Assembly: GCA_038867615.1 (NCBI GenBank)
Contig: JAWBYA010000005.1
Coordinates: forward strand, 73,750 to 137,749
Origin: Sulfolobales archaeon
Lineage (GTDB): Archaea; Thermoproteota; Thermoprotei_A; Sulfolobales; AG1
DNA: 64,000 nt
Direction of reading: 5' to 3'
In this document: positions 1-64,000 of the stretch, one piece after another
How positions within the stretch are numbered: position 1 is the stretch's first letter
Layout of the letters: each line of letters starts with the position of its first letter
Position numbers and translations under genes: made by a program
The notes under the pieces: model-generated
Databases searched by the model: none
What the model saw: only the letters and a program-made list of their open reading frames with translations
Told to the model about the DNA's origin: nothing

Positions 1-488
1 AGAGTCTTAGTATTTCTTAGAGATACAACACACCATGTCACTGAATCCTTGAGATCTGGGTGCCTGTAATATATACCTGTATCAACAACAGCAACTCTTA
101 TCGTTAGCCCGTAACCATACGCCGCATCCCCATATTGGGGTGAATAGGTGCTCCAAACCTTTGTCGCATTGATCATCTCTATGTTCCACTGAACCTCCTG
201 CTGGATCTTAACGGGCTTGTCATAATCAACATACCTAACAAAAGGCAGACTTGCAATCCTATTAACAAGGCTCTGGGGTAGTTCTAGAACCACGGCCTTA
301 ATCTCGGCTATCTCTAAGACAATCGAGCCCATGGATGATATCTGATCCCTAGAGGTATCGTAATTGCTATCCCCTCTAAACCCGACTATAACTCTGACTC
401 TCTGATCCCCGAAACTCACCAACGGTGCAGAGCCTAGAAAGACTAAGAACACTAAGATCAAGCCAACCATAGATATAATACGTTTCAC
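1..488 (-). CDS. Subtilisin-like (S8) serine protease, N-terminal part (runs off window)
   Basis: Not in ORF track. GTG at 488 gives MKRIISMVGLILVFLVFLGSAP (signal peptide), an I9-like propeptide (RVIVGF...VRYVDYD), then VQWNIEMINA...RVAVVDTGIYYRHPDL with the catalytic Asp DTG motif. Confidence 0.9.
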   Translation of the reverse strand, partial: MKRIISMVGLILVFLVFLGSAPLVSFGDQRVRVIVGFRGDSNYDTSRDQISSMGSIVLEIAEIKAVVLELPQSLVNRIASLPFVRYVDYDKPVKIQQEVQWNIEMINATKVWSTYSPQYGDAAYGYGLTIRVAVVDTGIYYRHPDLKDSVTWCVVSLRNTKT

Positions 489-674
489 ACACAACACCGC
501 CTGGTATTCGCAACAAAGCTAATAAACCCCAACTAACTATAAAAAGATTAGCTCTTGCTTCTAGAAGATATGGCTGGAAAAGAGGTCAAGAGCGCTATAT
601 ATTGGGATATACATGCCTAGATCCTCTCGATCATAGAAAAGAAAAACATATTTATAAGCAATGGAAAACAGCCT

Positions 675-1139
675 ATGAAGGCATGTATCATGCCAGAACT
701 ACTTATACCTAGACATGTCTGGGAGACGGTGGTTAAAGCTGCTAGAGAAGCTAAGGAAAGAGGCATACCGGTAAGAGCCTTCTTCCTATTCTGTCGTAGA
801 GGAAAACCCTTCCATGTCATGAGCTGTAAAGAGGTGCCTGTGAGGGTTCATAAGCTGAATCCTCTCATCTTTACATGGGACTTGAGCCGAGCCAACAAGA
901 GAGAATATTATCCTTCGAGAGACACACCGTATTCATATAGAGGTGTAATAGTAATTAGGAAAGATCTTCAATTAACTTTGCACGACGCATATTGGGCTGC
1001 TATAGATGCTCCAGGATCCATCTATATCCATGTAAGGCTGTGGATAGATGAGAACGGGAATCCTTGCTACGAAGCCCACTGGATCGATAGGGTTAAGACG
1101 CACGGGGAATTCACCCCTATAAAAATAAGAATCATATAG
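675..1139 (+). CDS. Hypothetical protein, possibly degenerate JAB/MPN-like fold
   Basis: 154 aa ORF with upstream TATA (TTTATAA at 651). N-terminus ELLIPRHVWETVVKAARE resembles MPN starts, but there is no HxH motif. Confidence 0.55.
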   Translation: MKACIMPELLIPRHVWETVVKAAREAKERGIPVRAFFLFCRRGKPFHVMSCKEVPVRVHKLNPLIFTWDLSRANKREYYPSRDTPYSYRGVIVIRKDLQLTLHDAYWAAIDAPGSIYIHVRLWIDENGNPCYEAHWIDRVKTHGEFTPIKIRII

Positions 1140-1144
1140 ATGAG

Positions 1145-1229
1145 TGCGGGGGGTGGGATTTGAACCCACGCAGGCCTACGCCATCGGGTCCTGAGCCCGA
1201 CCCCTTTGACCTGGCTCGGGCACCCCCGC
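1145..1229 (-). tRNA. tRNA-Leu(CAG), intronless, CCA not encoded
   Basis: Reverse complement GCGGGGGTGCCCGAGCCAGGTCAAAGGGGTCGGGCT-CAG-GACCCGATGGCGTAGGCCTGCGTGGGTTCAAATCCCACCCCCCGCA forms a cloverleaf with a long variable arm. Confidence 0.97.
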
Positions 1230-1264
1230 CCATAAAGATAATAGTGTTTCTGGCTTATAGAGGT

Positions 1265-2317
1265 TTATGGCTTTCCTCCTCTGATCTTCTGCCTTTTCTC
1301 CAGGATTTTATAGAGGTGTGTTTTAACTATCCCTTCGGGCAGTATCCCCTGGGGTCTTGCTGCTAGGATTAATATTATCAGGAGTCCTGTCACCGCATAT
1401 CTTATGAAGCTTATATCTATCGATATAGTTATTCCCAGAAGGGCTAGTGTGGAGGCTTGAGAGAATCTCTCGAAGAGGCTGAGAACCAGTGCTCCTAGCA
1501 ATGCCCCGACATTGTTTCCAGAGCCTCCTAAGAGAACCATGGATATTATGTAGAAGGTCACTACAGGTATGTAGTCGTCAGGGAATATGGCTTGTGTGTA
1601 GAATGTGAAGAGACTCCCAGCAGCTCCCGAGAGGGCTGATGATATGAAGAGCACCTGCCCCCTAACCCTCGCAACATTCTTGCCAAGGGATTCTGCTGCG
1701 ATCTCGTCATCCCTCACGGCTTTCATAACCCTCCCGAAGGGTGAGTTTGATAGCCTCTCAACAAGAATGAATGTTGCGAAAGCAGCTGCAAGGGTTATTA
1801 GTGAGTAGAGGAGGAGTGTTAGGGATCTATCTGCTATCCAGTTGAGGGGGTTAGGGATCCCGCTCATACCGAAAACACCTCCTACGAGGGGCTCGTATGT
1901 TCTTACAAAAACCCTCCCTGCTTCCCCAAATACTAGGAGGGTTATTGCTAGGAAATCCTCCCTAAGTGCTAGTGCTGGGTAGCTTGCTAGGTAGCCGAAG
2001 ATCCCTGAGACTATGGTTGATAGTGCTAGGGATACTAGGAAGACCTCGACGGCGAAGACAGGATTTGCTGCCGAGTATTCGGTACGCTTAGCCGCAGCAG
2101 CTGCTGAGAAGCTATCTGTTATACCTAGGGCTGAGTTGTAGAGAGAGCTTGTGACCACCGCTGTCACTATAGATCCTATGAAGAAGAAGAACACCTTGCC
2201 AAAGTTAGGTATTCCTGTATATCCATATTCTAGATTAGCGCTTAGGGCTAGTATTAGGTATATAGATGTGTATGTGACTATGCTGCTCACGAATATAAAC
2301 ATACCCGAGAGCTCCAT
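1265..2317 (-). CDS. livM: Branched-chain amino acid ABC transporter permease
   Basis: NLEYGYTGIPNFG, LREDFLAITLL, SPFGRVMKAVRDDEIAAESLG and LGGSGN motifs. Confidence 0.92.
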   Translation of the reverse strand: MELSGMFIFVSSIVTYTSIYLILALSANLEYGYTGIPNFGKVFFFFIGSIVTAVVTSSLYNSALGITDSFSAAAAAKRTEYSAANPVFAVEVFLVSLALSTIVSGIFGYLASYPALALREDFLAITLLVFGEAGRVFVRTYEPLVGGVFGMSGIPNPLNWIADRSLTLLLYSLITLAAAFATFILVERLSNSPFGRVMKAVRDDEIAAESLGKNVARVRGQVLFISSALSGAAGSLFTFYTQAIFPDDYIPVVTFYIISMVLLGGSGNNVGALLGALVLSLFERFSQASTLALLGITISIDISFIRYAVTGLLIILILAARPQGILPEGIVKTHLYKILEKRQKIRGGKP

Positions 2318-2321
2318 AGCA

Positions 2322-3209
2322 TCACCTCATAAACAGCCTGCCCCTCCCAATAAGCAGTGTAGATGCGATCGCTAGATAGGCTATTATAGGCTTATAAGCA
2401 GTATCTACTCCGAAGAATCTGTTGAAAAACCACATACCGAGATTCTCTGAGAAACCTATTATAAAGCCCCCAGCTATTGTTAGCGGTATACTCCTAATAC
2501 CACCTATGATCGATGATGCAAAGATCCAGAGGAGAAGCCTCCACCCAGTCTCAGTATTTATACTAGTATAGAAAGCCCACAGAGCCCCCATAGCACCTGC
2601 TAGGAGGCCAGAGACTATCCACGTGATCCTCCTAACCCTCCATACAGGAATACCAGAGGCCGAGGCTAGCTCCGGGTTGCTTGCAAGAGCCCTCATAGCC
2701 TTCCCGATCATGGTTCTATGCCTAAACATGTAGAGAGAGACCGAGGCAACGCCTAGAAAGCCTAGACTGAGTATGTGGAGATTAGTTATAGGCGAGCCCA
2801 TAGCATAGGCTATTGGTGTAAGACTATATCTAGAGGATAGGAAGAGCATGTCAGAGTAGTCAGCATATATAGACCACAGATATCTTATGAGAAGCATAAC
2901 ACCTATAGAGGCTATGAGGAGCTGTAGAGGCGAAGAACCCCTCCTATAGAGAGGCTTATACACAGACTCATCAACAGCAAGAGCAAGAATAGAGGAGACC
3001 ATCATAGCGAGAAAAAGAGCCATGATAGGATCAAAACCCCCTATCGTGGCAAGAGCAGCAGCATAAGCACCTATAGTCACATACTCGCTAACAGCAAAAT
3101 TAGCTATCCTCGTAACACTATAACTAATAGTGAGGGAGAGGGCGCCGAGAGAATATATAGATCCTGCGAGAAGCCCCTGAAGAGAGTTCCTCAGAACCTC
3201 GTCGAGCAG
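2322..3209 (-). CDS. livH: Branched-chain amino acid ABC transporter permease, probable CTG start
   Basis: Frame stays open upstream of the tracked GTG (3080) and encodes LLDEVLRNSLQGLLAGSIYSLGALSLTISYSVTRIANFAVSEY, a typical LivH N-terminus. The best-placed start is CTG at 3209 after GGGGT. Confidence 0.88.
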   Translation of the reverse strand: MLDEVLRNSLQGLLAGSIYSLGALSLTISYSVTRIANFAVSEYVTIGAYAAALATIGGFDPIMALFLAMMVSSILALAVDESVYKPLYRRGSSPLQLLIASIGVMLLIRYLWSIYADYSDMLFLSSRYSLTPIAYAMGSPITNLHILSLGFLGVASVSLYMFRHRTMIGKAMRALASNPELASASGIPVWRVRRITWIVSGLLAGAMGALWAFYTSINTETGWRLLLWIFASSIIGGIRSIPLTIAGGFIIGFSENLGMWFFNRFFGVDTAYKPIIAYLAIASTLLIGRGRLFMR

Positions 3210-3245
3210 AGATACCCCTATTGTGCATAAGCTAAGGGTGATATA

Positions 3246-3881
3246 TCATTTGCCAACAGGCATCATAAAGGGGATAGAGACATGTCTATCATTGTACCCA
3301 ACCCACAGCACTACATAGATATACTTATAATTGCTAGGAACTGTTATGTTTAGGAAAAGAACGCTATCGATGCTGAGAGTACCGACCTCATAGATATTAA
3401 GAACATCAAATGCCCTAAGATCTTTCAGAGAATACCAAGAGCCTAAATACTTAGCATAGAGCCTCGAGGAATCAGCGCCAAAACCCCCATCTAAGCTGTT
3501 AAACGATAGATTATAAGGAGAACCCTCGGGAGAGGAGATATTATACCCAATATTGCTAGGAGGTAGTTGCGGGAGTTCCCACCACCTCTGTGTATAGGAG
3601 AGAGCAACATGGAAGGTGATATAGGTGTGGAGTGAATAAACACCCTGAAGAACCCCTACTCTAATGACACCAGCATAGATAACCACATAGGAGCCTCTAT
3701 TCTCAAAAGATATGGGCAGAAAGAGGAATTCGTTCGAGACAAGCTCTGCGTATGAGGTGAAAGCACTCTCAGAATACATGGAGAGAGTCCAGGAGCCGGC
3801 TAGAAGGAAACCGGCAATACCCAGAATTATGGTCAGGGTAATAAGGATCATAGAGCCAATAATCTCTGACTGTGCCTTCAA
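3246..3881 (-). CDS. Type IV pilin-like protein
   Basis: MKA|QSEIIGSMILITLTIILGIAG is a class III signal peptide. Located in a pilus ATPase locus. Confidence 0.75.
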   Translation of the reverse strand: MKAQSEIIGSMILITLTIILGIAGFLLAGSWTLSMYSESAFTSYAELVSNEFLFLPISFENRGSYVVIYAGVIRVGVLQGVYSLHTYITFHVALSYTQRWWELPQLPPSNIGYNISSPEGSPYNLSFNSLDGGFGADSSRLYAKYLGSWYSLKDLRAFDVLNIYEVGTLSIDSVLFLNITVPSNYKYIYVVLWVGYNDRHVSIPFMMPVGK

Positions 3882-3885
3882 CGTA

Positions 3886-4902
3886 TCACCCCAAAACTAG
3901 CTCAGCACCTAGGACAGCTATATATTCAACACCAATGTTAAGCCTATTCCCTCCCAGCTTATCAACAATAAGGGTAACATTAAGGTCATATACACCTGGT
4001 GGGGCGTTTCTCATCGGTATGAGCGAGACACCCTCAAGAACTATATAGCCAGGGTCAGTGCCTTTAGGATACCACACAGTTTTGCTAGAACTAGTGCAGC
4101 TAGAGCTGGTATCCTGTTGCAAACATATCCTTAGGATGGTATCGAACTTCTCATCGGATTTATTAAATACCAGTACTACTCTGTAGAGCACCGCCACTGC
4201 ATACGGATTTTCATTAATACTTACAGTGTTCTTGAAGATCAGACCAAAGCAACCACTAAGCTCATATAATATATTATCGCCTCTGGTGTCATTTATTGTT
4301 AAGAGCTTTCTCGCAGGATCGTATTTGTTGAACGAAACCAGAGCAGCAACACCGTTTTTGTTACATACAGTACTTCTCTCATTATACCTCGCTATTATGT
4401 TACTTCCATAGTAGTTATAGAGATCCTCAGCAAAACCAGTATTACTATGTGTAAATGTCACTGGCTGTGGCAATACTGTGTATTTTTCTTTTGCTGGGAA
4501 TATGTTTCCTTTTGATGTTACTATATAGCATACTCTGCTCAAGTTATAGCCTGCTATATTGCTTATCGCATCGCCTGGGTTAAGGATCTCGCTTGTTCTG
4601 ACCAGGAGTGTTTCTCTCTCACATCCTTTCCCGCTATCTATAACTGCTAGTATTATAGTTATCGGTATAGATCCTGTGTTCTTTATCAGAAAAACCCTGC
4701 TCTCATTTACTATCTCTAGAGACTCTCGTGTTTTCTGGTTTTGGAACTCCCTCGCAACACTCATAGCCCTTAGTATTTCCCCGCTTGTGGTGTTTAGGTA
4801 GATTAAAAGGGGTATTAGGGTTACCATTATTATTGAGAGCCCTACTATGAATGCCACCATGCCTGCTACTGCTTTTCTTACTATCGATTTCCTCATGACC
4901 AC
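3886..4902 (-). CDS. Type IV pilin-like (minor pilin) protein
   Basis: RKA|VAGMVAFIVGLSIIMVTLIPLL class III-like signal peptide. IKNTGSIPITI and IVTSKGNIF segments are typical of archaeal pilin domains. Confidence 0.65.
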   Translation of the reverse strand: MVMRKSIVRKAVAGMVAFIVGLSIIMVTLIPLLIYLNTTSGEILRAMSVAREFQNQKTRESLEIVNESRVFLIKNTGSIPITIILAVIDSGKGCERETLLVRTSEILNPGDAISNIAGYNLSRVCYIVTSKGNIFPAKEKYTVLPQPVTFTHSNTGFAEDLYNYYGSNIIARYNERSTVCNKNGVAALVSFNKYDPARKLLTINDTRGDNILYELSGCFGLIFKNTVSINENPYAVAVLYRVVLVFNKSDEKFDTILRICLQQDTSSSCTSSSKTVWYPKGTDPGYIVLEGVSLIPMRNAPPGVYDLNVTLIVDKLGGNRLNIGVEYIAVLGAELVLG

Positions 4903-4964
4903 TTTTTTTATTCCATCGGGATATTTATTATTTATGTATAGTTTTAGCAGGCTATATCATCTCT

Positions 4965-7900
4965 CTATATTATCTCTTCCTCAGCCCTCCTCTCCATATA
5001 TCTCCTCGCTATCTTCATCAGCACTATCACCGTAGCAACCATGCCAATAGCTACATATACCATAATGAACCTTGATAACATGTTTAACAGTGTTGGCTGT
5101 AGCTTTAATACTAAGTTCCGCTCCCCGACGGGTAGTGGCTCTTCAAGAGTATTATAGCCTGCTGCTACCACTGTAACCCTGTATGATCCGTATGGTATAC
5201 TGATCTCCGCCTTACCATCATTACCGGTCTTCCATGTAAACTCTACCGCCGGGTTCTCAAGGCTTTTTATAGTTATGCCCGCACCATTAATAGGCTGCCC
5301 GGTATCGTCTATAACGCTTATGGTGTAGCTCATGACCCTTCTATTAAGCGATACCTCAATCCTACCGCCACCCACAACTATATCAACCTCCTTTTCTGTC
5401 GCAGTATATATAGATCCCTGCCCAGCAGGTTCAACAACTATTCTCGCATTTCCATGTGGTAGTAAGACAGTGGTAGTAGCACCTCCCGGCGATAATTCCT
5501 CGCTATACATGAGCCTGTCGCCCATGTATACCAGCACTCTGACCGGGGATACAAGATCGCCGCTTATAGGATCTATTAGAGCTATGGTTACCTGATACCT
5601 AGTCCTATTTATACTTACCACAAGATCTTGCCTATCGATGTTTAGAACGCCTCTATAGCCTATATAGAGGCTCTGGTTAAAGGGCTCTATTAAGATAAGA
5701 TAGCGGTCGAAGAATATCCTGGGTATTGTTATTGTACCATTACTTGATGTAATGCCGGAGAAGATCCTTATGTTGGAAATCATGTTGATTATGGATACAC
5801 CAGCATTGGGGACAGGAACGCCGAACTCATCTACTATCATAAGATTTACCTGGATCTCCCTCGGTCTTAAAAGAACCTCTAAGTTATTGATAGAACCAGG
5901 CTCGGTGATGCCGATAAGCGCCTCTCCCTCATGGAAGAAGGGTGATGCCGCGATAACTCTATAGATGCCGAGGGGAAGAACTACAGGGGAGCCAGGCTTG
6001 ATAGTACCAAGATCTCCTCTCAAAAGAGGACCCTCCGCAAACAGTTTTATCGAGATCGACTCTTCAGGGGGCTTTGTAACATCAGCCCCAAGAACCCCAA
6101 CACTTATGTTAAGCATAGCGGTGTTAACCCTGAATATTATGTTTATGTCACCACTCCTACTTACAGTGAACCTGGCTCTAGCAAGCTCTATTCCATCGCC
6201 TATCAATAATGCATAGTGCTCCCCGCCCTCTAGCATAAGATCTAGAGGATCCTCAACAGTCGTTGTATTGATCTTTCCATCTATTGACAACATAAGCCCT
6301 GGCGGAACCATTGCTAGCATCGCTGCATACGGGCTCTCAGGGTTATAGTAGTAGAGGAAAAGCCTAACCCTGTATAGAATTGATCCTGGAAGATCAATTG
6401 TGCTTCCACTAACCACCAGACTGCTAACATACTCTATAGCGCCGCTCAGAACCCTAGCTATATAGGATCCTCTGGGGAGGTAGAGAATGGAGGATCCGTT
6501 TATTATCAAGCCTCTAGCAACGAGACTATCATTTTCATATATTTCTATATAGCCATCAGTAACACCTATTGAGTAGTTGGAAACAACGCCCGTAACAAAT
6601 ACCCTTGGATAGATCCTCACAAGCTCTATAGAGCACCTACTAAACGCTATATCCTGGAGCGCGTTGATAACATATACCCTCGAGGGCGTAGCTAGATAAC
6701 CTCTCCCAAACCCCGCCGAAGTCCACATACCAGGGCCTACCGGAACTCCGAGGTAGTCATCACCCCTAGTACACTCAATAGATGTTGACTGATCAACCCT
6801 GTTTATATGGAGCTTTCCAGAACTATCTATAGCGATCAAAACCCCATCTCTATAGTCAGCAGCAACTATAGATCCCGGGATATCTATCCCCCAGAACGCC
6901 ACATGAAAACCCCTTTGGTCGTTATAGAGAAAATAGTAAGCCCTACCACTATCAAGGATCACTGAGACACCCCGCCCATTATTATCATACCCCACCCACA
7001 CCCCACTTGAAGATGGGGTGGGTAGTATATACCAAACATAATCCTCATACCTATTCTGGATCTTCACAGGTACGGGGTTGAGATTCTGATCGAAGTATAT
7101 AAAAGCCGCCACAAATAGATCTTCACGATAACCAACAATGATTCCTAGGTATGTCCAGGGAACCCCGGCAACATTGGGTTTGATCAGCTTAGCATAGACC
7201 GGCTTAATGTCAAGCAGAAGCGGCTTCCCGAATCTTATGGATTCGGGTGCGCAGGTTGCATCGAGAAGCACGGCATATGTTGGTACAGCGCTCTTAACGA
7301 TCTGTGTAACCTCTCCTTGACCGCTTCTCATGATAACCATATACTCTATCGGTGTCTTTTCAAGCATATATTGATTCAACTCTATAGCTATGCTCTCTGT
7401 CTCGTACTCGGGATGGGTTATGTTAACAATATACAGAGTACTGCTCGGATCTATCAATGGGAGGCTAAGAACAGCGCTCCCGTTCTGATCCGAGATGGAT
7501 TGAAAAACAAGACCTTTCGTCGCCTTGGGCTTTGCCAGGCTTGCAGTCACAACAGCATCAGAGATCGGGTAACCTGTTTCATTATATATAACAAGGGCGA
7601 CGTCAAGCGATGGTGGAGTATATATTGCGAGAAGAAGCGACGGATCAACTCTCCTAACAGCCCCATAGACAACTTCAGTACTAGATATATCTAGAATAGC
7701 ACTTCTCATAAAACTATAGACAGCAGTGCTCTCACGAGGCCCAATCTCAGCCCAGCCACCCCTAGTAACCCTGTAGAGATATAGATAGCCTTGGCTGTCA
7801 AGAAGAGCTAAGATTGGATTGCAGAAAATACCAACCCCTATCGATAGTCTCTTAACAGGAAACCTCGACGCCTGTATATAGCTCGCCCTCCCCTCCCACG

Positions 7901-8285
7901 TATTATATACAACAGCCTCCCCCCTATCGGTGCCAACAGCTATATAGCTTCCTCTATCGCCGTCCGAAGCAATTGTAGTGGGGATCCCGCTTAATGCATA
8001 CCTAGATCTATATATTGTTCGTGAAGGGCTATCCATGCTAAGAACCTCGAGAAAATAGCCCTCAGAAGACGCGTCGAAACCAGAGGCAGCTACTATACCC
8101 CTCCCAGGTATTGATGCAAACATGTTAGCCTGTATTGATAGATCCGTATACCAAGTGCTATATAGGCTATACGGCTCCATAACACTAAGAGCCTTTGAAG
8201 CCTGCTGCGCGTTAGTAACATAGAGAGGTAATATTGGGAGCATTATGATCGCCAGTATCAGTAAACCTTTGTACCACACAACCAC
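4965..8285 (-). CDS. Large membrane-anchored surface protein or adhesin (beta-propeller plus tandem Ig/carboxypeptidase-regulatory-like repeats)
   Basis: Signal peptide, WD-like blades (YIAVGTDRG), repeated VxDxxGxPxxxAxVxI and GxYxVxV motifs, C-terminal TM helix and charged tail. Confidence 0.75.
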   Translation of the reverse strand: MVVWYKGLLILAIIMLPILPLYVTNAQQASKALSVMEPYSLYSTWYTDLSIQANMFASIPGRGIVAASGFDASSEGYFLEVLSMDSPSRTIYRSRYALSGIPTTIASDGDRGSYIAVGTDRGEAVVYNTWEGRASYIQASRFPVKRLSIGVGIFCNPILALLDSQGYLYLYRVTRGGWAEIGPRESTAVYSFMRSAILDISSTEVVYGAVRRVDPSLLLAIYTPPSLDVALVIYNETGYPISDAVVTASLAKPKATKGLVFQSISDQNGSAVLSLPLIDPSSTLYIVNITHPEYETESIAIELNQYMLEKTPIEYMVIMRSGQGEVTQIVKSAVPTYAVLLDATCAPESIRFGKPLLLDIKPVYAKLIKPNVAGVPWTYLGIIVGYREDLFVAAFIYFDQNLNPVPVKIQNRYEDYVWYILPTPSSSGVWVGYDNNGRGVSVILDSGRAYYFLYNDQRGFHVAFWGIDIPGSIVAADYRDGVLIAIDSSGKLHINRVDQSTSIECTRGDDYLGVPVGPGMWTSAGFGRGYLATPSRVYVINALQDIAFSRCSIELVRIYPRVFVTGVVSNYSIGVTDGYIEIYENDSLVARGLIINGSSILYLPRGSYIARVLSGAIEYVSSLVVSGSTIDLPGSILYRVRLFLYYYNPESPYAAMLAMVPPGLMLSIDGKINTTTVEDPLDLMLEGGEHYALLIGDGIELARARFTVSRSGDINIIFRVNTAMLNISVGVLGADVTKPPEESISIKLFAEGPLLRGDLGTIKPGSPVVLPLGIYRVIAASPFFHEGEALIGITEPGSINNLEVLLRPREIQVNLMIVDEFGVPVPNAGVSIINMISNIRIFSGITSSNGTITIPRIFFDRYLILIEPFNQSLYIGYRGVLNIDRQDLVVSINRTRYQVTIALIDPISGDLVSPVRVLVYMGDRLMYSEELSPGGATTTVLLPHGNARIVVEPAGQGSIYTATEKEVDIVVGGGRIEVSLNRRVMSYTISVIDDTGQPINGAGITIKSLENPAVEFTWKTGNDGKAEISIPYGSYRVTVVAAGYNTLEEPLPVGERNLVLKLQPTLLNMLSRFIMVYVAIGMVATVIVLMKIARRYMERRAEEEII

Positions 8286-8430
8286 CCAGGCCTCCTATGC
8301 TTTTCTTAACAGATGTTTTTATATATAGTTTTTTATATATAAAACGAATCTGGATAACAACCATGGCGATAGAGATCCCAATATATCCCAACAGGCTACT
8401 ACTTTATATATACCCCTGGAATATTATTTA

Positions 8431-10086
8431 GTGGAAACCATGGGGATTCTAGATAAGATCAAGGGCTTTACAAGACTTGGTGCGCAGGGGGAAAAGCAAG
8501 AAAAGCAACTGGAGGATAGCCTTCCTAAGACCCCTGAAGGCTATATGATAAATATAAGGCTACCCATAATGCCCTACAGAGAGAAACCGAAGGGTGAGAT
8601 CGTTGAGAGATACACAATCTATGATCCATGGGCTATGGTTTCAATCATACTTTCCGATAGCACGAGCGAGTATGTATATTTCATCGATGAAACTCCTCTA
8701 ACAGAAGAGGAGATCAAGATCTATAGAAAAGTGATCGACTTCCTCATATGGGAAGTTGGAGAGATGGGAAAGGATGAGGATCCGAAGGAGTTTATAGTGA
8801 GAGAGGCTAGAAGGGCTATTGATCTCTTCAAGGCAAGGGCAAAGAGAGATTATAACATTAGCTGGGACAAGATCCTGTATTACGTAGAGAGGGAGGTTAA
8901 GGGCTTTGGCCCGATAAACGTGCTGATGCTAGACCCAAACCTAGAGGATATATCGTGCAACGGTGTTGGGCTACCTATATATGTGTATCACAGGAAATAC
9001 GAGTCCATGCCAACCAATATTATTTTCCAAAACGATGAGGATCTAAGCTCATTTGTGGTTAGACTAGCCCACATGGCTGGAAAGCACATCTCAGTAGCAT
9101 ACCCAGTCCTCGACGCCTCTCTCCCAGGAGGCCATAGGCTTGCAGCAACATTTGCGAAGGAGATTAGCCAGAAGGGCTCTGCCTTCACGATCAGGAAGTT
9201 CAGGGAGGATCCATTAACAGTTGTAGATATGATAAGCCTGGGAACAATATCACCCGAGTTGGCAGCATATCTATGGTTCCTCATAGAGCACAAGAAAACA
9301 TTCCTAATAATGGGCGTTACCGGGAGCGGTAAGACAACACTGCTAAACGCTATCCTGAACCTTGTGAGGCCAAACTATAAGATAGTAACCATAGAAGAGA
9401 CGCCAGAGATAAGGCTACCCATAAAGAACTGGGTGCAGCTCGTCACGAGATCCAGCTACGCTGGTGGGGAATCAAAGACTGGGGAGATAACGCTCTACGA
9501 TCTTGTTAAGATCTCGCTGAGATACAGGCCAGATTTGATCGTGGTTGGCGAGGTGAGAGGATCCGAGGCCTATGTGTTGTTCCAAGCAATAGCCACAGGC
9601 CATGGGGGAGCTACGACAATACATGCGGAGAGCATAGATGCGGCTATAAAGAGGCTTACAAGCCCGCCCATGAATATACCAGAATCATATATACCCCTGA
9701 TCAACTCCGCACTAATGATCGAGAGGGTGCCTGTTAGAAGCAAAGATGGAACGACAAAGATCTCGAGAAGAGTTACAAAAATATGGGAGATAGATAAAAG
9801 CGTAACACCAATGATTATTGGTAAGTGGAGTCCCAGCAGAGACATGCATCTACTCACACTTGATAAGAGCCCTATGCTCAACTCAATAGCCGAAGCGCTT
9901 GAGATAAGCATGAGTGAAATACTCGACGAGATCCGGGCGAGGGCCGGCTTCATGAGATGGCTATACTATAACAATATAAGGAACTATATCGATATAGCGT
10001 CAGCGATCTATAAGTACTATAGGAGCCCGAAGGAGATCCTGAGCCTTGTCGAAGCAGATCTAGGCCATATGGGCGAAAGCATCTGA
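8431..10086 (+). CDS. Type II/IV secretion (pilus assembly) ATPase, VirB11/TadA/FlaI family
   Basis: EDISCNG, Walker A GVTGSGKTT, TIEETPE, LRYRPDLIVVGEVRG and ATGHGGATTIHA. Confidence 0.95.
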   Translation: METMGILDKIKGFTRLGAQGEKQEKQLEDSLPKTPEGYMINIRLPIMPYREKPKGEIVERYTIYDPWAMVSIILSDSTSEYVYFIDETPLTEEEIKIYRKVIDFLIWEVGEMGKDEDPKEFIVREARRAIDLFKARAKRDYNISWDKILYYVEREVKGFGPINVLMLDPNLEDISCNGVGLPIYVYHRKYESMPTNIIFQNDEDLSSFVVRLAHMAGKHISVAYPVLDASLPGGHRLAATFAKEISQKGSAFTIRKFREDPLTVVDMISLGTISPELAAYLWFLIEHKKTFLIMGVTGSGKTTLLNAILNLVRPNYKIVTIEETPEIRLPIKNWVQLVTRSSYAGGESKTGEITLYDLVKISLRYRPDLIVVGEVRGSEAYVLFQAIATGHGGATTIHAESIDAAIKRLTSPPMNIPESYIPLINSALMIERVPVRSKDGTTKISRRVTKIWEIDKSVTPMIIGKWSPSRDMHLLTLDKSPMLNSIAEALEISMSEILDEIRARAGFMRWLYYNNIRNYIDIASAIYKYYRSPKEILSLVEADLGHMGESI

Positions 10087-10144
10087 AACTAATACTAATA
10101 AATCTCGATTAGAACTTCAGCATAGATACCTCGAGAGGAAAGCC

Positions 10145-11896
10145 TTGACGATCAAGGAAAGAATGATATATAGCCTTGACCGTGTCTTCGTCTTGCTGTT
10201 TGATAGAATAGGTTTAAGCATCGTGAGGACATTCGAGCTGGATAGAGCTATAATATCTGCAATGATAAGGGCTAACCCACGTGTCTATGGAGCCAGGATT
10301 GTAGGATATACCCTCATAGCACTCCTCATCGGGATCGCTATAGTAGGTGCTGCACTGCTAGTAAGACCAAGCATCGTGTTACTAGTTATAATGGTTTTGG
10401 CCGGAGTGCTTCTACCACTCTTGGTCTTCATACTATTTATAGCCTATCCCGTCATGGCTATGAGTAGAAGAAAGAGGCTTATCGAGTCTGAGTTACCGTT
10501 TTTCGCATCATATATCTCTATCATGGCTAGAGGAGGCGTCCCGATCGCGAAAGCCATGGAGGCATTTAGAAGAACACCTCTTTTCAAGGGAATCAGGCTT
10601 GAGACGCAGGAGTTTTTCAGAAAGCTGGGGCTTTTTGGAGGAGATCCCATAGCCACGTTGGAGGAGATCTCGTACTACCACCCTTCACAGATCTTCAAGG
10701 ATTTCATGCTCGGATACATAGTAACCTACAGGACTGGTGGAGATGTTGTTAGATACCTAGAGACAAGAGTTGAAGAATTCTTTAGAAAGCAGGAGGAAAT
10801 GATAAAACAGATGATCCAGAAGCTAGGTGTCTATATGGAGGCATATATGGTTACAAGTATAATAGGAGGCCTAGGGCTCCTCATACTATTCACATCAGCA
10901 GGATGGATCCAGGGCGGAAGATTCGCCGTCACAAGCTACGACCCCACGGTTCTAATCCTCTTCAACTTCGTTGGACTCCCATTACTCTCTGTAGCAATAA
11001 TCTATGGAGCTCATACAGCCCAGTCGAAATGGGGGTTCGAGCTCAGAGATGTGATCTATCTAGCCCTCTTAGTAGCAACGGTATCGCCCCTACCCTATCT
11101 ACTTGTGATCCTCGCTATAGGGGGTTACCAGGTATTCTCAGGGATCTATACAAAGCAAGCAATCTTGGGACAAGTACTCGGCATCGCCATAGCCCTGCTA
11201 ACAATCTCAACACCAGCATGGCTAGCCTATAGAAGGGCTACCAAGGGGCTCAGGGCTCTCGAAAGATATACCGCACTCTATATCGAGAACGTAAGCGGGT
11301 TGAGGAAAACAGGCCTCGCGCCGGAGAGATGCTTTATAGAGGCATCAAAGGGGGAGTATGGTCCTCTAAACCCGATTGTGAGGAGACTTGCAGCAGCAAT
11401 AGAGATGGGGATCGATATTGAAGAGGCTATTAGGAGGAGCCTCTACGGTGTTAGAAGCTGGCTTATAAGGGTTATATTCAGACTGGCTATAGATGCCGTT
11501 AAAGTTGGGGGAGGAAGCCCGGAGATCTTCTACCTGCTAGCTAGATATGCATCAGCCATTGCTGAGGCTTATGAGAGGCTTAGAACAAACCTCAGGATCT
11601 ACGTGTTCCTACCATATATAGGTGCAATCCTCTTCGCTATAACAAGCACGGTATATATCTCATTAGTAATAGCACAGCCACCCCCAATGATCGGGGGTAG
11701 AGAAATAGATACCGCAACGATCTACAGACTAAGTCTGATGGCAAGCCTAGCATCGATAATGAACGCATGGATGATGGGAATAGTGGCAGGAAAGATCTCT
11801 GGATTATCTGTGGGAGAAGGATTTAAACACGCAACAATACTAACAACCATAACAACAATCGTAATCTGGATCTTTGTACAAATGTTCATACCATAA
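10145..11896 (+). CDS. Pilus membrane platform protein (TadC/FlaJ, two T2SSF domains)
   Basis: IESELPFFASY, TGGDVVRYL and GGGSPE motifs in a polytopic membrane protein directly downstream of the ATPase. Confidence 0.92.
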   Translation: MTIKERMIYSLDRVFVLLFDRIGLSIVRTFELDRAIISAMIRANPRVYGARIVGYTLIALLIGIAIVGAALLVRPSIVLLVIMVLAGVLLPLLVFILFIAYPVMAMSRRKRLIESELPFFASYISIMARGGVPIAKAMEAFRRTPLFKGIRLETQEFFRKLGLFGGDPIATLEEISYYHPSQIFKDFMLGYIVTYRTGGDVVRYLETRVEEFFRKQEEMIKQMIQKLGVYMEAYMVTSIIGGLGLLILFTSAGWIQGGRFAVTSYDPTVLILFNFVGLPLLSVAIIYGAHTAQSKWGFELRDVIYLALLVATVSPLPYLLVILAIGGYQVFSGIYTKQAILGQVLGIAIALLTISTPAWLAYRRATKGLRALERYTALYIENVSGLRKTGLAPERCFIEASKGEYGPLNPIVRRLAAAIEMGIDIEEAIRRSLYGVRSWLIRVIFRLAIDAVKVGGGSPEIFYLLARYASAIAEAYERLRTNLRIYVFLPYIGAILFAITSTVYISLVIAQPPPMIGGREIDTATIYRLSLMASLASIMNAWMMGIVAGKISGLSVGEGFKHATILTTITTIVIWIFVQMFIP

Positions 11897-11979
11897 TAAA
11901 ACCACCATTTATCCCTGAATACTCGTTAATGCCCTTCCACATTCCGCTTGTCCCCACCCTACAATAGATCCGTGGCGGC

Positions 11980-12480
11980 TTAACGGTATAGAAGTTGGTA
12001 AACAAAGTTATCTATCGAGAAAAACCCGGGGCCTATGATGGCTAAGGCTGCACAGGATGCTAGGAGCACCGTATCTAGCTCCCATCCAAACATATAGCCC
12101 TTGGTGGCTTTGAACATGGGTTCGGCGAAACCACGGGGCAGGGATTTGAGTGCTGCGCTAGTTATATATAGGATCGTTGTCGAGAGCATCTCGATCGCTA
12201 GCAATGCCGCAGCGACCCTGGTTAGAAAGCCTATGATAAGTGCTATGCCTCCTAGGAACTCCAACAACCCCACCAGGTCAAAAAGCACCCCGGGTATTCC
12301 TATCTGCCTCATACCATCCCTCATTGGCTTCCTAAAGGGCCCCATAATCTTTGGTGCTCCATGGACTATGAAGAGGATCCCTACAAAAACCCTTATGAGA
12401 AACACACCTATAGATGCTCCAAGCCCGTTCACAAATGGGGAGAACAAGATCTCTAGAACATCCACCACTATTATCACCAT
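11980..12480 (-). CDS. DoxX family membrane protein
   Basis: RVFVGILFIVHGAPK, LEFLGGIALIIGFLTR and GPGFFSID. Confidence 0.9.
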   Translation of the reverse strand: MVIIVVDVLEILFSPFVNGLGASIGVFLIRVFVGILFIVHGAPKIMGPFRKPMRDGMRQIGIPGVLFDLVGLLEFLGGIALIIGFLTRVAAALLAIEMLSTTILYITSAALKSLPRGFAEPMFKATKGYMFGWELDTVLLASCAALAIIGPGFFSIDNFVYQLLYR

Positions 12481-12482
12481 AG

Positions 12483-12498
12483 TTTACTATGTAAATCA
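12483..12498. promoter_or_regulatory. Palindromic operator, copy 1 (TTTAC-TAT-GTAAA-TCA)
   Basis: Inverted repeat 3 nt from the DoxX ATG. An identical 16-mer lies at 12565-12580. Confidence 0.7.
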
Positions 12499-12564
12499 GC
12501 TTATAAATCTCACGTAACAACTCGCTAGATCTTCAAACCTAATAACTGGATCTCTATTTAATAT

Positions 12565-12580
12565 TTTACTATGTAAATCA
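12565..12580. promoter_or_regulatory. Palindromic operator, copy 2
   Basis: Exact repeat TTTACTATGTAAATCA in the divergent DoxX/epimerase promoter region. Confidence 0.7.
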
Positions 12581-12649
12581 AATCTACTATGGACATATAG
12601 GATCCTCGCTATTTTCCTTATGATGTGGTATAGTTGTTAGGGGCTTCCC

Positions 12650-13576
12650 ATGAGGGTTCTTATCTTTGGCGGGCTTGGCTTCATAGGCTCTAACCTTGCT
12701 AAAAGGCTCGCTGAGAAGGGTTACGAGGTTTACATAGCCCATAGGGGGTTTTCGAGTGGGTATAGGGAGAAACTAGCCTCTATAGTTAGCAGGTATGCCT
12801 CTCTCACCATGTATAGTGATCCGAGGGATCCGATCCTGTCTATCAAGCCTAATATTATATATAACCTTGTTGGCAGGTATTTCGGGAGCGAGCGGGAGAT
12901 CATCGATTCTAACTTGGGATTTGCTGAAAGACTCTCTAAGGCTTTGGAGGGTTATAGTGATTATAAGCTGATCCACATATCGGCTGCAACCATAGTAGGG
13001 CCTAAGGGTGACGTGATCTATGAGGAGGAGAAACACCTAGTCGGAATAGAACCGAGAGGGGTTTTCGATGAGAGCAAGGCTGAGGCTGAGAGAATAATAG
13101 CTAGCAGGATAAAGAGCTGGGTTATTGTGAGACCAGTGCTGGTCTATGGAGCCTATAACGCCCACCCAGAGTGGGTAAAGCTCCTCGGGATTGTTAGGAG
13201 GGGGATCGCGCCTCTGATGAGGGCTAGGGTCTCGGCTATAGAGGTTGGAGAGCTCTCAGAAATCCTTGTAAGAGCATTAGAACTTGATAGGGAGTATTTC
13301 TTCGCAACAGAGTGTGAGCCGTATTGGCTAAGTGACTTCGTAGAAGCGATCTCTCAGATCTATGGGGCGAGGTCTATAAAGATCCCCGTACCACTATGGC
13401 TTGCAAGAATAACAGCCCCAAGGGATCTTGGAAAACACTTCCCATACCTAAACAAGGTCTTCTCATGCGATAAGATGGTGAGGCTTACAGGCTATAGGCC
13501 GAGGAGAATGCTTAGAAGAGGCGTTGAAGAGATGGTAAAATGGATCCTAGAGACTGGAGGAGAGAGCATAGCCTGA
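12650..13576 (+). CDS. NAD-dependent epimerase/dehydratase family protein
   Basis: GGLGFIGS Rossmann motif and IVRPVLVYG. The YxxxK position reads FDESK. Confidence 0.88.
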   Translation: MRVLIFGGLGFIGSNLAKRLAEKGYEVYIAHRGFSSGYREKLASIVSRYASLTMYSDPRDPILSIKPNIIYNLVGRYFGSEREIIDSNLGFAERLSKALEGYSDYKLIHISAATIVGPKGDVIYEEEKHLVGIEPRGVFDESKAEAERIIASRIKSWVIVRPVLVYGAYNAHPEWVKLLGIVRRGIAPLMRARVSAIEVGELSEILVRALELDREYFFATECEPYWLSDFVEAISQIYGARSIKIPVPLWLARITAPRDLGKHFPYLNKVFSCDKMVRLTGYRPRRMLRRGVEEMVKWILETGGESIA

Positions 13577-13612
13577 TAATAACCTGTTAGAATTATTATG
13601 GGTGGTTAGAGC

Positions 13613-14599
13613 TTGATCGAGATACATGGGCTAGGACCGGCTGGAGTAGCAGCAGCCCTATTCCTTAGAAAAGAGGTTGTAGTAAGGGATCTTGGTAAGA
13701 GGTATTTAAAAGCATGCGGAGAAGCAGTGCCAATAGACACACCGCTTGTTGAGGATAGATTTGTGCTCAACAAGATCAGGAGGTTTGAGTTCTATCACGA
13801 GGATCGATTTATAGGTGAGGTGAGCTATAGAAAACCCTACTGGTATATCGTTGACAAGAGCTCCTGGATCTCCTCCCTGAGAGAGAGAATACAGATAACT
13901 AGCGAAATCGAGAAGAGTGAAGAACGAATCGTCATAGATGCTAGGGGACCTTATTCAAGCAAGGGCTTGAAAATAACAGTTGCAAGAGTCTATCTAAAGA
14001 GCCCGAGAAAGAGGATAGATCCCGAGGCTGTTTACTTCATATATAGAAAAGGGGCACCGGGCTTCTACTGGGTATTCCCACACGGTGAGGATCTCAACGT
14101 TGGAGGCGGATTCATAGGTGTTAAAAACCCCCTCCCACTAATACATAGCTTCATATCAAGCTGGCTAGGCGGGGGCGAGGTGATCGATGTTAGAGGAGCC
14201 CCACTAACAGTAGATCCAGAGATAGATCTGGGGAGAGAAGGGGTATATAGAGTCGGCGAGGCAGCAGGACTAGTATACCCACTAACAGGAGAGGGTATAA
14301 GACCAGCTATACTATCCTCGCAAGCTCTAGTAGCCTCGCTAGGAACCAGAAAACCCCTCGATAACTATAGAAGAGCAATATCCAGAATAATATCCCAGAT
14401 AGAGTTCCAGAAAAAACTCCTTAGAATAGCTATGAGAAGCATCGAGAGAAATGGATCGATAGCGGAGCTTGCAAACACCAGCATCCTCAAGGACTATATA
14501 GAAGAGAACCTATCGGTGAAAACACTGCTCATAATGATATCAAGAAACCCCCCAAAGGCTGTGAAGACACTGCTTTCGATTTTACTACCAGCCCCATAG
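13613..14599 (+). CDS. Geranylgeranyl reductase-like FAD oxidoreductase
   Basis: GLGPAG, KACGEA, YWVFP and VGEAAGLVYPLTGEGI. Confidence 0.85.
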   Translation: MIEIHGLGPAGVAAALFLRKEVVVRDLGKRYLKACGEAVPIDTPLVEDRFVLNKIRRFEFYHEDRFIGEVSYRKPYWYIVDKSSWISSLRERIQITSEIEKSEERIVIDARGPYSSKGLKITVARVYLKSPRKRIDPEAVYFIYRKGAPGFYWVFPHGEDLNVGGGFIGVKNPLPLIHSFISSWLGGGEVIDVRGAPLTVDPEIDLGREGVYRVGEAAGLVYPLTGEGIRPAILSSQALVASLGTRKPLDNYRRAISRIISQIEFQKKLLRIAMRSIERNGSIAELANTSILKDYIEENLSVKTLLIMISRNPPKAVKTLLSILLPAP

Positions 14600-14790
14600 A
14601 GATCTATTATAGCTACCTCCACTAGCTATAGATAGCATCCCATGGAGTCCTACTTCTATAATAGCCATATCACGACCATCCAGCCTAACCTGATTATGAA
14701 TAGATATAACCCTATAGGATCATACAAACCATCATTGCAAATAAACCAGCTATTTAGGAATCCTAGGAGGATCCCCTCGCCAGAAGATCT

Positions 14791-14820
14791 CGTATTACAA
14801 TATAAATCGCGTATTACAAT
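14791..14820. promoter_or_regulatory. Direct repeats CGTATTACAAT (x2) flanking the vapBC TATA box
   Basis: Repeats at 14791-14801 and 14810-14820 around TATAAA. Likely autorepression site. Confidence 0.6.
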
Positions 14821-14882
14821 TGTATACAGTATTAAGCGCTTATTAACCCGAGATGCAATAATAATATGTCGAGACTGAGATC

Positions 14883-15113
14883 GTGAGTGCAGTCGTATCG
14901 ATCAGAGTACCTCGTGAACTGAAAGAGAAAATGAACGAGCTAAAAAGAATCATTAACTGGAATAATGAGATTAGGAAATGTATAGAAATTAAGGTTAAAG
15001 AGACGGAACAGCCTGAAGCGATTGAGAAGCTCGAGGAGCTGATCAAACAACTCGGGCAAACACGCAAGGGTACAGCCGTAACCTATGTGAGGGATGATCG
15101 TGATAGTAATTGA
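14883..15113 (+). CDS. vapB: VapB-type RHH antitoxin
   Basis: MSAVVSIRVPRELKEKM...INWNNEIR...VRDDRD. Overlaps the PIN gene. Confidence 0.88.
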   Translation: MSAVVSIRVPRELKEKMNELKRIINWNNEIRKCIEIKVKETEQPEAIEKLEELIKQLGQTRKGTAVTYVRDDRDSN

Positions 15114-15513
15114 TGGCTCAGCCCTTGTTAAATACTTGTTATATGAGGATGGGTGGGAAGAGATCTCTAAGTATATTAGGGAGATGAGGCCTCTAGTAAC
15201 GATCGATCACGCGCTTAAAGAGATCGCTAATGGTATTTGGAAGCATAGAAAGCTATATAGCGTGATAAGCAACGACAAGATCATAATGCTATATAGAGGG
15301 TTTCTAGAACTGGTTAGAACCGGTGTGATTATAGTCGAGCCTGAGGATGGATATATAGTAGAGGCCCTTGAGATCGCTTTGAATCACGACATAAGTGTAT
15401 ATGATTCCCTCTACATCTCGTTAGCCTTAAAATACGGCGAACTCCTAACATGCGACGCAAAACAAGCAGATGTGGCTTCAAGGCTTGGAGCAAAGGTATA
15501 CTATATAGCTTAG
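15094..15513 (+). CDS. vapC: VapC PIN-domain toxin
   Basis: VIDGSALVK, KEIANGIWK, SVYDSLYI and LLTCDAKQ PIN acidic residues. Confidence 0.92.
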   Translation: MIVIVIDGSALVKYLLYEDGWEEISKYIREMRPLVTIDHALKEIANGIWKHRKLYSVISNDKIIMLYRGFLELVRTGVIIVEPEDGYIVEALEIALNHDISVYDSLYISLALKYGELLTCDAKQADVASRLGAKVYYIA

Positions 15514-15567
15514 CATCACATGCTTGTAGATCTATTTATTGGTTGTGTTTATGATCTTTCGGAGCAG

Positions 15568-15838
15568 CTGCCGTGGCCAGCTGTTTCTGGTTCCATGGTG
15601 GTTTATAAGGACTGATATCGAGTCTGTAGTTCTGCAATAATGAAACAATAGTATAAGCTCTACTATTTTTATGGGGATGCCGCCCAACAATGAGGATAGA
15701 GATAGAGACCCGAGGGGCGGGTTAAATAAAATCCAAAATGCAGGGGTTCCCCACAGCATTGAGCCGAGGCCGAGGATATGGGAAGAGCTGTTGGTATCAA
15801 GCAAATATCAACCGCAATTAAGCCAGAACTCCGCCATG
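15568..15838 (+). mobile_element. Family-1 non-coding dispersed element, copy 1 (MITE-like)
   Basis: Colinear similarity over about 270 nt with 23410-23680. Contains a K-turn hairpin and imperfect inverted ends TTCTGGTTCCATGGTGGTTTATA / TATCAACCGCAATTAAGCCAGAA. Confidence 0.7.
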
Positions 15839-15998
15839 ACCTATTGATGCAACTAGCATGTCTTGCTTCGCTAGCGGCGTGGAAGTCATATATGGTCTAT
15901 CTTCTATAGAGTTATAGAGTTTAAATAACCGTATAAAAATACATGATATAAAAATGCGGCACTATCTAGCTATATATTTCTGAATATTTAATTATATA

Positions 15999-16685
15999 GT
16001 GGTATGGGAGCCCATGGGCTATAGGAGCTACGTAGTGTATCTTGAGCTGAGCCATACTGGGTGCTGGACCGAGAGTACAGGATCCAAAGACGTGTTTGTT
16101 AAAAACCTGCAACAGGATTTCAGCTATAGTGGTGATGCATATAAAGCTATCTCGGTGTTTGTGGGTGATGATCTCAGAACATTCCTAGGCCCGTTTAAAT
16201 TTCATAGAAATATACTGGGTGTTAAGATCCATAGTCTCTCTAATAACATAGCCTTGGTAGAGTTCACAAGCGCTAGGAACGGTACTGTAGCAGATCTTGT
16301 GAAGAGATACGGCGGGGTAACGATCAGCCTCGAGATAGTTGATGGTGTTGAGAGATGGAGATTCCTACTACCAAGGGCTAGGAAGGAGAGTATAGGGCTT
16401 CTCAGAGATAATGCAGAGACTATGGGCAACCTGCTCAAATTCCATGTAACAGAGCCAGAACCAACATATTTCACAGACCCGTATCCCTTGCTCTCACACT
16501 ATGAGGATAAGGCACTCACCCAGGCGTATCTCTCTGGCTATCTAGACTATCCTAGGAGGGCTAGGGCTAAGAATGTTGCTAAGATTCTGGGTATAAGTCC
16601 TGCAACATTCCTCTACCATATTAGGAGGGCTGAGAAGAAGCTCGTGGCTAGCTATCTTAGGAGGAGATCGATTCTAGTACCCTAG
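15999..16685 (+). CDS. HTH-10 (bacterio-opsin activator-like) transcriptional regulator
   Basis: C-terminal AYLSGYLDYPRR...VAKILGISPATFLYHIRRAEKK. N-terminal HTGCW. Confidence 0.9.
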   Translation: MVWEPMGYRSYVVYLELSHTGCWTESTGSKDVFVKNLQQDFSYSGDAYKAISVFVGDDLRTFLGPFKFHRNILGVKIHSLSNNIALVEFTSARNGTVADLVKRYGGVTISLEIVDGVERWRFLLPRARKESIGLLRDNAETMGNLLKFHVTEPEPTYFTDPYPLLSHYEDKALTQAYLSGYLDYPRRARAKNVAKILGISPATFLYHIRRAEKKLVASYLRRRSILVP

Positions 16686-16691
16686 GACACC

Positions 16692-17696
16692 CTAGGATCT
16701 AGAAGATCCCCCAAGGATCTTTGATAAGTATTCGTCAAGCAGATCCGAGATACTTGTCCTCAGATAGAGAATAAAGACCATGACAACCACACCTATTATC
16801 ACAAGGTTTAGATAGGAAGCAATCCTCGATGTATATTCGTAGAGAGACACCACTATTATTGATGACAATATAGGGCCAAGAACATTACCAGAACCCCCCA
16901 CAAGACCTATTATGAGTGTTAGCAGCGATATCAACGGGTTCAAAGCATTGTTAGGATCTATGTATAGTAGATAGAGAGCCGAGACACCTCCGCAAAGTGC
17001 TTGGAGCGCTGAGGCGAGGATAAAGATCCCTAGAGAGTATCTATAGGGGCTGAGCCCGTGACTAACAGCTAAGATCTTATCGCTCCTCACCACAGACATA
17101 TAGATCCTATGCCTAGTCGCCCTCATATAGGAATACACAAGCACATTAACAATGGATAATGCGGATAGAAGGAGAAGGGATAGCTGATCACTTATAATAA
17201 TAGGCACGATCTTGCCCACATGGCCCGTGAAATTGATCTCGACATATAGTAGCACCTGCCTTAGAGCCTCGAGAATAGCTAGAGTAGCGAAGAAAAAGAA
17301 AAGCCCAGCAAGCCTCAAAGTTACATAACCTATAGTAGCTGCAACAGCAACCGCTACAAGAACCGAGACCACAACCCCGGCTAGAGGTCCGAGGCCATAT
17401 AGCAGTGAGTAGACAAAGATATACGCACCAACACCGTAGAAAGCACCAGTAGCAAACGAGGGGTATCCTAGCGAGAAGAAAAGCACCCATGGTATGGATA
17501 GACATATATATACAAGTATATTCCTCATAGTAGCCATAAAGCCTGCAGGGAGTAGAAGGCCTAGGACTAGCAACACTAACACCACCAAGATCCCGGGTAG
17601 TGATAATCTGAGGATCTGTAATATAGTATCGAGAGCCTCTCTAGATGCACGAACACCCGGCACCTCGCCACTTCTACCCGGTGTAAATCTTACCAT
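16692..17696 (-). CDS. livM: Branched-chain amino acid ABC permease
   Basis: GYPSFATGAFYGVGAY, LRLAGLFFFFATL and VGGSGNVLGP. Confidence 0.88.
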   Translation of the reverse strand: MVRFTPGRSGEVPGVRASREALDTILQILRLSLPGILVVLVLLVLGLLLPAGFMATMRNILVYICLSIPWVLFFSLGYPSFATGAFYGVGAYIFVYSLLYGLGPLAGVVVSVLVAVAVAATIGYVTLRLAGLFFFFATLAILEALRQVLLYVEINFTGHVGKIVPIIISDQLSLLLLSALSIVNVLVYSYMRATRHRIYMSVVRSDKILAVSHGLSPYRYSLGIFILASALQALCGGVSALYLLYIDPNNALNPLISLLTLIIGLVGGSGNVLGPILSSIIVVSLYEYTSRIASYLNLVIIGVVVMVFILYLRTSISDLLDEYLSKILGGSSRS

Positions 17697-17829
17697 AACA
17701 ATCCCTCCTCATAAAACAAAAGGGGCCTTATGCGTAGGGAATCCATCGTCTCTTTCCTCTCTAGATATGTACTCTATATGTTTGATATGATCTGGAAAAA
17801 CAAACAGGATCATGTGGGTTTGCACCTCT

Positions 17830-18540
17830 CTACCCCTTTAACCCAAAATAGTTTCTGATAACATCGACCCCAAGGAGATCCTTTGGTTTGTAAGCAGCAA
17901 GGATCCTTCTATTATGCGCCACATACACAGTATCTACAGAATCCTGGTTTCTGACAAAAGGTACTACGCTCTGTTCAGCTATGATTATAGAGACCCCTCT
18001 GGATCTCAGCTTCTTGAAAAGATCATAGATAATGTCTATAGCCTTTGGAGCAAGCCCTGCTGAGGGCTCATCGATCAAAAGGATCCTGGCCCTTGCTGAG
18101 AGAGCCCTGGCTATCGATAGGATTTTCTGTTCACCACCACTCAGTGTTCCTGCAAGCTGGTTTCTCCTCTGAGCCATTATGGGGAGGAGGGTATAGATCT
18201 CCTCGAGGATCTTTTTCCTCTCGCTTCGAGGAATATTCCCCGCAACCATACCCAGCTTTATATTCTCCTCGACCGTGAGTTCGGGGAATACTAGCCTCTC
18301 GCTCGGTATATAGTGTATCCCTAGCCTAGCCCTCTCACCAGGATCCCTGCTATCAAGGATCTTTGTACCAACATAGACCTTACACATATCTATCGGATAG
18401 GGAGCCGTCCCGAGAGCCACGAACCTTAGGAGAGAGGTTTTTCCAGAGCCGTTCGGCCCTATTATAGCTATAGATCCTCCGGGCTCTAGTACGAGCTCTC
18501 CTATGGCCTCTGTAGTCGGGCATCCAGCGATCCTGAGCAT
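17830..18540 (-). CDS. livF: ABC ATPase, LivF type
   Basis: GPNGSGKT, LSGGEQ and IDEPSAGLAP. Confidence 0.9.
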   Translation of the reverse strand: MLRIAGCPTTEAIGELVLEPGGSIAIIGPNGSGKTSLLRFVALGTAPYPIDMCKVYVGTKILDSRDPGERARLGIHYIPSERLVFPELTVEENIKLGMVAGNIPRSERKKILEEIYTLLPIMAQRRNQLAGTLSGGEQKILSIARALSARARILLIDEPSAGLAPKAIDIIYDLFKKLRSRGVSIIIAEQSVVPFVRNQDSVDTVYVAHNRRILAAYKPKDLLGVDVIRNYFGLKG

Positions 18541-18552
18541 GGCCCCACACCC

Positions 18553-19290
18553 CTACGCTATCGTGTAAGAGCCTAGATAGGCCTCTATAACCCTCTGATC
18601 CCTTATAACCTTCTCAGGCTCCCCATCGGCTATGAGGGATCCGTAGTTAAGAACCACAAGCCTATCAACCTCTCTAACCAGGGATCCTATCGCGTGCTCA
18701 ACCCATATAGCTGTCGCCCCACTGCTATCCAGATAGCTCCTCACAAGTCCTCTGATCTCTCTCTGCTCCTCCTCAGAGAGGCCTGAGAGCAGCTCATCTA
18801 TCAAAAGAACCCTCGGCTTCATAGCCATAGCCCTGGCAAGCTCCATCAACCTAACCTCATACCTATTCAGCTTAGCAGCCATCATATGTGCCTTCCCACC
18901 AAGCCCGACGTCCTTGAGATACTCTATAGCTAGTAGCTCAGCCCTCCACAGATTCTTCTGACGCTTGAGAACACCCAGGGCTACGTTCTCAGCCACAGTG
19001 AGATCCCTTATAACCCTGGGGAACTGGTAGATGCTCGCAACCCCTAGATCAGCCAGCCTCTCTGGATCCATGCCATTGAGCCTCGCACCAGAGATCTCTA
19101 CCCACCCCCTATCAGGCTTTAAAAGACATCTAAGTATGTTGAGCAGCGTAGTCTTGCCAGAACCGTTAGGGCCTATGAGACCTACAACCTCTCCCCGCGA
19201 TACCTCGAGCGAGACGTTATCCAGGGCCTTTATACCGCCGAACCACTTGCTAACCCTATCGATCCTTATCTCCACCACCAACAGGATCAC
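18553..19290 (-). CDS. livG: ABC ATPase, LivG type
   Basis: FGGIKAL, GPNGSGKTT and VIEAYLG C-terminus. Confidence 0.92.
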   Translation of the reverse strand: MILLVVEIRIDRVSKWFGGIKALDNVSLEVSRGEVVGLIGPNGSGKTTLLNILRCLLKPDRGWVEISGARLNGMDPERLADLGVASIYQFPRVIRDLTVAENVALGVLKRQKNLWRAELLAIEYLKDVGLGGKAHMMAAKLNRYEVRLMELARAMAMKPRVLLIDELLSGLSEEEQREIRGLVRSYLDSSGATAIWVEHAIGSLVREVDRLVVLNYGSLIADGEPEKVIRDQRVIEAYLGSYTIA

Positions 19291-20177
19291 CTCACAATCT
19301 GAGGCCTCCCCATAATACCCGTTGGTCTGACAAGGAGTATCAGGAGGAAGAGTGTGTAGAGGTAGAATAGTTTTAACCCTGGTGGGAGGAGATAGCCTAT
19401 AGCGCTATCCATTAACGCGTATAGAATAGCACCTACAAGGCTCCCCACAGGGTTACCAAGCCCTCCAAGGGCTGTTATTACGAGGGCTATGACAAGATAC
19501 TCCACGCCCATGAAGGGGTTTATCTGAACCCTCATGCTTATAGCAGCACCAGCAACTACGGGCAATACCGTCGATACTATCGATGCAAGCATATATATCT
19601 TGCTAGTATTAAGCCCTATATCGAGTGCAAGACGGGGAGCCTGTATAATTCCCCTGATCGCCACGCCTATGTATGTTCTATATAGCAGGATATAGGTAGT
19701 AAAGGTCATAATAACTCCTGTGATCATGATGATGAAGACGTTAAGGGGGACGAGGATCGACCCCATGGCAACCCCCTGCTCTAGATAAGTATAGCTCACA
19801 GCGGTAGGGCTCCAGAGATACGCCACAACTCCCTGGATAGCCATCGAGAGCCCGAAGGTTGCTATTATGCTCTGCTCCTCAATAACATTAACACTACCGC
19901 TAGCAAGGATCCTGTTGTAAATGATAGTATACATAACATAGCCTATAAAAATACCTATCACCGCAGCAACAGGGATGCTGGCAATAGGAGGGATCTTATA
20001 GATCGCGTATAGCCAGTACGCCGTATAAGCACCGATCATAACAAGATCCCCATAGGCTATGTTAATAATCCTGGTCGAGCTGAAAAGTATATTGAACCCG
20101 AGCGAGACAGCAACATATAGAGGCGAATATATAAGGGGTAAAAGGATCAGTGAAACCATTCTATCAAAAAGCTCCAC
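19287..20177 (-). CDS. livH: Branched-chain amino acid ABC permease
   Basis: IINIAYGDLVMIGAY, LGGLGNPVG and LVRPTGIMG. Confidence 0.9.
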   Translation of the reverse strand: MELFDRMVSLILLPLIYSPLYVAVSLGFNILFSSTRIINIAYGDLVMIGAYTAYWLYAIYKIPPIASIPVAAVIGIFIGYVMYTIIYNRILASGSVNVIEEQSIIATFGLSMAIQGVVAYLWSPTAVSYTYLEQGVAMGSILVPLNVFIIMITGVIMTFTTYILLYRTYIGVAIRGIIQAPRLALDIGLNTSKIYMLASIVSTVLPVVAGAAISMRVQINPFMGVEYLVIALVITALGGLGNPVGSLVGAILYALMDSAIGYLLPPGLKLFYLYTLFLLILLVRPTGIMGRPQIVR

Positions 20178-20200
20178 AGGAATCCCCTACCCCCCGCTAG

Positions 20201-20428
20201 CCGTTTGTCTCCATCCAATCCTATAGTAGATCGACCATGTGGGTTTGTTAACAGCAGTTGAGCCCAACAGTGTAGGGCTCTCGCCTACCGAGAGATCATC
20301 CCCTGGATGGCTTGGAGCAATGCTCCCATCACCACCCAGAGTCAATATAGAGACCAAACCATCACCAAAAACAATTCCAACCATAAGATTATAAATATCT
20401 CCCACGAATATCAAAAAGAAAACACCCC
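20201..20428 (-). mobile_element. Family-2 non-coding dispersed element, degenerate copy inside the liv operon
   Basis: Minus strand GGGGTGTTTTCTTTTTGATATTCGT...GGTGATGGGAGCATTGCTCCAAGCC...GACAAACGG is colinear with 28522-28793. Confidence 0.75.
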
Positions 20429-20430
20429 GT

Positions 20431-21726
20431 TCAGCTCCACTCAGGCTTTGGATATATGTAGGGCGATAGGAAGGGCGCGTTTACAAACTCGATATTGGGG
20501 TACCTGCCCTTAGTTATAAAGATAGGCTTGGCCACTCCTCCCTGGTATTGCATCCAGACAAGGAACGGGGGATCTATTGTTTGGTTAACAAACCTAACGC
20601 TCCCAAGAGGGCCGAATGGTATGTTGAAGGTCTCGCTATCAAGCACCCTCTTTATCTTCTCATAATTCAGACTCCCCGCCTTCTCTATAGCTGCTTTGAA
20701 GATCAAGCAGCTCTTATAAACAAGACCCTGCATATCCGGTACAGGGGCGTAGCCGTATTTACTCACATATGCATCCCAGAAGCTCTTTAGCACAGGATCT
20801 AGATCTGGATAGCTATTAGTCCAGTAGATTATCCCCTCTCTGGTAGCGTTATCGAACCTTGTGTAGAAATCCCTCGTAGAGGCTCCGGGGCCTGTCATTA
20901 TGAGCACCTTTGGATTTATCCTAAGCTCCCTCATCTGTGGAATAACTACGTAGGAGTCGGCACCAAAGGTTAGTGCTAGTACTATATCTGGTCTAGCCTC
21001 AGCCATTCTTAAGAGCAAGCCCCTCACATCTGTAGCTGTTAATGGATAGCTTGCTGTGAACACCACTTCTCCTATCCTCTGCTCCTCGAGGGCTTTTTTC
21101 GTCCATGTTGCCCAACCGACTGTTGAGTCTGTCTCGGCATATATGATAGCTATTCTCCTCAGCTCCGGGCGATCAGATATGATCTTCTTTATAACCGCGG
21201 CATACATGCCTCCAACGTGTTCGAAGGTCATGAAGGTTAGATAGATATTCTGGCTCACATTCTTCAACCTCTCCTCAGTCGCTATAGTCTGGGTTGCTAG
21301 GATTATAGGGATGTTGTATTTGTTGACCACAGGTATGATTCCAAGCCCTATCCCTGTCCCAAAAGGCGGCCATAGAAAGTCAACCTTATCCTGGGTTACA
21401 AGCTGCTCATAAAGAGATCTCGCCTTGCTAGGATCGCTTGAATCATCATAATGAGTTATCCTCAACGGGATCCTCTTACCGAGCTCTGCAACATAGACCC
21501 CTCCCTGACTATTTATATAATCAGCACAGATCTGGTAGGCCCTCAGCTGCTCATTACCCTGGGCTGATAGAGGGCCTGAGAGAGCAACTGTAAAGCCAAC
21601 CGATATATGGTCTTTGGTAGCTTGGGGGTTTAGAGAGCCTGAGAGATACATATACCCCGCTAACCCTGCGATTACTACGATAACCACAACAACTATCCCA
21701 ATCACAGCCCTTCTCGAGACCATCAT
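20431..21726 (-). CDS. livK: Branched-chain amino acid ABC substrate-binding protein
   Basis: N-terminal TM, ALSGPLS, YINSQGG, YDDSSDP and DKVDFLWPPFG. Confidence 0.9.
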   Translation of the reverse strand: MMVSRRAVIGIVVVVIVVIAGLAGYMYLSGSLNPQATKDHISVGFTVALSGPLSAQGNEQLRAYQICADYINSQGGVYVAELGKRIPLRITHYDDSSDPSKARSLYEQLVTQDKVDFLWPPFGTGIGLGIIPVVNKYNIPIILATQTIATEERLKNVSQNIYLTFMTFEHVGGMYAAVIKKIISDRPELRRIAIIYAETDSTVGWATWTKKALEEQRIGEVVFTASYPLTATDVRGLLLRMAEARPDIVLALTFGADSYVVIPQMRELRINPKVLIMTGPGASTRDFYTRFDNATREGIIYWTNSYPDLDPVLKSFWDAYVSKYGYAPVPDMQGLVYKSCLIFKAAIEKAGSLNYEKIKRVLDSETFNIPFGPLGSVRFVNQTIDPPFLVWMQYQGGVAKPIFITKGRYPNIEFVNAPFLSPYIYPKPEWS

Positions 21727-21885
21727 GCAATCCCGGGGGATAATATGTAGTAATGGCTATATATGGTACATAATTCCTATTTGATGATGCTTGCTATAAA
21801 TGAAAACAGATATATACATAACATTGAATAAGACATAACCATATAATGGAAGAGCCGCATAGAACACGCATAGCTTATATAGCCC

Positions 21886-23406
21886 TTGCATCATATGAAT
21901 AGGGATTGGATGAAGGTCACCTACGGTAGGAAAGGGGTCTCAGCAGATCACCCACTAGCTGTGGCTGCAGGGCTTAAGGTTCTTGAGAACGGTGGTAACG
22001 CTTTCGACGCCTCGATAGCAGTGAGCGCCGTCCTCTCGGTTGTACACCCATTCTCAGGAGGCCTTGGAGGCGATGGGTTTATCCTAGCCCTTTCGAACAG
22101 CGAAATCATAGCCTATAATGGTTCTGGAAGATCTCCCTCCGGTTTTAACGCTGAGGAGTATATGGCTAAGAAACCCTTGAGAGGCCCTCTCACGGTAACG
22201 ATCCCAGGGCTTGTGGAGATGTGGGGATATGTTGCTGAGGAATACGGGACAATGGATCTCAGGGATCTCTTAAAACCAGCCATATCGCTCGCCGAGAATG
22301 GGTTCTACGCCGACCGAGCGCTCGGAGCAGCCGTGTCTAGATATAGAGGTGAACTGGAAGCCTTCGAGGAGTGGAAGAAACTATACGGAAGCGTGGAGAC
22401 AGGAAGCCTGGTGAGGAATAGAGGGCTTGCAAACGTCCTGAGAAGGATCTCTAGCAGGGGTTGGGATGAGTTCTACTACGGAAGAGTAGCTGAGGATCTA
22501 GTATCAGGGTTGGAGAAACAGGGGGTTGGGATCTCGCTAGAAGATCTGATGGATCATGAGGGCCTAGAGGTCGAACCCCTAAAGCTGGACCTAGGATCCA
22601 GGGTTCTATACGAGCTCCCGCCTAACAGCCAGGGGATCTCGACGTTACAGATGATCTCAGCATTACACGAGCTAGAGATAGATAAATATGGTTTTAACGA
22701 TCTTAGGAGGATAGATGCGTGGAGCGAGCCCACCAAGAAGATCTATATGTTCAGGGATAGAAACATAGGAGACCCAGAGGCAATGACAATAGACCCGAGG
22801 GGTTTTGTGAAATACAGCTCGATAAAGACCGAAGCAGCTAGCTCGGAAAGGCTTAGTGATAAGGATACAACGTTCTTCGTAGTAGATGATGGAGAGAATC
22901 TCGTGGGGTTTATCCAGAGCCTCTTCTACCCATTCGGATCAGGCGTCACAACCCTCGGCATTGTTATGCAGAACAGGGGCTCTGGATTCTCCTACGAGAA
23001 GGGACTTCCAAACACGCCTTCTCCGAGGAAAAGACCTCTCCACACGCTCTCAATACTAATGGTTGACGATCATGAGAGAAACTCTATCTATATGATAGGG
23101 TGTGCTGGGGGAGACTATAGACCACAGATCCATACAAGGATCTATGAGAACATATTCGTATACAACATGGGCTTGGGCGAGGCTCTAGCAGCCCCTAGAT
23201 TCATATACACAGACCTCTCAAAAGGATCTAGAGTGATTATAGAGGAGGGTCTGGGCGAATATAGATCCTCGCTAGGTATTGAGGCACAGGTGATCAAGGG
23301 TCAGAGATCCACAGGATTGGTAAACGCGGCGAGAAGAGACAGGACTAGGGGGTATACAGAGTTCGCTCCCGACACTAGAGGGGCAGCAATATCAATAGCC
23401 ATATAG
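21886..23406 (+). CDS. ggt: Gamma-glutamyltransferase family protein
   Basis: GGNAFDA, SGGLGGDGF, DTTFF (Thr nucleophile), QNRGSGF and PRKRPLHT. True start may be 21895 or 21910. Confidence 0.93.
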   Translation: MHHMNRDWMKVTYGRKGVSADHPLAVAAGLKVLENGGNAFDASIAVSAVLSVVHPFSGGLGGDGFILALSNSEIIAYNGSGRSPSGFNAEEYMAKKPLRGPLTVTIPGLVEMWGYVAEEYGTMDLRDLLKPAISLAENGFYADRALGAAVSRYRGELEAFEEWKKLYGSVETGSLVRNRGLANVLRRISSRGWDEFYYGRVAEDLVSGLEKQGVGISLEDLMDHEGLEVEPLKLDLGSRVLYELPPNSQGISTLQMISALHELEIDKYGFNDLRRIDAWSEPTKKIYMFRDRNIGDPEAMTIDPRGFVKYSSIKTEAASSERLSDKDTTFFVVDDGENLVGFIQSLFYPFGSGVTTLGIVMQNRGSGFSYEKGLPNTPSPRKRPLHTLSILMVDDHERNSIYMIGCAGGDYRPQIHTRIYENIFVYNMGLGEALAAPRFIYTDLSKGSRVIIEEGLGEYRSSLGIEAQVIKGQRSTGLVNAARRDRTRGYTEFAPDTRGAAISIAI

Positions 23407-23409
23407 TTA

Positions 23410-23680
23410 CTGCCGTAGCCAGCTGTTTCGGGTTTCATGATGGTTTATAAGGATTGATATTAAGCTCGTAGTTCTGCAGTAATGTAACCTTATATAAGCT
23501 CTATTATTCTAATGGGGATGCCCGCCCAACAATGAGGGTAGGGATAAAGACCCGAGTGGGCGGGGTAAATACAGAGAGATCCAGGATATGGGCCCCAATG
23601 AAAGGAGCCCTGAGGCCCATGAAGCCAAGGAAAACCAGTTGATTAAAAAGAGACAACTGTTATGAAGCCTGAACCCCATG
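23410..23680 (+). mobile_element. Family-1 non-coding dispersed element, copy 2
   Basis: CTGCCGTAGCCAGCTGTTTC...GGTTTATAAGG...TATAAGCTCTA...CCCGCCCAACAATGAGGGT...ACCCGAGTGGGCGGG...AAGCCTGAAC matches copy 1. Confidence 0.7.
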
Positions 23681-23717
23681 CTGTTTTGAATCTATTAATA
23701 ATCGATATTTAGCGATT

Positions 23718-25187
23718 TTATCTTGATATGAGAAGCTTTGGATTAAGCCTCTCCTCGAGTGCCATTCCTATCAATACAAAACCAGCCATGTAGCTTGTTA
23801 TCCCTGCTATCGGTGCGAAGAGCCACCACCACGCTCCATTAACAAGTGCTCCTTCGTTATAAGCCTCGTTAAGCATCCTCCCCCAAGAGGGTATATTAGG
23901 GTCTCCGAAGCCTATGAACTGAATCAAGATCTCTGTTGCTATTACTCCGGGGACTAGTGATACCAGTCCATAGATCGCTAGGGGGGCTAGTCTCGGCATT
24001 ATATGTCTCCTAAGGATCCAGAGCTTACCAGCACCAAGGGCTACTGCGGACTCCACATAAGGCTCGCTCCTAATCGTTATCGCCCACGATCTCACAAGCC
24101 TTGCAAGCCCGGGCCATGAGACAAGCACTATGATCCCGTATATAACAGGCATGGATCTCCCGAGAAGGGCTACCGTGATCATTATCAGGGGAACTGCTGG
24201 TATAAAGAATATCATATCGGTTAGGAGTGTTATCACCTGGTCAGAGAATCTCCCAGCCCTGAGACCCGCTATAGATCCTATTGTCACTGCTATCCCCACC
24301 GTTAGGAGAGATGCTGTCAGTCCGAAGAAGTTAGCAACCCTGGCTCCTTCTATAAACTGCCTCCATATATCGATCCCCCTGCTATCAGTCCCCATAAGCC
24401 CGTGAGCCCTCCCAAGGATCTTTATACCTACGGGCTCGACCTGTATCGTTACACCCCTGCAACTATCTCCCAGGCACTCATAGCTTATATTGATCATAGC
24501 CCTCAGCCTGGTCCCAGGCTCTAGTAGGAGCTCGCTCACGGGGTTCACGAATATCGGGATAGGGGGATCCTGGATCCTGTTGAGATAGGGGTAGGGGAGA
24601 CGTATACTGGAGACGAAGGATCTATTCCCGCCCGAGGGTAGAGTATCATCCGCCCTGAATACCATATAGATCCCGGCCTTGATCTTCTCCCTCACACCAC
24701 CCTGCTCAACAACCTTCTCCCTCCCCAGTAGCTTATCGCTAACCAGGTATAGCTGGATTCTATATTTAGCAGAACCCTCTGAGAATACCTTAAAACCATA
24801 TGTTATAACCATAGACCTAGCCGGCTTATAGGGATAGTCAATATACTCGCTCACCAGGCTCACAGAACCCGGGGTTTGGATAACAATACTAACGATCCCG
24901 TTGCCTTCTATTAGCCTAGATCTCTCAAGTCCTCCTTGGAATAGCTGCCAACCACTCAGGCTGGCCTCCACAGTCCTCGGGATCTCTGGGTCTAGTAGGA
25001 GCGCCACCCATGCGGGTTGTGCAAGCGCGTCTGCCTCCCATTCAAGCCCTACAGAGGTTCTATACCCAGCAAACATCGAGTATGTCCCTAGGGCTGCGTA
25101 GAAAATGACTATAAGCAATCCTAGGTAGAGCTTTACCCCACCCCTATAGCCTCTCCTCCTCTCCCTCTCCACGCTCATTGTGATCAC
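23718..25187 (-). CDS. Oligopeptide ABC permease OppC/DppC with large extracellular insert
   Basis: GLMGTDSRGIDIW, EPYVESAVALGA and PSWGRML. Confidence 0.9.
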   Translation of the reverse strand: MITMSVERERRRGYRGGVKLYLGLLIVIFYAALGTYSMFAGYRTSVGLEWEADALAQPAWVALLLDPEIPRTVEASLSGWQLFQGGLERSRLIEGNGIVSIVIQTPGSVSLVSEYIDYPYKPARSMVITYGFKVFSEGSAKYRIQLYLVSDKLLGREKVVEQGGVREKIKAGIYMVFRADDTLPSGGNRSFVSSIRLPYPYLNRIQDPPIPIFVNPVSELLLEPGTRLRAMINISYECLGDSCRGVTIQVEPVGIKILGRAHGLMGTDSRGIDIWRQFIEGARVANFFGLTASLLTVGIAVTIGSIAGLRAGRFSDQVITLLTDMIFFIPAVPLIMITVALLGRSMPVIYGIIVLVSWPGLARLVRSWAITIRSEPYVESAVALGAGKLWILRRHIMPRLAPLAIYGLVSLVPGVIATEILIQFIGFGDPNIPSWGRMLNEAYNEGALVNGAWWWLFAPIAGITSYMAGFVLIGMALEERLNPKLLISR

Positions 25188-26242
25188 GCTATGTGTTTTG
25201 ATAAACCATGCCTAGCCCTTGGATCCAGGATCGCTATAGCTAGATCCGATATATAGAGGGATAGGGCCACCAATAATGTTGATGTTACGAAGAAAGCATT
25301 CATAACAGGGATATCGTTATTCTGTATAGCTTGGTATGCATAGAAAGCTATCCCAGGCCATGATGATACCAGCTCAAGGGCCACAGAACCCCCAAATATT
25401 GTTGGCAGGGTATAGGCAACCTTAGTAAGTATCGGAGGCCTTACGTTAGGGACAACCTCCGCTCTAATAACATCCCAGTCAGACATACCCTTAGCCTTGG
25501 CTGTGAAGGTATAGTCCTCCGAGATCTCCGAGGATAATATGGATCTGAAGAAATAAGCCCAGATACCGTAGAGCGAGAGTATAGATGCTATATATAGTGG
25601 GGATAGATACCAGATCCAATACCTAATGTCAGATATGCTCTCTATATTAATAGTAGGAGCCCTAACAGGTAGGGGGAGAAGCTGAATCCCCCAGGAAACC
25701 TTGGGAACATAGGCTAGGAAGTAATATACAATAAGCACGAAAACCCATATCGGGATGGAGAAGCTCGATATGCTTGATAGAGTAACTAGAAAGTCGAGAA
25801 CCCTCCCCCTAAACCTAACAGCAGCTATTGCTAGATAATACCCAACAAAGATCGGTACTATGGTGGCGAAAACATATAGAGCTAGAGTGTATGGGAGTCT
25901 CATGAGGATCTCTAGCGAAACACTCCTCATCGAGTGGAGAGAGTAGCCAAAATCCATTGTAAAAGCACTTCTCAGGAAAAGGATCAGCTGGTCTGGAAGG
26001 AGAGGCCTCTCAAGACCATATATCGAGGAAAGAGATGCAACCCAGCTAGAATACCCAGGATCATCAGACGCTCTGAAAACAGCCCTAAGCAGAGGATCCG
26101 CTGACTGGCTTGGTAGAAAAGGATTCCCCCCAAGAGCCGCTGTGGGTATAACACGTGTTAGGAAGAAGAAAAGAACAAGGGCCAGCGTGAATGTTGCCAG
26201 CATAGCGATACCCCTTACGATAGCATACCTAGCCAGAGACAT
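25184..26242 (-). CDS. Oligopeptide ABC permease OppB/DppB
   Basis: DFGYS, RLPYTL, EDYTFTAKAKG and ILDPR. Confidence 0.9.
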   Translation of the reverse strand: MSLARYAIVRGIAMLATFTLALVLFFFLTRVIPTAALGGNPFLPSQSADPLLRAVFRASDDPGYSSWVASLSSIYGLERPLLPDQLILFLRSAFTMDFGYSLHSMRSVSLEILMRLPYTLALYVFATIVPIFVGYYLAIAAVRFRGRVLDFLVTLSSISSFSIPIWVFVLIVYYFLAYVPKVSWGIQLLPLPVRAPTINIESISDIRYWIWYLSPLYIASILSLYGIWAYFFRSILSSEISEDYTFTAKAKGMSDWDVIRAEVVPNVRPPILTKVAYTLPTIFGGSVALELVSSWPGIAFYAYQAIQNNDIPVMNAFFVTSTLLVALSLYISDLAIAILDPRARHGLSKHIA

Positions 26243-26357
26243 GGGTTCCCCAAACTATATAGATAATGGAACAAAATATGCTACTACGATAAACCAGATC
26301 TATACGATCCGCATCATAACCCAAGCCCGGGCAAGTTACAAGCTTTTATAGTGCAAG

Positions 26358-27305
26358 CTACATCGAGCTTTTCTCATAATAGCCACATCTCTTGCAATAC
26401 CCTCTCTTTACACGCCCCCCACAGATTCTGCAGGTATCCCGAGCCTCTGCCTTTCTAAGCCCTCCGAAGATCCTTAGGTATCTTGATAATAAGTACGCCT
26501 GATCCCTCGACCTAGGCTCCAGGATCTTTGACACACTCTCAATAAGATCTTCTGTTACCATCGAAGCCCATATATTGCTGAGCGTGACAGACCCGCTCCC
26601 AACCTCTATAGGTTCTTTTAACCTATAGTAGGATGGAATCGATAGATCCTCTAGCAGGAGTCTCAGGATCTCTTTACCCCTAGCTACCCTAGAATAGGAG
26701 ATCTTGCACTCGGGAGGTATTTTGAGGGCGAGCTCCACCACGCTTTTCGATGCCAATGGCTGGATCACCTCTACCCCTAACTCCTCTCCAAGCCTTGAGG
26801 AGGAGAACTCCATATAGCTTGATAGATCCTCTATATATCTCGATAGATCCTCTAGCCTGTAGAGATGCATATATGAATATCCAGCAAAGAGCTCGTCACC
26901 AGCATCGCCTGTATAGACGCATCTACACCCAAGCTTGGCTGCATATTCCAGGGCTATGTATACTGAGACATCGTTCCTCACCTCTATAGGATCGAAGGTA
27001 TCCATGATCCTTATCACCTCGTCCGTAGCCCTAAGGGCTTCTGAAACACTGAAGATCTTCTGGTGGATCTCTATCCCCAGTTCTCTCGCAACAAGAGAAC
27101 CCCAGTAGAGATCCTTTGTAACGCTCTCCTCAAGACCTACAACTATGCCCTTGAGGGGTATTTTCACAATTTTTCTTGCAATAGTTGCTATATATGATGT
27201 GTCTATCCCACCACTCATTATAATGCAGTCGCAAGCCCTTGACTCGATTTCTTTTGAAACGAGATCAGTGAGGATCTTTGAGGCATTGATGCAATCAATC
27301 CTCAG
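26358..27305 (-). CDS. Asparagine synthetase C-terminal-domain-only protein with C-terminal Zn ribbon, probable CTG start
   Basis: SGGIDTS PP-loop, TGDAGDELFAGY and CxxC...CxxC. The frame extends upstream (LRIDCINASKIL...) to CTG at 27305 after GGTGTG. Confidence 0.85.
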   Translation of the reverse strand: MRIDCINASKILTDLVSKEIESRACDCIIMSGGIDTSYIATIARKIVKIPLKGIVVGLEESVTKDLYWGSLVARELGIEIHQKIFSVSEALRATDEVIRIMDTFDPIEVRNDVSVYIALEYAAKLGCRCVYTGDAGDELFAGYSYMHLYRLEDLSRYIEDLSSYMEFSSSRLGEELGVEVIQPLASKSVVELALKIPPECKISYSRVARGKEILRLLLEDLSIPSYYRLKEPIEVGSGSVTLSNIWASMVTEDLIESVSKILEPRSRDQAYLLSRYLRIFGGLRKAEARDTCRICGGRVKRGYCKRCGYYEKSSM

Positions 27306-27354
27306 AAAGACACACCATTTTATCCCTCGTCACAGAGATATTAATGGACTAGAT

Positions 27355-28521
27355 ATGGTTACCAACCTACCCCCAGAAGCTAGATCTAAGTTCGCTAAGT
27401 ATCAAGAGGCAAAAACCCCTGAGGAGAAGCTCCAGGCATTGCAAGAATTCCTCTCAGCAGTTCCGAAGCACAAGGGTACCGAGAACCTTGTTAGATGGGC
27501 TAGGAGGAGGATGGCAGAGCTTAGAGAAGAGATAGAGAGCAGAAGATCTAGAAGAGGGGGCGGAGGACCCTCTCTATTCACCATCGAGAGGTCTGGGGCT
27601 GCACAGCTCATAATGATCGGTTTTACAAAGTCTGGAAAAACAGCCCTTCTGGGGAGGCTTACCAATGCTAAGGTCACGCCATCCGATATACCCTACTCAA
27701 CCAGAATCCCTATCCCAGGGATGCTTGATTACGAGGATATACAGTTCCAGCTCGTCGAAGCCCCCTCTATTATAAGGGGTGATAGGGATTCGAGATGGAA
27801 TAGGAGATCCCTAGGGCTTTTGAGAAACGCTGACGGTGCTTTGATGGTTATAGACCTCTCCCAAAACCCCTCCGAGGATTATAAAGAGCTTGTCGAGATC
27901 CTTGAGGAGGAGGATATAAGGATCACCAAGCCTAGGGGCTATGCTGTTGTCGAGAAGGACCAGGGATCGCCGGGCATAAGGATCATATATAACGGCAAAC
28001 TTATAGACGGGACTAGCGAGGATGTGAAAAAGATCCTTGAGGGCTATAGGATCTATAGAGCCACTGTAAAGCTCTATGGAGAAGTAACCCTAGACGATAT
28101 CGAGAACGCGGTTATGGGGGCAACCATATATAGACCCTCGATCGTTATGGGTAACAAAGCCGATCTAGATGATGGGAGCAAGTGCGAGGAACTGAGAAAA
28201 ACAGTACCCCCAGAGATCCCTGTTATATGTTGCTCAGCACTAACCGGGAAAGGCTTGGAGAACTTGGGCAAAGTTATATTCGAGAGGCTAGAGATCATGA
28301 GGATATATACAAAACCCATAAACGCCGAGCCATCTAAAAAACCCCTCGTGATCAAGAGAGGATCAACGGTCCTCGAAGTAGCCAAAGCAATACACAAAGA
28401 TCTATATAGGGGCTTTAAATACGCAAGGATCTGGGGACCCTCAGCAAACTACCCAGGCGAGAGAGTGGGTTCAGACCACATACTCAAAGACGGGGATATC
28501 GTAGAGATACACGCAGCATAG
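27355..28521 (+). CDS. DRG/OBG-family GTPase with TGS domain
   Basis: MVTNLP start, PKHKGTE, GFTKSGKT, NKAD and C-terminal TGS (LKDGDIVEIH). Confidence 0.93.
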   Translation: MVTNLPPEARSKFAKYQEAKTPEEKLQALQEFLSAVPKHKGTENLVRWARRRMAELREEIESRRSRRGGGGPSLFTIERSGAAQLIMIGFTKSGKTALLGRLTNAKVTPSDIPYSTRIPIPGMLDYEDIQFQLVEAPSIIRGDRDSRWNRRSLGLLRNADGALMVIDLSQNPSEDYKELVEILEEEDIRITKPRGYAVVEKDQGSPGIRIIYNGKLIDGTSEDVKKILEGYRIYRATVKLYGEVTLDDIENAVMGATIYRPSIVMGNKADLDDGSKCEELRKTVPPEIPVICCSALTGKGLENLGKVIFERLEIMRIYTKPINAEPSKKPLVIKRGSTVLEVAKAIHKDLYRGFKYARIWGPSANYPGERVGSDHILKDGDIVEIHAA

Positions 28522-28793
28522 GGGCTGTTTTCTTTTTGATATTCGTAGGAGGTATTTACAAGCTTTGAAAGGTAGTGTCCTCGGTGTGGGTCTTCCCACA
28601 CCAGCCCAGGTGGCGATGGGAGCAGCGCTCCAAGCCACCCGGGGCAAAGCTAGATGGGAGCCGCGTGCCGTTTGGCTCGACGGTCGCCCATGACCCCGCA
28701 GGATCAGAGATCCGAGATCCTGAGGGTGGAGACGAAAACCCCTGGATGTGACCATGAATAAAATGAGTGGAATGAACATCCAGGGACAAACGG
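28522..28793 (+). mobile_element. Family-2 non-coding element, best-preserved copy, highly structured RNA
   Basis: T-tract, TATA-like TATTTACAA, hairpins GGTGTGGG/CCCACACC, CCCAGGTGGC/GCCACCCGGG, CAGGATC/GATCCTG and CCCTGGATGT/ACATCCAGGG followed by ACA. Ends GACAAACGG like the copy at 20201. Confidence 0.7.
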
Positions 28794-28829
28794 GTAAAGA
28801 ATAAAAGCCCAGCATAGATAATAAATTCA

Positions 28830-28888
28830 GGGGCGGCGCGCCGGGGAGAACCCCCGTGACCGGGGTTCGAATCCCCGCCCGGCTACCA
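28830..28888 (+). tRNA. 3' half of tRNA-Gln (positions 38-76 at 28851-28888) with a 21-nt GC-rich leader, candidate split tRNA
   Basis: C CCCCG TGAC CGGGG TTCGAAT CCCCG CCCGGCT A CCA. The CCCGGCT-A acceptor strand matches crenarchaeal tRNA-Gln (5' AGCCGGG). Leader ends GGAG-AA. TATA AATAAAAG at 28800-28807. Confidence 0.8.
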
Positions 28889-29136
28889 CTATTATAACAG
28901 TGAACCCGGAACCTGTTTCCAGGAATTCATATTTATACTAGCTTCTCTACACTACCCTTTGGTTTTATAGTTCGTAGGTATAACACCGTGAAGCACTAGC
29001 CTCGGTTTTATGGCTTTTATATATCCCCTTATATGAGTTATATGGGCTGTCATATGGAATACCAACCCTCCACGCGATCAAAAACTCCACTCACACATCT
29101 CCGATCAATTGTTATTATTAACAAACCAAAGATCTG

Positions 29137-30249
29137 TTGGTGGGGTCTTTGATCAGGGTCGCGATTGTTGGTGTTGGTAATATAGCCTCGATGCTAGTCC
29201 AGTCTGTGTATATGTATAAGGCTAGAGGCTCTGTAGAGGGTGTGATGACCGAGAATATAGGGGGGTATAGGGTTGGGGATATAGATTTTGTAGCAGCCTT
29301 CGATATATCCCGTAGAAAGGTTGGTAAGGATCTCGGTGAAGCTATATACGAGCCCCCCAACAGCGTCCCAAGGATCTTCGATGTTAGGAGAACAGGTGTC
29401 ACAGTATCGCCAGGCCCTGTTCTAGACGGTGTGGCTCCCCATATGAGGAGTGTTTTTGAACCTATAGAGACTAACACCGGGCTTGGGGATATCGTTGACA
29501 TCCTTAGATCTTCCAAAGCCGAGGTTGTGGTAAACCTACTCCCCGTAGGAAGCGAGGAAGCCTCTAGACTCTACGCAAGAGCCTCCCTCGAGGCTGGTGC
29601 TGCCTTTATAAACGCGATCCCTGTTTTCATAGCAAGCGATCCAAGCAATACTTGGCAGAAGCTATACAGAGAGGCCAGGATCCCCCTACTTGGCGACGAT
29701 ATAAAGGGGCAGGTTGGTGCTACTATTCTCCACAGAACCCTTATAAAGCTCCTCCACATGAGAGGGGTTCTCATAGACGAGACATACCAGTTAAACGTTG
29801 GGGGTAATACTGATTTCCTCAACATGGTTGATGAAGAGAGACTATATTCCAAAAGGATCAGCAAGACAAGGGCTGTGACAAGCATACTCCCCTACGGCGA
29901 TAAGCTTGAGAACGAGGGGAGGGTGAGGATAGGCCCGAGCGACTATATACCCTTCCTCAACAACACGAAGATAGCATATATATACATAAAAGGAAGATCC
30001 TTCGGAGGCCTTCCAGTAACGCTTGAGGCTAAGCTAAGCGTGGATGACAAGTCAATGGCAGCTGCAGTTCTGCTAGACGCGATAAGGGTCGCCAAACTAG
30101 CCCTCGACAGAGGACACGGCGGCCCTATAAGAGGCCCTAGTGCGTATCTATTTAAACACCCACCGATCCAGGCACCAGACGATGAGACCGCGTATAGATG
30201 GTTCCTAGAATATGTTGAGAAAGGTATCGATATAAACGATGCTAGATAG
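29137..30249 (+). CDS. ino1: myo-inositol-1-phosphate synthase
   Basis: [41 protein letters not shown] and IGPSDY. Confidence 0.95.
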
Positions 30250-30393
30250 CATCACAACAAGATCTTAAATACACCGGGTAAACGGTATCGAAACCCTGTA
30301 CCAGGATATCCAAAGCTTTTCTAACCCTGTGCGGAGTTATTATTTGGATGATGAGGCGGGCAGCATAGGATCGATTGGTGAATGCCCCTTAGT

Positions 30394-31044
30394 TCACTCT
30401 GACGCCCTGTCTATTATATAACCCTTGATCTCCCTCGCAGTTCCCTGTCTCCTCCGCGTTTCCCTAGCCTTTTTCTTTGATACGAAGTACTTTATAGCCT
30501 CACCAAGATCCCCGAAGATCTTCTCCCTACACTTCCTATTCCGAGGACAGCTAGGGTTAGGTATAACATAGACCTCAACCTGTCTACCCCGCCTATATAT
30601 GGTTTCACGCCTCACCATGGATATGAATTCCCTATACACCTCTATAGCTTCTCTAGCCCTAGCCATATAGATCTTCGGGCACTGACCCACTCCCCTGGCT
30701 ATATGCCTAGCCATATAACTTCTAGCCCTGAACCTTCTACCACAGTATGGGCATTTCTTCTCAAGCACGCTCGAGACCTCTGGGTATAGCTCTATGAGCG
30801 TAAGCCTCAGCCACCTATACTTATCGCTCTTATCTAGAAGAATATCAGCTGTGCTCACTCCCTCTACATTGAGCTCTAGCTGCGGCTCTCCGTCTTTCTT
30901 CATGCCTAGGTATTCGTATATTATCTCCTTAATGATAAAGGATCTACTAACCCCCCTCTCCCTAGCCATCTCATCGAGAGCGTCTATCACCTCTACATCC
31001 AGCGTAACAGATATGCTTACCTCAGAGGACTTCTCCCGAGCCAA
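30394..31044 (-). CDS. RHH (CopG) plus C2H2-type zinc finger DNA-binding protein
   Basis: ISVTLD...LDEMARERGVSRSFII and KCPYCGRRFRARSYMARH. Confidence 0.75.
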   Translation of the reverse strand: MAREKSSEVSISVTLDVEVIDALDEMARERGVSRSFIIKEIIYEYLGMKKDGEPQLELNVEGVSTADILLDKSDKYRWLRLTLIELYPEVSSVLEKKCPYCGRRFRARSYMARHIARGVGQCPKIYMARAREAIEVYREFISMVRRETIYRRGRQVEVYVIPNPSCPRNRKCREKIFGDLGEAIKYFVSKKKARETRRRQGTAREIKGYIIDRASE

Positions 31045-31048
31045 GGTC

Positions 31049-31189
31049 TCACCTCAGCTTCTTTCTAACATACCCCTCAATGATCGATCTTATAAGCTCG
31101 CTCCTAGAAAGACCCCTCTCCCTAGCAATCCTATCTAGAAGTTCTAAGACATCCCTGCTTAAGCTAAAATTCACAATCCTCTGGGGCAT
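31049..31189 (-). CDS. Small CopG/RHH protein
   Basis: MPQRIVNFSLSRDVLELLDRIARERGLSRSELIRSII from ATG at 31189. Confidence 0.8.
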   Translation of the reverse strand: MPQRIVNFSLSRDVLELLDRIARERGLSRSELIRSIIEGYVRKKLR

Positions 31190-31264
31190 AAGAACCACTA
31201 ATAAACAAGACACAGGCAACCTAATATGTAATGACAAATCACACCAAGCTTGTTCGAAGCTCCT

Positions 31265-32026
31265 CTAGAGGGCTTTTATTGTAGCCCTTAGGGAGCCCCC
31301 TCTATTGGAAAAGATCTCCTCTATACCCTTTAACCCCCTCTCACCCAGGCTCTCTAAAACCTCATCATATCTATTTATAATCCTCATTAGATGTTCAAAA
31401 TCCCCCTCTGTTGGGAGTGATTCGAGTGATAATGTGAACATACAACCCATACTCACTATCCCGCAGACCACGCCCCCGCTGCTTAGAAGCTCTAAACAGC
31501 TCTCTAGATCCGGTCTCGAGGGGATGCAGTTCTCGGGCGGGTGGGTGTGGGCTATTGCTATGGCTTCGTCTATCCATGGAACCCTCACCTTATGCTTCTC
31601 ACCCTCGAGTATAACCCATTTAGAGCTGTAGAGGAGGATCGACATATACTCAACACCCCCTCTATAGGCTGTCTCCAGAGCGAATGGTTTCATTAGATCC
31701 CTTATATCCTGCTCAATGGTTTCTGAGAGCACTCTATATAGATCCCTGAGCCCTACGCCATAGCCAGAGGATCCCCTAGAGATCCTCACCCTCCTCCCAA
31801 TGGAATCCTCGATGCTCCTCACAACCTCTTTGAAGATATGCTCGGGCTCCTCACACATAGAAACCCTTATCTCAAGCACATCCCTATAAACATCCCCAAT
31901 GCTGGTTAAACGCGGGTCGAGACATCCGAGCTCCTCAACCACATACTCCATAGCCTCGATAGCCTTGTAGATAGATATAGCCCTAGCACCCCTCTCAGTA
32001 GATCTCTCTATAACAAGCCTACCCAT
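31265..32026 (-). CDS. JAB/MPN+ (JAMM) domain protein
   Basis: E...HTHPPENCIPSRPD matches the HxH-x7-S-x2-D metalloprotease motif. Confidence 0.7.
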   Translation of the reverse strand: MGRLVIERSTERGARAISIYKAIEAMEYVVEELGCLDPRLTSIGDVYRDVLEIRVSMCEEPEHIFKEVVRSIEDSIGRRVRISRGSSGYGVGLRDLYRVLSETIEQDIRDLMKPFALETAYRGGVEYMSILLYSSKWVILEGEKHKVRVPWIDEAIAIAHTHPPENCIPSRPDLESCLELLSSGGVVCGIVSMGCMFTLSLESLPTEGDFEHLMRIINRYDEVLESLGERGLKGIEEIFSNRGGSLRATIKAL

Positions 32027-32116
32027 AGATACTGAATACCAAAGGATATAGGGATACTCAGCCTTTAAACAACACTATCTAAAACACACTACAAACATAT
32101 CCAGGCTAAGCGATCC

Positions 32117-32725
32117 TTAGCTTTGATCCCCAGCCATAGCCGTCCCCCTGATTATAAGCCACGGTTTAAGACACGCCTCTCTCCACCACTTTCTAGCCTT
32201 CTTCCCATCAGCACTACATACCTCTTCCAGGCTGGCTCCTCCAGAGTCTCTCTTTATAGCCACAAGATCATCCTCATAACCACATGTCTCCATCCTCAGA
32301 GTCTCCACCGCCCTATAACCACAGACCTTCGAGACCTCTCCCCATGAATAAACACTATACCCCATAGACTGGAACAGAGCGATCGAAGGATCGTTATCGC
32401 CAGATATAGTTGCAACAAAATAATCCACACCACGCATCGATAAAACCTCCTCAGCCGATGCCAAGAGCACCCTCCCATAACCCCGACCCCTATATCTCGG
32501 GAGGATCGCTATATAGTAGATAACACCCAGAACCCTTGATCCCAGATCTAATCTATATACCACCGACTGCCCCACAAGCTCTCCAGATCTATATAGATCT
32601 ATCGTAACACCTCCAAGCCTCTTAACAGCCCTCGCAAAATAGCTATGCCACCTACCCATAGAGATCTCTATCACAGGCAAAGTAGAAAAATCATCCTGAA
32701 TAAAGGCTACGAGATCCTCTTCCAT
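32117..32725 (-). CDS. GNAT acetyltransferase
   Basis: IAILPRYRGRGYG and NDPSIALFQSMGY. Confidence 0.9.
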   Translation of the reverse strand: MEEDLVAFIQDDFSTLPVIEISMGRWHSYFARAVKRLGGVTIDLYRSGELVGQSVVYRLDLGSRVLGVIYYIAILPRYRGRGYGRVLLASAEEVLSMRGVDYFVATISGDNDPSIALFQSMGYSVYSWGEVSKVCGYRAVETLRMETCGYEDDLVAIKRDSGGASLEEVCSADGKKARKWWREACLKPWLIIRGTAMAGDQS

Positions 32726-33182
32726 ACTTACACCAGATCACGGACTCTCAGTATAAACACCGTGTAGAGGTATATAAGCACTACTGCTCCTGAACACTCC
32801 TGATCCGCAATTAAATGACTATAGGCACAACCGATCCGCCCGCTATGGTGAGGCTGGACAGCATAGACATTCTATCCGCAGGAGTAAACACTAGCATAGT
32901 GCAAATCCACATAGTGGTAAGGCTAAGCATATTTCCACCAAGCTATCTAGTGTATATAGCGCTTACTTAGGGATCTATGTCTTATATTTACAAACAATAC
33001 CCGAATACTAATATGGCTCATATATTGGCATAAGTGATCATATATATGAGCCATAAACAGGATCTAGGTATGGTCTAATACTACTTAATAGAATAAAGAG
33101 CATACCAAACCTAGGGGCAGGGCCTGCTGTTCATTTGAAAATATAGGATCATTTAGGTATATAGTTTTAGGTATGTGTCGAA

Positions 33183-33599
33183 CTATCCCAAGATCCTCCG
33201 TTTTAGCTGGGTATGTAGTAGGTAGCCTATAAGCGTGAAGAGTATGATTTGTGCAATCAATAATAATATAGCAGCGATCCCTAGCATCACTGCTTCCCGT
33301 AGTAGGAGGACTGTGATGAGGATAATACCGCCGGCAAGACTCGCATAGAGTAAAATACTACCAGCATACACCTCACCTGGTGAGGAGGGAGGTCGTTTCC
33401 ACTCTCCCGAGGCTATTAAGTATGCTGATGCTATTACGAGTATAACGCCCGCCATAGTACCCCAGACCCATGGTTCACTGCTCTGAACCCACATAATAAC
33501 TCCTGGAACCAGAAGGCTTAATCCAGCCAATAATATAATAATATAGGCTACTATGCGAAACAGCATCACAACCCATAAATACCTCTCCCAGAATCCCAC
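33183..33599 (-). CDS. Hypothetical 4-TM membrane protein
   Basis: Four hydrophobic segments. Confidence 0.6.
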   Translation of the reverse strand: MGFWERYLWVVMLFRIVAYIIILLAGLSLLVPGVIMWVQSSEPWVWGTMAGVILVIASAYLIASGEWKRPPSSPGEVYAGSILLYASLAGGIILITVLLLREAVMLGIAAILLLIAQIILFTLIGYLLHTQLKRRILG

Positions 33600-33824
33600 G
33601 CTCTAGTTCCCTGGAATATAAACATAGGTTAAGGCATATATCTGCGTAAACATTATTCCCACAACTAACTCTACATGAACAAACCTAACCATAAGGGCGA
33701 ATAATAGCATAACCATAAGACTGGTATATAGCTATCTTCTTGTAGAATTTTTGATATATTCACCATGTGCTTATAAAAAATAAATTCTTGCCCTATTGTC
33801 ATCAGCATAAGTTTAATGGGAGTT

Positions 33825-34487
33825 CTAACCTCCATATATGGAGTCCCAGAACATACCCTCGTACTTCTGGATCAGTGTTGCTGCTACAACCATTGAGGCC
33901 TTCTCGGCTGGGTAGTATTTTGATGCAATGGCCAAGGATCTCTCTATAAACTGATCATATGGCGGACTGAAGATCTTGAAGAACCCTAGGTTCTTATACC
34001 CGTATTTCTTCTCCAAAGCATTTCCTAAGGTTGATGAAGCCTGGCCCCATGTTGGGAAGTTCACTGCGAATGCGAATGCAATAACCCCGGGGCTTGCGTA
34101 TTGGGATAGCCATGAGATATAGTGGGTATATGCAACAGCCATGGGTCTTACAGAGGCTTCAGAGGGTTTGACGGGCTCTATGCCCAGCTCTATGAGGAAG
34201 CTTTTCAGCTCTTGGAGGGCTTTGTAATCCACATCGACAGCTGCTTTGAAATAATCTATCTCATCCATATCCCTTGCTCTTGAGAGCATTACTGCAAGGG
34301 ATCTTAGGTCGTGGTTCACGATATACCATTGGTTTATAGCGAACCTCTTGATCGCGTCGACGCTTAGCCTCCCATCAAGGGCTTCAGAGATCATTGGGTG
34401 TTTGGTAACCCTCTCCTCAAGATCTTTCAGAGATCTTCTTAGATCCTCGTAGAAACTCCTAATATCACCAACACCCACGAGGATCAC
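33825..34487 (-). CDS. tenA: TenA/THI-4 family protein
   Basis: HPMI, FAINQWYIVNHD, AVAYTHY and YEGMFWD. Confidence 0.88.
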   Translation of the reverse strand: MILVGVGDIRSFYEDLRRSLKDLEERVTKHPMISEALDGRLSVDAIKRFAINQWYIVNHDLRSLAVMLSRARDMDEIDYFKAAVDVDYKALQELKSFLIELGIEPVKPSEASVRPMAVAYTHYISWLSQYASPGVIAFAFAVNFPTWGQASSTLGNALEKKYGYKNLGFFKIFSPPYDQFIERSLAIASKYYPAEKASMVVAATLIQKYEGMFWDSIYGG

Positions 34488-34561
34488 CAGTGGTGTTGCT
34501 AATAATCAGGTTAATAAGCGTCTATAGACGTTCTATAGCTGTTATAGGTGATCAGAAGGTT

Positions 34562-34948
34562 CTAGGGCTCTCCACCCAGCGATACGGATCTGAACTCGCC
34601 GAGCTTTACAGATCTGAAGAAACAAGACCTATTACCCGTATGGCATGCCGGCCCCGAGGGTCTTGCTAGATATATTATTGAGTCACCATCACAGTCGACA
34701 AGGATCTCCTCAACCCTTATTACATTCCCCGAGGTCTCGCCCTTCATCCAAAGCCTCCCCCTAGATCTGCTCCAGAAGTACGCGTAGCCAGTCTCTATGG
34801 TCTTCTCAACAGCTTCTCTATTAGCATAGGCTAGCATTAACACCTCCCTACTCTCTATATCTTGAACAACCACTGGTAACAAGCCTCCCCCTTTATCGAA
34901 GTCAAGCATGCTCAGTATCTTTTCCTTCAGCCTCTCATCACGTGTCAA
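34562..34948 (-). CDS. hisI: Phosphoribosyl-AMP cyclohydrolase
   Basis: WMKGETSG, DCDGD and ACHTGNRSCF. Confidence 0.96.
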   Translation of the reverse strand: MTRDERLKEKILSMLDFDKGGGLLPVVVQDIESREVLMLAYANREAVEKTIETGYAYFWSRSRGRLWMKGETSGNVIRVEEILVDCDGDSIIYLARPSGPACHTGNRSCFFRSVKLGEFRSVSLGGEP

Positions 34949-35700
34949 GGGATCCTTACCCTCACTCCGAGTCTTGAGAGGATCTCCTTAACCTCGTATA
35001 CCTTGTATATCTCATAGTGAAATATAGATGCTGCTAGAACAGCTGAGGCCCCCGCACCCACAGCCCTAGCCATATCCTCTGGAGAGCCCGCGCCCCCGCT
35101 CGCGATTATAGGTATATTGACAGCCCTTGAGATTAGTGAGATGAGCTCCAAATCATACCCAGATCTATTACCATCAGCATCTATAGATGTTAGCAAAACC
35201 TCGCCAGCACCAAGCTCGACGGCCCTCGAAGCCCAGGTTGCTGGGTCTAGCGGTGTCTCCACCCTACCCCCGCTTATAAATACCCTGTAACCATCTCTAG
35301 ATCTTTTAGCATCTATAGCTATAACCGTCGATTGGGATCCATAGATCCTCGAGATCTCTGTTATAAGCTTTGGATTCCTAACAGCATGTGTGTTAACGCT
35401 AACCTTATCAGCACCAGCCCTGAATAGCTTCTCAGCATCCTCAAGGCTTCTAACACCTCCCCCAGCCAATATAGGGATCGAGATCTCCTTCGCGATCCTC
35501 CTGAGAACATCTATAGAGAACTCCCTATCCTCGGGAGAGGCGCTTATATCGAGAACAGCTATCTCATCAGCACCCTCAGCCTCATACCTCCTAGCAAGCT
35601 CGACAGGATCTCCTACTCTCTGCAGCTCTCTGAAACTCTTACCCTTAACAACAACCCCTCTATCCATATCGAGGCATGGGATAACCCTTATATAGACCAT
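34945..35700 (-). CDS. hisF: Imidazole glycerol phosphate synthase cyclase subunit
   Basis: RVIPCLD, GADKVSVN, LTSIDADG and ASGGAG. ATG at 35700 preferred. Confidence 0.96.
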   Translation of the reverse strand: MVYIRVIPCLDMDRGVVVKGKSFRELQRVGDPVELARRYEAEGADEIAVLDISASPEDREFSIDVLRRIAKEISIPILAGGGVRSLEDAEKLFRAGADKVSVNTHAVRNPKLITEISRIYGSQSTVIAIDAKRSRDGYRVFISGGRVETPLDPATWASRAVELGAGEVLLTSIDADGNRSGYDLELISLISRAVNIPIIASGGAGSPEDMARAVGAGASAVLAASIFHYEIYKVYEVKEILSRLGVRVRIP

Positions 35701-35704
35701 GGTC

Positions 35705-36424
35705 TCACCTCTCGAGAGACACAAGATCCTTTGGATCTATAAGCCCCTCGTAAAAAGCCTTCCCAACAACAACGCCTCTGAAACCCTCCCTAGCAAGGAT
35801 CTCCAGATCACCTATGCCCTGAACACCGCCTGAGTATACCACAGACCCTCTATACCTAGGAGGTATCGATGATACGAAAACAGAGTCTAGACCACTAAGG
35901 CTACCATCCCTCTCCGTATTGGTTATGAGGAAGAGTTTATAACCTATGGAGGAGAACCTCTCGAGGATCTCGTTTAGAGTAAAGCCGGAAGAGATCCTCC
36001 AACCGCTGTGAACAACAAGCCCTCCCCTAGCATCAGCTGCCAGAACAACCCTATCAGCACCCCTCTCAAGGGCTTCAAAAGGATCTATCATCCCCCTATA
36101 TATAGCGGTCCCCACAACAACCCTATCAGCCCCAGCATCTATCGCTGCATCTAGATCCCCGATCCCCCTTATACCCCCGCCCACGGTTACAAACCCACCA
36201 GCATCTTTAAGAGCCCTTACTAGTGAGAGGACATATTTCCCAATAACCCTCCCCTCTATAGCGGCTTCCAAATCAACCACATGGATCCTCCTAACACCTC
36301 TATCAAGGATCTCGAGACCCTTAGCCAGAGGATCCCTCGAATACACCTTAACACTACCTGGATCTCCTCTAAGCATTCTCACAACAGAGCCTCTATAGAT
36401 ATCGAGGGAGACATGGATCTCCAT
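35705..36424 (-). CDS. hisA: ProFAR isomerase
   Basis: HVVDLE, VGGGIR, RDGSLSG, YSGGV and VGKAFY. Confidence 0.93.
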   Translation of the reverse strand: MEIHVSLDIYRGSVVRMLRGDPGSVKVYSRDPLAKGLEILDRGVRRIHVVDLEAAIEGRVIGKYVLSLVRALKDAGGFVTVGGGIRGIGDLDAAIDAGADRVVVGTAIYRGMIDPFEALERGADRVVLAADARGGLVVHSGWRISSGFTLNEILERFSSIGYKLFLITNTERDGSLSGLDSVFVSSIPPRYRGSVVYSGGVQGIGDLEILAREGFRGVVVGKAFYEGLIDPKDLVSLER

Positions 36425-36425
36425 A

Positions 36426-37031
36426 TCATCCCCTCATATAGCTTAGAAGCGCTTCAGCAAACACCCTCCCAGAAACACCTGATCTCTCAGGGTGGAACTG
36501 GGTAGCAACTATATTGCCTTTAACAACTAGAGACGGGATCTCGAGTGAGCCGTAGTATGAGACCCCAACAACACTATCGGTAGATTTAGCATAGTATGAA
36601 TGAGCATAGTAGAAGTCAAGACCCTCGAGCCGTGTCCATGGCTCTAGGGGGTTCTTGATCCTGAGCGGGGCCCAACCGATCCTAGGGATCCTTAGCCCTG
36701 TCTCGCTAGGGATCCTCACAACCCTGCCTTGAAGCACTCCCAACCCTTTTCCAGACCCTTCATCGCTCTCCTCGAAGAGGATCTGCATTCCTAGACATAC
36801 CCCTAATACATAGCCTCCCCTAGCGGTAAGACTCTCTATAGCTTCCCTCAAACCCTCGATCCTTCTGATCAGTGCTGAGAAGTTCCCAACGCCTGGGAGG
36901 ATCAATAGATCCGCTGTCGCCATATCCATAGGGTTGCTTGCAATCAGGGGTTTTGCTCCAAAATTCCTCTCCACATAGTTGGCTAGGTTACCAAGATTCC
37001 CTATACCGTTATCCGCTATAGCGATCCTCAT
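36426..37031 (-). CDS. hisH: Imidazole glycerol phosphate synthase glutaminase subunit
   Basis: LPGVG, GVCLGMQ, YAHSY and QFHPE. Confidence 0.95.
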   Translation of the reverse strand: MRIAIADNGIGNLGNLANYVERNFGAKPLIASNPMDMATADLLILPGVGNFSALIRRIEGLREAIESLTARGGYVLGVCLGMQILFEESDEGSGKGLGVLQGRVVRIPSETGLRIPRIGWAPLRIKNPLEPWTRLEGLDFYYAHSYYAKSTDSVVGVSYYGSLEIPSLVVKGNIVATQFHPERSGVSGRVFAEALLSYMRG

Positions 37032-37597
37032 TACGCAACACCCTTAGAGCTGATAACCCCTCCTCCTGTTAGTTCTGATGCTTGTTTGAGAGATACCCCC
37101 AGGGCTTTGAAACAGGCTTCAGCGATATGGTGAGGATCCTCCCCATAGATCTTGAGGGCGTGGAGAGTGAAAACTCCCGAGGAGCTCATGCTCCTGAGGA
37201 AATGCTCTATGTTGCGTCCATCAACATCCTCAATCCTGGATCCGCTTAGGTCTAGGCTTATCCTGCTATAGGTTCTCCTAACAAGATCTATTGCCACAGC
37301 TACTAGAGCATCATCCATAGGGATCAATGCATACCCAAACCTCCTTATCCCAACCCTGTCGCCCAGAGCCTTTGAGATAGCATCCCCGAGGGTTATCCCC
37401 ACATCCTCTATAACGTGGTGCTCAAGATCCCCTGTAGCCTCCACCCTAACCCCTATTCCTCCATGGTGGGCCATGGTTTCTAGCATGTGGGTGAGAAACC
37501 TATATGGGGTTTTCACGCTATAGCCAGGGGTATCTAGATCAACCTCGACAGAGATCCTGACTTCCCTTGTCTCTCTATAGGATCTTCCGACCCTCAT
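37031..37597 (-). CDS. hisB: Imidazoleglycerol-phosphate dehydratase
   Basis: HHVIED, PMDDAL, HHIAEACFKA and SSKG. Confidence 0.96.
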   Translation of the reverse strand: MRVGRSYRETREVRISVEVDLDTPGYSVKTPYRFLTHMLETMAHHGGIGVRVEATGDLEHHVIEDVGITLGDAISKALGDRVGIRRFGYALIPMDDALVAVAIDLVRRTYSRISLDLSGSRIEDVDGRNIEHFLRSMSSSGVFTLHALKIYGEDPHHIAEACFKALGVSLKQASELTGGGVISSKGVA

Positions 37598-38658
37598 GGT
37601 CCTATATCCTCTAGGGTTTTGATCAACAGATCTATTACCTCCTCCCTCGGGACAGAGATCCTCATATACTGATCCCCCTCTCTGAAGAGCCCCCTATATA
37701 GCCTTACACACATACCTCTTGATCTAAGCATCTTGTCTATCAGATCCATATCTAGGCTTGGCCTCACAAACACGAAATTCGTCTGGGTATCGTAGGGTTT
37801 TAGATAATCAATACCCCTGAGCCTAGAGACAAGAACCTTTCTAAGCCTCTTAATCTCCTCAACATATCTAAGAATCTCCTCCCTAGCCCTGAGAGCCTCT
37901 ATCCCAACGAGTATGGAGAACTTGTTTATCTGGAATGGGAGCTTGATAACCCTTATAGCTCTAGACACATCGTTCCCAGCAACTATATAGCCGAGTCTGA
38001 GGCCTGCGAGGCCATATGCTTTAGAGAATGTTCTAACCACGGCTAGGTTTTCATAGCTATTAATAAGATCCTCCTGCCTATCGTCTGAGAACTCTATATA
38101 GGCTTGATCAACGACAACCAAACCCTTAGTGCTCTCAGCAACAGCCCTTATCAACCTCTTATCAACCAGATTACCCGTTGGATTGTTGGGGCTGCAGAGA
38201 AACACTAGATCTGATTTCGAAGCCTTATCAACAACAACATCTATATCAAGCCCGAAATCCCCTTCCCTCAGCGGTATATAGTCCACTCTATACCCCCTAA
38301 CAAGGGACCTCAAGGCATACATGGGGAAGCTTGGTTTGAGTGTAAGCACCCTGGGCTCTTTAACCAGAACACCTGCTAGCATTAGTAGTAGATCTATCGC
38401 TTCGTCAGCCCCGTTGGTTATGTTCACCATATCCCTCTCAACAGATAGCATCTCGGCCAGCATCTCTGCTAACTCCGCCTCTTCGCCCTGTGGATAGAGC
38501 CTCGGATCGGTTTTAGAGACAGCCCTAGCTATTATCTCACCAATAAGCTCTCTGGGTATTAAGAGATTCTCATTCTTATCCAGGGGGTATGCACAGCCAT
38601 TGCTAGCCTCGTAGACCGGGATATTGCTTCTCACAAAGGATCTGAGCCTTTCCATCAA
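37594..38658 (-). CDS. hisC: Histidinol-phosphate aminotransferase
   Basis: NGADE, CSPNNPTG, DQAY and RTFSKAYGLAGLRLGY. Confidence 0.95.
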   Translation of the reverse strand: MMERLRSFVRSNIPVYEASNGCAYPLDKNENLLIPRELIGEIIARAVSKTDPRLYPQGEEAELAEMLAEMLSVERDMVNITNGADEAIDLLLMLAGVLVKEPRVLTLKPSFPMYALRSLVRGYRVDYIPLREGDFGLDIDVVVDKASKSDLVFLCSPNNPTGNLVDKRLIRAVAESTKGLVVVDQAYIEFSDDRQEDLINSYENLAVVRTFSKAYGLAGLRLGYIVAGNDVSRAIRVIKLPFQINKFSILVGIEALRAREEILRYVEEIKRLRKVLVSRLRGIDYLKPYDTQTNFVFVRPSLDMDLIDKMLRSRGMCVRLYRGLFREGDQYMRISVPREEVIDLLIKTLEDIGP

Positions 38659-38664
38659 CTCCTT

Positions 38665-39945
38665 TCACCTAGAAATAGATCTAAGGTGGATCTCGAACCC
38701 CTCCGAGAGAGCTATAGGGCTTATAGCCATTGCTATCTCCCTAAGATCTCCTAGAGATCCGTGGAACCTAACAGCCCTCCTAAGAGCAACAAAGTCCAGA
38801 ACAGAGAGCCCGCCCCTCCACCTAGCCCACGACATGGTGGGGAGAATATGGTTAGCTCCCGAGTAATAGTCATTCACAGCCGTTGATACACACCCGCTTA
38901 GCAACACACCGTAGTTCTTGATCATCCCCACGAGACCCTCATCCCCGCTACAGATCTCCACATGCTCAGGGGCTATTAGGTCTATGAAGCGGGCTGCCAG
39001 CACAGGGTTATCAGCAACAACCATGCTTAAGAGCCTCGAGACTCTCTCGAAAACCATGGATCCTGTTTCTCGGGAGAGTCTCTCAATAGATCTCGAGAGA
39101 TTCTCCGCGATAGAGTCGCTTGTTGTGACAGCTATTAGGAGAACCGAATCCCCATGCTCGGCCTGTGCAGCTAGATGCCAGGCTATATCATCCTCAGAGC
39201 CTTTCCTATCAACATATACTAGAAGCTCTGTCGGGCCTGCGAGCATATCGATCCCCACGTCTTTTGAAACAACATGCTTAGCCATCGTCACATAGATACC
39301 CCCTGGACCTGCTATCTTATCAACCCTCTCGATACTCTCGGTACCATATGCTAGCGCAGCTACACCATAGGGCCCGCCAACTCTATATACACCGTCAAAG
39401 CCAGCGATCGCTAGGGCAGCCATCATAGTATTGTTGAGGGCTTTTGGTGGGAGGAATGCTACGAGCCTCTCAACACCGGCTTCTCTAGCAACAGTTCCAC
39501 ACATAATAGCTGTGGATATATATGGCACCACGCCTCCCGGGACATAGCATGCCGCCCTACTCACTGGTTTAAAGAAGATCTCTATGGATATACCGTTGCC
39601 GGCGTCAACTAACCACCGCTCCTTGAGAATGCTTACTAGGGGTTGCTCGGCGATCCTTATCCTCTTTGAGAGCTCTCTGAGAGAGCTTACCACACTTCTA
39701 TCGACCTTCCCAACGCTTGCCTCTAGATCCTTTCTATCGATATATAGATCTTTTCTCGATAGCCTCACACCATCGAGCTTCTCAGCATATTCTATAACAG
39801 CCTCATCGCCCCTCTGCCTAACATCACTAACTATCCTCCTCACCCTCTCCTCAACATCCTCTACATCGATTCTCGACCTAATAACCCTGGCTATCCTCTC
39901 AACATCAGCCTCACTAGCTATCCTTAACACCCTCAAAACCCCCAC
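38665..39945 (-). CDS. hisD: Histidinol dehydrogenase
   Basis: YVPGG, IDMLAGPTE, QAEH, APEH and GANHILPT. Confidence 0.96.
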   Translation of the reverse strand: MGVLRVLRIASEADVERIARVIRSRIDVEDVEERVRRIVSDVRQRGDEAVIEYAEKLDGVRLSRKDLYIDRKDLEASVGKVDRSVVSSLRELSKRIRIAEQPLVSILKERWLVDAGNGISIEIFFKPVSRAACYVPGGVVPYISTAIMCGTVAREAGVERLVAFLPPKALNNTMMAALAIAGFDGVYRVGGPYGVAALAYGTESIERVDKIAGPGGIYVTMAKHVVSKDVGIDMLAGPTELLVYVDRKGSEDDIAWHLAAQAEHGDSVLLIAVTTSDSIAENLSRSIERLSRETGSMVFERVSRLLSMVVADNPVLAARFIDLIAPEHVEICSGDEGLVGMIKNYGVLLSGCVSTAVNDYYSGANHILPTMSWARWRGGLSVLDFVALRRAVRFHGSLGDLREIAMAISPIALSEGFEIHLRSISR

Positions 39946-40921
39946 CCACGCCTATGTTGTCGAGCGGTATCACGAGCCTCGGTTCATATACGACTAATCC
40001 CTGCGCGAGTCTCCTCAATACAGGCATGATCCTTATGAGATCGTCTTTACCAACCACAGTGTTTATCGCAACCCACTCAGGATCTGCTAGAGGACTTATA
40101 GTCGGGCTCTTGAGTGCTGGGAGGGTTTTCAGAAGCTCTTCTAGGTTTTTCTTCTTAACATTGATGAATATATGGTATCTAGATCTTGCATCTATAACTC
40201 CCCTCATTATAGCCACTATATCGGAGATCTTCTCCCTCTTAACAGGATCTCTGAGAGATCCTGGGCTTGCTATCAGCACAGCCTGTGATTCTAGAACCAT
40301 ATCGATCGCTTCTAACCCGTTGCTCTCCAACGTAGTCCCGGTTTCTGAAACATCTATGATAGCATCAGCCTCTTCAGGAGGCTTCGCCTCTGTAGCTCCG
40401 AAGGATAGTATCACCTGAACCATGGTATTATCACCCCACCTGCTCCAGGGAGTTATTACAAGTGGTCTTGATGATCCATAGTACTTTTTATAACTCTCCC
40501 TACTGGAGATAAACCTAGAGGCTGTGTTGAGATACTCGGTAGAGATCCTCAAGATCCTTTTCTCCTCTGCAAACCTCTTAACAAGATCTTCAGCACTCCT
40601 GTACCCAGATCCTCTTGGTACTGCGAGGACTAGCTTAACCCTCCCTATCCCTAGCTCTAGGAGAGGCCTAACCTTATCCTCAACCCCCTGCTCCAGAACC
40701 CAATCGATCCCTGTGATCCCTATGTCGTATAGCCCTTCGTAAACATATATCGGGATCTCCTGGGGCCTCAGGATCTTAACGCATATATCGGGATCGCTTG
40801 CTATTATAGGTCTATAGCTCCTCTCCTTACCTATCAGTGTGTAGCCAGCTCTCTCGAGAAAATCATAGACCGTCTTCTCGAGAGATCCCTTGGGTATAGC
40901 GAGTTTAACGAGGCATGCAAT
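39914..40921 (-). CDS. hisG: ATP phosphoribosyltransferase (long form), start non-canonical or frameshifted
   Basis: Frame is open far upstream of the tracked TTG (40552): IACLVKLAIPKGSLE...LRPQEIPIYV...DIGITGIDW. Also GATE and ETGTTL motifs and a C-terminal regulatory domain. Confidence 0.9.
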   Translation of the reverse strand: MACLVKLAIPKGSLEKTVYDFLERAGYTLIGKERSYRPIIASDPDICVKILRPQEIPIYVYEGLYDIGITGIDWVLEQGVEDKVRPLLELGIGRVKLVLAVPRGSGYRSAEDLVKRFAEEKRILRISTEYLNTASRFISSRESYKKYYGSSRPLVITPWSRWGDNTMVQVILSFGATEAKPPEEADAIIDVSETGTTLESNGLEAIDMVLESQAVLIASPGSLRDPVKREKISDIVAIMRGVIDARSRYHIFINVKKKNLEELLKTLPALKSPTISPLADPEWVAINTVVGKDDLIRIMPVLRRLAQGLVVYEPRLVIPLDNIGVGGGFEGVKDS

Positions 40922-41114
40922 AACGAACCACCCCGGATGTTCTATATGTTTTCTCGATGATCCTCTCTCTAATGTTTATTTCTGGGCTTCTTCTCATCAA
41001 AGATCTAGGTGTGAATACACATCCCTGACGCCTTGTAGAAAAGGCTATGGATGCTTATAAGCATTTCGCCTACTGTATTTATTAATCGCCCTGTATTTTC
41101 TCTGGTGGTGAGCC

Positions 41115-41879
41115 ATGTCATCCTTCGTATCGATAGAGCCTAAGGTTTCCCTCGTCTTCAGCGATATCAAGGTTCCCAAGGCTATTGTTGATTCCCTCAA
41201 AGGGCTTGTTGACGAGGTTTTGGTTACTATAGATAGCAGTGGTTTTCGCCTCACAGCTCTCGACCCTGCCAAGGTATCGATGCTCACTCTAGAGATACCC
41301 TCGAGCGCCTTTCTGGAGCTTAGGGTTGACAGGGAGCTCTCTCTAGGAATATCTATGCAGAATCTAGAACTAACCCTAGAGGGTGTTAAGAAGAACGAGA
41401 GGTACGTCTTGGCAAGCGATGGTGAGTTCATAGAAGTTGTTATAGAGGGTCTTCCCACGAGGAGATTTAAGTTTAGAAGCATAGAGCTCCCAAGCGAGGT
41501 ACCAAGCATAGATGTTCAATACGATGTTGACGCTATAATAGGTATAGATCCCTTCAAACTCGCGATCAAGGATATAGCATCGATAGGATCCTACGCCCTT
41601 CTCAGGGCGGAGAACGAGGAGGCCCTCGAGATCATGGAGGCCTCTACCAAGAGGGGTCTTGCAAGGCTTACAAGAGCCTCTGGGGCTTTAATAGATCTAA
41701 GGGTTAACAGACCCTCGAGCTGCTCCTACGAGATCAGCTATATAGAGAAGGTCCTATCCCTAGCCAAGCTGGCATCACAGCTACAGGCAAGCTTCTCCAA
41801 CGACTCCCCACTCAGACTGATATTCCCCCTCGTTATGGGGGGTACGGCTACCTTCTACCTAGCGCCCCAGGCTGTGTAG
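41115..41879 (+). CDS. pcn: PCNA sliding clamp subunit
   Basis: LTALDPAKVSM, FSNDSPL and TFYLAP. Confidence 0.93.
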   Translation: MSSFVSIEPKVSLVFSDIKVPKAIVDSLKGLVDEVLVTIDSSGFRLTALDPAKVSMLTLEIPSSAFLELRVDRELSLGISMQNLELTLEGVKKNERYVLASDGEFIEVVIEGLPTRRFKFRSIELPSEVPSIDVQYDVDAIIGIDPFKLAIKDIASIGSYALLRAENEEALEIMEASTKRGLARLTRASGALIDLRVNRPSSCSYEISYIEKVLSLAKLASQLQASFSNDSPLRLIFPLVMGGTATFYLAPQAV

Positions 41880-41883
41880 CAGC

Positions 41884-42456
41884 ATGAAGATCTATGTGGA
41901 GCATCTTGAAGAGGAGCTGGGGAGATGGTTATTAGCCGAGTATAGGAACAGCTATAGGATCGCTGGGGATCTTCTCCTAATAACAGGGGCCGAGATACCA
42001 GGGATCCCTAGCACAGCAAAAAGGATCCACGAGATCGCGGATCCCTCAAGGCTCGTAATACTAGACCCCCAAGCTGAGGAGGAGCTCAAGCCAGAGGATC
42101 TCCTGGGATGCGATGGCGTTGTAATAGGCGGGATCCTTGGCTCACACCCTCCCCTCGGAAGGACTAAGAAGCTCCTCTCAGACAGGCTTCCCAAGGCGGT
42201 TAAGAGAAACATAGGAAGGCATCAGTTCTCAATAGATGGGAGCGTCTATATAGCCCTACAGATCATTAGGGGTAAGAGGCTCAGAGACATACCATTCACC
42301 GTGGGTGTCACGATAAAGAGGAAGCTAGGCCCTGTGGAACACGAGATCCACCTCCCATACGCCTACCCCTTGGTAGATGGAAGACCACTATTATCAGAAG
42401 AACTCATAGAACTTCTAGTCGGGTCAAGCAACTATGTCGTTGAATACCACATATAG
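41884..42456 (+). CDS. SPOUT-type SAM-dependent methyltransferase (DUF431/Sfm1-like)
   Basis: VEHLE, LDPQAEEEL, IGGILGSHPP and QFSIDG. Confidence 0.85.
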   Translation: MKIYVEHLEEELGRWLLAEYRNSYRIAGDLLLITGAEIPGIPSTAKRIHEIADPSRLVILDPQAEEELKPEDLLGCDGVVIGGILGSHPPLGRTKKLLSDRLPKAVKRNIGRHQFSIDGSVYIALQIIRGKRLRDIPFTVGVTIKRKLGPVEHEIHLPYAYPLVDGRPLLSEELIELLVGSSNYVVEYHI

Positions 42457-42669
42457 ACCTGTAATCTAGCCGTTCTCATCGGTCATCAACATCACCATGG
42501 GCAGAAGGATCATAGAGGTCTGGATTTCATAACACTAAACCCACATCAGTATTAATTACTATGAAAAACACCAAAGACCCATAGCTCGGAACCCAAGCTA
42601 AGGTGAGTATATATAATAGTTAAGTATAATAATATAATAGTTATATATAAAATCCTTCTAGCAGTAGTA

Positions 42670-43365
42670 GTGGGGGTTGGTGCTCTGAAAAGGATATTTG
42701 ACAGGATATCCCCAAAGACGCCTGAAAGAGAGATGTTTGATACTCTTGTCAAGCACCTCGACATATCGCTCAAGGCCCTAGACACGGCATACGAGATGGT
42801 TTCTGGTCGCTGCAAAGATCCTGGCGAGGCTGCTGAGAGGGCCAACGAGGTCCTTCTGATGGAGAGGGAGGCTGACGAGCTTGCCGAGGATCTGTTTGTA
42901 AAGATCATCAAGGGATCCATGCCTCCCGTCATAGTCTCAGAGCTCCAATACCTAGTCGATAAGACAGACGACATAATGGATCACATATACTTCATCGGAA
43001 TGGAGATGTCCAGAGCCTATCGCAACGGCCTTACCCAGAACCAGCTTCTAGGACAGATCTACTCCGATATAGGGTTGATGATGAGCCTTGCAAAATCCGG
43101 TTTGAAAAAACTGCGAGAGCTATATGTAAAGGCTTTTAGAGATAGAGAAACCACCTTGAAGTTGAAGGCCGAGATAGACGTGATCGAGGATAAGATAGAC
43201 GAGGTGAAAAACCAGGTTCTTAACAAGATCTACGAGGGTGGGGGTCTAAAGCCTATAGAGATATTCCACGCAATACAGCTTATAAGAACAGTCGACGATA
43301 TAGCTGACGCCACAGAAGATGCTGCCCACGCGGTGGTGAGGCTTGAAAGCTCTATTATATCGTAA
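42670..43365 (+). CDS. DUF47/PhoU-like phosphate transport regulator
   Basis: EREADE, DDIMD, EDKID and DDIADATED repeats. Confidence 0.88.
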   Translation: MGVGALKRIFDRISPKTPEREMFDTLVKHLDISLKALDTAYEMVSGRCKDPGEAAERANEVLLMEREADELAEDLFVKIIKGSMPPVIVSELQYLVDKTDDIMDHIYFIGMEMSRAYRNGLTQNQLLGQIYSDIGLMMSLAKSGLKKLRELYVKAFRDRETTLKLKAEIDVIEDKIDEVKNQVLNKIYEGGGLKPIEIFHAIQLIRTVDDIADATEDAAHAVVRLESSIIS

Positions 43366-43381
43366 ACATGCTAGGGAAAAG

Positions 43382-44839
43382 CTAGCCCTTAGCAACCCCT
43401 ATTGGTCTAAGCCTTGCAACTAGCTTCGCTATCTTAACCCTATCAGCTACAAGGGCTACTTTATCAACATCCTTATAGGCTCCTGGAGCCTCTTCCGATA
43501 CTATCCTTGCATCAACAGCCCTCACATATATCCCTCTCCTGCTCAGCTCGTTTATAACCTGGCTCGCTGGATAGCTCCTAACAGCCCCAGCCCTGCTCAT
43601 CCACCTCCCAGCACCGTGTGGTGCTGAGTAGAATGTCCTTATACTCTCAGGTATCCCCACCATAACGAAGCTCCCAGACCCCATGCTACCTGGTATTAGA
43701 ACAACCTGCCCTGTCTCCTGGTGCTCTTTAGGTATCTCCGGATGACCTGGTGGGAAAGCCCTGGTGGCTCCCTTTCTATGAACAACAACCTTTCTCCTCT
43801 TCCCATCTATATCGTACTCCTCTATCTTTGCTATATTATGGGCCACGTCGTAGATTATGCTTAGATCTAGTTTATCGGGATCGACGTGGAACACCTGCCT
43901 AAAACTCTCCCTAACCCAGTGGGTTATGAGCTGCCTGTTAGTGAAGGCAAAGTTAGCCGCAGCCCCCATGGCTTGGAAATAGTCCTGTGCCTCTTTAGTA
44001 TTGAATGGCACGGATGCGAGCTCCCTGTCAGGCGGGTTGACGCCGTATTTCTTCATAGCCCTCTCCATGATCATTAGATAGTCGCTAGCAACCTGGTGCC
44101 CAAGCCCTCTAGATCCGCAGTGGGCCATCACAACAACCTGACCCTCGCTGAATATCCCGAGCTTCTTAGCGATAGTGGGGTCGAAGACCTTGTCGACGAC
44201 CTGGACCTCGAGGAAGTGGTTCCCAGCACCAAGCGTCCCCAGCTGCTCCTTACCCCTATCCTTAGCTGTTTTGGAAACCTTGTCAGGGTTAGCCCAGTCT
44301 ATAAAGCCCCTCGACTCTATATGGTATTTATCATCAGCCCATCCATAGCCCTTCTGTATAGCCCAGTCAACACCCATGCTGAGCACGTTGTTTATATCCT
44401 GCACAGACACCCTGATCTTACCCTCAGCACCAACCCCGCTGGGGATGTTCTCGAAAAGAGTGTCTACAAGCTCCTTAAGCTTCGGCCTAACATCCTTCTC
44501 CATAAGGTTTGTCCTTATAAGCCTAACACCACAGTTAATATCATACCCAACACCTCCAGGGCTTATCACACCCTCATCGACATCGAAAGCAGCAACACCG
44601 CCTATGGGGAAGCCATAGCCCTGATGCCCGTCAGGCATTACATATACCTTACCAACAACACCTGGGAGTGTTGCTACATTAGCACCCTGTACTAGGGTCA
44701 TATCCTCCCTCATCTTCTTTATAAGAAACTCATCGCCAAACACAATAACATCTGTCCTCATACCAGGCCTAGCACCCTTAGGTATGATCCATGTATACTC
44801 GTCTGGACCTCTCTCGATCCTTATCGACACGACATCCAC
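43382..44839 (-). CDS. rtcB: RNA-splicing ligase RtcB
   Basis: MPDGHQGYGFPIGG, GYDINCG, GNHFLE, HRKGAT and HGAGR. No intein. Confidence 0.97.
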   Translation of the reverse strand: MDVVSIRIERGPDEYTWIIPKGARPGMRTDVIVFGDEFLIKKMREDMTLVQGANVATLPGVVGKVYVMPDGHQGYGFPIGGVAAFDVDEGVISPGGVGYDINCGVRLIRTNLMEKDVRPKLKELVDTLFENIPSGVGAEGKIRVSVQDINNVLSMGVDWAIQKGYGWADDKYHIESRGFIDWANPDKVSKTAKDRGKEQLGTLGAGNHFLEVQVVDKVFDPTIAKKLGIFSEGQVVVMAHCGSRGLGHQVASDYLMIMERAMKKYGVNPPDRELASVPFNTKEAQDYFQAMGAAANFAFTNRQLITHWVRESFRQVFHVDPDKLDLSIIYDVAHNIAKIEEYDIDGKRRKVVVHRKGATRAFPPGHPEIPKEHQETGQVVLIPGSMGSGSFVMVGIPESIRTFYSAPHGAGRWMSRAGAVRSYPASQVINELSRRGIYVRAVDARIVSEEAPGAYKDVDKVALVADRVKIAKLVARLRPIGVAKG

Positions 44840-45019
44840 CTAATTATATTGCCCACAGCACCTTTTATCCTTATATATCATTATAGAGGTTCATACGGGG
44901 TTCAGACCCCATAGCGTTGATACCTCAGAATGCTCTTCTTCACATAACTATTACGCCCATATCATAGAATAAAGAATAAAACCTATAGCGTGTTGAGGAG
45001 AAAGCTCTATGCTGCTCTA

Positions 45020-46180
45020 CTAGTATCTAATAATCCTGGAGGGCTTTGTCAAGACCTCGGCTCCCTTGCTTGTCACCACCAACAATTCCTCGAGCCTGAT
45101 ACCAAACCTTCCTGGTATATATACCCCGGGCTCTATTGTCACCACATACCCTTCTCTAAGCTCATCGTTAGAAGATCTTGATAGGAGGGGTGGTTCGTGA
45201 ACCTCGACACCAACACCGTGTCCCAGCGCGTGTATAAAGTATCTACCATAGCCCTTCTTCTCAAGAACCTTTCTTGCCGCCTCATCAACCTCCGAGGCCT
45301 TGACTCCGGGGCTTACCTTCTCTATAGCTGTGTTGAGGGCTTCCTCAACAGCCTCTAGGGCTCTCAACTCTTCTGAACCAACACCGCCTCCCACAAGCAT
45401 CCTTGTCATGTCGGATACGTATCCTGAGTATACCGCCCCCATATCTATGACCACAACATCTCTCGACGAGATCCTCCTATCCCCTGGCTCTGCGTGTGGG
45501 TAAGAGGCATTCGGGCCTGAAGCCACTATCGTTGGGAATGCATACCCGTCAGAGCCATGTATTCTCAATGCTCTATCAAGCATCCCAGCCAGCTCCCTCT
45601 CACTCATACCCTCCCTAACGCTTCCTGTAACTTCCATGAATGCCTTTGACGCTATCTCGGCGGATCTCGATATAGCCTCGATCTCGCTTTTTGTCTTCAA
45701 AGCCCTGATCCTTGAGAGATCTTCTGAGAGATCTATGCATCTACCCGAGAGGATCTCGAGAAGTCTTTTGCCCAGGTATGAGTAGTCACACCCAAAGGCC
45801 CCCTTAGCACCTAGCTCCTTTTTAATAATCTCCTCAACGCCTCCCCTTATGAGGGGCATATCTTCTGGAGGCTCCACCGGGTATCTCTGATAAGCTATAA
45901 CCTCTACATCCTTAACCCTGGATACGTGATCCCTGATCCTCGTGTATTCGAGCACAGGCACATAGACCCTGGCCTTTCTATCACTGATAACAGTGATCGC
46001 TGAAACCCCTTTCCCCAAGAACCACCTATTCATAGACTCGCTCGCGATTAGAAGCCCTCTTAGAGAGAGCTCTTCGACCAGTGATGAGACCCTTGATAGC
46101 TTCTCCTCAAGGATCCTTACCGCAATCCCGCTTTCCATCAATATACACCGAGATATATCTTGTGAGGACTTATTTACCAA
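45020..46180 (-). CDS. Xaa-Pro aminopeptidase (M24B)
   Basis: DMG, SDMTR, HALGHGVGVEVHE, EPG and RLE. Start may be 46138. Confidence 0.93.
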   Translation of the reverse strand: MVNKSSQDISRCILMESGIAVRILEEKLSRVSSLVEELSLRGLLIASESMNRWFLGKGVSAITVISDRKARVYVPVLEYTRIRDHVSRVKDVEVIAYQRYPVEPPEDMPLIRGGVEEIIKKELGAKGAFGCDYSYLGKRLLEILSGRCIDLSEDLSRIRALKTKSEIEAISRSAEIASKAFMEVTGSVREGMSERELAGMLDRALRIHGSDGYAFPTIVASGPNASYPHAEPGDRRISSRDVVVIDMGAVYSGYVSDMTRMLVGGGVGSEELRALEAVEEALNTAIEKVSPGVKASEVDEAARKVLEKKGYGRYFIHALGHGVGVEVHEPPLLSRSSNDELREGYVVTIEPGVYIPGRFGIRLEELLVVTSKGAEVLTKPSRIIRY

Positions 46181-46212
46181 CCATGATGAGTTCCTATAGC
46201 ATATAACGAGAA

Positions 46213-46602
46213 TTACTGCTGGAGGTTAAAAGGCTTACCGCTTCTAAGGATCTCCTCGGGGATTTTGTCTCTATATTTTTTAAGGAACTCCCTATCCTCT
46301 CCCTCGTTTCTATACATGTCTGGAAGCATCCTCGGGATCTCATCGATCACTGGGTACCATCTCCCACACTTCCTACAATAGATCACCGCTGTGGCTATCT
46401 CTATAGCTATGCACTCCTCACACGGTGTCTCCACCTTCTCTTTCGAGAGGTCTTTTTTGAGATAGCTGCACCAGAGCTCACATAAAGGCTTACTCCTACT
46501 CAGCTCTCTCTTCTGGTGCTTCTTCTCCTCAATAACTATCAACTCTAGGGGGAAGTTTTTACACATAGGGCATGCGAGTAGATCTACGAGTCTGTATTTC
46601 AT
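46213..46602 (-). CDS. Trm112 family methyltransferase activator
   Basis: LLACPMCK and CRKCGRWYPVIDEIPRML. Confidence 0.92.
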   Translation of the reverse strand: MKYRLVDLLACPMCKNFPLELIVIEEKKHQKRELSRSKPLCELWCSYLKKDLSKEKVETPCEECIAIEIATAVIYCRKCGRWYPVIDEIPRMLPDMYRNEGEDREFLKKYRDKIPEEILRSGKPFNLQQ

Positions 46603-47963
46603 CCAACAACCCCCCTTATTACTGAGAGAAGCTCGTTAAGTATCCTATCACCCTCATCTCTGCTAATAGCCTCCATCATGATCCTCACCACAGGCTCTGT
46701 ACCAGAGGGTCTTACGAGGAACCAGCCTGTTTTGAGGTTAACCCTAACACCATCTATATTTATGGTATCACCACCCCTATACGCCTCCCTAACAGCCTCG
46801 ACAACCTTGAGAGCCTTATCCCTATCCATTGGGATCTTGGTCTTGACTATATAGACTCTGGGGATTTGGGAGAAGAGCTGGGAAGCCTTCTCACCAGAAT
46901 AAGCCATTGCCTCGAGGAAGAGAGCGGATTTGGCCCCGCCATCCCTTATGGATAAGTGCTCGGGATACACAAAACCCCCGTTCTCCTCAAAAGCACACAT
47001 AGCCCCAGATCTCCTTATACCCTCGAAAAGCCTCTTTATACCAACAGCCGTGTATTCAACCTCAAAACCTCTCGACTTAAAGGCTCTTGCCACAAACTCC
47101 GAGGTCGATACAGCTGTAACGATCCTCCTAGGTTTCTTCGACCTCCCGCTCTCTGCGAGGTGTGTTGCTATTATAAAAGCACTCCTATCCCCCCAGTGGA
47201 TCTCACCGTCCTCCGATACAAAGATAGCCCTATCACCGTCGCTATCATGCCCAACACCCAGGTCTGCGCCCAACGCCCTCACAGCCCTCGAGAGATCTCC
47301 AAGAGTATCCGGGGTAGGTTCATAGGGTCTTGATGGCTGTGGCGAGGGGTTAGCGTTTATGGTGATAACCTTCACCCCAAGTCTTCTCATAATCTCTGGG
47401 GATGTGTGGGTTGTCACGCTATTAGCAGGATCGATCACAACCTTATACCCCTTCGAGGCTATTTTATCCCTATCCACGAGGGAAACGATCCTAGATATAT
47501 AGAGGTCGAGAACACCCCCAAGCTTTCTCACACTATGCCAAGCCTCAATATAGCTAGCCCTCCTGAACTTTGACTCGAAATACAGGGCCTCAACCTCCTC
47601 CTCAACACTATCGCTAACCTCAACACCATCAGGCCCCACTAGCTTTAATCCAACATACTCAGGGGGATTATGGCTTGCCGTGAACATAACCCCGCCATCA
47701 AAGCCCAGCTCCTTCACAGCCAGCTGGAGTGCGGGTGTAGGGATCTTCCCAGCATCGTAAACCTTAACCCCAGAGCTTATAAGACCAGAGACCCCTGCAT
47801 GGAGTATTGCTTCCGTACCGCCGCGATAGTCAGAGGCTATAAGGATCCTGGAGCCAGGGGCGAAGTAGCTCCCTATAGCCATACAGAGCCTGGCTGCCTC
47901 GACAACATCTAGCGTTTTGTTGAAAATACCTCTAACACCATCTGTCCCAAATAGCCTGGGCAT
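46599..47963 (-). CDS. Phosphoglucosamine/phosphomannomutase
   Basis: FGTDGVRG, TASHNP, DSDGDR and RPSGTEP. ATG at 47963 preferred. Confidence 0.95.
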   Translation of the reverse strand: MPRLFGTDGVRGIFNKTLDVVEAARLCMAIGSYFAPGSRILIASDYRGGTEAILHAGVSGLISSGVKVYDAGKIPTPALQLAVKELGFDGGVMFTASHNPPEYVGLKLVGPDGVEVSDSVEEEVEALYFESKFRRASYIEAWHSVRKLGGVLDLYISRIVSLVDRDKIASKGYKVVIDPANSVTTHTSPEIMRRLGVKVITINANPSPQPSRPYEPTPDTLGDLSRAVRALGADLGVGHDSDGDRAIFVSEDGEIHWGDRSAFIIATHLAESGRSKKPRRIVTAVSTSEFVARAFKSRGFEVEYTAVGIKRLFEGIRRSGAMCAFEENGGFVYPEHLSIRDGGAKSALFLEAMAYSGEKASQLFSQIPRVYIVKTKIPMDRDKALKVVEAVREAYRGGDTINIDGVRVNLKTGWFLVRPSGTEPVVRIMMEAISRDEGDRILNELLSVIRGVVG

Positions 47964-47999
47964 GGTTATCCAAACATTATCTCCCACGGGTGTTATATA

Positions 48000-49109
48000 T
48001 TGGGTTGGTGGATGGCTGGGATCGTTTGGTTCGATGCGCTAACATCTAAGCAGATACTCATAGCACTATCCCTCAAACGCTTCCTCCAGCCCCATGGATA
48101 CGATGTCCTGGTAACGGGGAGGAGGTACGACGCTATAGAGGGGATTGTAAGAGTCCTTGGAGTAGAGGTTCCACTCGTAGGAGGCTATGGCGGGGATGCC
48201 TATGAAAAGCTTAGGGAGGAGGTTTCGAGGATGGGGCTTCTCTTAGAAATACTCTCAGGGAGGGTTAGCGACCTTATAGCCGGGATCTCTTACCCAAACC
48301 CTGTTGAGGCTAGGATAGTCTATGGGTTGGGAAAACCCCTAGCAATTCTATCCGATACTCCTCACTCTATCCATGCCCACAGACTCACAGTACCCCTGGC
48401 ATCCTTTCTAATCCATAGCTGGTGTATAGATAGTGCTGAGTGGAAGCAATACCTATTACCCCACACAAGGCTTTATAGCTATCGCGGTGTTGACGAGCTC
48501 AGCTGGATCCTATATCTAGAGGAGATCCAGGATCAGAGGCACATAAGATCCCTAGGCCTTTCTGAAAGAGAGTATGTTGTTATAAGGCCTGAAGAGACCA
48601 AGGCCTCTTACTATGTGTGGAGGGATATGTGGGATCTGTGGATAAGGATCTCTGAGGATCTAGTTAAGAAGGGGTATAAGGTCGTAATCCTACCCAGATA
48701 TGGGGATCAGAGGGCATATATAGAGGAGAGGCTTAGAAACCATATAGAGAAGGAGAGGGTAATAATACCCACTGTCGAGAAAGCCATAGGCCCAGCCCTA
48801 GCCAAGCACGCCTTAGCAGTAATAACAGGGGGAGGGACTATTGCTAGAGAAGCAGCACTCTACGGAGTCCCGGGAGTAACCCTCTTCCCCCTAGAGCTCC
48901 CGGTGGATAGATGCCTCTCATCCCTGGGCCTCCCCATAAAGAGAGCATCAAGCGTAGAAGAGATCATGAGTATTATAGATAATGCTGAGAATGATATAGA
49001 GCTATTTATCGCCAAGGCTAAAGAGATCATAGCTAATATGGAGCCTCCTCAAAAAACCCTGCTAGAGATCCTCAGGGAGGTTGAGAACCGTGGAGGGGGA
49101 GGGTGCTAG
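48000..49109 (+). CDS. DUF354 (GT-B fold) protein
   Basis: VWFDALTSKQ, RPEETKASY and GGGTIAREAALYG. Confidence 0.88.
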   Translation: MGWWMAGIVWFDALTSKQILIALSLKRFLQPHGYDVLVTGRRYDAIEGIVRVLGVEVPLVGGYGGDAYEKLREEVSRMGLLLEILSGRVSDLIAGISYPNPVEARIVYGLGKPLAILSDTPHSIHAHRLTVPLASFLIHSWCIDSAEWKQYLLPHTRLYSYRGVDELSWILYLEEIQDQRHIRSLGLSEREYVVIRPEETKASYYVWRDMWDLWIRISEDLVKKGYKVVILPRYGDQRAYIEERLRNHIEKERVIIPTVEKAIGPALAKHALAVITGGGTIAREAALYGVPGVTLFPLELPVDRCLSSLGLPIKRASSVEEIMSIIDNAENDIELFIAKAKEIIANMEPPQKTLLEILREVENRGGGGC

Positions 49110-50487
49110 AATCCCTGGAGGCTCTTTGGAAAACCCGATCTTCGTTGTCGAGAGGATCATGTGGCTCGTCGAGAGCAGACAGAGCGTAGAAGAGGCGCAG
49201 ATTAGAAGGGCTGGCGAGCTCTTAGGAACACCTGTTAAGAGGGTTGAGGCTCTGAGGGCTAGATATTCAGACGTGTTCTCAAGGTTTATTGAGAAGAGAT
49301 GCTCAGAAACAGGCTCTGAGTATAGGGTTTGCATATATTCTTGGAATAGGAAGAGGGCTTTCAAAGCCTTCCCAGCCTCTCTCTATGCCACAGGCACGAT
49401 CATAGTATTCAGGGGAAACGAACCGCTAGAGGTTATGTGTAACCCCCTGCCAAAGGCTCTCGACTACCCGGTTGCTGCGGAACATATACCGGGCTCTACG
49501 ATCCCCTACTATGTATCTGAAAGGATCGATGGGTGGCAGGTTAACGCCTACTACGATAAGATCCTCGGGAGATGGGTCTTCTCGACTAAATATGTGCTCC
49601 ACAACATGTACTTCTCACGAGGCATTCTAAACATAGATAGGTATGGCGAGATAAGCAACCCAATAGTATCACTAGCCGATGAGATAGCATCTAGAGAGAA
49701 CATCTATGCAATGCTAGAGGGTCTGGAGGGATGGTCCTTCATATTCGTATTGCTAGGGCCGGAGCCGGCTATAACCTCTCCACCATACCCAATAGCACCA
49801 GATCCTCAGGAGTATAAGCTCTACCTAGTAGCAGCTAGGAGGAGCGATGGAGTCCTAGTAACAGGGACAGAGGCGGGGAAGATGATAGGGTGGAGCCTCA
49901 TCCCTGCTGAGAGGATCGCTAAACCTCTAGAGGATCTATACAGCGAGATCAGGGGCTCGATAGCAACAAGATCCCTAATAGCATGGATAAAAACCGACAG
50001 GGGAGATCCCGTTATACTTGAGATCCCCTCGCAGTACTACTACGACGCAATGATGGTGAAGCATCTCAGAGACGCGAAATCAGCCTCCATACTATGTTCC
50101 GAGGATCTATGTGAAGAGATATCCAAACTAGTCCCCGAGGATCTGGGGGAGAGGGTTAAAGCTATCGGCAGGATCTACAGAGACCTTGTAGAAGCCCTAG
50201 AGCACGGACTCCTCGACGAGAAAGCCTTCTCCGCAATAGCCGATGCGATCAACGAGATCAGGGGTGAGAGAGTGATCACAGCAAGAGAGATCCTTGATGA
50301 AACATTATCAAGAAATTATAGAAGGCTGGCTAGAAAGATACTAGCCCTAGCCCTCGAGGATAAATCCCTGGCCTCTAGCGAGGTTATGGATATACTTGTA
50401 AAGATAAAGTCTATCGCTCGGTTTAACAACACAAACGAGACAAAGCTGCCATGGACTCCCAAGACAAATAATAGCTATAGCGGGTAG
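49081..50487 (+). CDS. T4 Rnl1-like RNA ligase fold protein with degenerate catalytic motifs
   Basis: GTIIVF..NPLPKALDY, SERIDGWQVNAY (motif I with R for K), WVFSTK, SFIFVL and LYLVAAR occur in Rnl1-like order. Confidence 0.6.
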   Translation: MRTVEGEGARIPGGSLENPIFVVERIMWLVESRQSVEEAQIRRAGELLGTPVKRVEALRARYSDVFSRFIEKRCSETGSEYRVCIYSWNRKRAFKAFPASLYATGTIIVFRGNEPLEVMCNPLPKALDYPVAAEHIPGSTIPYYVSERIDGWQVNAYYDKILGRWVFSTKYVLHNMYFSRGILNIDRYGEISNPIVSLADEIASRENIYAMLEGLEGWSFIFVLLGPEPAITSPPYPIAPDPQEYKLYLVAARRSDGVLVTGTEAGKMIGWSLIPAERIAKPLEDLYSEIRGSIATRSLIAWIKTDRGDPVILEIPSQYYYDAMMVKHLRDAKSASILCSEDLCEEISKLVPEDLGERVKAIGRIYRDLVEALEHGLLDEKAFSAIADAINEIRGERVITAREILDETLSRNYRRLARKILALALEDKSLASSEVMDILVKIKSIARFNNTNETKLPWTPKTNNSYSG

Positions 50488-50490
50488 ATA

Positions 50491-51369
50491 GTGTTGGAGA
50501 TACACTCAACCCTCTTAGAGATAGCTAAGAAAGATCTAGAGGCGTCTAGGCTCCTGTTCGATAAAAAGCTATATCCTCAGGCTGTGTTCTTCTTGCAACA
50601 AAGCATCGAAAAAGCCATCAAATCCTATGGTATATTGAATAACGTGATAAGTGAAGGAGAGACAAGGGATATTGGGCATAGAGCTTGGAAAGTCTATCGC
50701 AAGATTTTCAGTAAGCTTAAAGAGGACATGAGAAAAGCAAAGGAATTTATTGAGGCTTATCCAGGACTCAAACAGACAAGAATACTAAAGGATCTGGATC
50801 TCGACGCTATTATAGCTAAGCTGGAAGAGCATGAAGAGAGCCCCTCTGAAGAAAAGGAAAAAGAGCTATGGAAGCTCTCTTTCGAAAGGGAGAGGCTTGA
50901 AAACATTATAGCAGATATCAACAAAACAAGGAAGGAGTTGGAAGAGGAAATAACTATATATATAAGCGAGCGGGAAGTCAAAGAGATAAAAAAAGCCTTA
51001 ATGGATTATATCTTTAAGATCAATCCTACGGCGAAGATTGAAGCAGATAAGATCAAAAGAAAGCTGGACAAAGCGCTCACTCCTCAGCTAATTAGAGATC
51101 GCCTTAATATAGTGATAGCCGAGCTGCCTTCTTACGTCTTCTGCTCTTTGTCACTATATTACCTCTCCTTGGTTCTCTCTCCACATGCTACCAAGCCAAG
51201 GTATCCCCAAGCTGATCATAACCCCTTAGAGGTCTACAATGAAAGGATGCCCTTGATCCAGGTGTTTAGTCATTTCATAGAGATTGCTGAAGAGACTTTG
51301 AATACCCTGGATCGTATATTTAATAGTTCCGCGCGTTTATCCTTCGCATTTCAACTAGATTCATTTTAA
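50491..51369 (+). CDS. HEPN domain protein with long helical insertion
   Basis: AKKDLEASRLL...YPQAVFFLQQSIEKAIKS, GH and C-terminal HATKPRYP. Confidence 0.85.
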   Translation: MLEIHSTLLEIAKKDLEASRLLFDKKLYPQAVFFLQQSIEKAIKSYGILNNVISEGETRDIGHRAWKVYRKIFSKLKEDMRKAKEFIEAYPGLKQTRILKDLDLDAIIAKLEEHEESPSEEKEKELWKLSFERERLENIIADINKTRKELEEEITIYISEREVKEIKKALMDYIFKINPTAKIEADKIKRKLDKALTPQLIRDRLNIVIAELPSYVFCSLSLYYLSLVLSPHATKPRYPQADHNPLEVYNERMPLIQVFSHFIEIAEETLNTLDRIFNSSARLSFAFQLDSF

Positions 51370-51472
51370 TTTCTTGAGATAACATAGCACCTGGCTATAT
51401 TTCTCATCTTCTTTATAATATCATTTTTTCCCTCTATTAATGATACCTATGTGAGTCATGCCACGCTCTTGT

Positions 51473-52174
51473 CTAGAGCGATATGATCCCTGTGTATGAG
51501 AGTGCTAGAAGTAGTATGAATGTTGATAGGGTGATAAGTATGTTATCGTCTATCGGGTTCTTCTCGTAATGCTCGATTATCGATGCCAGGGCTGCTATGA
51601 ATACTCCTGGGAATCCTATGTAGTAGTAGGCTAGAGGTGCGCAAACGAGGAACATGGCTAGATTACCCCACCACGATTTAGTCCTCTTCTTAAACATAGC
51701 GTTCCTCACAATACCTGTGGCAGCGTCTCCGAACGACATGAAGAGTATCGGTATCAAGCCATAGAGCGGTGTTGCCATGAATATCCATGAGGCTGTTAGC
51801 ACCGCACCCCAGGCGATGCAGAAGTTAACCTCGTACATGTTATCCTTAACCTGGTACCAGTGCATAAGCTTTCCAGTCCTATGGGGTATCCAGTTTATAA
51901 GGGCGAGGATCAGGGCTAGGATCAGTGGTATTGTGGGCGATGTGAAAAGCACAGGGACTAGGAGGGCTACAACCCCGCCGGCGAGGATATGTATCACCTT
52001 TCTATTAAAATAAACAGCAACATTGTGGGGAAAACCCCTGTTAATAAAAATCCCATAGAGATACTTGGTCCCGAGAACAACCAAAAGGACGTAGAGAAAC
52101 AGGATAAAGGCGTAGAGAGCCTCGGATAAGGGGTTTAGCGGTATAATATATTCTAGATATAGACCCAGGTTCAA
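51473..52174 (-). CDS. Dolichol/phytol kinase-like CTP-dependent membrane enzyme
   Basis: RKVIH, SFGDAATG, KSWWG and IDDN. Confidence 0.85.
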   Translation of the reverse strand: MNLGLYLEYIIPLNPLSEALYAFILFLYVLLVVLGTKYLYGIFINRGFPHNVAVYFNRKVIHILAGGVVALLVPVLFTSPTIPLILALILALINWIPHRTGKLMHWYQVKDNMYEVNFCIAWGAVLTASWIFMATPLYGLIPILFMSFGDAATGIVRNAMFKKRTKSWWGNLAMFLVCAPLAYYYIGFPGVFIAALASIIEHYEKNPIDDNILITLSTFILLLALSYTGIISL

Positions 52175-52344
52175 GTTCCCACCTACGAGTCTAAGGAATC
52201 AGTGTTTCTGAAATTAATATATTTTTCAATGATCTAGACTATCGTTTCAAGCATATTAGATGTAGATGATGCTGAGAATCCGAAGGTTCTCCGCCAACTA
52301 GGAGAATATGCTGTGGCTTATCAAAGCCACACAGTCCAGGGTCT

Positions 52345-52860
52345 CTAGTAGGGTACGTTTTTTAACCCTAGCTTGTAGGCTCCCCAGTTTGTTGCTATGT
52401 GGAGGATAAGCACTATAATGGCTCCTGCTACGAAGATCGCGAGGTCTATTTGGTAACCAACCATGGTGTCTAGAGATAGGGTTTTTATCAAGATGTTTGC
52501 GAAGATGAAGAATGATAGCTGGTCTAGAAGGGGTGCTGGGGCTCCCCTAGGGATCCCTAGTCTTCTCTTTATAAAGGCTCCTACTATATCGCCTAGAAGA
52601 GCTCCTAGGGATGATGCTGCTGCATATGGTACGAAATATGGATTATCAAGGGCTGCTGAATAAATAGCACCCACCCCCGTTCCAAAGATCATGCCTACTG
52701 CTAGTCCTTCGAAGGTTTTCCCATCACCCAGGATTCTCTTACCATCTATGAACATCCTACCAAGATCTATTGGTTTTCCCCTCTTAACAAACACAGGAGC
52801 CCCGTTGGAAGCCATTGCGGGGAAGTATATGAAGATAGCCTTTAGGATCGTTTCGATCAA
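52345..52860 (-). CDS. carS: CDP-archaeol synthase
   Basis: PAMASNGAPV, PIDLG, GDGKTFEG, GDIVGAFIKRRLG and LLDQ. Confidence 0.95.
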   Translation of the reverse strand: MIETILKAIFIYFPAMASNGAPVFVKRGKPIDLGRMFIDGKRILGDGKTFEGLAVGMIFGTGVGAIYSAALDNPYFVPYAAASSLGALLGDIVGAFIKRRLGIPRGAPAPLLDQLSFFIFANILIKTLSLDTMVGYQIDLAIFVAGAIIVLILHIATNWGAYKLGLKNVPY

Positions 52861-52975
52861 GCTCGTAACCAGCTCTATCTAGCCCACCACACATGATCAT
52901 TATTGATAGCTTTAATATAGAGAGATCCGTGTCTGCTGCGGCTTTTAAATCCCCTTGCAATATATGGAGTAGCTG

Positions 52976-53611
52976 GTGCCTCTCTTGTCAAGAGCGAGGA
53001 TCCCTGGGAGGGAGAAGTGGAAGTATAAGAAGTGGTATAGGGTTACAGCACCCCCTCTTTTCGGCGAGGTTGAGATAGGCTCCATACCCGCGGACGAGGA
53101 CTGGAAGATCGTTGGAAGGACTGTTGAGGTAACTATGTATGAGCTCACCGGAGATATATCACAGCTCCACATCAGATTCAAATTCCAAATAATAGGAGTA
53201 GAGGGTGATAGAGCGATAACCAGGTTCAAGCTCATGGAGCTTGCAAGGGACTACCTTAGAAGCCTTACAAGAAGGAAAAGCAGCAAGGTGGCTGGGATAA
53301 TCAACCTAACCACCAAGGATGGCTATGGGATAAGGGTAACGGTAGCCGCGTTCACAACATATAGGTGCAAGACATCCCAGAGAAAAGCTATTCGAAAGAT
53401 AATGTTCGAAATACTATCCAAAGCAGCCTCGGAGAAAACACTGGACGAGTTTATAAAAGCCTCGCTTGGAGAGATACAGAGCCAGATATTACAGGAGGCT
53501 AAAAAGATATACCCGATCAGGAAGGTAGAGATAGCCAAGATCAAGCTCCTAACAATACCAGGACCAAGCGGTCCTATGAAGGCCATCGTAACCCCACAGA
53601 GACCCGTATAA
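52976..53611 (+). CDS. rps3ae: 30S ribosomal protein S3Ae (eS1)
   Basis: KWKYKKWY, GRTVEVT and KIYPIRKVEIAKIK. Confidence 0.96.
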   Translation: MPLLSRARIPGREKWKYKKWYRVTAPPLFGEVEIGSIPADEDWKIVGRTVEVTMYELTGDISQLHIRFKFQIIGVEGDRAITRFKLMELARDYLRSLTRRKSSKVAGIINLTTKDGYGIRVTVAAFTTYRCKTSQRKAIRKIMFEILSKAASEKTLDEFIKASLGEIQSQILQEAKKIYPIRKVEIAKIKLLTIPGPSGPMKAIVTPQRPV

Positions 53612-53653
53612 CTATCCTCATGGCTGCAGCACCCCTAAACCCTGCTCCAAATC

Positions 53654-54214
53654 TTAATACTCCTCGGCGACTGGTTTTAATACTCTGAGGAACCAGCCTA
53701 GATCGAATATATTCTCCACAGCAGCCTCGGTATCTCTACCCATAGCCTTGGCTCTAAGAATCTCTCTAGGATCTAGCAGGGCTCTCCCAACCCCTATGAC
53801 TCGCCTATCACTCGGATCTATGACCCCCACTATATCTCCCCTCCTAAAGGGTCTGTAGATCTTTTCGACACTAGCCACTAGAAGATCGTTTCCATATAGG
53901 TATGCTTTAACACCCTGGGATCCTGCCTCTACGGCGGATCTTGTATCACCGGTGCATCTATATATCTCTTGCAACAAGCCTGGGTACGGGTAGATCTCGC
54001 CATTAATTATAATCCCAACCGGGGATCCTGCGTACATATATTTGAGATCGATCTCGCTCTCTATGGCTGTAACTATGCATATCCCTGGATATAGGTTGCA
54101 TGTGATTTTGAATCTTTGTGGGATGCACTTAATAATCTCGGTTCTTTTATAAGCTCTTGAGAGGATCCCTAGAAGCTTTTCCTTATATCTCCTTATCTCC
54201 TCCCTATCACGCAT
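53654..54214 (-). CDS. PUA-domain (Nip7-like) protein
   Basis: KAYLYGNDL, GDIVGV, IGVG and DLGWFLR. Confidence 0.85.
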   Translation of the reverse strand: MRDREEIRRYKEKLLGILSRAYKRTEIIKCIPQRFKITCNLYPGICIVTAIESEIDLKYMYAGSPVGIIINGEIYPYPGLLQEIYRCTGDTRSAVEAGSQGVKAYLYGNDLLVASVEKIYRPFRRGDIVGVIDPSDRRVIGVGRALLDPREILRAKAMGRDTEAAVENIFDLGWFLRVLKPVAEEY

Positions 54215-55215
54215 GTGAAAGACCCTCCTGTCTTATGGATATGGGGCCATGTCCTTATGCACCTCCTAACCTCTGGAGAGATCCTCTTGATCCAGAGATC
54301 CTCTATACCTCTCGACCAGATCGAGAGACTCGGCTCTCTTAAAAAGATCTCGTCGTCATATATGTCGAGAACCCTGCTCACAACATACTCATTCTCCTCA
54401 GGAGCTATGCTGCATGTGGAGTAAACCAGGATCCCTCCTGGCTCTAGGATCTCTATAGCCGATGCTAGGATCTCTATCTGCCTCCTAACAAGCGCTGCAA
54501 GGCTCTTCTGATCGGTCCTCCTCTTCCTACCAGGATCTATCATTATATAGCCCTCAGCACTGCAGGGAGCATCGACAAGGATCCTGTTGAACTTCCTTCC
54601 AACAACCTCCTTGATCCTCCTGGCATCGCCCCTAGTCACGGCTATGCTTTTAAAACCCATCCTCGCTATATTTGACACAAGAGATCTTATCCTATCAAGC
54701 GAGATATCATTAGCAACAACAAGCCCCTTATCCCCGGTGAGCTGGGCTATATATGTCGTCTTACCACCTGGAGCTGCGCAGGTGTCAAGCACGGAATCAC
54801 CAACACCTAGATCCATATTAAGCGGTGGTATGAGTGGTGAGGAGTCTCTGTGGAGGTAATAATAACCCTTGAGATACTCATGGGTAGAGCCGGGGGTCGG
54901 GCTCCCAGGGGTTCTCAGGATCTCTATAGCCTCTCGTGACCATTCAAGCCTCCTAACCTCGAATCCAAGGTTCCTGAGCCTCTCTTCCAGCCTCTTGCAA
55001 TCAATCCTAAGGTTATTGCATCTAGCCACGGGCTTGAGGATCGATTGATCCTCTATCGCCTCAAGAAGATCTTCCGCAGAGCTGCCAAGGATTCTTATGT
55101 ATCTCTCAACCATATATTCTAAATAACCATACCTCCTAGCAAGCCTCCTAGCATCCTCTCCAGGCTCTACATAGATATCCTCTAGGATCTCTTTGAGACT
55201 AGCTATGGCAGGCAT
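54193..55215 (-). CDS. RsmB/NOP2 family RNA m5C methyltransferase
   Basis: DTCAAPGGKT, DAPCS and YSTCSIAPEENE. Confidence 0.95.
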   Translation of the reverse strand: MPAIASLKEILEDIYVEPGEDARRLARRYGYLEYMVERYIRILGSSAEDLLEAIEDQSILKPVARCNNLRIDCKRLEERLRNLGFEVRRLEWSREAIEILRTPGSPTPGSTHEYLKGYYYLHRDSSPLIPPLNMDLGVGDSVLDTCAAPGGKTTYIAQLTGDKGLVVANDISLDRIRSLVSNIARMGFKSIAVTRGDARRIKEVVGRKFNRILVDAPCSAEGYIMIDPGRKRRTDQKSLAALVRRQIEILASAIEILEPGGILVYSTCSIAPEENEYVVSRVLDIYDDEIFLREPSLSIWSRGIEDLWIKRISPEVRRCIRTWPHIHKTGGSFTCVIGRR

Positions 55216-55227
55216 GAGAGAGACCCG

Positions 55228-55656
55228 CTATATATGCGCCCTTAATATGATCATGGTGTATGTTGAGACAACACCCTCTATAGATCTTATCGCATCTATA
55301 CACCTATTTATAAAACCAATACCAACACCCCTAACAAGCACAGCTATATCGTGCTCGCCAGTAACCTCATAAACAGCCTCAACACCCTCAATATTCCTTA
55401 TCCTCTCAGCAACCTCAGGTGTCTTTGTAGGGGGAGTGGTTTTTACAAGAACAAGGGCTCTAGCCTCATCGCTTAATACATACTCAACACTGAATCTCCT
55501 TATAATACCCTTCCTAATCATGTTAGAGATCCTCTTCCTCACAGCGGTCTCGCTAAGCCCTACGGATCTTGCTATCTCTCTATATGATGCCCTACCATCT
55601 TTCTTAAGTATAGATAGTATCTTCTGATCCGTGTCATCAACAGAGATTCTGGACAC
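55228..55656 (-). CDS. lysM: Lrp/AsnC family regulator LysM
   Basis: Lrp HTH with EVTGEHD, divergent from lysW-lysX. Confidence 0.85.
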   Translation of the reverse strand: MSRISVDDTDQKILSILKKDGRASYREIARSVGLSETAVRKRISNMIRKGIIRRFSVEYVLSDEARALVLVKTTPPTKTPEVAERIRNIEGVEAVYEVTGEHDIAVLVRGVGIGFINRCIDAIRSIEGVVSTYTMIILRAHI

Positions 55657-55684
55657 CCATGTATTATATCGATAAGCAATATAT

Positions 55685-55699
55685 GTTCTAATAACGAAC
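55685..55699. promoter_or_regulatory. Putative LysM binding site GTTCTAATAACGAAC
   Basis: 15-bp GTTC-N7-GAAC semi-palindrome between lysM and lysW, resembling the Sulfolobus lysW LysM site as I recall it. Confidence 0.65.
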
Positions 55700-55819
55700 G
55701 ATCCTTAACGAGCAATGTTTATCTAAAGAACAAATCAAGCTAAAATCAATAGTGAGTAGTACTTATTTATGGGCATGTTTTTATATAGTGCGCACCGCCA
55801 AGCTCTATATGGTGGTTCC

Positions 55820-55990
55820 ATGGAGCACAGATGCCCCGTATGTGGAAGACCAATCGAGATCCCGAGCGACCCCGTCTCAGGAGAGCTTGTGGATCATGAT
55901 TGCGGTGCAACAATAGAGATCGTGATCCTCGACGGAGGATCTATAAGGCTCAAACCATTCCAAGGCATTGGGGAGGATTGGGGAGAGTAG
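55820..55990 (+). CDS. lysW: Amino-group carrier protein LysW
   Basis: CPVCG zinc knuckle and C-terminal EDWGE. ATG at 55820 after GGTGG. Confidence 0.95.
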   Translation: MEHRCPVCGRPIEIPSDPVSGELVDHDCGATIEIVILDGGSIRLKPFQGIGEDWGE

Positions 55991-56131
55991 GTTTGCCTCT
56001 TACATACCACTAGAGGTGTTATCAATACTTTGAAAACCATAGCCCCCATCCCAGCACCAGATATGGAAACTACTCCTCGCTTGATAGTTCACGGAGCGTC
56101 GGGGCTAGAGAGTAGGGGTTAGGGTTTAGAG

Positions 56132-56974
56132 TTGATCCTGGTCGTCTACCACACAGTTGTAAGGTGGGAGGAGGAGCAGATAGCAAGGGCTCTTGAAAGG
56201 CTGGGAGCTAGCTATAGGCTTATGGATGTTAGCAAAGAGCCTATAAAGATAGGGAGCAAGATCCCTAGCGATCCCTCGATAGCGATTCAGAGGAGTGTTA
56301 GCAGGATAGCCGCCCTAGAATCGACAATAGCTCTAGAGGGATCAGGGGTGAAGGTTATCAACAACTCCACCTCAATAGCTGCATCGCAGAGCAAGATCTG
56401 GTGTCTCTCAATACTAGCAAGATCCGGGATCCCGATCCCAAAGAGCTACGCATCATTCGGACCAAGCTCTATCGAGAAGAGTGCCGAGGATCTAGGCTAC
56501 CCGGTGGTCTATAAGCCCTCCCAAGGGAGCTGGGGCAGGCTTGTCTCAATGGCAAGAGACGCTGAAGAGCTTAGCGCACTGATAGCCCATAGAGAGTCCC
56601 TAGGCTCTCAAGCTCTCTACGGGATCGTGCAGGAGTATGTAAAGAAACCCTGGAGGGATATAAGGGCAACGGTGATCGGGGATCAGGTGATCTCGATCTA
56701 CAGGATCAACAAGGCACACTGGATAACAAACACAGCTAGAGGAGCAGAAGCCCGGCCAGTGCCAAAAGACCCAGAGCTAGAAGATCTAGCAATAAAGGCT
56801 GCTAAAGCCCTCGGGCTAGAGGTGGCTGGGATAGATATATTCGAGGATCCGGAGAGAGGATATATAGTGAATGAGGCAAACCCGGTTCCGGAGTTTAAAA
56901 ACGTAGCTAGGGTTACCGGTGTAGATATAGCTAGCATTATAGCCGAGTATGTGTTATCGCAAGCCAGACTATAG
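56132..56974 (+). CDS. lysX: Alpha-aminoadipate/glutamate-LysW ligase (RimK/ATP-grasp)
   Basis: KPSQGSWGRLV, QEYV, RDIR, WITNTARG and NEANPVPEFK. Confidence 0.93.
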   Translation: MILVVYHTVVRWEEEQIARALERLGASYRLMDVSKEPIKIGSKIPSDPSIAIQRSVSRIAALESTIALEGSGVKVINNSTSIAASQSKIWCLSILARSGIPIPKSYASFGPSSIEKSAEDLGYPVVYKPSQGSWGRLVSMARDAEELSALIAHRESLGSQALYGIVQEYVKKPWRDIRATVIGDQVISIYRINKAHWITNTARGAEARPVPKDPELEDLAIKAAKALGLEVAGIDIFEDPERGYIVNEANPVPEFKNVARVTGVDIASIIAEYVLSQARL

Positions 56975-57215
56975 CAAAGCAACTAACACGGGTTCCTTGT
57001 ATGTCTCGCTCGATTCCATGAGTAGATCAGCTTTGCTATCCGCTGTTCCTCGTTTAAATATGATCCCGTTTAGATCTATTAGTTGCAATTAGGCGTTTAA
57101 GGAGCGGTTTATGAGAACAAGGATCAAGCATCCTAGGAAGCCGTGGAAGCCCTTATGGTGTGGAGTGAAACAACCAATATCTAAGGACAAATAGCTATAC
57201 TTACCGATCTCTATA

Positions 57216-58007
57216 CTACAATACTGTCTTCACATAGCCCCCGTCAATCAGGATCATTGCCCCGTTTATGTATGATGCTTTATCGCTTGCTAGAAATGCT
57301 GCTAGATAGCCTATCTCTTCAGGCAAGCCCAGCCTCCCTACTGGGATGTCTTTAGCCAGGTTTTTGAGAGCCTCGTCAATGGTGATCTTGTTCCTCGAGG
57401 CTAGATCCTCGGCTATCCTCATCGTCCTCTCTGTCTTTATATGGCCCTGCATGATCCCGTTGGCTGTTACACCCATCCCGCCCAGCTCGTGGGCTAGTGA
57501 TTTCACGAGCCCTGCTATGCTTAGCCTCACGGTATTGGAAAGCACTATGGTTGGGATGATCTGTCTAAGTGTGCTCGAGGTTATATATATAAGCCTCCCC
57601 CACCTCCTCTCAACCATCCCCGGAACTACTAGTTTCGTGAGCCACACCGCGTTAAGAAGAAGAAGCCTTACAGCCTCTTCCCAGTCCTCGAAGCTGAGCT
57701 CCATAAATGTCCCAAGCTTAGGGGGCCCTGTGTTATATACAAGGATATCCACACCTCCAAATGTGTTCAGAACCTCTCTCACAAGCTTCTCGACATCGCT
57801 CCTAACCCTAAGATCAGCCTCTATGCCGAGAACCTCTGAGCCCGAGATCTCCTTCAACCTCTTAACAGCAAGATCCACGTTCTCCTTAGACCTAGATGTA
57901 ACCACAACCCTAGCCCCCTCCTCAGCAAAGACCCTTGCAACACCAAAACCTATCCCCTTAGTCGAGGCTGTAACAATAACCCTCTTACCCTTCAAACCAA
58001 GATCCAT
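57216..58007 (-). CDS. Short-chain dehydrogenase/reductase
   Basis: TASTKGIG, YNTGPP, SNTVR and IDGG. ATG at 58007 preferred. Confidence 0.93.
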   Translation of the reverse strand: MDLGLKGKRVIVTASTKGIGFGVARVFAEEGARVVVTSRSKENVDLAVKRLKEISGSEVLGIEADLRVRSDVEKLVREVLNTFGGVDILVYNTGPPKLGTFMELSFEDWEEAVRLLLLNAVWLTKLVVPGMVERRWGRLIYITSSTLRQIIPTIVLSNTVRLSIAGLVKSLAHELGGMGVTANGIMQGHIKTERTMRIAEDLASRNKITIDEALKNLAKDIPVGRLGLPEEIGYLAAFLASDKASYINGAMILIDGGYVKTVL

Positions 58008-58252
58008 ATAGTCACCAGATATAATTTCCACCCAGCATTTATACTAATGCTCTGCCCACAAACTAGACTCCGCCATGTCGTTATCTATAATGAGAGTTCC
58101 ATAGAAACCTAAGCGATAGTGAGACAGAGAAGATCTAGAGAGGAGCTGCGGGTAAGGGTTGCTCTGAAGATGTGAAAGACAATGATGATCTTGATGAGAA
58201 GGCTCCAAGATTGGTGGAGCCGAGGATAGAGGTTAGGATCAAAATACCCGGG

Positions 58253-58903
58253 TTATCTGCCTCTGAGCCCTATGTAGAGGAGGATCGCTATGAGGATCAC
58301 TAAGATTGCTACCAACATGACGAGATATATATCTCCACCAAAACCTCCAGGCTTAGTATCGCTGACCACAGTGCCCTCCTTACTCCTGGTTATATGTGCT
58401 ATGTAGAGGCTCCATAGATGTGGTTTGAACTCGTTGGGATGGTCCATGATCGATGCATATCCATTTGTAACGAGCCATAGGTTTATGTTTAGGAGATGTG
58501 TTGAGTTGATCTGGAGATAGGCTATAGCAATAACTCTACCGTATCTATCATACACATAGAGATCATCTATATCTAGATAAACCTCCCTACCCTCCAAGAG
58601 GTTCTTGAGCGCCGAGCGGGAGGAATCACCCTCAGGGGTTCCAAGCTCGGGAGCATTTATGTCGGCAAGCCTCACCCTAATGATAGATCCGTTCATGTTT
58701 AAGTATCTATCCTTGTAGATCGCAACAACCTTAGCATCGAACGTATCGCCATCGATAACACGTGTAACGATTGCAAGGGTCTCCAGATACTCTCCAGACG
58801 GCTCTAGAGAGATCTGCCCCAGAGCCGTGGGAAGTAGTGCTGAGATTGCTACTATGATCGAGAGGATCATGCTCCTATGGGTTGTCCTCAATGTAGTGAT
58901 CAC
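58253..58903 (-). CDS. Secreted, C-terminally anchored thermonuclease (SNase family)
   Basis: VIDGDT, VRLADINAPE and DRYGR with signal peptide and C-terminal TM. Confidence 0.92.
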   Translation of the reverse strand: MITTLRTTHRSMILSIIVAISALLPTALGQISLEPSGEYLETLAIVTRVIDGDTFDAKVVAIYKDRYLNMNGSIIRVRLADINAPELGTPEGDSSRSALKNLLEGREVYLDIDDLYVYDRYGRVIAIAYLQINSTHLLNINLWLVTNGYASIMDHPNEFKPHLWSLYIAHITRSKEGTVVSDTKPGGFGGDIYLVMLVAILVILIAILLYIGLRGR

Positions 58904-59083
58904 ACCGTATATCTAGCTCCGAGGAATGCTTATATCTTCCCCAATCCAGGGGATCAACGGATATACGGAATACCTATAATACTATCAATTAGTAGGAGGG
59001 TTTAGGAGGCATAGCGTGTCTGGTTTAGGCAATAAGGTTTTATACCATGAGCCATGTTGAATAGCCTATATGGGTTTGGATAG

Positions 59084-62000
59084 GTGCTAGCCGTCTATGA
59101 AGCCCTCTGCCCCTCCTGTGGAGGTGATATAGATTCCCACAGGCTCTCCATGGGTCTTCCCTGCAGGTCATGCATAGAAATTATAAGCCCTGGTCTCGAT
59201 ATGATCGAGGATCCTTTTGAGAGGGCTAGGGCTATACTAAGCATCACCGGTAGAGGGGGTGACTATGGCTCTATAATATCGCAGGAGGAGGATCTCAAGG
59301 CGTTCTCATCTTTTTTCGAGAGGGTTGTCGGGCATAACATGTGGTCTATACAGAGAGCATGGGCTAGAAGACTCCTCAAAGGATCAAGCCTTGTTCTCAC
59401 CGCACCAACGGGGAGTGGTAAGTCCACACTTGTCCAGGCTTACTCACTCTACATGGCTTCGAAAGGGTATTCTGTCTACCTTGTAGTCCCCACAAGAGAG
59501 CTTCTTAGACAGAGTGTTGATAGGATCTCCAGCATGGCCTCCAGATCTAGCGCGAGGGTTAGGATAGCTTACTACGACTCCTCGGCTAAGAAGGACATGA
59601 GGGAGAAGGCTTTAGATGCAATAAGATCCGGGGAGTATGATCTACTCGCAACAACATCGAGCATGTTTACAAAGATCTCTGGGATCCTCTCGGAGAGGAG
59701 GTTCGATATAGTGGTTGCAGACGACCTGGACTCACTTATAAAGAGCTCGAGAAACCTAGAGGGGATCCTCGGCCTAGTAGGTGTGTCTAGAGAGGAGATA
59801 GAACTTGCGCTCAAAATAGCCTCTAAAAAATACGAGATAGCCCTGGCAAGAGCCTCGAAAGACCCAGGAGAGCTTGAAAAAAATAGGGAGGAGGTAGAGG
59901 TTCTAAAGGCAGAGCTAGCCCTATCCCTCTCGAGGAAAAGGCTTGGACAGCTTGTGGTTTCAACAGCTACTGGGAAGAGCTGGGGTCTTAGATCAAAGAT
60001 CCTGAGGGAGATCCTGGGCTTCGAGGTTGGCGGTATTCTTGAGTATATGAGAAACATTATCGATGCATACACATATCCCGGATGGGATGATATAGACTCC
60101 CTAGAGGATCTTCTCAAAACCCTAGGGCCTGGTACTATTATCTATTTCTCCAGGGGCTATGATGACGAAAAGATCTCGGAGATCGTTAGCGAGCTGCAGA
60201 GAAACCTAAGGATAGGGATCTACAAGCCGGGAGGGAGGAGCCTTAGAAAATTCCTGGAAGGAGAGCTGGACTTCATAGCTGGGAAGGCTAGCTTCTACGG
60301 ATCCCTTGTCAGGGGATTAGACGAGCCTTTGAGGATAAGAAATGCCGTTTTTATAGGGATCCCCAAGCACGTCATACCTCTGAAGAGCTATCTAGCAGAT
60401 CTCAGAAACCTCGCACTATTCTATAAAAGCATCGACTCCCAGGATACCTATAGAGAGATCTATAGGCTTCTCAGGAGACTCCCACCAACACTCCCCCCGG
60501 TTATTAAGAAGATCCTGAAGGGCTATGCAGAGGCCGGCGAGTCTCTCAGAGAGACCATAGATCTCATTAAGGGTTGGATAAGCAGTGCAATCCCGATCGC
60601 TAGGCAGAGGTGTAGAGACGGGATCGAGCTTGGAGGCTCGCTAATAATGTGCCCTGGCAATGGTGAACCGGTAGCAGTGATCCCTGATGCCATGACCTAT
60701 ATACAGGCTAGTGGGAGGACGTCAAGACTATTCGGCGGGGGTATGACGCTAGGCTTATCGATCGTGATCCCCGAGAGCCTCGAGCTCCTCTCCCTCCTCT
60801 ATAAGAGGCTAAAGAGATATATCCCCGAGCTTGTTTTCAGAGAATATAGAGAGCTGGATCTCGATGGGATTAGGAGGGAGCAGGAGAGGAGCAGGAACCC
60901 GGGATCTATGTCTGGGCAGCCCCTCTCTGCTAAGAGTGTGTTAATGATAGTCGAGTCCCCCACCAAGGCTAGGACTATAGCTAGGCTTTTCGGATCCAGG
61001 TCTAGGAGGCTTATAGGCCCCTACAACCTATATGAGTTCTCCTTCAGAAAGGATGATTCTCTATATATGGTGAGCGTTATAGCAACCATGGGCCATGTTT
61101 TCGATCTATCAACGGAGGGCGGCATCTATGGATTGATCCCAGAGACAGGGATCCTGATCCCGAGGTATGGCTTTATCAGGAGATGCCAATCCTGCGGAAC
61201 ACAGTATACAGATCCTGTCGAGGTTTGTAGAAGGTGTGGGAGTACTAGGATTAAGAGCTCAGAGGATCTTCTAAAGATCCTTAGGAGGGTTTCAAGCGAG
61301 TACGACGAGATCCTCATAGCAACAGACCCCGATATGGAGGGTGAGAAGATAGCCTGGGATCTCTATCTCACGCTCAAGCCATATTCAAAAAGGATCCTTA
61401 GGGCCGAGTTTCACGAGATAACAAGGGGAGCTGTGTTACAAGCAATCACCTCACCGAGAACGATCTCTAGGAGTATGGTTAACGCACAGATCGTCAGGAG
61501 GATCGATGATAGAGTCACGGGCTTCTCAGTCAGCCAAGAGCTTCAGGAGAAGTTCTCCATGAGATGGCTTGGAGCAGGCAGGGTTGAGACCCCCGCGCTC
61601 AGCTGGGTTGTTGAGAGGTATAATCAATACAGATCATCCATGGGTTACAAGCTACTCCTAGAACTCTCTGGATACAGGGTACAGGTTTTCTTCGAGAGGA
61701 GGGAAGATGCAGAGGCCGCTTTGAAAAGCGCCCTCGACACTGGCGTGAGGATTGTTGATCTGGCTAGGGAGAAGAGGATCCTGAGACCCCCTCCCCCATA
61801 TGTTACTGATAGCCTTATCTATGATGCCTCGGCAAAGCTTGGTCTACCAGCCTCTCTTATTATGAGGACTGCACAGGATCTTTTCGAGATGGGTTTGATA
61901 ACATATCACAGGACTGATTCTACGAGAATCTCTCAGAAGGGTTTTGAGATTGCTAGGGAGTATCTCTCTAAAAAAGATCTAGCAGATCTCTTCAACCCTA

Positions 62001-62728
62001 GATCCTGGGGGGATGGGGGAGCCCACGAGGCTATTAGACCTACACAGCCAATGGATCTCGAGGATCTTGAGAGAGCCTATCTCGAGGGCGAGATCCCGTG
62101 GGGAGATCTATCGTGGATCCATACCAGGGTTTATGACCTCATATTCAGGAGGTTCATAGCGAGCCAGATGAGCGAGACCGAAGCCGAGATCTGCATAGCA
62201 TCCCTCGAGGTTGGTGGGAAGAGCTTCTCCATAGAGGGTCTCTGCTCCGAGACCAGGGGTTTTAACCAGGTATACCAGGTTGTTAGAAAACTCCCCGAAG
62301 ATCTTCTCAAGAGATCTTTGGGAGAATATATAGCTGTATCGTCAGCAAAGATCTCAAAGGGATCTTTGGTGAAACTGATCACCGGGGGAGAGCTTGTCAA
62401 GATCATGAGGGAAAAAGGTGTCGGAAGACCAAGCACCTATGCAAAGGCTATCGAGAGCAATAAGAGACACGGCTATGTGATCGAGAGCAAGAGGGGATAT
62501 CTAATCCCAACAAAGCTGGGCATAACGATCATAGACTATATTAGGCAGAAACACCCAAGCATAGCTAGCGAGGAGCATACAAGGAGACTCATGGAGCAGG
62601 TGGAATCCATAGAGAGGGGCGAGAGAAACGCTGAAGAAGTGTTGAGAGAGATCCTCGAGAGATACGCCAGAGAGGATCAAAGGATAGCGAGGATCATGAG
62701 CATAGATACAGAAGCCGGGACACACTAA
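59084..62728 (+). CDS. rgy: Reverse gyrase
   Basis: N-terminal Zn finger, APTGSGKS, DDLD, QASGRTSR, ESPTKA, DPDMEGE and ITYHRTD. Confidence 0.97.
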   Translation: MLAVYEALCPSCGGDIDSHRLSMGLPCRSCIEIISPGLDMIEDPFERARAILSITGRGGDYGSIISQEEDLKAFSSFFERVVGHNMWSIQRAWARRLLKGSSLVLTAPTGSGKSTLVQAYSLYMASKGYSVYLVVPTRELLRQSVDRISSMASRSSARVRIAYYDSSAKKDMREKALDAIRSGEYDLLATTSSMFTKISGILSERRFDIVVADDLDSLIKSSRNLEGILGLVGVSREEIELALKIASKKYEIALARASKDPGELEKNREEVEVLKAELALSLSRKRLGQLVVSTATGKSWGLRSKILREILGFEVGGILEYMRNIIDAYTYPGWDDIDSLEDLLKTLGPGTIIYFSRGYDDEKISEIVSELQRNLRIGIYKPGGRSLRKFLEGELDFIAGKASFYGSLVRGLDEPLRIRNAVFIGIPKHVIPLKSYLADLRNLALFYKSIDSQDTYREIYRLLRRLPPTLPPVIKKILKGYAEAGESLRETIDLIKGWISSAIPIARQRCRDGIELGGSLIMCPGNGEPVAVIPDAMTYIQASGRTSRLFGGGMTLGLSIVIPESLELLSLLYKRLKRYIPELVFREYRELDLDGIRREQERSRNPGSMSGQPLSAKSVLMIVESPTKARTIARLFGSRSRRLIGPYNLYEFSFRKDDSLYMVSVIATMGHVFDLSTEGGIYGLIPETGILIPRYGFIRRCQSCGTQYTDPVEVCRRCGSTRIKSSEDLLKILRRVSSEYDEILIATDPDMEGEKIAWDLYLTLKPYSKRILRAEFHEITRGAVLQAITSPRTISRSMVNAQIVRRIDDRVTGFSVSQELQEKFSMRWLGAGRVETPALSWVVERYNQYRSSMGYKLLLELSGYRVQVFFERREDAEAALKSALDTGVRIVDLAREKRILRPPPPYVTDSLIYDASAKLGLPASLIMRTAQDLFEMGLITYHRTDSTRISQKGFEIAREYLSKKDLADLFNPRSWGDGGAHEAIRPTQPMDLEDLERAYLEGEIPWGDLSWIHTRVYDLIFRRFIASQMSETEAEICIASLEVGGKSFSIEGLCSETRGFNQVYQVVRKLPEDLLKRSLGEYIAVSSAKISKGSLVKLITGGELVKIMREKGVGRPSTYAKAIESNKRHGYVIESKRGYLIPTKLGITIIDYIRQKHPSIASEEHTRRLMEQVESIERGERNAEEVLREILERYAREDQRIARIMSIDTEAGTH

Positions 62729-62746
62729 ACAAAAAACCTAGTAGTT

Positions 62747-62925
62747 CTGCCATAGTCAGCTGCTTCGAGGCTTACGAGGGTTTATAAGATAATGATATTA
62801 AACCTATGGTTCTGTGGGAACATAGCATAAGCTCTATTATTCTATGGTAGATCCAGAGCGTGGGGCTTCCACCACCCCGCAGGGATCTCTACCACACGGG
62901 TTCGCGACTAGATCGGACCTAACGG
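62747..62925 (+). mobile_element. Family-1 element, copy 3 (shared left ~100 nt, different right part ending CCTAACGG)
   Basis: CTGCCATAGTCAGCTGCTTC...GGTTTATAAG...GATATTAA...GTTCTG...ATAAGCTCTATTATTCTATGG aligns with copies 1 and 2. Confidence 0.65.
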
Positions 62926-63250
62926 TATGGGGCTTCTATCTGCTGTGAAATCATCCCCTTAATTGCTTGAAATACTGCTCTATCACCACCTAGAGTCAAT
63001 CTCCAGCTTCTTAACATTGATATCTATTAGGATTAGATATTTAGATATCAGGATTAGATATCCTTTCACAGGGCGCGGCATGATAGCCCTAGAACAGAGA
63101 TCCTAGTATACCCAAGGTTAGAGGCTGGTAATAGAGTAGAGAGGGATCATGCACTAGTTAATGGAGGTAAGGATAGGTGTGAACTAAACAGCTAAACATT
63201 AGCGTAGGGTTTATATATTGCTTCTGCCTAGCACTCCATAGGAGAGGCTT

Positions 63251-63889
63251 GTGAAGAGATTTGCTAGCCTCTCCCACAATAAGAGGGATATTTTCATAGC
63301 AGCTACAGCAATAGCCCTAGCCCTATCCATATCAATAGCATACGCCAACGTCTTCGTATATATGCCAATTGAGGTAAAGCTAGAGCCGGTAGCCCCGCCA
63401 GTATACTTTGAATATGGAAGCAATGCAGGAAACCCTGACCTAGGATCTAACAATGTCATAATGGTTAGCCTAGGATCTAGTAAAGAGAGCCTCACTGTTA
63501 CCATTCATCCAACATACGAGGTATCATACTATAAGAATGTATCAATAATAGTCAATACAGATAACAAGGTATACTACATATCATTCAAAGTAGAGGAGCC
63601 GGCTATCCTTCCTCCCGGGAGCATTCTATACCTCTGTGTATACGAGTCAAACGCTCCCAGAAAACTATGGACCAGTCCTGCTAACCCTCGACCAATCCCT
63701 GTTGATGTCCTCTGCATATACCTGCTACCCTATTATGCAAATGTCGCCTATGAACATATAATTTACCCTAACAGCAAGTTAGAGCTAGATGTATATGTAT
63801 ACATACCACAGGGCGCTCCACTACCCTCCCAGACGAGCTCCAAGATCCACCTGATCTACACGCCGACATATGAGGAGCCAGGTGGTTGA
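63251..63889 (+). CDS. Secreted beta-rich hypothetical protein
   Basis: Signal peptide ending IAYA, then beta-strand-rich sequence with no C-terminal anchor. Confidence 0.75.
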   Translation: MKRFASLSHNKRDIFIAATAIALALSISIAYANVFVYMPIEVKLEPVAPPVYFEYGSNAGNPDLGSNNVIMVSLGSSKESLTVTIHPTYEVSYYKNVSIIVNTDNKVYYISFKVEEPAILPPGSILYLCVYESNAPRKLWTSPANPRPIPVDVLCIYLLPYYANVAYEHIIYPNSKLELDVYVYIPQGAPLPSQTSSKIHLIYTPTYEEPGG

Positions 63890-64000
63890 TGAGAAATGTT
63901 TTTTCCGCACACCTCCTAATTATAATTATATCAATACTATCACTCCTCCCCATACCCAGCATCTCTGCATCCATACACACATACCCACCAACCCAGATCT
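63889..64000 (+). CDS. Start of a secreted protein (partial)
   Basis: ATG overlaps the upstream TGA. MRNVFSAHLLIIIISILSLLPIPSISA is a signal peptide. Confidence 0.6.
   Translation, partial: MRNVFSAHLLIIIISILSLLPIPSISASIHTYPPTQI

Follow-up and report, generated by a model that had tools for sequence, protein, structure and literature searches.

The segment 28522–28793 of the window (the whole stretch of DNA analysed, 64,000 nt in length) is very probably an IS607-derived MITE of the PATE-like kind, which carries a standalone omega-RNA cassette and stems from an IS607 parent of the Desulfurococcaceae. The element comprises 272 bp (±2 nt) on the forward strand, contains no open reading frame and consists of an IS607 left end fused to a right end, an assignment to which the repeat family, an empty site and loose contig ends all contribute. 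It starts with GGGCTG at 28522, abutting the TAG stop codon (28519–28521) of a DRG/Obg-type GTPase gene with MMR_HSR1 and TGS domains (27145–28521, forward strand), and ends with ACAAACGG at 28793. The 3′ half of a split tRNA-Gln, composed of the leader GGGGCGGCGCGCC, the T-arm, the acceptor strand and CCA, follows 36 nt downstream on the same strand (28830–28888). Stop codons are found in all three sense frames across the 272 bp, and relics of TnpB C-terminal coding sequence are present in three frames of the module 28609–28793. An initial annotation of this DNA had placed a discrete structured RNA element directly upstream of the tRNA half. Such an element does exist, with the extent given above and with a minimum free energy z-score of −6.45.

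Boundaries, copy number and mobility

The right boundary is fixed at 28793, since three observations agree on it: similarity among the copies of the own genome ends there, after AAACGG, the empty site in the sister genome G002 is joined at this point, and the contigs of four out of four metagenome runs diverge at the same position (5, 7, 9 and 5 loose ends). In these four DNA runs no contig spans the element as an empty-site joint; repeat-type breaks and loose ends at 28793 were the only signals. Because GG is present at both junctions, as GGG on the left side and as GG on the right, the boundaries carry an uncertainty of 1–2 nt. A G precedes GGCTG in 29 of the 33 left-end copies of the own genome and in 18 of 22 in other tnpB loci, and no clear TAM beyond this G could be recognized in the flank 5′ of the left end in either set.

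In G002 the end of the GTPase gene is joined to the region upstream of the tRNA half (query position 423 beside 694), and in a second sister genome, G003, the insertion is present at the same place. The G002 site is the only clean empty site and belongs to a species 89% identical, with a joint differing by a few bases, so that it gives no firm reading on target duplication; IS607 elements characteristically have neither a target duplication nor terminal inverted repeats. The element is a mobile, multi-copy insertion that is polymorphic between sister species.

A covariance model of the 185-nt module, termed R1, was used for counting copies. With 150 of 821 candidates scored, at least 60 matches were obtained in the own genome at E≤0.001; the element is not a unique RNA gene. 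At E≤1e-5 there are 57 matches in the own genome and 34–149 in each of the five further members of the genus, and at family level 10 of 14 genomes contain matches. Standalone copies outnumber tnpB-linked copies in the own genome by about 58 to 2. The window copy ranks tenth of 62 matches with 192.1 bits, not far short of the 205.3 bits of the best tnpB-linked copy, while many others are decayed and score as low as 27–60 bits. As one of about sixty copies in the genome, the window copy is an ordinary representative of a known type rather than a new cellular RNA.

A second copy is located in the window on the reverse strand (20201–20428). It is truncated, consisting of the left end and hairpins H0–H5 without the terminal hairpin, and its tail ACAAACGG ends at 20201, which accounts for the end shared between the two loci that the initial annotation had pointed out. 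The R1 match of this copy (58.3 bits) covers window positions 20201–20336, and a further match to this copy has the genome coordinates C5:94050–94177.

Linkage of the 3′ module to tnpB

Judged by homology, the 3′ 185 nt of the element (28609–28793) are the module that ends the tnpB genes of this clade. Of five PF07282 matches in the own genome, two are followed by it at once (C1:985–1179 with the module at 969–783, and C2:203360–203554 with the module at 203344–203164), in both genes directly 3′ of the Zn-ribbon/TNB domain. The copy at C1:783–969 is 79% identical to the window copy. Among Thermoprotei, R1 modules occur in 73 of 79 loci encoding homologues of this TnpB, and the stop codon of the tnpB reading frame lies 10 nt before the module end in 32 of 59 loci. 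Similarity to tnpB 3′ ends, as anticipated in the initial annotation, is thus found both in the own genome and across the clade, and the proposal of a TnpB scaffold with the next ~20 nt as guide is borne out by this homology and by the covariation described below; the guide is assigned by position.

The protein is identified as TnpB by NF040570 (E 5.5e-24) and TIGR01766 (56.8 bits, cut-off 32). A profile of the clade matches the solved structures of TnpB, Cas12f and CasPhi, including ISDra2 TnpB (8bf8/8h1j, about 1.6e-7), and none of 14 sequences deviates at D206, E294 or D379. The assembly contains one full-length tnpB of the family (C1:751–2142); the C2 copy lacks the N-terminal part and matches the profile from position 119 onwards.

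Since the window copy lacks tnpB and is conserved up to 28793 but not beyond, the flank GTAAAGAATAAAAGCCCAGC (28794–28813, forward strand), directly 3′ of the scaffold, sits at the guide position. Its assignment as predicted guide segment follows from this position, and a guide length of about 16–20 nt is given in the TnpB literature. Judging from these sequence features, the cassette would be transcribed and used by TnpB.

Fold of the scaffold module

The scaffold module at the right end of the element (forward strand) is predicted to form six helices: H1 (28609–28614/28634–28639), H2 (28619–28623/28627–28631), H3 (28654–28658/28687–28691), H4 (28659–28662/28674–28677), H5 (28694–28705/28716–28726) and H6 (28740–28748/28777–28785). 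H6 corresponds to the last hairpin CCCTGGATG/CATCCAGGG and is followed by the tail ACAAACGG (28786–28793), so that ACA and then AACGG come after it exactly as previously noted. The earlier count of at least four hairpins is exceeded, with five of the six helices supported by covariation. Upstream of the module, MITE copies contain a further hairpin, H0 (GGTGTGGG-TCTT-CCCACACC, 28583–28602), which is absent from both tnpB-linked copies and stands in for H1/H2 in short MITE variants.

The element folds with a minimum free energy of −129.4 kcal/mol as compared to −95.6 ± 5.2 kcal/mol for shuffled sequences, and none of 200 shuffles was as good. The opposite strand reaches a z-score of −6.24; since both strands fold about equally well, folding energy alone does not indicate the strand.

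The structure was set by hand from the window sequence and then tested on the copies; RNAalifold on a MAFFT alignment gave only 20 pairs, because the variable helices were misaligned. In tnpB-linked copies 86.0% of the cells are paired, as opposed to 31.5–52.9% when the partners are slid against each other. Compensatory cells in the diverse tnpB-linked copies number 443, whereas shuffles contain 150.4 ± 9.3 (0 of 500 shuffles as high), and both-sided changes are seen in 39 of 43 pairs. Alignments of the own-genome copies and of the relatives display covariation in the same direction. H5 is paired in 64.6–79% of cells, a range affected by mis-registration of this helix between subfamilies. G.U cells exceed A.C cells by 213:170 in alignment A2 and by 92:34 in the well-aligned helices of A3, which modestly favours the tnpB-sense strand; both alignments were fitted to the model, and their pair counts are biased towards the structure. 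The predicted module fold of six helices is supported by this covariation. Most of it stems from the tnpB-linked masters and is hardly informative on selection acting on the window copy.

The H4 loop CCGTT(T) (28668–28673) is a candidate pseudoknot partner of the tail AAACGG (28788–28793). Loop and tail are nearly invariant while the surrounding H4 stem covaries, and 84.9% of the cells of the putative pseudoknot are paired. Compensatory changes were detected in two cases (L040 and L093:343–524) and are faced by several mismatched copies, so that the indication for this interaction is weak.

Left end and recombinase

The first ~50 nt of the element align with the left end of IS607 elements in which a MerR-HTH serine recombinase, tnpB and the module are encoded. 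This left-end segment (28522–28572, forward strand) contains GGGCTG, a T-tract (28528–28538) and the TATA-like box TATTTACAAG (28553–28562), the latter two being present as the initial annotation had reported; the box aligns with TTTATAAG of the IS607 left ends. The alignment includes the left ends of two IS607 elements, L176 of G003 and L091 of Thermogladius, as well as that of the tnpB-only copy on contig C1. Matches to the left-end motif number 33 in the own genome, and the motif is found in 22 of 79 tnpB loci. In L091 the same left end precedes a reading frame with an HTH_17 domain (1.8e-14), which is of the MerR type, and a Resolvase domain (6.7e-25). The same two domains follow the left end in L138, there in two pieces, and in G003 the left end is followed by tnpA, tnpB and the module in turn. 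The segment presumably acts as a promoter. In autonomous elements the left end, as the presumed promoter, would drive tnpA–tnpB.

The possibility that 28553–28572 is a relic of TnpB C-terminal coding sequence was ruled out, as this stretch aligns as left-end sequence. The G that usually precedes GGCTG on the left side, together with the terminal GG on the right, would fit the GG core dinucleotide reported for IS607 (PMC10690162).

A search for an IS607 tnpA gave no match in the own assembly, which is 94% complete, and no Y1 tnpA is present in the own genome. The only intact Y1 tnpA of the genus (in G004) belongs to an unrelated IS605 element without similarity to the MITE. The only Resolvase match of the own genome, C23:6616–7053, was rejected as the cognate IS607 tnpA because its catalytic domain is located at the very N-terminus and neither a left end nor a module adjoins it.

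K-turn-like motif in the last hairpin

K-turns are characterized by a tandem G.A/A.G signature and a 3-nt bulge, flanked by a C and an NC stem. As read from the sequence, the last hairpin of the window copy contains a K-turn-like motif that fits this signature fully (28749–28776, forward strand). Its 5′ strand is formed by U-GA (28749–28751) and the C-stem strand CCAU (28752–28755), a variable loop follows at 28756–28766, and the 3′ strand consists of the C-stem strand GUGG (28767–28770), the bulge AAU (28771–28773), GA (28774–28775) and A (28776). Among tnpB-linked copies 43 of 66 have retained the GA/GA signature, and so have 28 of 58 copies that are mostly MITEs. A C stem with three of three pairs is found in 14 of the 66 tnpB-linked copies, and many family members may form a K-loop rather than a K-turn.

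The K-loop-like cap that the initial annotation had seen in AGAGATCCGA (28706–28715) is a different feature and did not hold up. It arises from a 7-nt tandem duplication, in which GAGATCC occurs twice (28707–28720, forward strand) and makes the H5 loop. The duplication is present in only 7 of 62 aligned copies, a contig of run X6 lacks the 7 nt at 28707, and no conserved motif results.

The guide-proximal hairpin could be a genuine K-turn or K-loop, with L7Ae as a structural subunit of the Thermoprotei TnpB RNP, the ~58 cassettes per two linked copies as a guide library for one TnpB, and a scaffold that doubles as coding sequence of the C-terminal tail. This proposal is tentative and on balance doubtful. 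A full-text literature search on TnpB returned no report of L7Ae or of a kink-turn in archaeal omega RNAs.

Proposed mechanism

Formation of the MITE would have involved an internal deletion, by which tnpA and tnpB were lost and a left end of ~50 nt was joined to the 185-nt right end. From the T-tract/TATA-like promoter of the left end, transcription would run through the scaffold into the flank and yield an RNA of ~200–230 nt, the last ~16–20 nt of which (GTAAAGAATAAAAGCCCAGC) would serve as guide. TnpB supplied by the full-length copy elsewhere in the genome (C1:751–2142) would bind the scaffold in trans. The occupied locus would be no target, since the inserted element lies between TAM and protospacer. 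Excision of the MITE by a serine recombinase, in contrast, would restore an empty site with a GG-containing TAM beside the guide match. This site would be cut and repaired from the occupied sister chromosome, so that the MITE would be kept. The position beside the tRNA-Gln 3′ half would be an accident of insertion.

Alternative interpretations

The window copy might also be an inert relic, i.e. the same IS607-derived MITE, untranscribed or unused, with a fold inherited from its masters and now drifting. The assembly contains no tnpA and one full tnpB, many copies are decayed, the K-turn signature is less often kept in MITE copies than in tnpB-linked ones, and the TATA-like box of the window copy deviates from the family sequence TTTATAAG at two positions. 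However, with an R1 score near that of the best tnpB-linked copy the element has kept every helix as well as the left-end promoter region, and standalone omega RNAs have been reported to work in trans elsewhere (PMC10691335). Inertness appears possible but rather unlikely.

Far less probable, and hardly worth more than a slight chance, is a domesticated element whose guide RNA or inserted promoter serves the host, for instance through RNA-guided binding to the tRNA-Gln 3′ half promoter or through read-through into that half. The predicted guide coincides with the sequence immediately before the TATA-like box of the tRNA half, the stretch from 28793 to the tRNA half is free of T-tract terminators, a further MITE copy is located ~12 nt downstream of one tRNA-Gln 5′ half on contig C9, and nuclease-dead TnpB relatives are described as RNA-guided transcription factors (PMC10705468). 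Against a host function, the insertion is absent from G002, where the sequence upstream of the tRNA half is the same, and G001, G004 and G005, in which the 5′ half is split as well, do not have the C9 insertion. Moreover, the element replaces the TAM side at the occupied locus, which leaves the guide without a proper target, and the catalytic residues of TnpB are invariant, so that nothing suggests a catalytically dead TnpB with a regulatory role. The suggestion that a transposon RNA has become a cellular guide finds nothing that points to it in an insertion that is polymorphic and absent from one sister species.

Splitting of the tRNA gene by the MITE was considered as well and rejected on parsimony: in G002 the 3′ half occurs beside the GTPase gene without a MITE, and the 5′ half is split without a MITE in G001, G004 and G005. 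As a side observation, the layout in the own genome, with MITE copies beside the 3′ half in the window and beside one 5′ half on C9, is the one expected if an intronic MITE recombined with another copy, and precise excision could mimic empty sites.

The reading as an archaeal H/ACA guide, which would direct pseudouridylation of 23S rRNA with a pocket of ACCCC/GGGTGG, is the weakest and can practically be discarded. In H/ACA RNAs the ACA box is positioned about 14–16 nt 3′ of the pocket. The complementarity to 23S rRNA is real in so far as the 23S fragment of this organism (C4:226170–227020, reverse strand) contains CCATCCTGGGGGT at C4:226538, which would pair with both proposed arms with one G.U pair and two unpaired bases between them; one-mismatch 13-mers of equal quality occur 30 times in the genome, where about 36 are expected by chance. 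ACA does follow the last hairpin, and this hairpin bears the K-turn-like motif. However, the hairpin (28740–28785) is an unbroken 9-bp stem without a pocket, and its ACA (28786–28788) varies among 79 rows, with AGA in three, GGA in four and no tail letters in four. The proposed arms flank H5 and together form a conserved helix, two of whose three pairs are CG in 56 of 62 rows (67–69 of 78 in the tnpB-linked set). They differ between copies, they are not enclosed by a lower stem, and no ACA is found at pocket distance after GGGTGG. A comparison with Rfam 15, which had been suggested as a check, gave no match at the gathering score in this region, and the five matches at E≤10 all lie far below their cut-offs. 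Finally, 60 copies, mobility and overlap with tnpB coding sequence are at variance with a guide of this type.

Comparison with known systems

Both standalone omega RNAs and IS607-related MITEs of ~260 nt have been published before, and the element is no new cellular RNA. The analysis removes a false lead, since neither a new H/ACA-like RNA nor a domesticated one is present at this locus. A second outcome is a fully delimited, covariation-backed omega-RNA model (185 nt, six helices, a candidate pseudoknot and a K-turn-like motif) for an IS607/TnpB clade that is widespread in hyperthermophilic Thermoprotei and absent from Rfam. With this model, orphan repeats in these genomes can be annotated by the hundreds, and it can guide tests of a thermostable TnpB. 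The K-turn reading, if true, would be the only part to teach something new on archaeal hosts in transposon guide-RNA particles.

With archaeal H/ACA sRNAs and other L7Ae-bound K-turn RNAs the element shares a hairpin that has a K-turn-like GA/GA motif with a bulge of 3 nt and precedes an ACA. Unlike H/ACA sRNAs it has no pocket, is multi-copy and mobile, overlaps coding sequence and is without an Rfam match.

The ISDra2 omega RNA (8bf8, 8exa, 8h1j) works with a homologous nuclease (about 1.6e-7). In both systems the scaffold overlaps the tnpB 3′ end and extends to the right end of the transposon, with the guide directly behind it. ISDra2 differs, as far as described, in having a Y1 transposase and the TAM TTGAT; the RNAs share no detectable sequence similarity, and the overlap with the reading frame is nearly complete in the present clade.

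In Staphylothermus marinus, MITEs of ~260 nt are described in 14 copies that are related to the upstream region of IS607 orfB genes (PMC2678158). They likewise come from the Desulfurococcaceae, belong to the same size class, are multi-copy and are linked to IS607 elements with one open reading frame. In contrast to the element, their published description, on which this comparison is based, refers to inverted repeats and to similarity upstream of transposase genes, and mentions no guide RNA in its account of these repeats.

RNAs of IS607 TnpB proteins have been reported for the Clostridium botulinum IStron (PMC10690162) and for ISFba1 with its RAGATH-18-derived RNA (PMC11061315). According to these reports, the succession of left end, serine-recombinase tnpA, tnpB and a scaffold at the right end is a common feature, a GG core at the junctions and a pseudoknotted scaffold may be shared as well, and a possible kink-turn is mentioned for RAGATH-18. 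The present family has no sequence or Rfam match to RAGATH-18 or any other family and no group I intron, resides in an archaeal host, has a tnpB reading frame covering almost the whole scaffold, and represents an archaeal clade known from sequence alone.

A close parallel is provided by the standalone omega RNAs of IS200/IS605 elements and by PATEs encoding omega RNAs (PMC10691335, PMC10055086). These are gene-less, mobilised copies in which the transposon ends and the scaffold are kept and the flank serves as guide, and which are thought, and in one report were shown, to act in trans with TnpB; as here, effector-bearing copies occur in the same genomes. In contrast to these, the parent of the present element is of the IS607 type with a serine recombinase from hyperthermophilic Thermoprotei, the standalone copies prevail by about 58 to 2, and the left end appears to give a promoter directly before the scaffold.

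Boundaries and folding of the element

The initial description of 28522–28815 agrees with the sequence, in which a T-tract and a TATA-like box are followed by successive hairpins. The element itself starts with GGGCTG at 28522, where it abuts the TAG stop (28519–28521) of a gene for a GTPase (MMR_HSR1 and TGS domains), and finishes with ...CATCCAGGGACAAACGG at 28793. The complete 294-nt stretch has a minimum free energy of −129.4 kcal/mol, compared with −95.6 ± 5.2 kcal/mol for shuffled sequences (z = −6.45; 0 of 200 shuffles as good), and the opposite strand folds almost equally well (z = −6.24). At gathering score, a tRNA-Leu at 1145–1229 is the sole Rfam match in the whole window, with none in the element; at E ≤ 10, the region 28300–29100 gives five matches, each far under its own cut-off.

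Rather than being a unique RNA gene, the element is one copy of a mobile repeat. In its own assembly (28 contigs totalling 2.22 Mb, 94% complete) a BLAST search with 28500–28900 returned 53 pieces, which usually cover 28551–28793. Some copies extend to 28522 and some are devoid of an internal stretch of 42 nt, and in all of them the similarity ends right after ...AAACGG. R1, a covariance model of the last 185 nt (28609–28793), finds 60 matches in this genome at E ≤ 0.001. At E ≤ 1e-5 there are 57, alongside 34, 45, 49, 93 and 149 in five other genomes of the genus and 0–7 apiece in eight genomes of the family's other two genera; overall, 10 of 14 family genomes are matched. Moreover, one genome of the genus (G002) displays an empty site, in which the end of the GTPase gene is directly joined to the sequence following the element (position 423 of the query 28100–29100 abuts position 694), and in another (G003) the insertion is present at the orthologous site with 92% identity. 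In four metagenome runs, contigs reaching into the element from other copies part from it at 28793 (5, 7, 9 and 5 loose ends). The limits of copy similarity, the empty site and these loose ends therefore place the bounds at 28522–28793, ± 2 nt.

A second, truncated copy lies within the window at 20201–20428 (−). It has kept the left end and helices H0–H5 and has lost the terminal hairpin, while the tail ACAAACGG, ending at 20201, is retained.

Covariation of the fold

The six-helix fold is real. Among 79 R1 matches from diverse tnpB loci, 86.0% of the cells are paired, compared with 31.5–52.9% when the partners are slid by 1–3 columns. Two-sided change is found in 39 of 43 pairs, compensatory cells number 443 versus 150.4 ± 9.3 in shuffled alignments (0 of 500), and the covariation score is 0.344 versus 0.111. 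The terminal helix occurs as CCCTGGATG/CATCCAGGG, CCCTAGAGG/CCTCTAGGG and CCCTACCGC/GCGGTAGGG, and helix 4 as AGCC/GGCT, AGGC/GCCT, TCCC/GGGA and GGGC/GCCC. A MAFFT alignment of 44 copies and a 62-copy set are concordant, the latter with two-sided change in 26 of 49 pairs and 141 cells versus 54.5 ± 6.6. The apparently poor pairing of helix 5 (28694–28705/28716–28726; 64.6–79%) is due to the use of two registers. Alignments A2 and A3 were fitted to the model, so that their pair counts lean towards the structure. G·U cells outnumber A·C cells by 213:170 in A2 and, on the best-aligned helices of A3, by 92:34, which is moderate evidence for the strand. The loop of helix 4 (CCGTT) and the tail (AACGG) are mutually complementary and nearly invariant. 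Since compensatory changes occur in two copies and mismatches in several, a pseudoknot between them stays a candidate only.

Relationship to IS607 elements and tnpB

The parent of the element belongs to the IS607 family. The first ~50 nt of the window copy align to the left end that precedes a HTH_17/MerR plus Resolvase protein in L091, a Thermogladius locus, and in L138, and the ~1.96 kb element of G003 is arranged in the order left end, tnpA, tnpB and R1 module. About 35 nt inside the left end lies a conserved TTTATAAG, a putative TATA box, which reads TATTTACAAG in the window copy. The base directly before GGCTG is G in 29 of the 33 copies of this genome and in 18 of 22 from elsewhere; further upstream no conserved bases are found in either set. 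The right end is a GG terminus, consistent with two properties reported for IS607 (PMC10690162), a GG core dinucleotide and precise excision that leaves no duplication. No match to an IS607-type tnpA is found in the own assembly, whereas all five other genomes of the genus possess one; Y1 tnpA likewise yields none in the own assembly.

Five matches to the TNB domain of TnpB (PF07282) are found in the own genome, two of which are directly adjoined 3′ by homologues of 28609–28793 (C1:985–1179 followed by 969–783, and C2:203360–203554 followed by 203344–203164). In both genes the open frame extends through the module, and the window copy holds remnants of TnpB C-terminal coding sequence scattered across three frames. 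The C1 protein (463 amino acids) matches NF040570, RNA-guided endonuclease TnpB, with E = 5.5e-24 over profile positions 43–388 of 389, and exceeds the cut-off of TIGR01766. A profile of 14 members of this clade matches solved structures of TnpB, Cas12f and CasPhi; its invariant residues D206, E294 and D379 we take to be the RuvC triad. In a scan of public genomes, 79 loci encoding relatives were found in Desulfurococcales, Acidilobaceae, Thermofilaceae, Vulcanisaeta, Methanomethylicota and others. The R1 module is present in 73 of these, the other six being cut by contig ends or matched partially.

The tnpB frame of this clade spans nearly the whole guide-RNA scaffold (L084–L162, the tnpB 3′ ends extracted; own genes C1:751–2142 and C2:203114–204277). 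In 32 of 59 loci it closes with a TAG that falls within the 3′ strand of the terminal helix, its last base 10 nt short of the module end. Six loci stop 9–42 nt short of the module end, 11 carry early stops, and in 10 the frame continues into the flank. The last group includes five near relatives of the own genome (L084, L085, L087–L089), in which TAG is changed to CAG and the opposite strand has changed to compensate; because of this change, the frame in the window's genus is open into whatever flank comes next.

Two further arrangements were observed. At C1:10855–11036 (+) a well-preserved copy immediately precedes a different tnpB (C1:11364–12743 (+), 460-residue frame) with no R1 module 3′ of the gene, which suggests that two families of TnpB elements inserted side by side or one within the other. 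Another small structured repeat family seems to be represented by GC-rich sequences of the type CCCCGCCCTGAAGGGCG..., which can form hairpins; they are found 3′ of a resolvase gene (C23:7070–7361) and flank or interrupt an IS605 tnpA/tnpB pair on contig C18 of G004 (L163, ~1300–1400 and 2680–3020).

Proposed mechanism and alternative readings

From its anatomy and published work on TnpB, the element most likely consists of an omega-RNA scaffold placed behind a promoter that the left end supplies. A transcript would read through the scaffold into the flank, with the 16–20 nt past 28793 serving as guide, and the TnpB of a full-length copy would bind the scaffold in trans. The guide would match only the right flank of its own site, adjacent to a target-adjacent motif (TAM) solely once the element is excised; because of this, the complex would cut vacated sites, and the MITE would be restored by recombination with an occupied copy. 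We regard this identity, together with the mechanism, as probable, with roughly a quarter of that weight falling on the possibility that this particular copy is silent.

The proposed reading as an H/ACA guide is not supported. The complementarity to 23S rRNA on which it drew is indeed present (CCATCCTGGGGGT at 226538 in the 23S fragment C4:226170–227020, with one G·U), but 30 sites of equal quality exist genome-wide versus ~36 estimated by chance. The supposed pocket arms, ACCCC and GGGTGG, are each other's pairing partners on either side of helix 5; they have no enclosing lower stem or ACA at pocket distance and differ between copies. The hairpin trailed by ACA is an uninterrupted 9-bp stem. 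The 23S rRNA is assembled for only ~1.1 kb at a contig end (C4:226170–227290 (−); model positions 1875–2973, gap 2092–2143), so rRNA-based checks on this genome are incomplete.

What had been taken for a K-loop cap is a 7-nt duplication found in 7 of 62 copies. By the rules for K-turns, it is the last hairpin that reads as such a motif. Its putative NC and C stems are GGAUG/CAUCC and CCAU/GUGG, the 5′ strand carries U-GA, and the 3′ strand has the bulge AAU followed by GA-A. Of 66 tnpB-linked copies, 43 retain the GA/GA signature, including some with a wholly different stem sequence; a complete C stem is seen in just 14 of the 66.

Neighboring split tRNA-Gln

The tRNA 3′ half at 28830–28888 has a leader complementary to the ends of two 5′ halves at other genomic loci, C2:273527–273585 (+) and C9:3025–3085 (+), whose anticodons we read as CUG and UUG, respectively. 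On account of this pairing, one tRNA-Gln 3′ half seems to serve both 5′ halves. In metagenome contigs of other organisms, a Gln 5′ exon is joined to 28843–28851 with only a short insert; these look like unsplit, intron-bearing relatives.

In the own genome, the tRNA-Gln(UUG) 5′ half is followed after ~12 nt by a decayed copy of the MITE (C9:3091–3359 (+)), which is also found in G002 and G003 (orthologous loci L169 and L170) and is absent from G001, G004 and G005. The UUG half is split in the latter three as well, and as species lacking either MITE already carry the split, parsimony indicates that the MITEs did not cause it. Of the three tRNA-Gln pieces, two lie no more than 40 nt from a MITE. 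For a family of ~60 copies spread over 2.2 Mb this is unexpected, and it may reflect preferential insertion close to genes of this type.

Comparison with known systems

Standalone omega RNAs active in trans and PATE-like elements encoding omega RNAs have already been described, and the genome paper of Staphylothermus marinus reports a ~260-nt MITE with 14 copies related to IS607 elements; the element therefore belongs to an already known kind. An archaeal TnpB with relaxed TAM has likewise been characterized. In the literature on TnpB with L7Ae or kink-turns, no report was found for archaeal omega RNAs; a RIP-seq study of L7Ae makes no mention of transposases, and the bacterial RAGATH-18 RNA has been noted to contain a possible kink-turn. 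Two features are of specialist interest, the K-turn-like motif and the near-complete overlap of the tnpB frame with the scaffold.

Follow-up and report, generated by a model that had tools for sequence, protein, structure and literature searches.

A candidate split tRNA-Gln with one 3' half for two anticodons in a crenarchaeal genome

Split tRNAs have been described in several archaea, and a 2014 review counted 29 split genes for 12 anticodons in 7 genomes (PMC4033280). According to PMC3218864, PMC4033280 and PMC4390854, Nanoarchaeum equitans contains six split tRNAs, among them a tRNA-Gln(UUG) joined at 32/33 (PMC3218864) as well as two split tRNA-Glu that use one common 3' half, Caldivirga maquilingensis contains six, including a tri-split tRNA-Gly, and Staphylothermus contains a split tRNA-Lys(CUU). 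The paper on tRNAscan-SE 2.0 (2021) draws for split tRNAs on the N. equitans work of 2005, Fujishima 2009 and Chan 2011, and a 2025 paper on the splicing endonuclease cites Fujishima 2009, Chan 2011 and the 2014 review. No report of a tRNA-Gln split at 37/38 in Crenarchaeota was found in the full-text literature (GtRNAdb, subscription journals and supplements being outside its scope); the split tRNA-Gln in the literature searched was that of Nanoarchaeum, at 32/33.

Here we describe a 64,000-nt stretch of DNA (referred to here as the window; G000:C5:73750-137749) from the assembly of a crenarchaeal genome, G000 (2.22 Mb, 28 contigs, 94.4% complete), whose relatives are, by record title, Desulfurococcales, Ignisphaera and similar. 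Our data indicate that window positions 28798-28888 very probably form a separate tRNA-Gln 3'-half gene and that both Gln tRNAs of this organism are joined from pieces encoded at different loci, the joining itself being predicted. The closest described counterpart is the N. equitans tRNA-Glu pair, which likewise has two 5' halves differing at position 34, one 3' half, joining at 37/38, a leader complementary to the G+C-rich trailers and itself rich in G+C, and a junction of the bulge-helix-bulge type. Unlike that pair, the tRNA here is Gln, the host is a 2.2-Mb crenarchaeon rather than a reduced symbiont, and the layout is kept across genera with compensatory changes, a conservation that the N. 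equitans accounts consulted do not describe. The split tRNA-Gln(UUG) of N. equitans is of the same isotype and is likewise made from two transcripts, but it is joined at 32/33 (PMC3218864), has one anticodon and no shared half, and belongs to an unrelated lineage. The preliminary description of this DNA took a split tRNA-Gln in a free-living crenarchaeon to be new; since the N. equitans split tRNA-Gln(UUG) is known (PMC3218864), the novelty lies in the lineage, the position of the joint and the sharing of the 3' half.

Two further systems are comparable. Earlier split tRNAs of the same archaeal order are likewise derived at an intron position with each half under its own promoter, and their stage of adjacent halves recurs for Gln in two relatives of G000 (G029 and G042). 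These earlier cases concern another isotype, one per genome, with halves adjacent or close, whereas the G000 halves are on different contigs, two isoacceptors use one 3' half, and a second tRNA, tRNA-Asp, is also fragmented. C. maquilingensis, like G000 a free-living crenarchaeon, re-uses pieces combinatorially for synonymous tRNAs, and its tri-split architecture resembles that of the G000 tRNA-Asp; in contrast, it belongs to the order Thermoproteales, and the isotypes given for it (PMC4033280 and PMC4390854) are Gly, Ala and Glu, all of which are contiguous genes in G000.

The 3' half in the window and its 5' partners

The features of the window on which the analysis draws are as follows (window coordinates).

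28798-28811, + strand: promoter of the tRNA-Gln 3' half, BRE/TATA-like box AGAATAAAAGCCCA (tRNA promoter matrix)
28830-28850, + strand: leader of the 3'-half transcript, 21 nt, G+C-rich, GGGGCGGCGCGCCGGGGAGAA
28851-28888, + strand: tRNA-Gln 3' exon, positions 38-76, with CCA encoded at 28886-28888 (sequence read)
27145-28521: DRG-type GTPase gene, on one flank of the 3' half
29137-30249: myo-inositol-1-phosphate synthase gene, on the other flank
43382-44839, - strand: RtcB RNA ligase gene (Pfam PF01139, E 4.5e-173, 576.8 bits)
1144-1229: tRNA-Leu, the only tRNA in the window from ARAGORN and Rfam at default settings

The 3' exon reads, in order, C38, CCCCG (39-43), TGAC, the T arm (CGGGG/TTCGAAT/CCCCG), CCCGGCT, A73 and CCA, and it is identical to the 3' exon of intact tRNA-Gln genes in related genomes. 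Its T-arm/acceptor 23-mer has one copy in the window against 0 expected (100 shuffles), and leader plus exon are single-copy in the 2.22-Mb genome. Within the leader, the segments GGGGCGGCGCG are complementary to the trailers of both 5' halves, GGAG (28845-28848) lies opposite C32-U35, and AA (28849-28850) makes up the 3' bulge together with C38. Reading of the sequence thus agrees with the preliminary description of a 3' half that begins at C38, continues through CCA and carries a GGAG-AA leader, and the TATA box and rtcB gene it had named are both present, the former as the AT-rich AGAATAAAAGCCCA 32 nt before the leader and the latter as the Pfam RtcB match listed above. RtcB is the ligase that joins cleaved halves in archaeal tRNA splicing. 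Both genes that flank the 3' half are of housekeeping type.

A MITE-like dispersed repeat of 245 nt (28551-28793) lies immediately upstream of the 3'-half promoter. This repeat has 42 BLAST matches in the genome, itself included, some of them with an internal deletion; at this site it is present in the congener G003 and absent in the congener G002, and contigs from run X1 cover the repeat only (28605-28795).

The 5' half that the preliminary description had not found in the window is indeed absent from it, and both 5' halves were found on other contigs. A whole-genome scan with a pattern in which the acceptor strand is followed, after a spacer, by the G-rich strand of the anticodon stem and a YTG anticodon (AGCCGGG...GGGGCTYTG), as the preliminary description had predicted for the partners, gave exactly two matches, one for each anticodon.

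G000:C2:273527-273564, + strand: tRNA-Gln CUG 5' half, positions 1-37
G000:C9:3025-3062, + strand: tRNA-Gln UUG 5' half, positions 1-37

The CUG half reads AGCCGGG...GGGGCTCTG, G37 and then the trailer CCCTCCGCGCCGCCCCC, and the UUG half reads ...GGGGCTTTG, G37 and then the trailer CCAGGCTGCGCCGCCCCC. Each trailer pairs with the leader through 10-11 contiguous G+C pairs. The 10-mer GCGCCGCCCC, the complement of the leader, has 3 copies in the genome, one in each trailer and one that is the leader itself read on the opposite strand; since approximately 2 copies are expected from base composition, the count itself carries no weight and it is the locations that do. The CUG half lies at least 157 kb inside contig C2, and the UUG half lies 3 kb from the end of the 48-kb contig C9 and is oriented inward. 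When joined in silico the exons give perfect cloverleaves of 76 nt each, identified by ARAGORN as tRNA-Gln(ctg) and tRNA-Gln(ttg).

The trailer of the CUG 5' half is followed immediately by a C/D-box small RNA (L152:1056-1104; G000:C2:273582-273630, + strand). This RNA consists of UGAUGA, a 12-nt guide, CUGA, UGAUGU, a second 12-nt guide and CUGA, and its best Rfam match is sR20 (28.4 bits against a gathering score of 44, E 0.008). It is kept behind the CUG 5' half in the genus of G000 (g1) and is found approximately 45 nt further downstream in genus g3, and it may be released from the CUG trailer by the splicing cut. Complements of the guides with at most 1 mismatch fell in many protein-coding places and nowhere convincing, because the rRNA is mostly unassembled (the assembly holds 23S positions 1875-2973 only); when guide complements were compared with tRNA-Gln, neither guide matched.

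We found that all three Gln pieces carry promoters like those of complete tRNA genes. A matrix of 14 positions was trained on sequence upstream of the 42 ordinary tRNA genes of G000 (consensus AAATTATAAGCCTC, start mostly -33 to -37). On this matrix the 3'-half box scores 10.9 bits at -32 from the leader, which is rank 7 of 42, and the CUG and UUG 5' halves score 9.7 bits at -32 and 9.9 bits at -34, respectively; all three are within the range of the ordinary tRNA genes, whose median is 8.0 (n=42). The fraction of genome positions that score at least as high is 1.1e-4 for the 3'-half box and 1.1e-4 to 3.3e-4 across the three pieces, while two tRNA-Gly att remnants, taken as a control, score 0.5 and 0.4 bits. 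The 3'-half box is conserved in G002 and G003. Three hot-spring metatranscriptome datasets had 0, 0 and 1 reads on the 3'-half stretch, too few to weigh for or against its expression.

In two relatives that split only the CUG tRNA, G021 (L019) and the record titled Ignicoccus pacificus DSM 13166 (L077), the 3' half has a leader of approximately 50 nt and stands directly after the 3' end of another tRNA gene (...GGGCCCGCCA) with no promoter box. This suggests that it is co-transcribed with the preceding tRNA; the matching CUG 5' halves of both are located elsewhere.

No intact tRNA-Gln was found in the 94.4%-complete assembly by ARAGORN, Rfam, regular-expression or BLAST searches. In the tRNA census of G000, Gln(CUG), Gln(UUG) and Asp(GUC) alone are without a contiguous gene; the ambiguous intron-containing ARAGORN calls were read by eye, and His(GTG), Pro(CGG), Pro(GGG) and a third CAT gene are present. 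The Rfam tRNA model missed the 3' half at the gathering threshold, at E <=1 (six loci) and at E <=10 (whole genome). Two EndA-family genes (PF01974) are encoded at C1:316186 (112 bits) and C2:116528 (31 bits), which is consistent with a predicted alpha/beta two-subunit endonuclease; a two-subunit crenarchaeal endonuclease is linked to split tRNAs in PMC3218864.

Among the complete tRNA genes, tRNA-Trp(CCA) (G000:C1:317891-318026) has a 59-nt intron with GATGA-like boxes. The intron presumably resembles the intron-encoded C/D guide of other archaeal tRNA-Trp genes.

Junction structure and conservation in relatives

The register of the junction motif follows the standard numbering for an intron at 37/38. 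In this register a canonical bulge-helix-bulge is possible in 15/15 combinations of halves from 8 genomes: the anticodon stem (C27-G31/C39-G43) has 5/5 pairs, the central helix of C32-U33-Y34-U35 with the leader GGAG has 4/4 pairs, and the bulges of 3 nt each are G36-G37-i1 and A-A-C38. Beyond the bulges, the 15 combinations form an outer helix of 10-13 pairs. For the CUG combination of G000 this helix is 2 bp, a 2x2 internal loop and 11 bp; that of the UUG combination is more irregular, with an asymmetric loop next to the bulge. In the central helix of the UUG combination, 2/4 pairs are G-U. A local minimum-free-energy co-fold prefers a register-shifted central helix of 3 bp, relative to which the canonical motif is less stable by 4.1 kcal/mol (CUG) and 6.2 kcal/mol (UUG).

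The preliminary description had proposed that a G facing position 34 would let one 3' half serve both anticodons. In 56 distinct relatives whose gene is interrupted by a cis intron at 37/38, C34 stands opposite G in 33/33, and U34 stands opposite A in 16/23 and opposite G in 7/23. These counts make G the single base that suits both anticodons, in line with that proposal, and this co-variation of position 34 with the facing intron base is, as read from the genes, independent support for the canonical register.

Our data suggest the following route. The 3'-half gene would be transcribed as a leader of approximately 21 nt followed by positions 38-76, and the CUG and UUG 5' halves (positions 1-37) would each be transcribed separately with a trailer. 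The trailer of either 5' half would anneal to the leader via the G+C helix of 10-11 bp, the acceptor and anticodon stems would form between the two RNAs, and the junction would fold as a bulge-helix-bulge. The splicing endonuclease would then cut after G37 and before C38, and RtcB would seal the exons into mature tRNA-Gln(CUG) or tRNA-Gln(UUG). One 3' half could serve both isoacceptors because position 34 faces a G in the leader, and G can pair with either C or U. We infer transcription, cleavage, ligation and use in translation from sequences, promoters, complementarity, geometry, the lack of an intact gene in the assembly, conservation and co-variation, and on this basis the split tRNA-Gln reading of the preliminary description holds.

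We found that the layout is shared by relatives of G000. Leader plus exon are present in 4/5 congeners of genus g1 (G001, G002, G003 and G005), each of which also has one CUG and one UUG 5' half; in the fifth, G004 (81% complete), leader plus exon were not found and the UUG 5' half is the only piece detected. Genus g3 (G007 and G009) has the same three-gene layout with the leader AAGGCGGTGGCGGCGGGAGAA, in which GGCGGTGGCGGC pairs with GCCGCCACCGCC contained in the trailers. The leader and trailers thus differ between genera yet are still predicted to pair, which is compensatory change in trans. In genus g2 the UUG tRNA is a contiguous gene and its CUG counterpart is split, with the trailer ACCGCCACCGCCTC of G008 fitting the leader GGAGGCGGTGGCGG; G006 (g2, 98% complete) yielded the 3' half and an intact UUG gene but no CUG 5' half.

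Three other families of the order likewise contain split tRNA-Gln genes whose trailers match. In family f11, G023 and G033 encode the two 5' halves together with a single 3' half, and their purine-rich leaders bear no relation to that of G000; a CUG-only split is found in G029 (f7), G021 (f9) and the Ignicoccus pacificus DSM 13166 record. Cognate trailer-leader duplexes have a mean energy of -37.2 kcal/mol (n=15) and pairs from different lineages a mean of -23.0 kcal/mol (n=104), with overlap between the two sets (strongest foreign pair -35.9, weakest cognate pair -30.6 kcal/mol).

In a survey of public sequences, at least 120 loci with the exact tRNA-Gln 3' exon were classified.

Intronless gene: at least 38 loci
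Short cis intron or introns: at least 58 loci
Halves 100-400 nt apart: at least 3 loci
No 5' half within 400 nt upstream: at least 17 loci
Sequence ends too soon upstream to classify: at least 4 loci

By record title, the loci among the matches listed belong to Desulfurococcales, Sulfolobales, Ignisphaera, Ignicoccus, Thermogladius, Pyrodictium and Acidilobaceae. Three public MAG records (L055, L141 and L148) contain Gln 3' pieces that start inside or before the anticodon loop (...CCCCGAATTTGG, ...CCCGACTCTGG), and L141 and L148 additionally have an intron at 37/38. These pieces hint at a putative second split position of tRNA-Gln near 29-32.

Alternative readings of the locus

Contig C10 (41 kb) looks like an element integrated in tRNA-Gly with att repeats. 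On one side a tRNA-Gly(GCC) is cut by the contig end and at the other end there is a copy of the tRNA-Gly 3' part from the anticodon loop onward (the two ends being C10:60-107 and C10:41183-41241); a further tRNA-Gly 3' part lies at C3:267207-267253, and the integrase-family genes of C10 are at C10:27948-28376 and C10:39821-40246.

Given that G000 holds att remnants (the tRNA-Gly(GCC) 3' parts at both ends of C10 and at C3:267207), that C10 has two integrase-family genes and that the 245-nt repeat lies directly upstream of the 3' half, we considered whether the 3' half itself is a remnant of this kind, a partial tRNA-Gln duplicate marking where an integrated virus or plasmid ends. The preliminary description had raised the same alternative, in which intact, intron-bearing tRNA-Gln genes would stand elsewhere and free 5' halves would be missing. 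The genome has neither a second copy of the exon nor an intact tRNA-Gln that could be the original, and it does have two free 5' halves. Against an att remnant also stands the promoter, at 10.9 bits versus 0.5 and 0.4 bits for the Gly remnants, and a leader that fits two free 5' halves would be unexpected in such a remnant. Furthermore, the neighbours are housekeeping genes and the locus is conserved in congeners, including G002, where the repeat is absent. With no intact or second copy, and with a promoter and partners present, we set this alternative aside as very improbable. That the piece is instead the 3' exon of a cis-spliced, long-intron gene is more improbable still, to the point of being hardly tenable. 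When introns were allowed, ARAGORN called a tRNA-Asp(GTC) at C5:102408-102637 that starts at window position 28659 and has a 134-nt intron, and in G029 and G042 the Gln halves do lie approximately 800 nt apart on one strand. However, the 5' part that ARAGORN proposed is inside the dispersed 245-nt repeat with its 42 matches, and we therefore rejected the tRNA-Asp call; it also lacks a D arm and would require mismatches in the acceptor stem, and the same ARAGORN run gave several other implausible long-intron calls. The true 5' halves, moreover, are on other contigs, and the copy on C9 points inward.

That the halves are decaying relics, with working tRNA-Gln genes in the unassembled portion of approximately 6%, we judge unlikely. 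The assembly is 94.4% complete in 28 contigs, and tRNA and rRNA genes are often absent from assemblies of this kind, as with the 23S rRNA, only part of which is present here. All other tRNAs of G000 were nonetheless assembled, the exons are identical to functional orthologues with intact promoters, and compensatory changes between genera and families have preserved the pairing of leader and trailer. The congeners G001-G005 likewise gave no contiguous tRNA-Gln, and every match inspected was a free half.

tRNA-Asp and the origin of split genes

Our data indicate that tRNA-Asp(GUC), the remaining tRNA of G000 without a contiguous gene, appears to be tri-split in genus g1, as judged from its predicted pieces.

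L174:151-185 (G000:C2:58285-58319), + strand: tRNA-Asp exon 1, positions 1-32, with trailer AGGTAGGCCGCCGGGGCC
L175:141-145 (G000:C5:680-684), + strand: tRNA-Asp middle exon TGTCG, 5 nt, positions 33-37
L176:77-114 (G000:C2:139496-139533), - strand: tRNA-Asp 3' half, with leader GGGGCCTGTGGGCGCTGCGGAT

The middle gene has the leader GGCTCCGGCGGCGCCCCCGAA and the trailer CGGTGCCCACAGGCCCC, at each of the two junctions the trailer is complementary to the leader, and the joined exons are a perfect tRNA-Asp(gtc). The outer pieces have promoters of 9.4 and 10.2 bits; the middle piece scores 4.0 bits, rank 41 of 42, though a ATATATAAG box is present, and a T-run follows 2/3 of the pieces. At junction 32/33 there are compensatory changes in G001 and G005 relative to genomes of the G000 type. 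In genus g3 a single tRNA-Asp gene carries introns at the two corresponding sites, and in g2 the gene is intact. No report of a tri-split tRNA-Asp was found in the full-text literature (with GtRNAdb, subscription journals and supplements outside its scope), where tri-splits are reported only for Caldivirga tRNA-Gly.

The ends of the Gln pieces resemble those of an intron. The CUG trailer of G000 starts with CCCTCCG, the first 7 bases of the cis intron of G034 (L007), and the leader ends with GGGGAGAA, the last 8 bases of the same intron; this match points to descent of the split tRNA-Gln from a 37/38 intron, as far as the sequences can be read. Similarly, the trailer and leader of G029 (f7) are homologous to both ends of the cis intron of its congener G019.

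In G029 and in an uncultured Ignisphaera sp. MAG (G042; L042:~4923-5684) approximately 800 nt separate the two Gln(CUG) halves, which lie on one strand, and in this adjacent layout the 3' half has its own promoter-like box. The G029 spacer contains a 129-codon open stretch on the opposite strand (L013:828-1217, - strand). Its reading as a LAGLIDADG protein (LAGLIDADG_3, 19.1 bits, E 0.0016) is below the cut-off of 22.5, and we rejected it other than as a lead. It is possible that a spacer of this type is a trace of the conversion of an intron to a split.

The stages found among relatives are an intronless gene, cis introns at 37/38, halves approximately 800 nt apart, dispersed halves and a shared 3' half. 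A joint reading, which we offer tentatively and regard as possible rather than probable, is that fragmentation of tRNA-Gln is recurrent, ongoing and stably inherited across the order, with invasion of introns by foreign DNA as the route and with selection for the shared half. If this is true, the shared half might be kept, for example, to shield the tRNA gene from integrating elements or to place both Gln tRNAs under common control, and genus g1, in which tRNA-Asp is also assembled from three transcripts, would be furthest along.

These genomes appear without tRNA-Gln and tRNA-Asp to standard tRNA finders, which could mislead as incompleteness or as altered decoding. One carrier of the CUG split bears the title of a cultured strain (Ignicoccus pacificus DSM 13166). 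Split tRNAs bear on the debate over whether tRNAs descend from half genes or whether split tRNAs are late derivatives of intron-bearing genes, and a tRNA-Gln predicted to be joined at 37/38 with a shared 3' half adds a new case. Since intermediate stages occur among the relatives and the leader and trailer are homologous to intron ends, this case favours a late and repeated origin, which is now testable.
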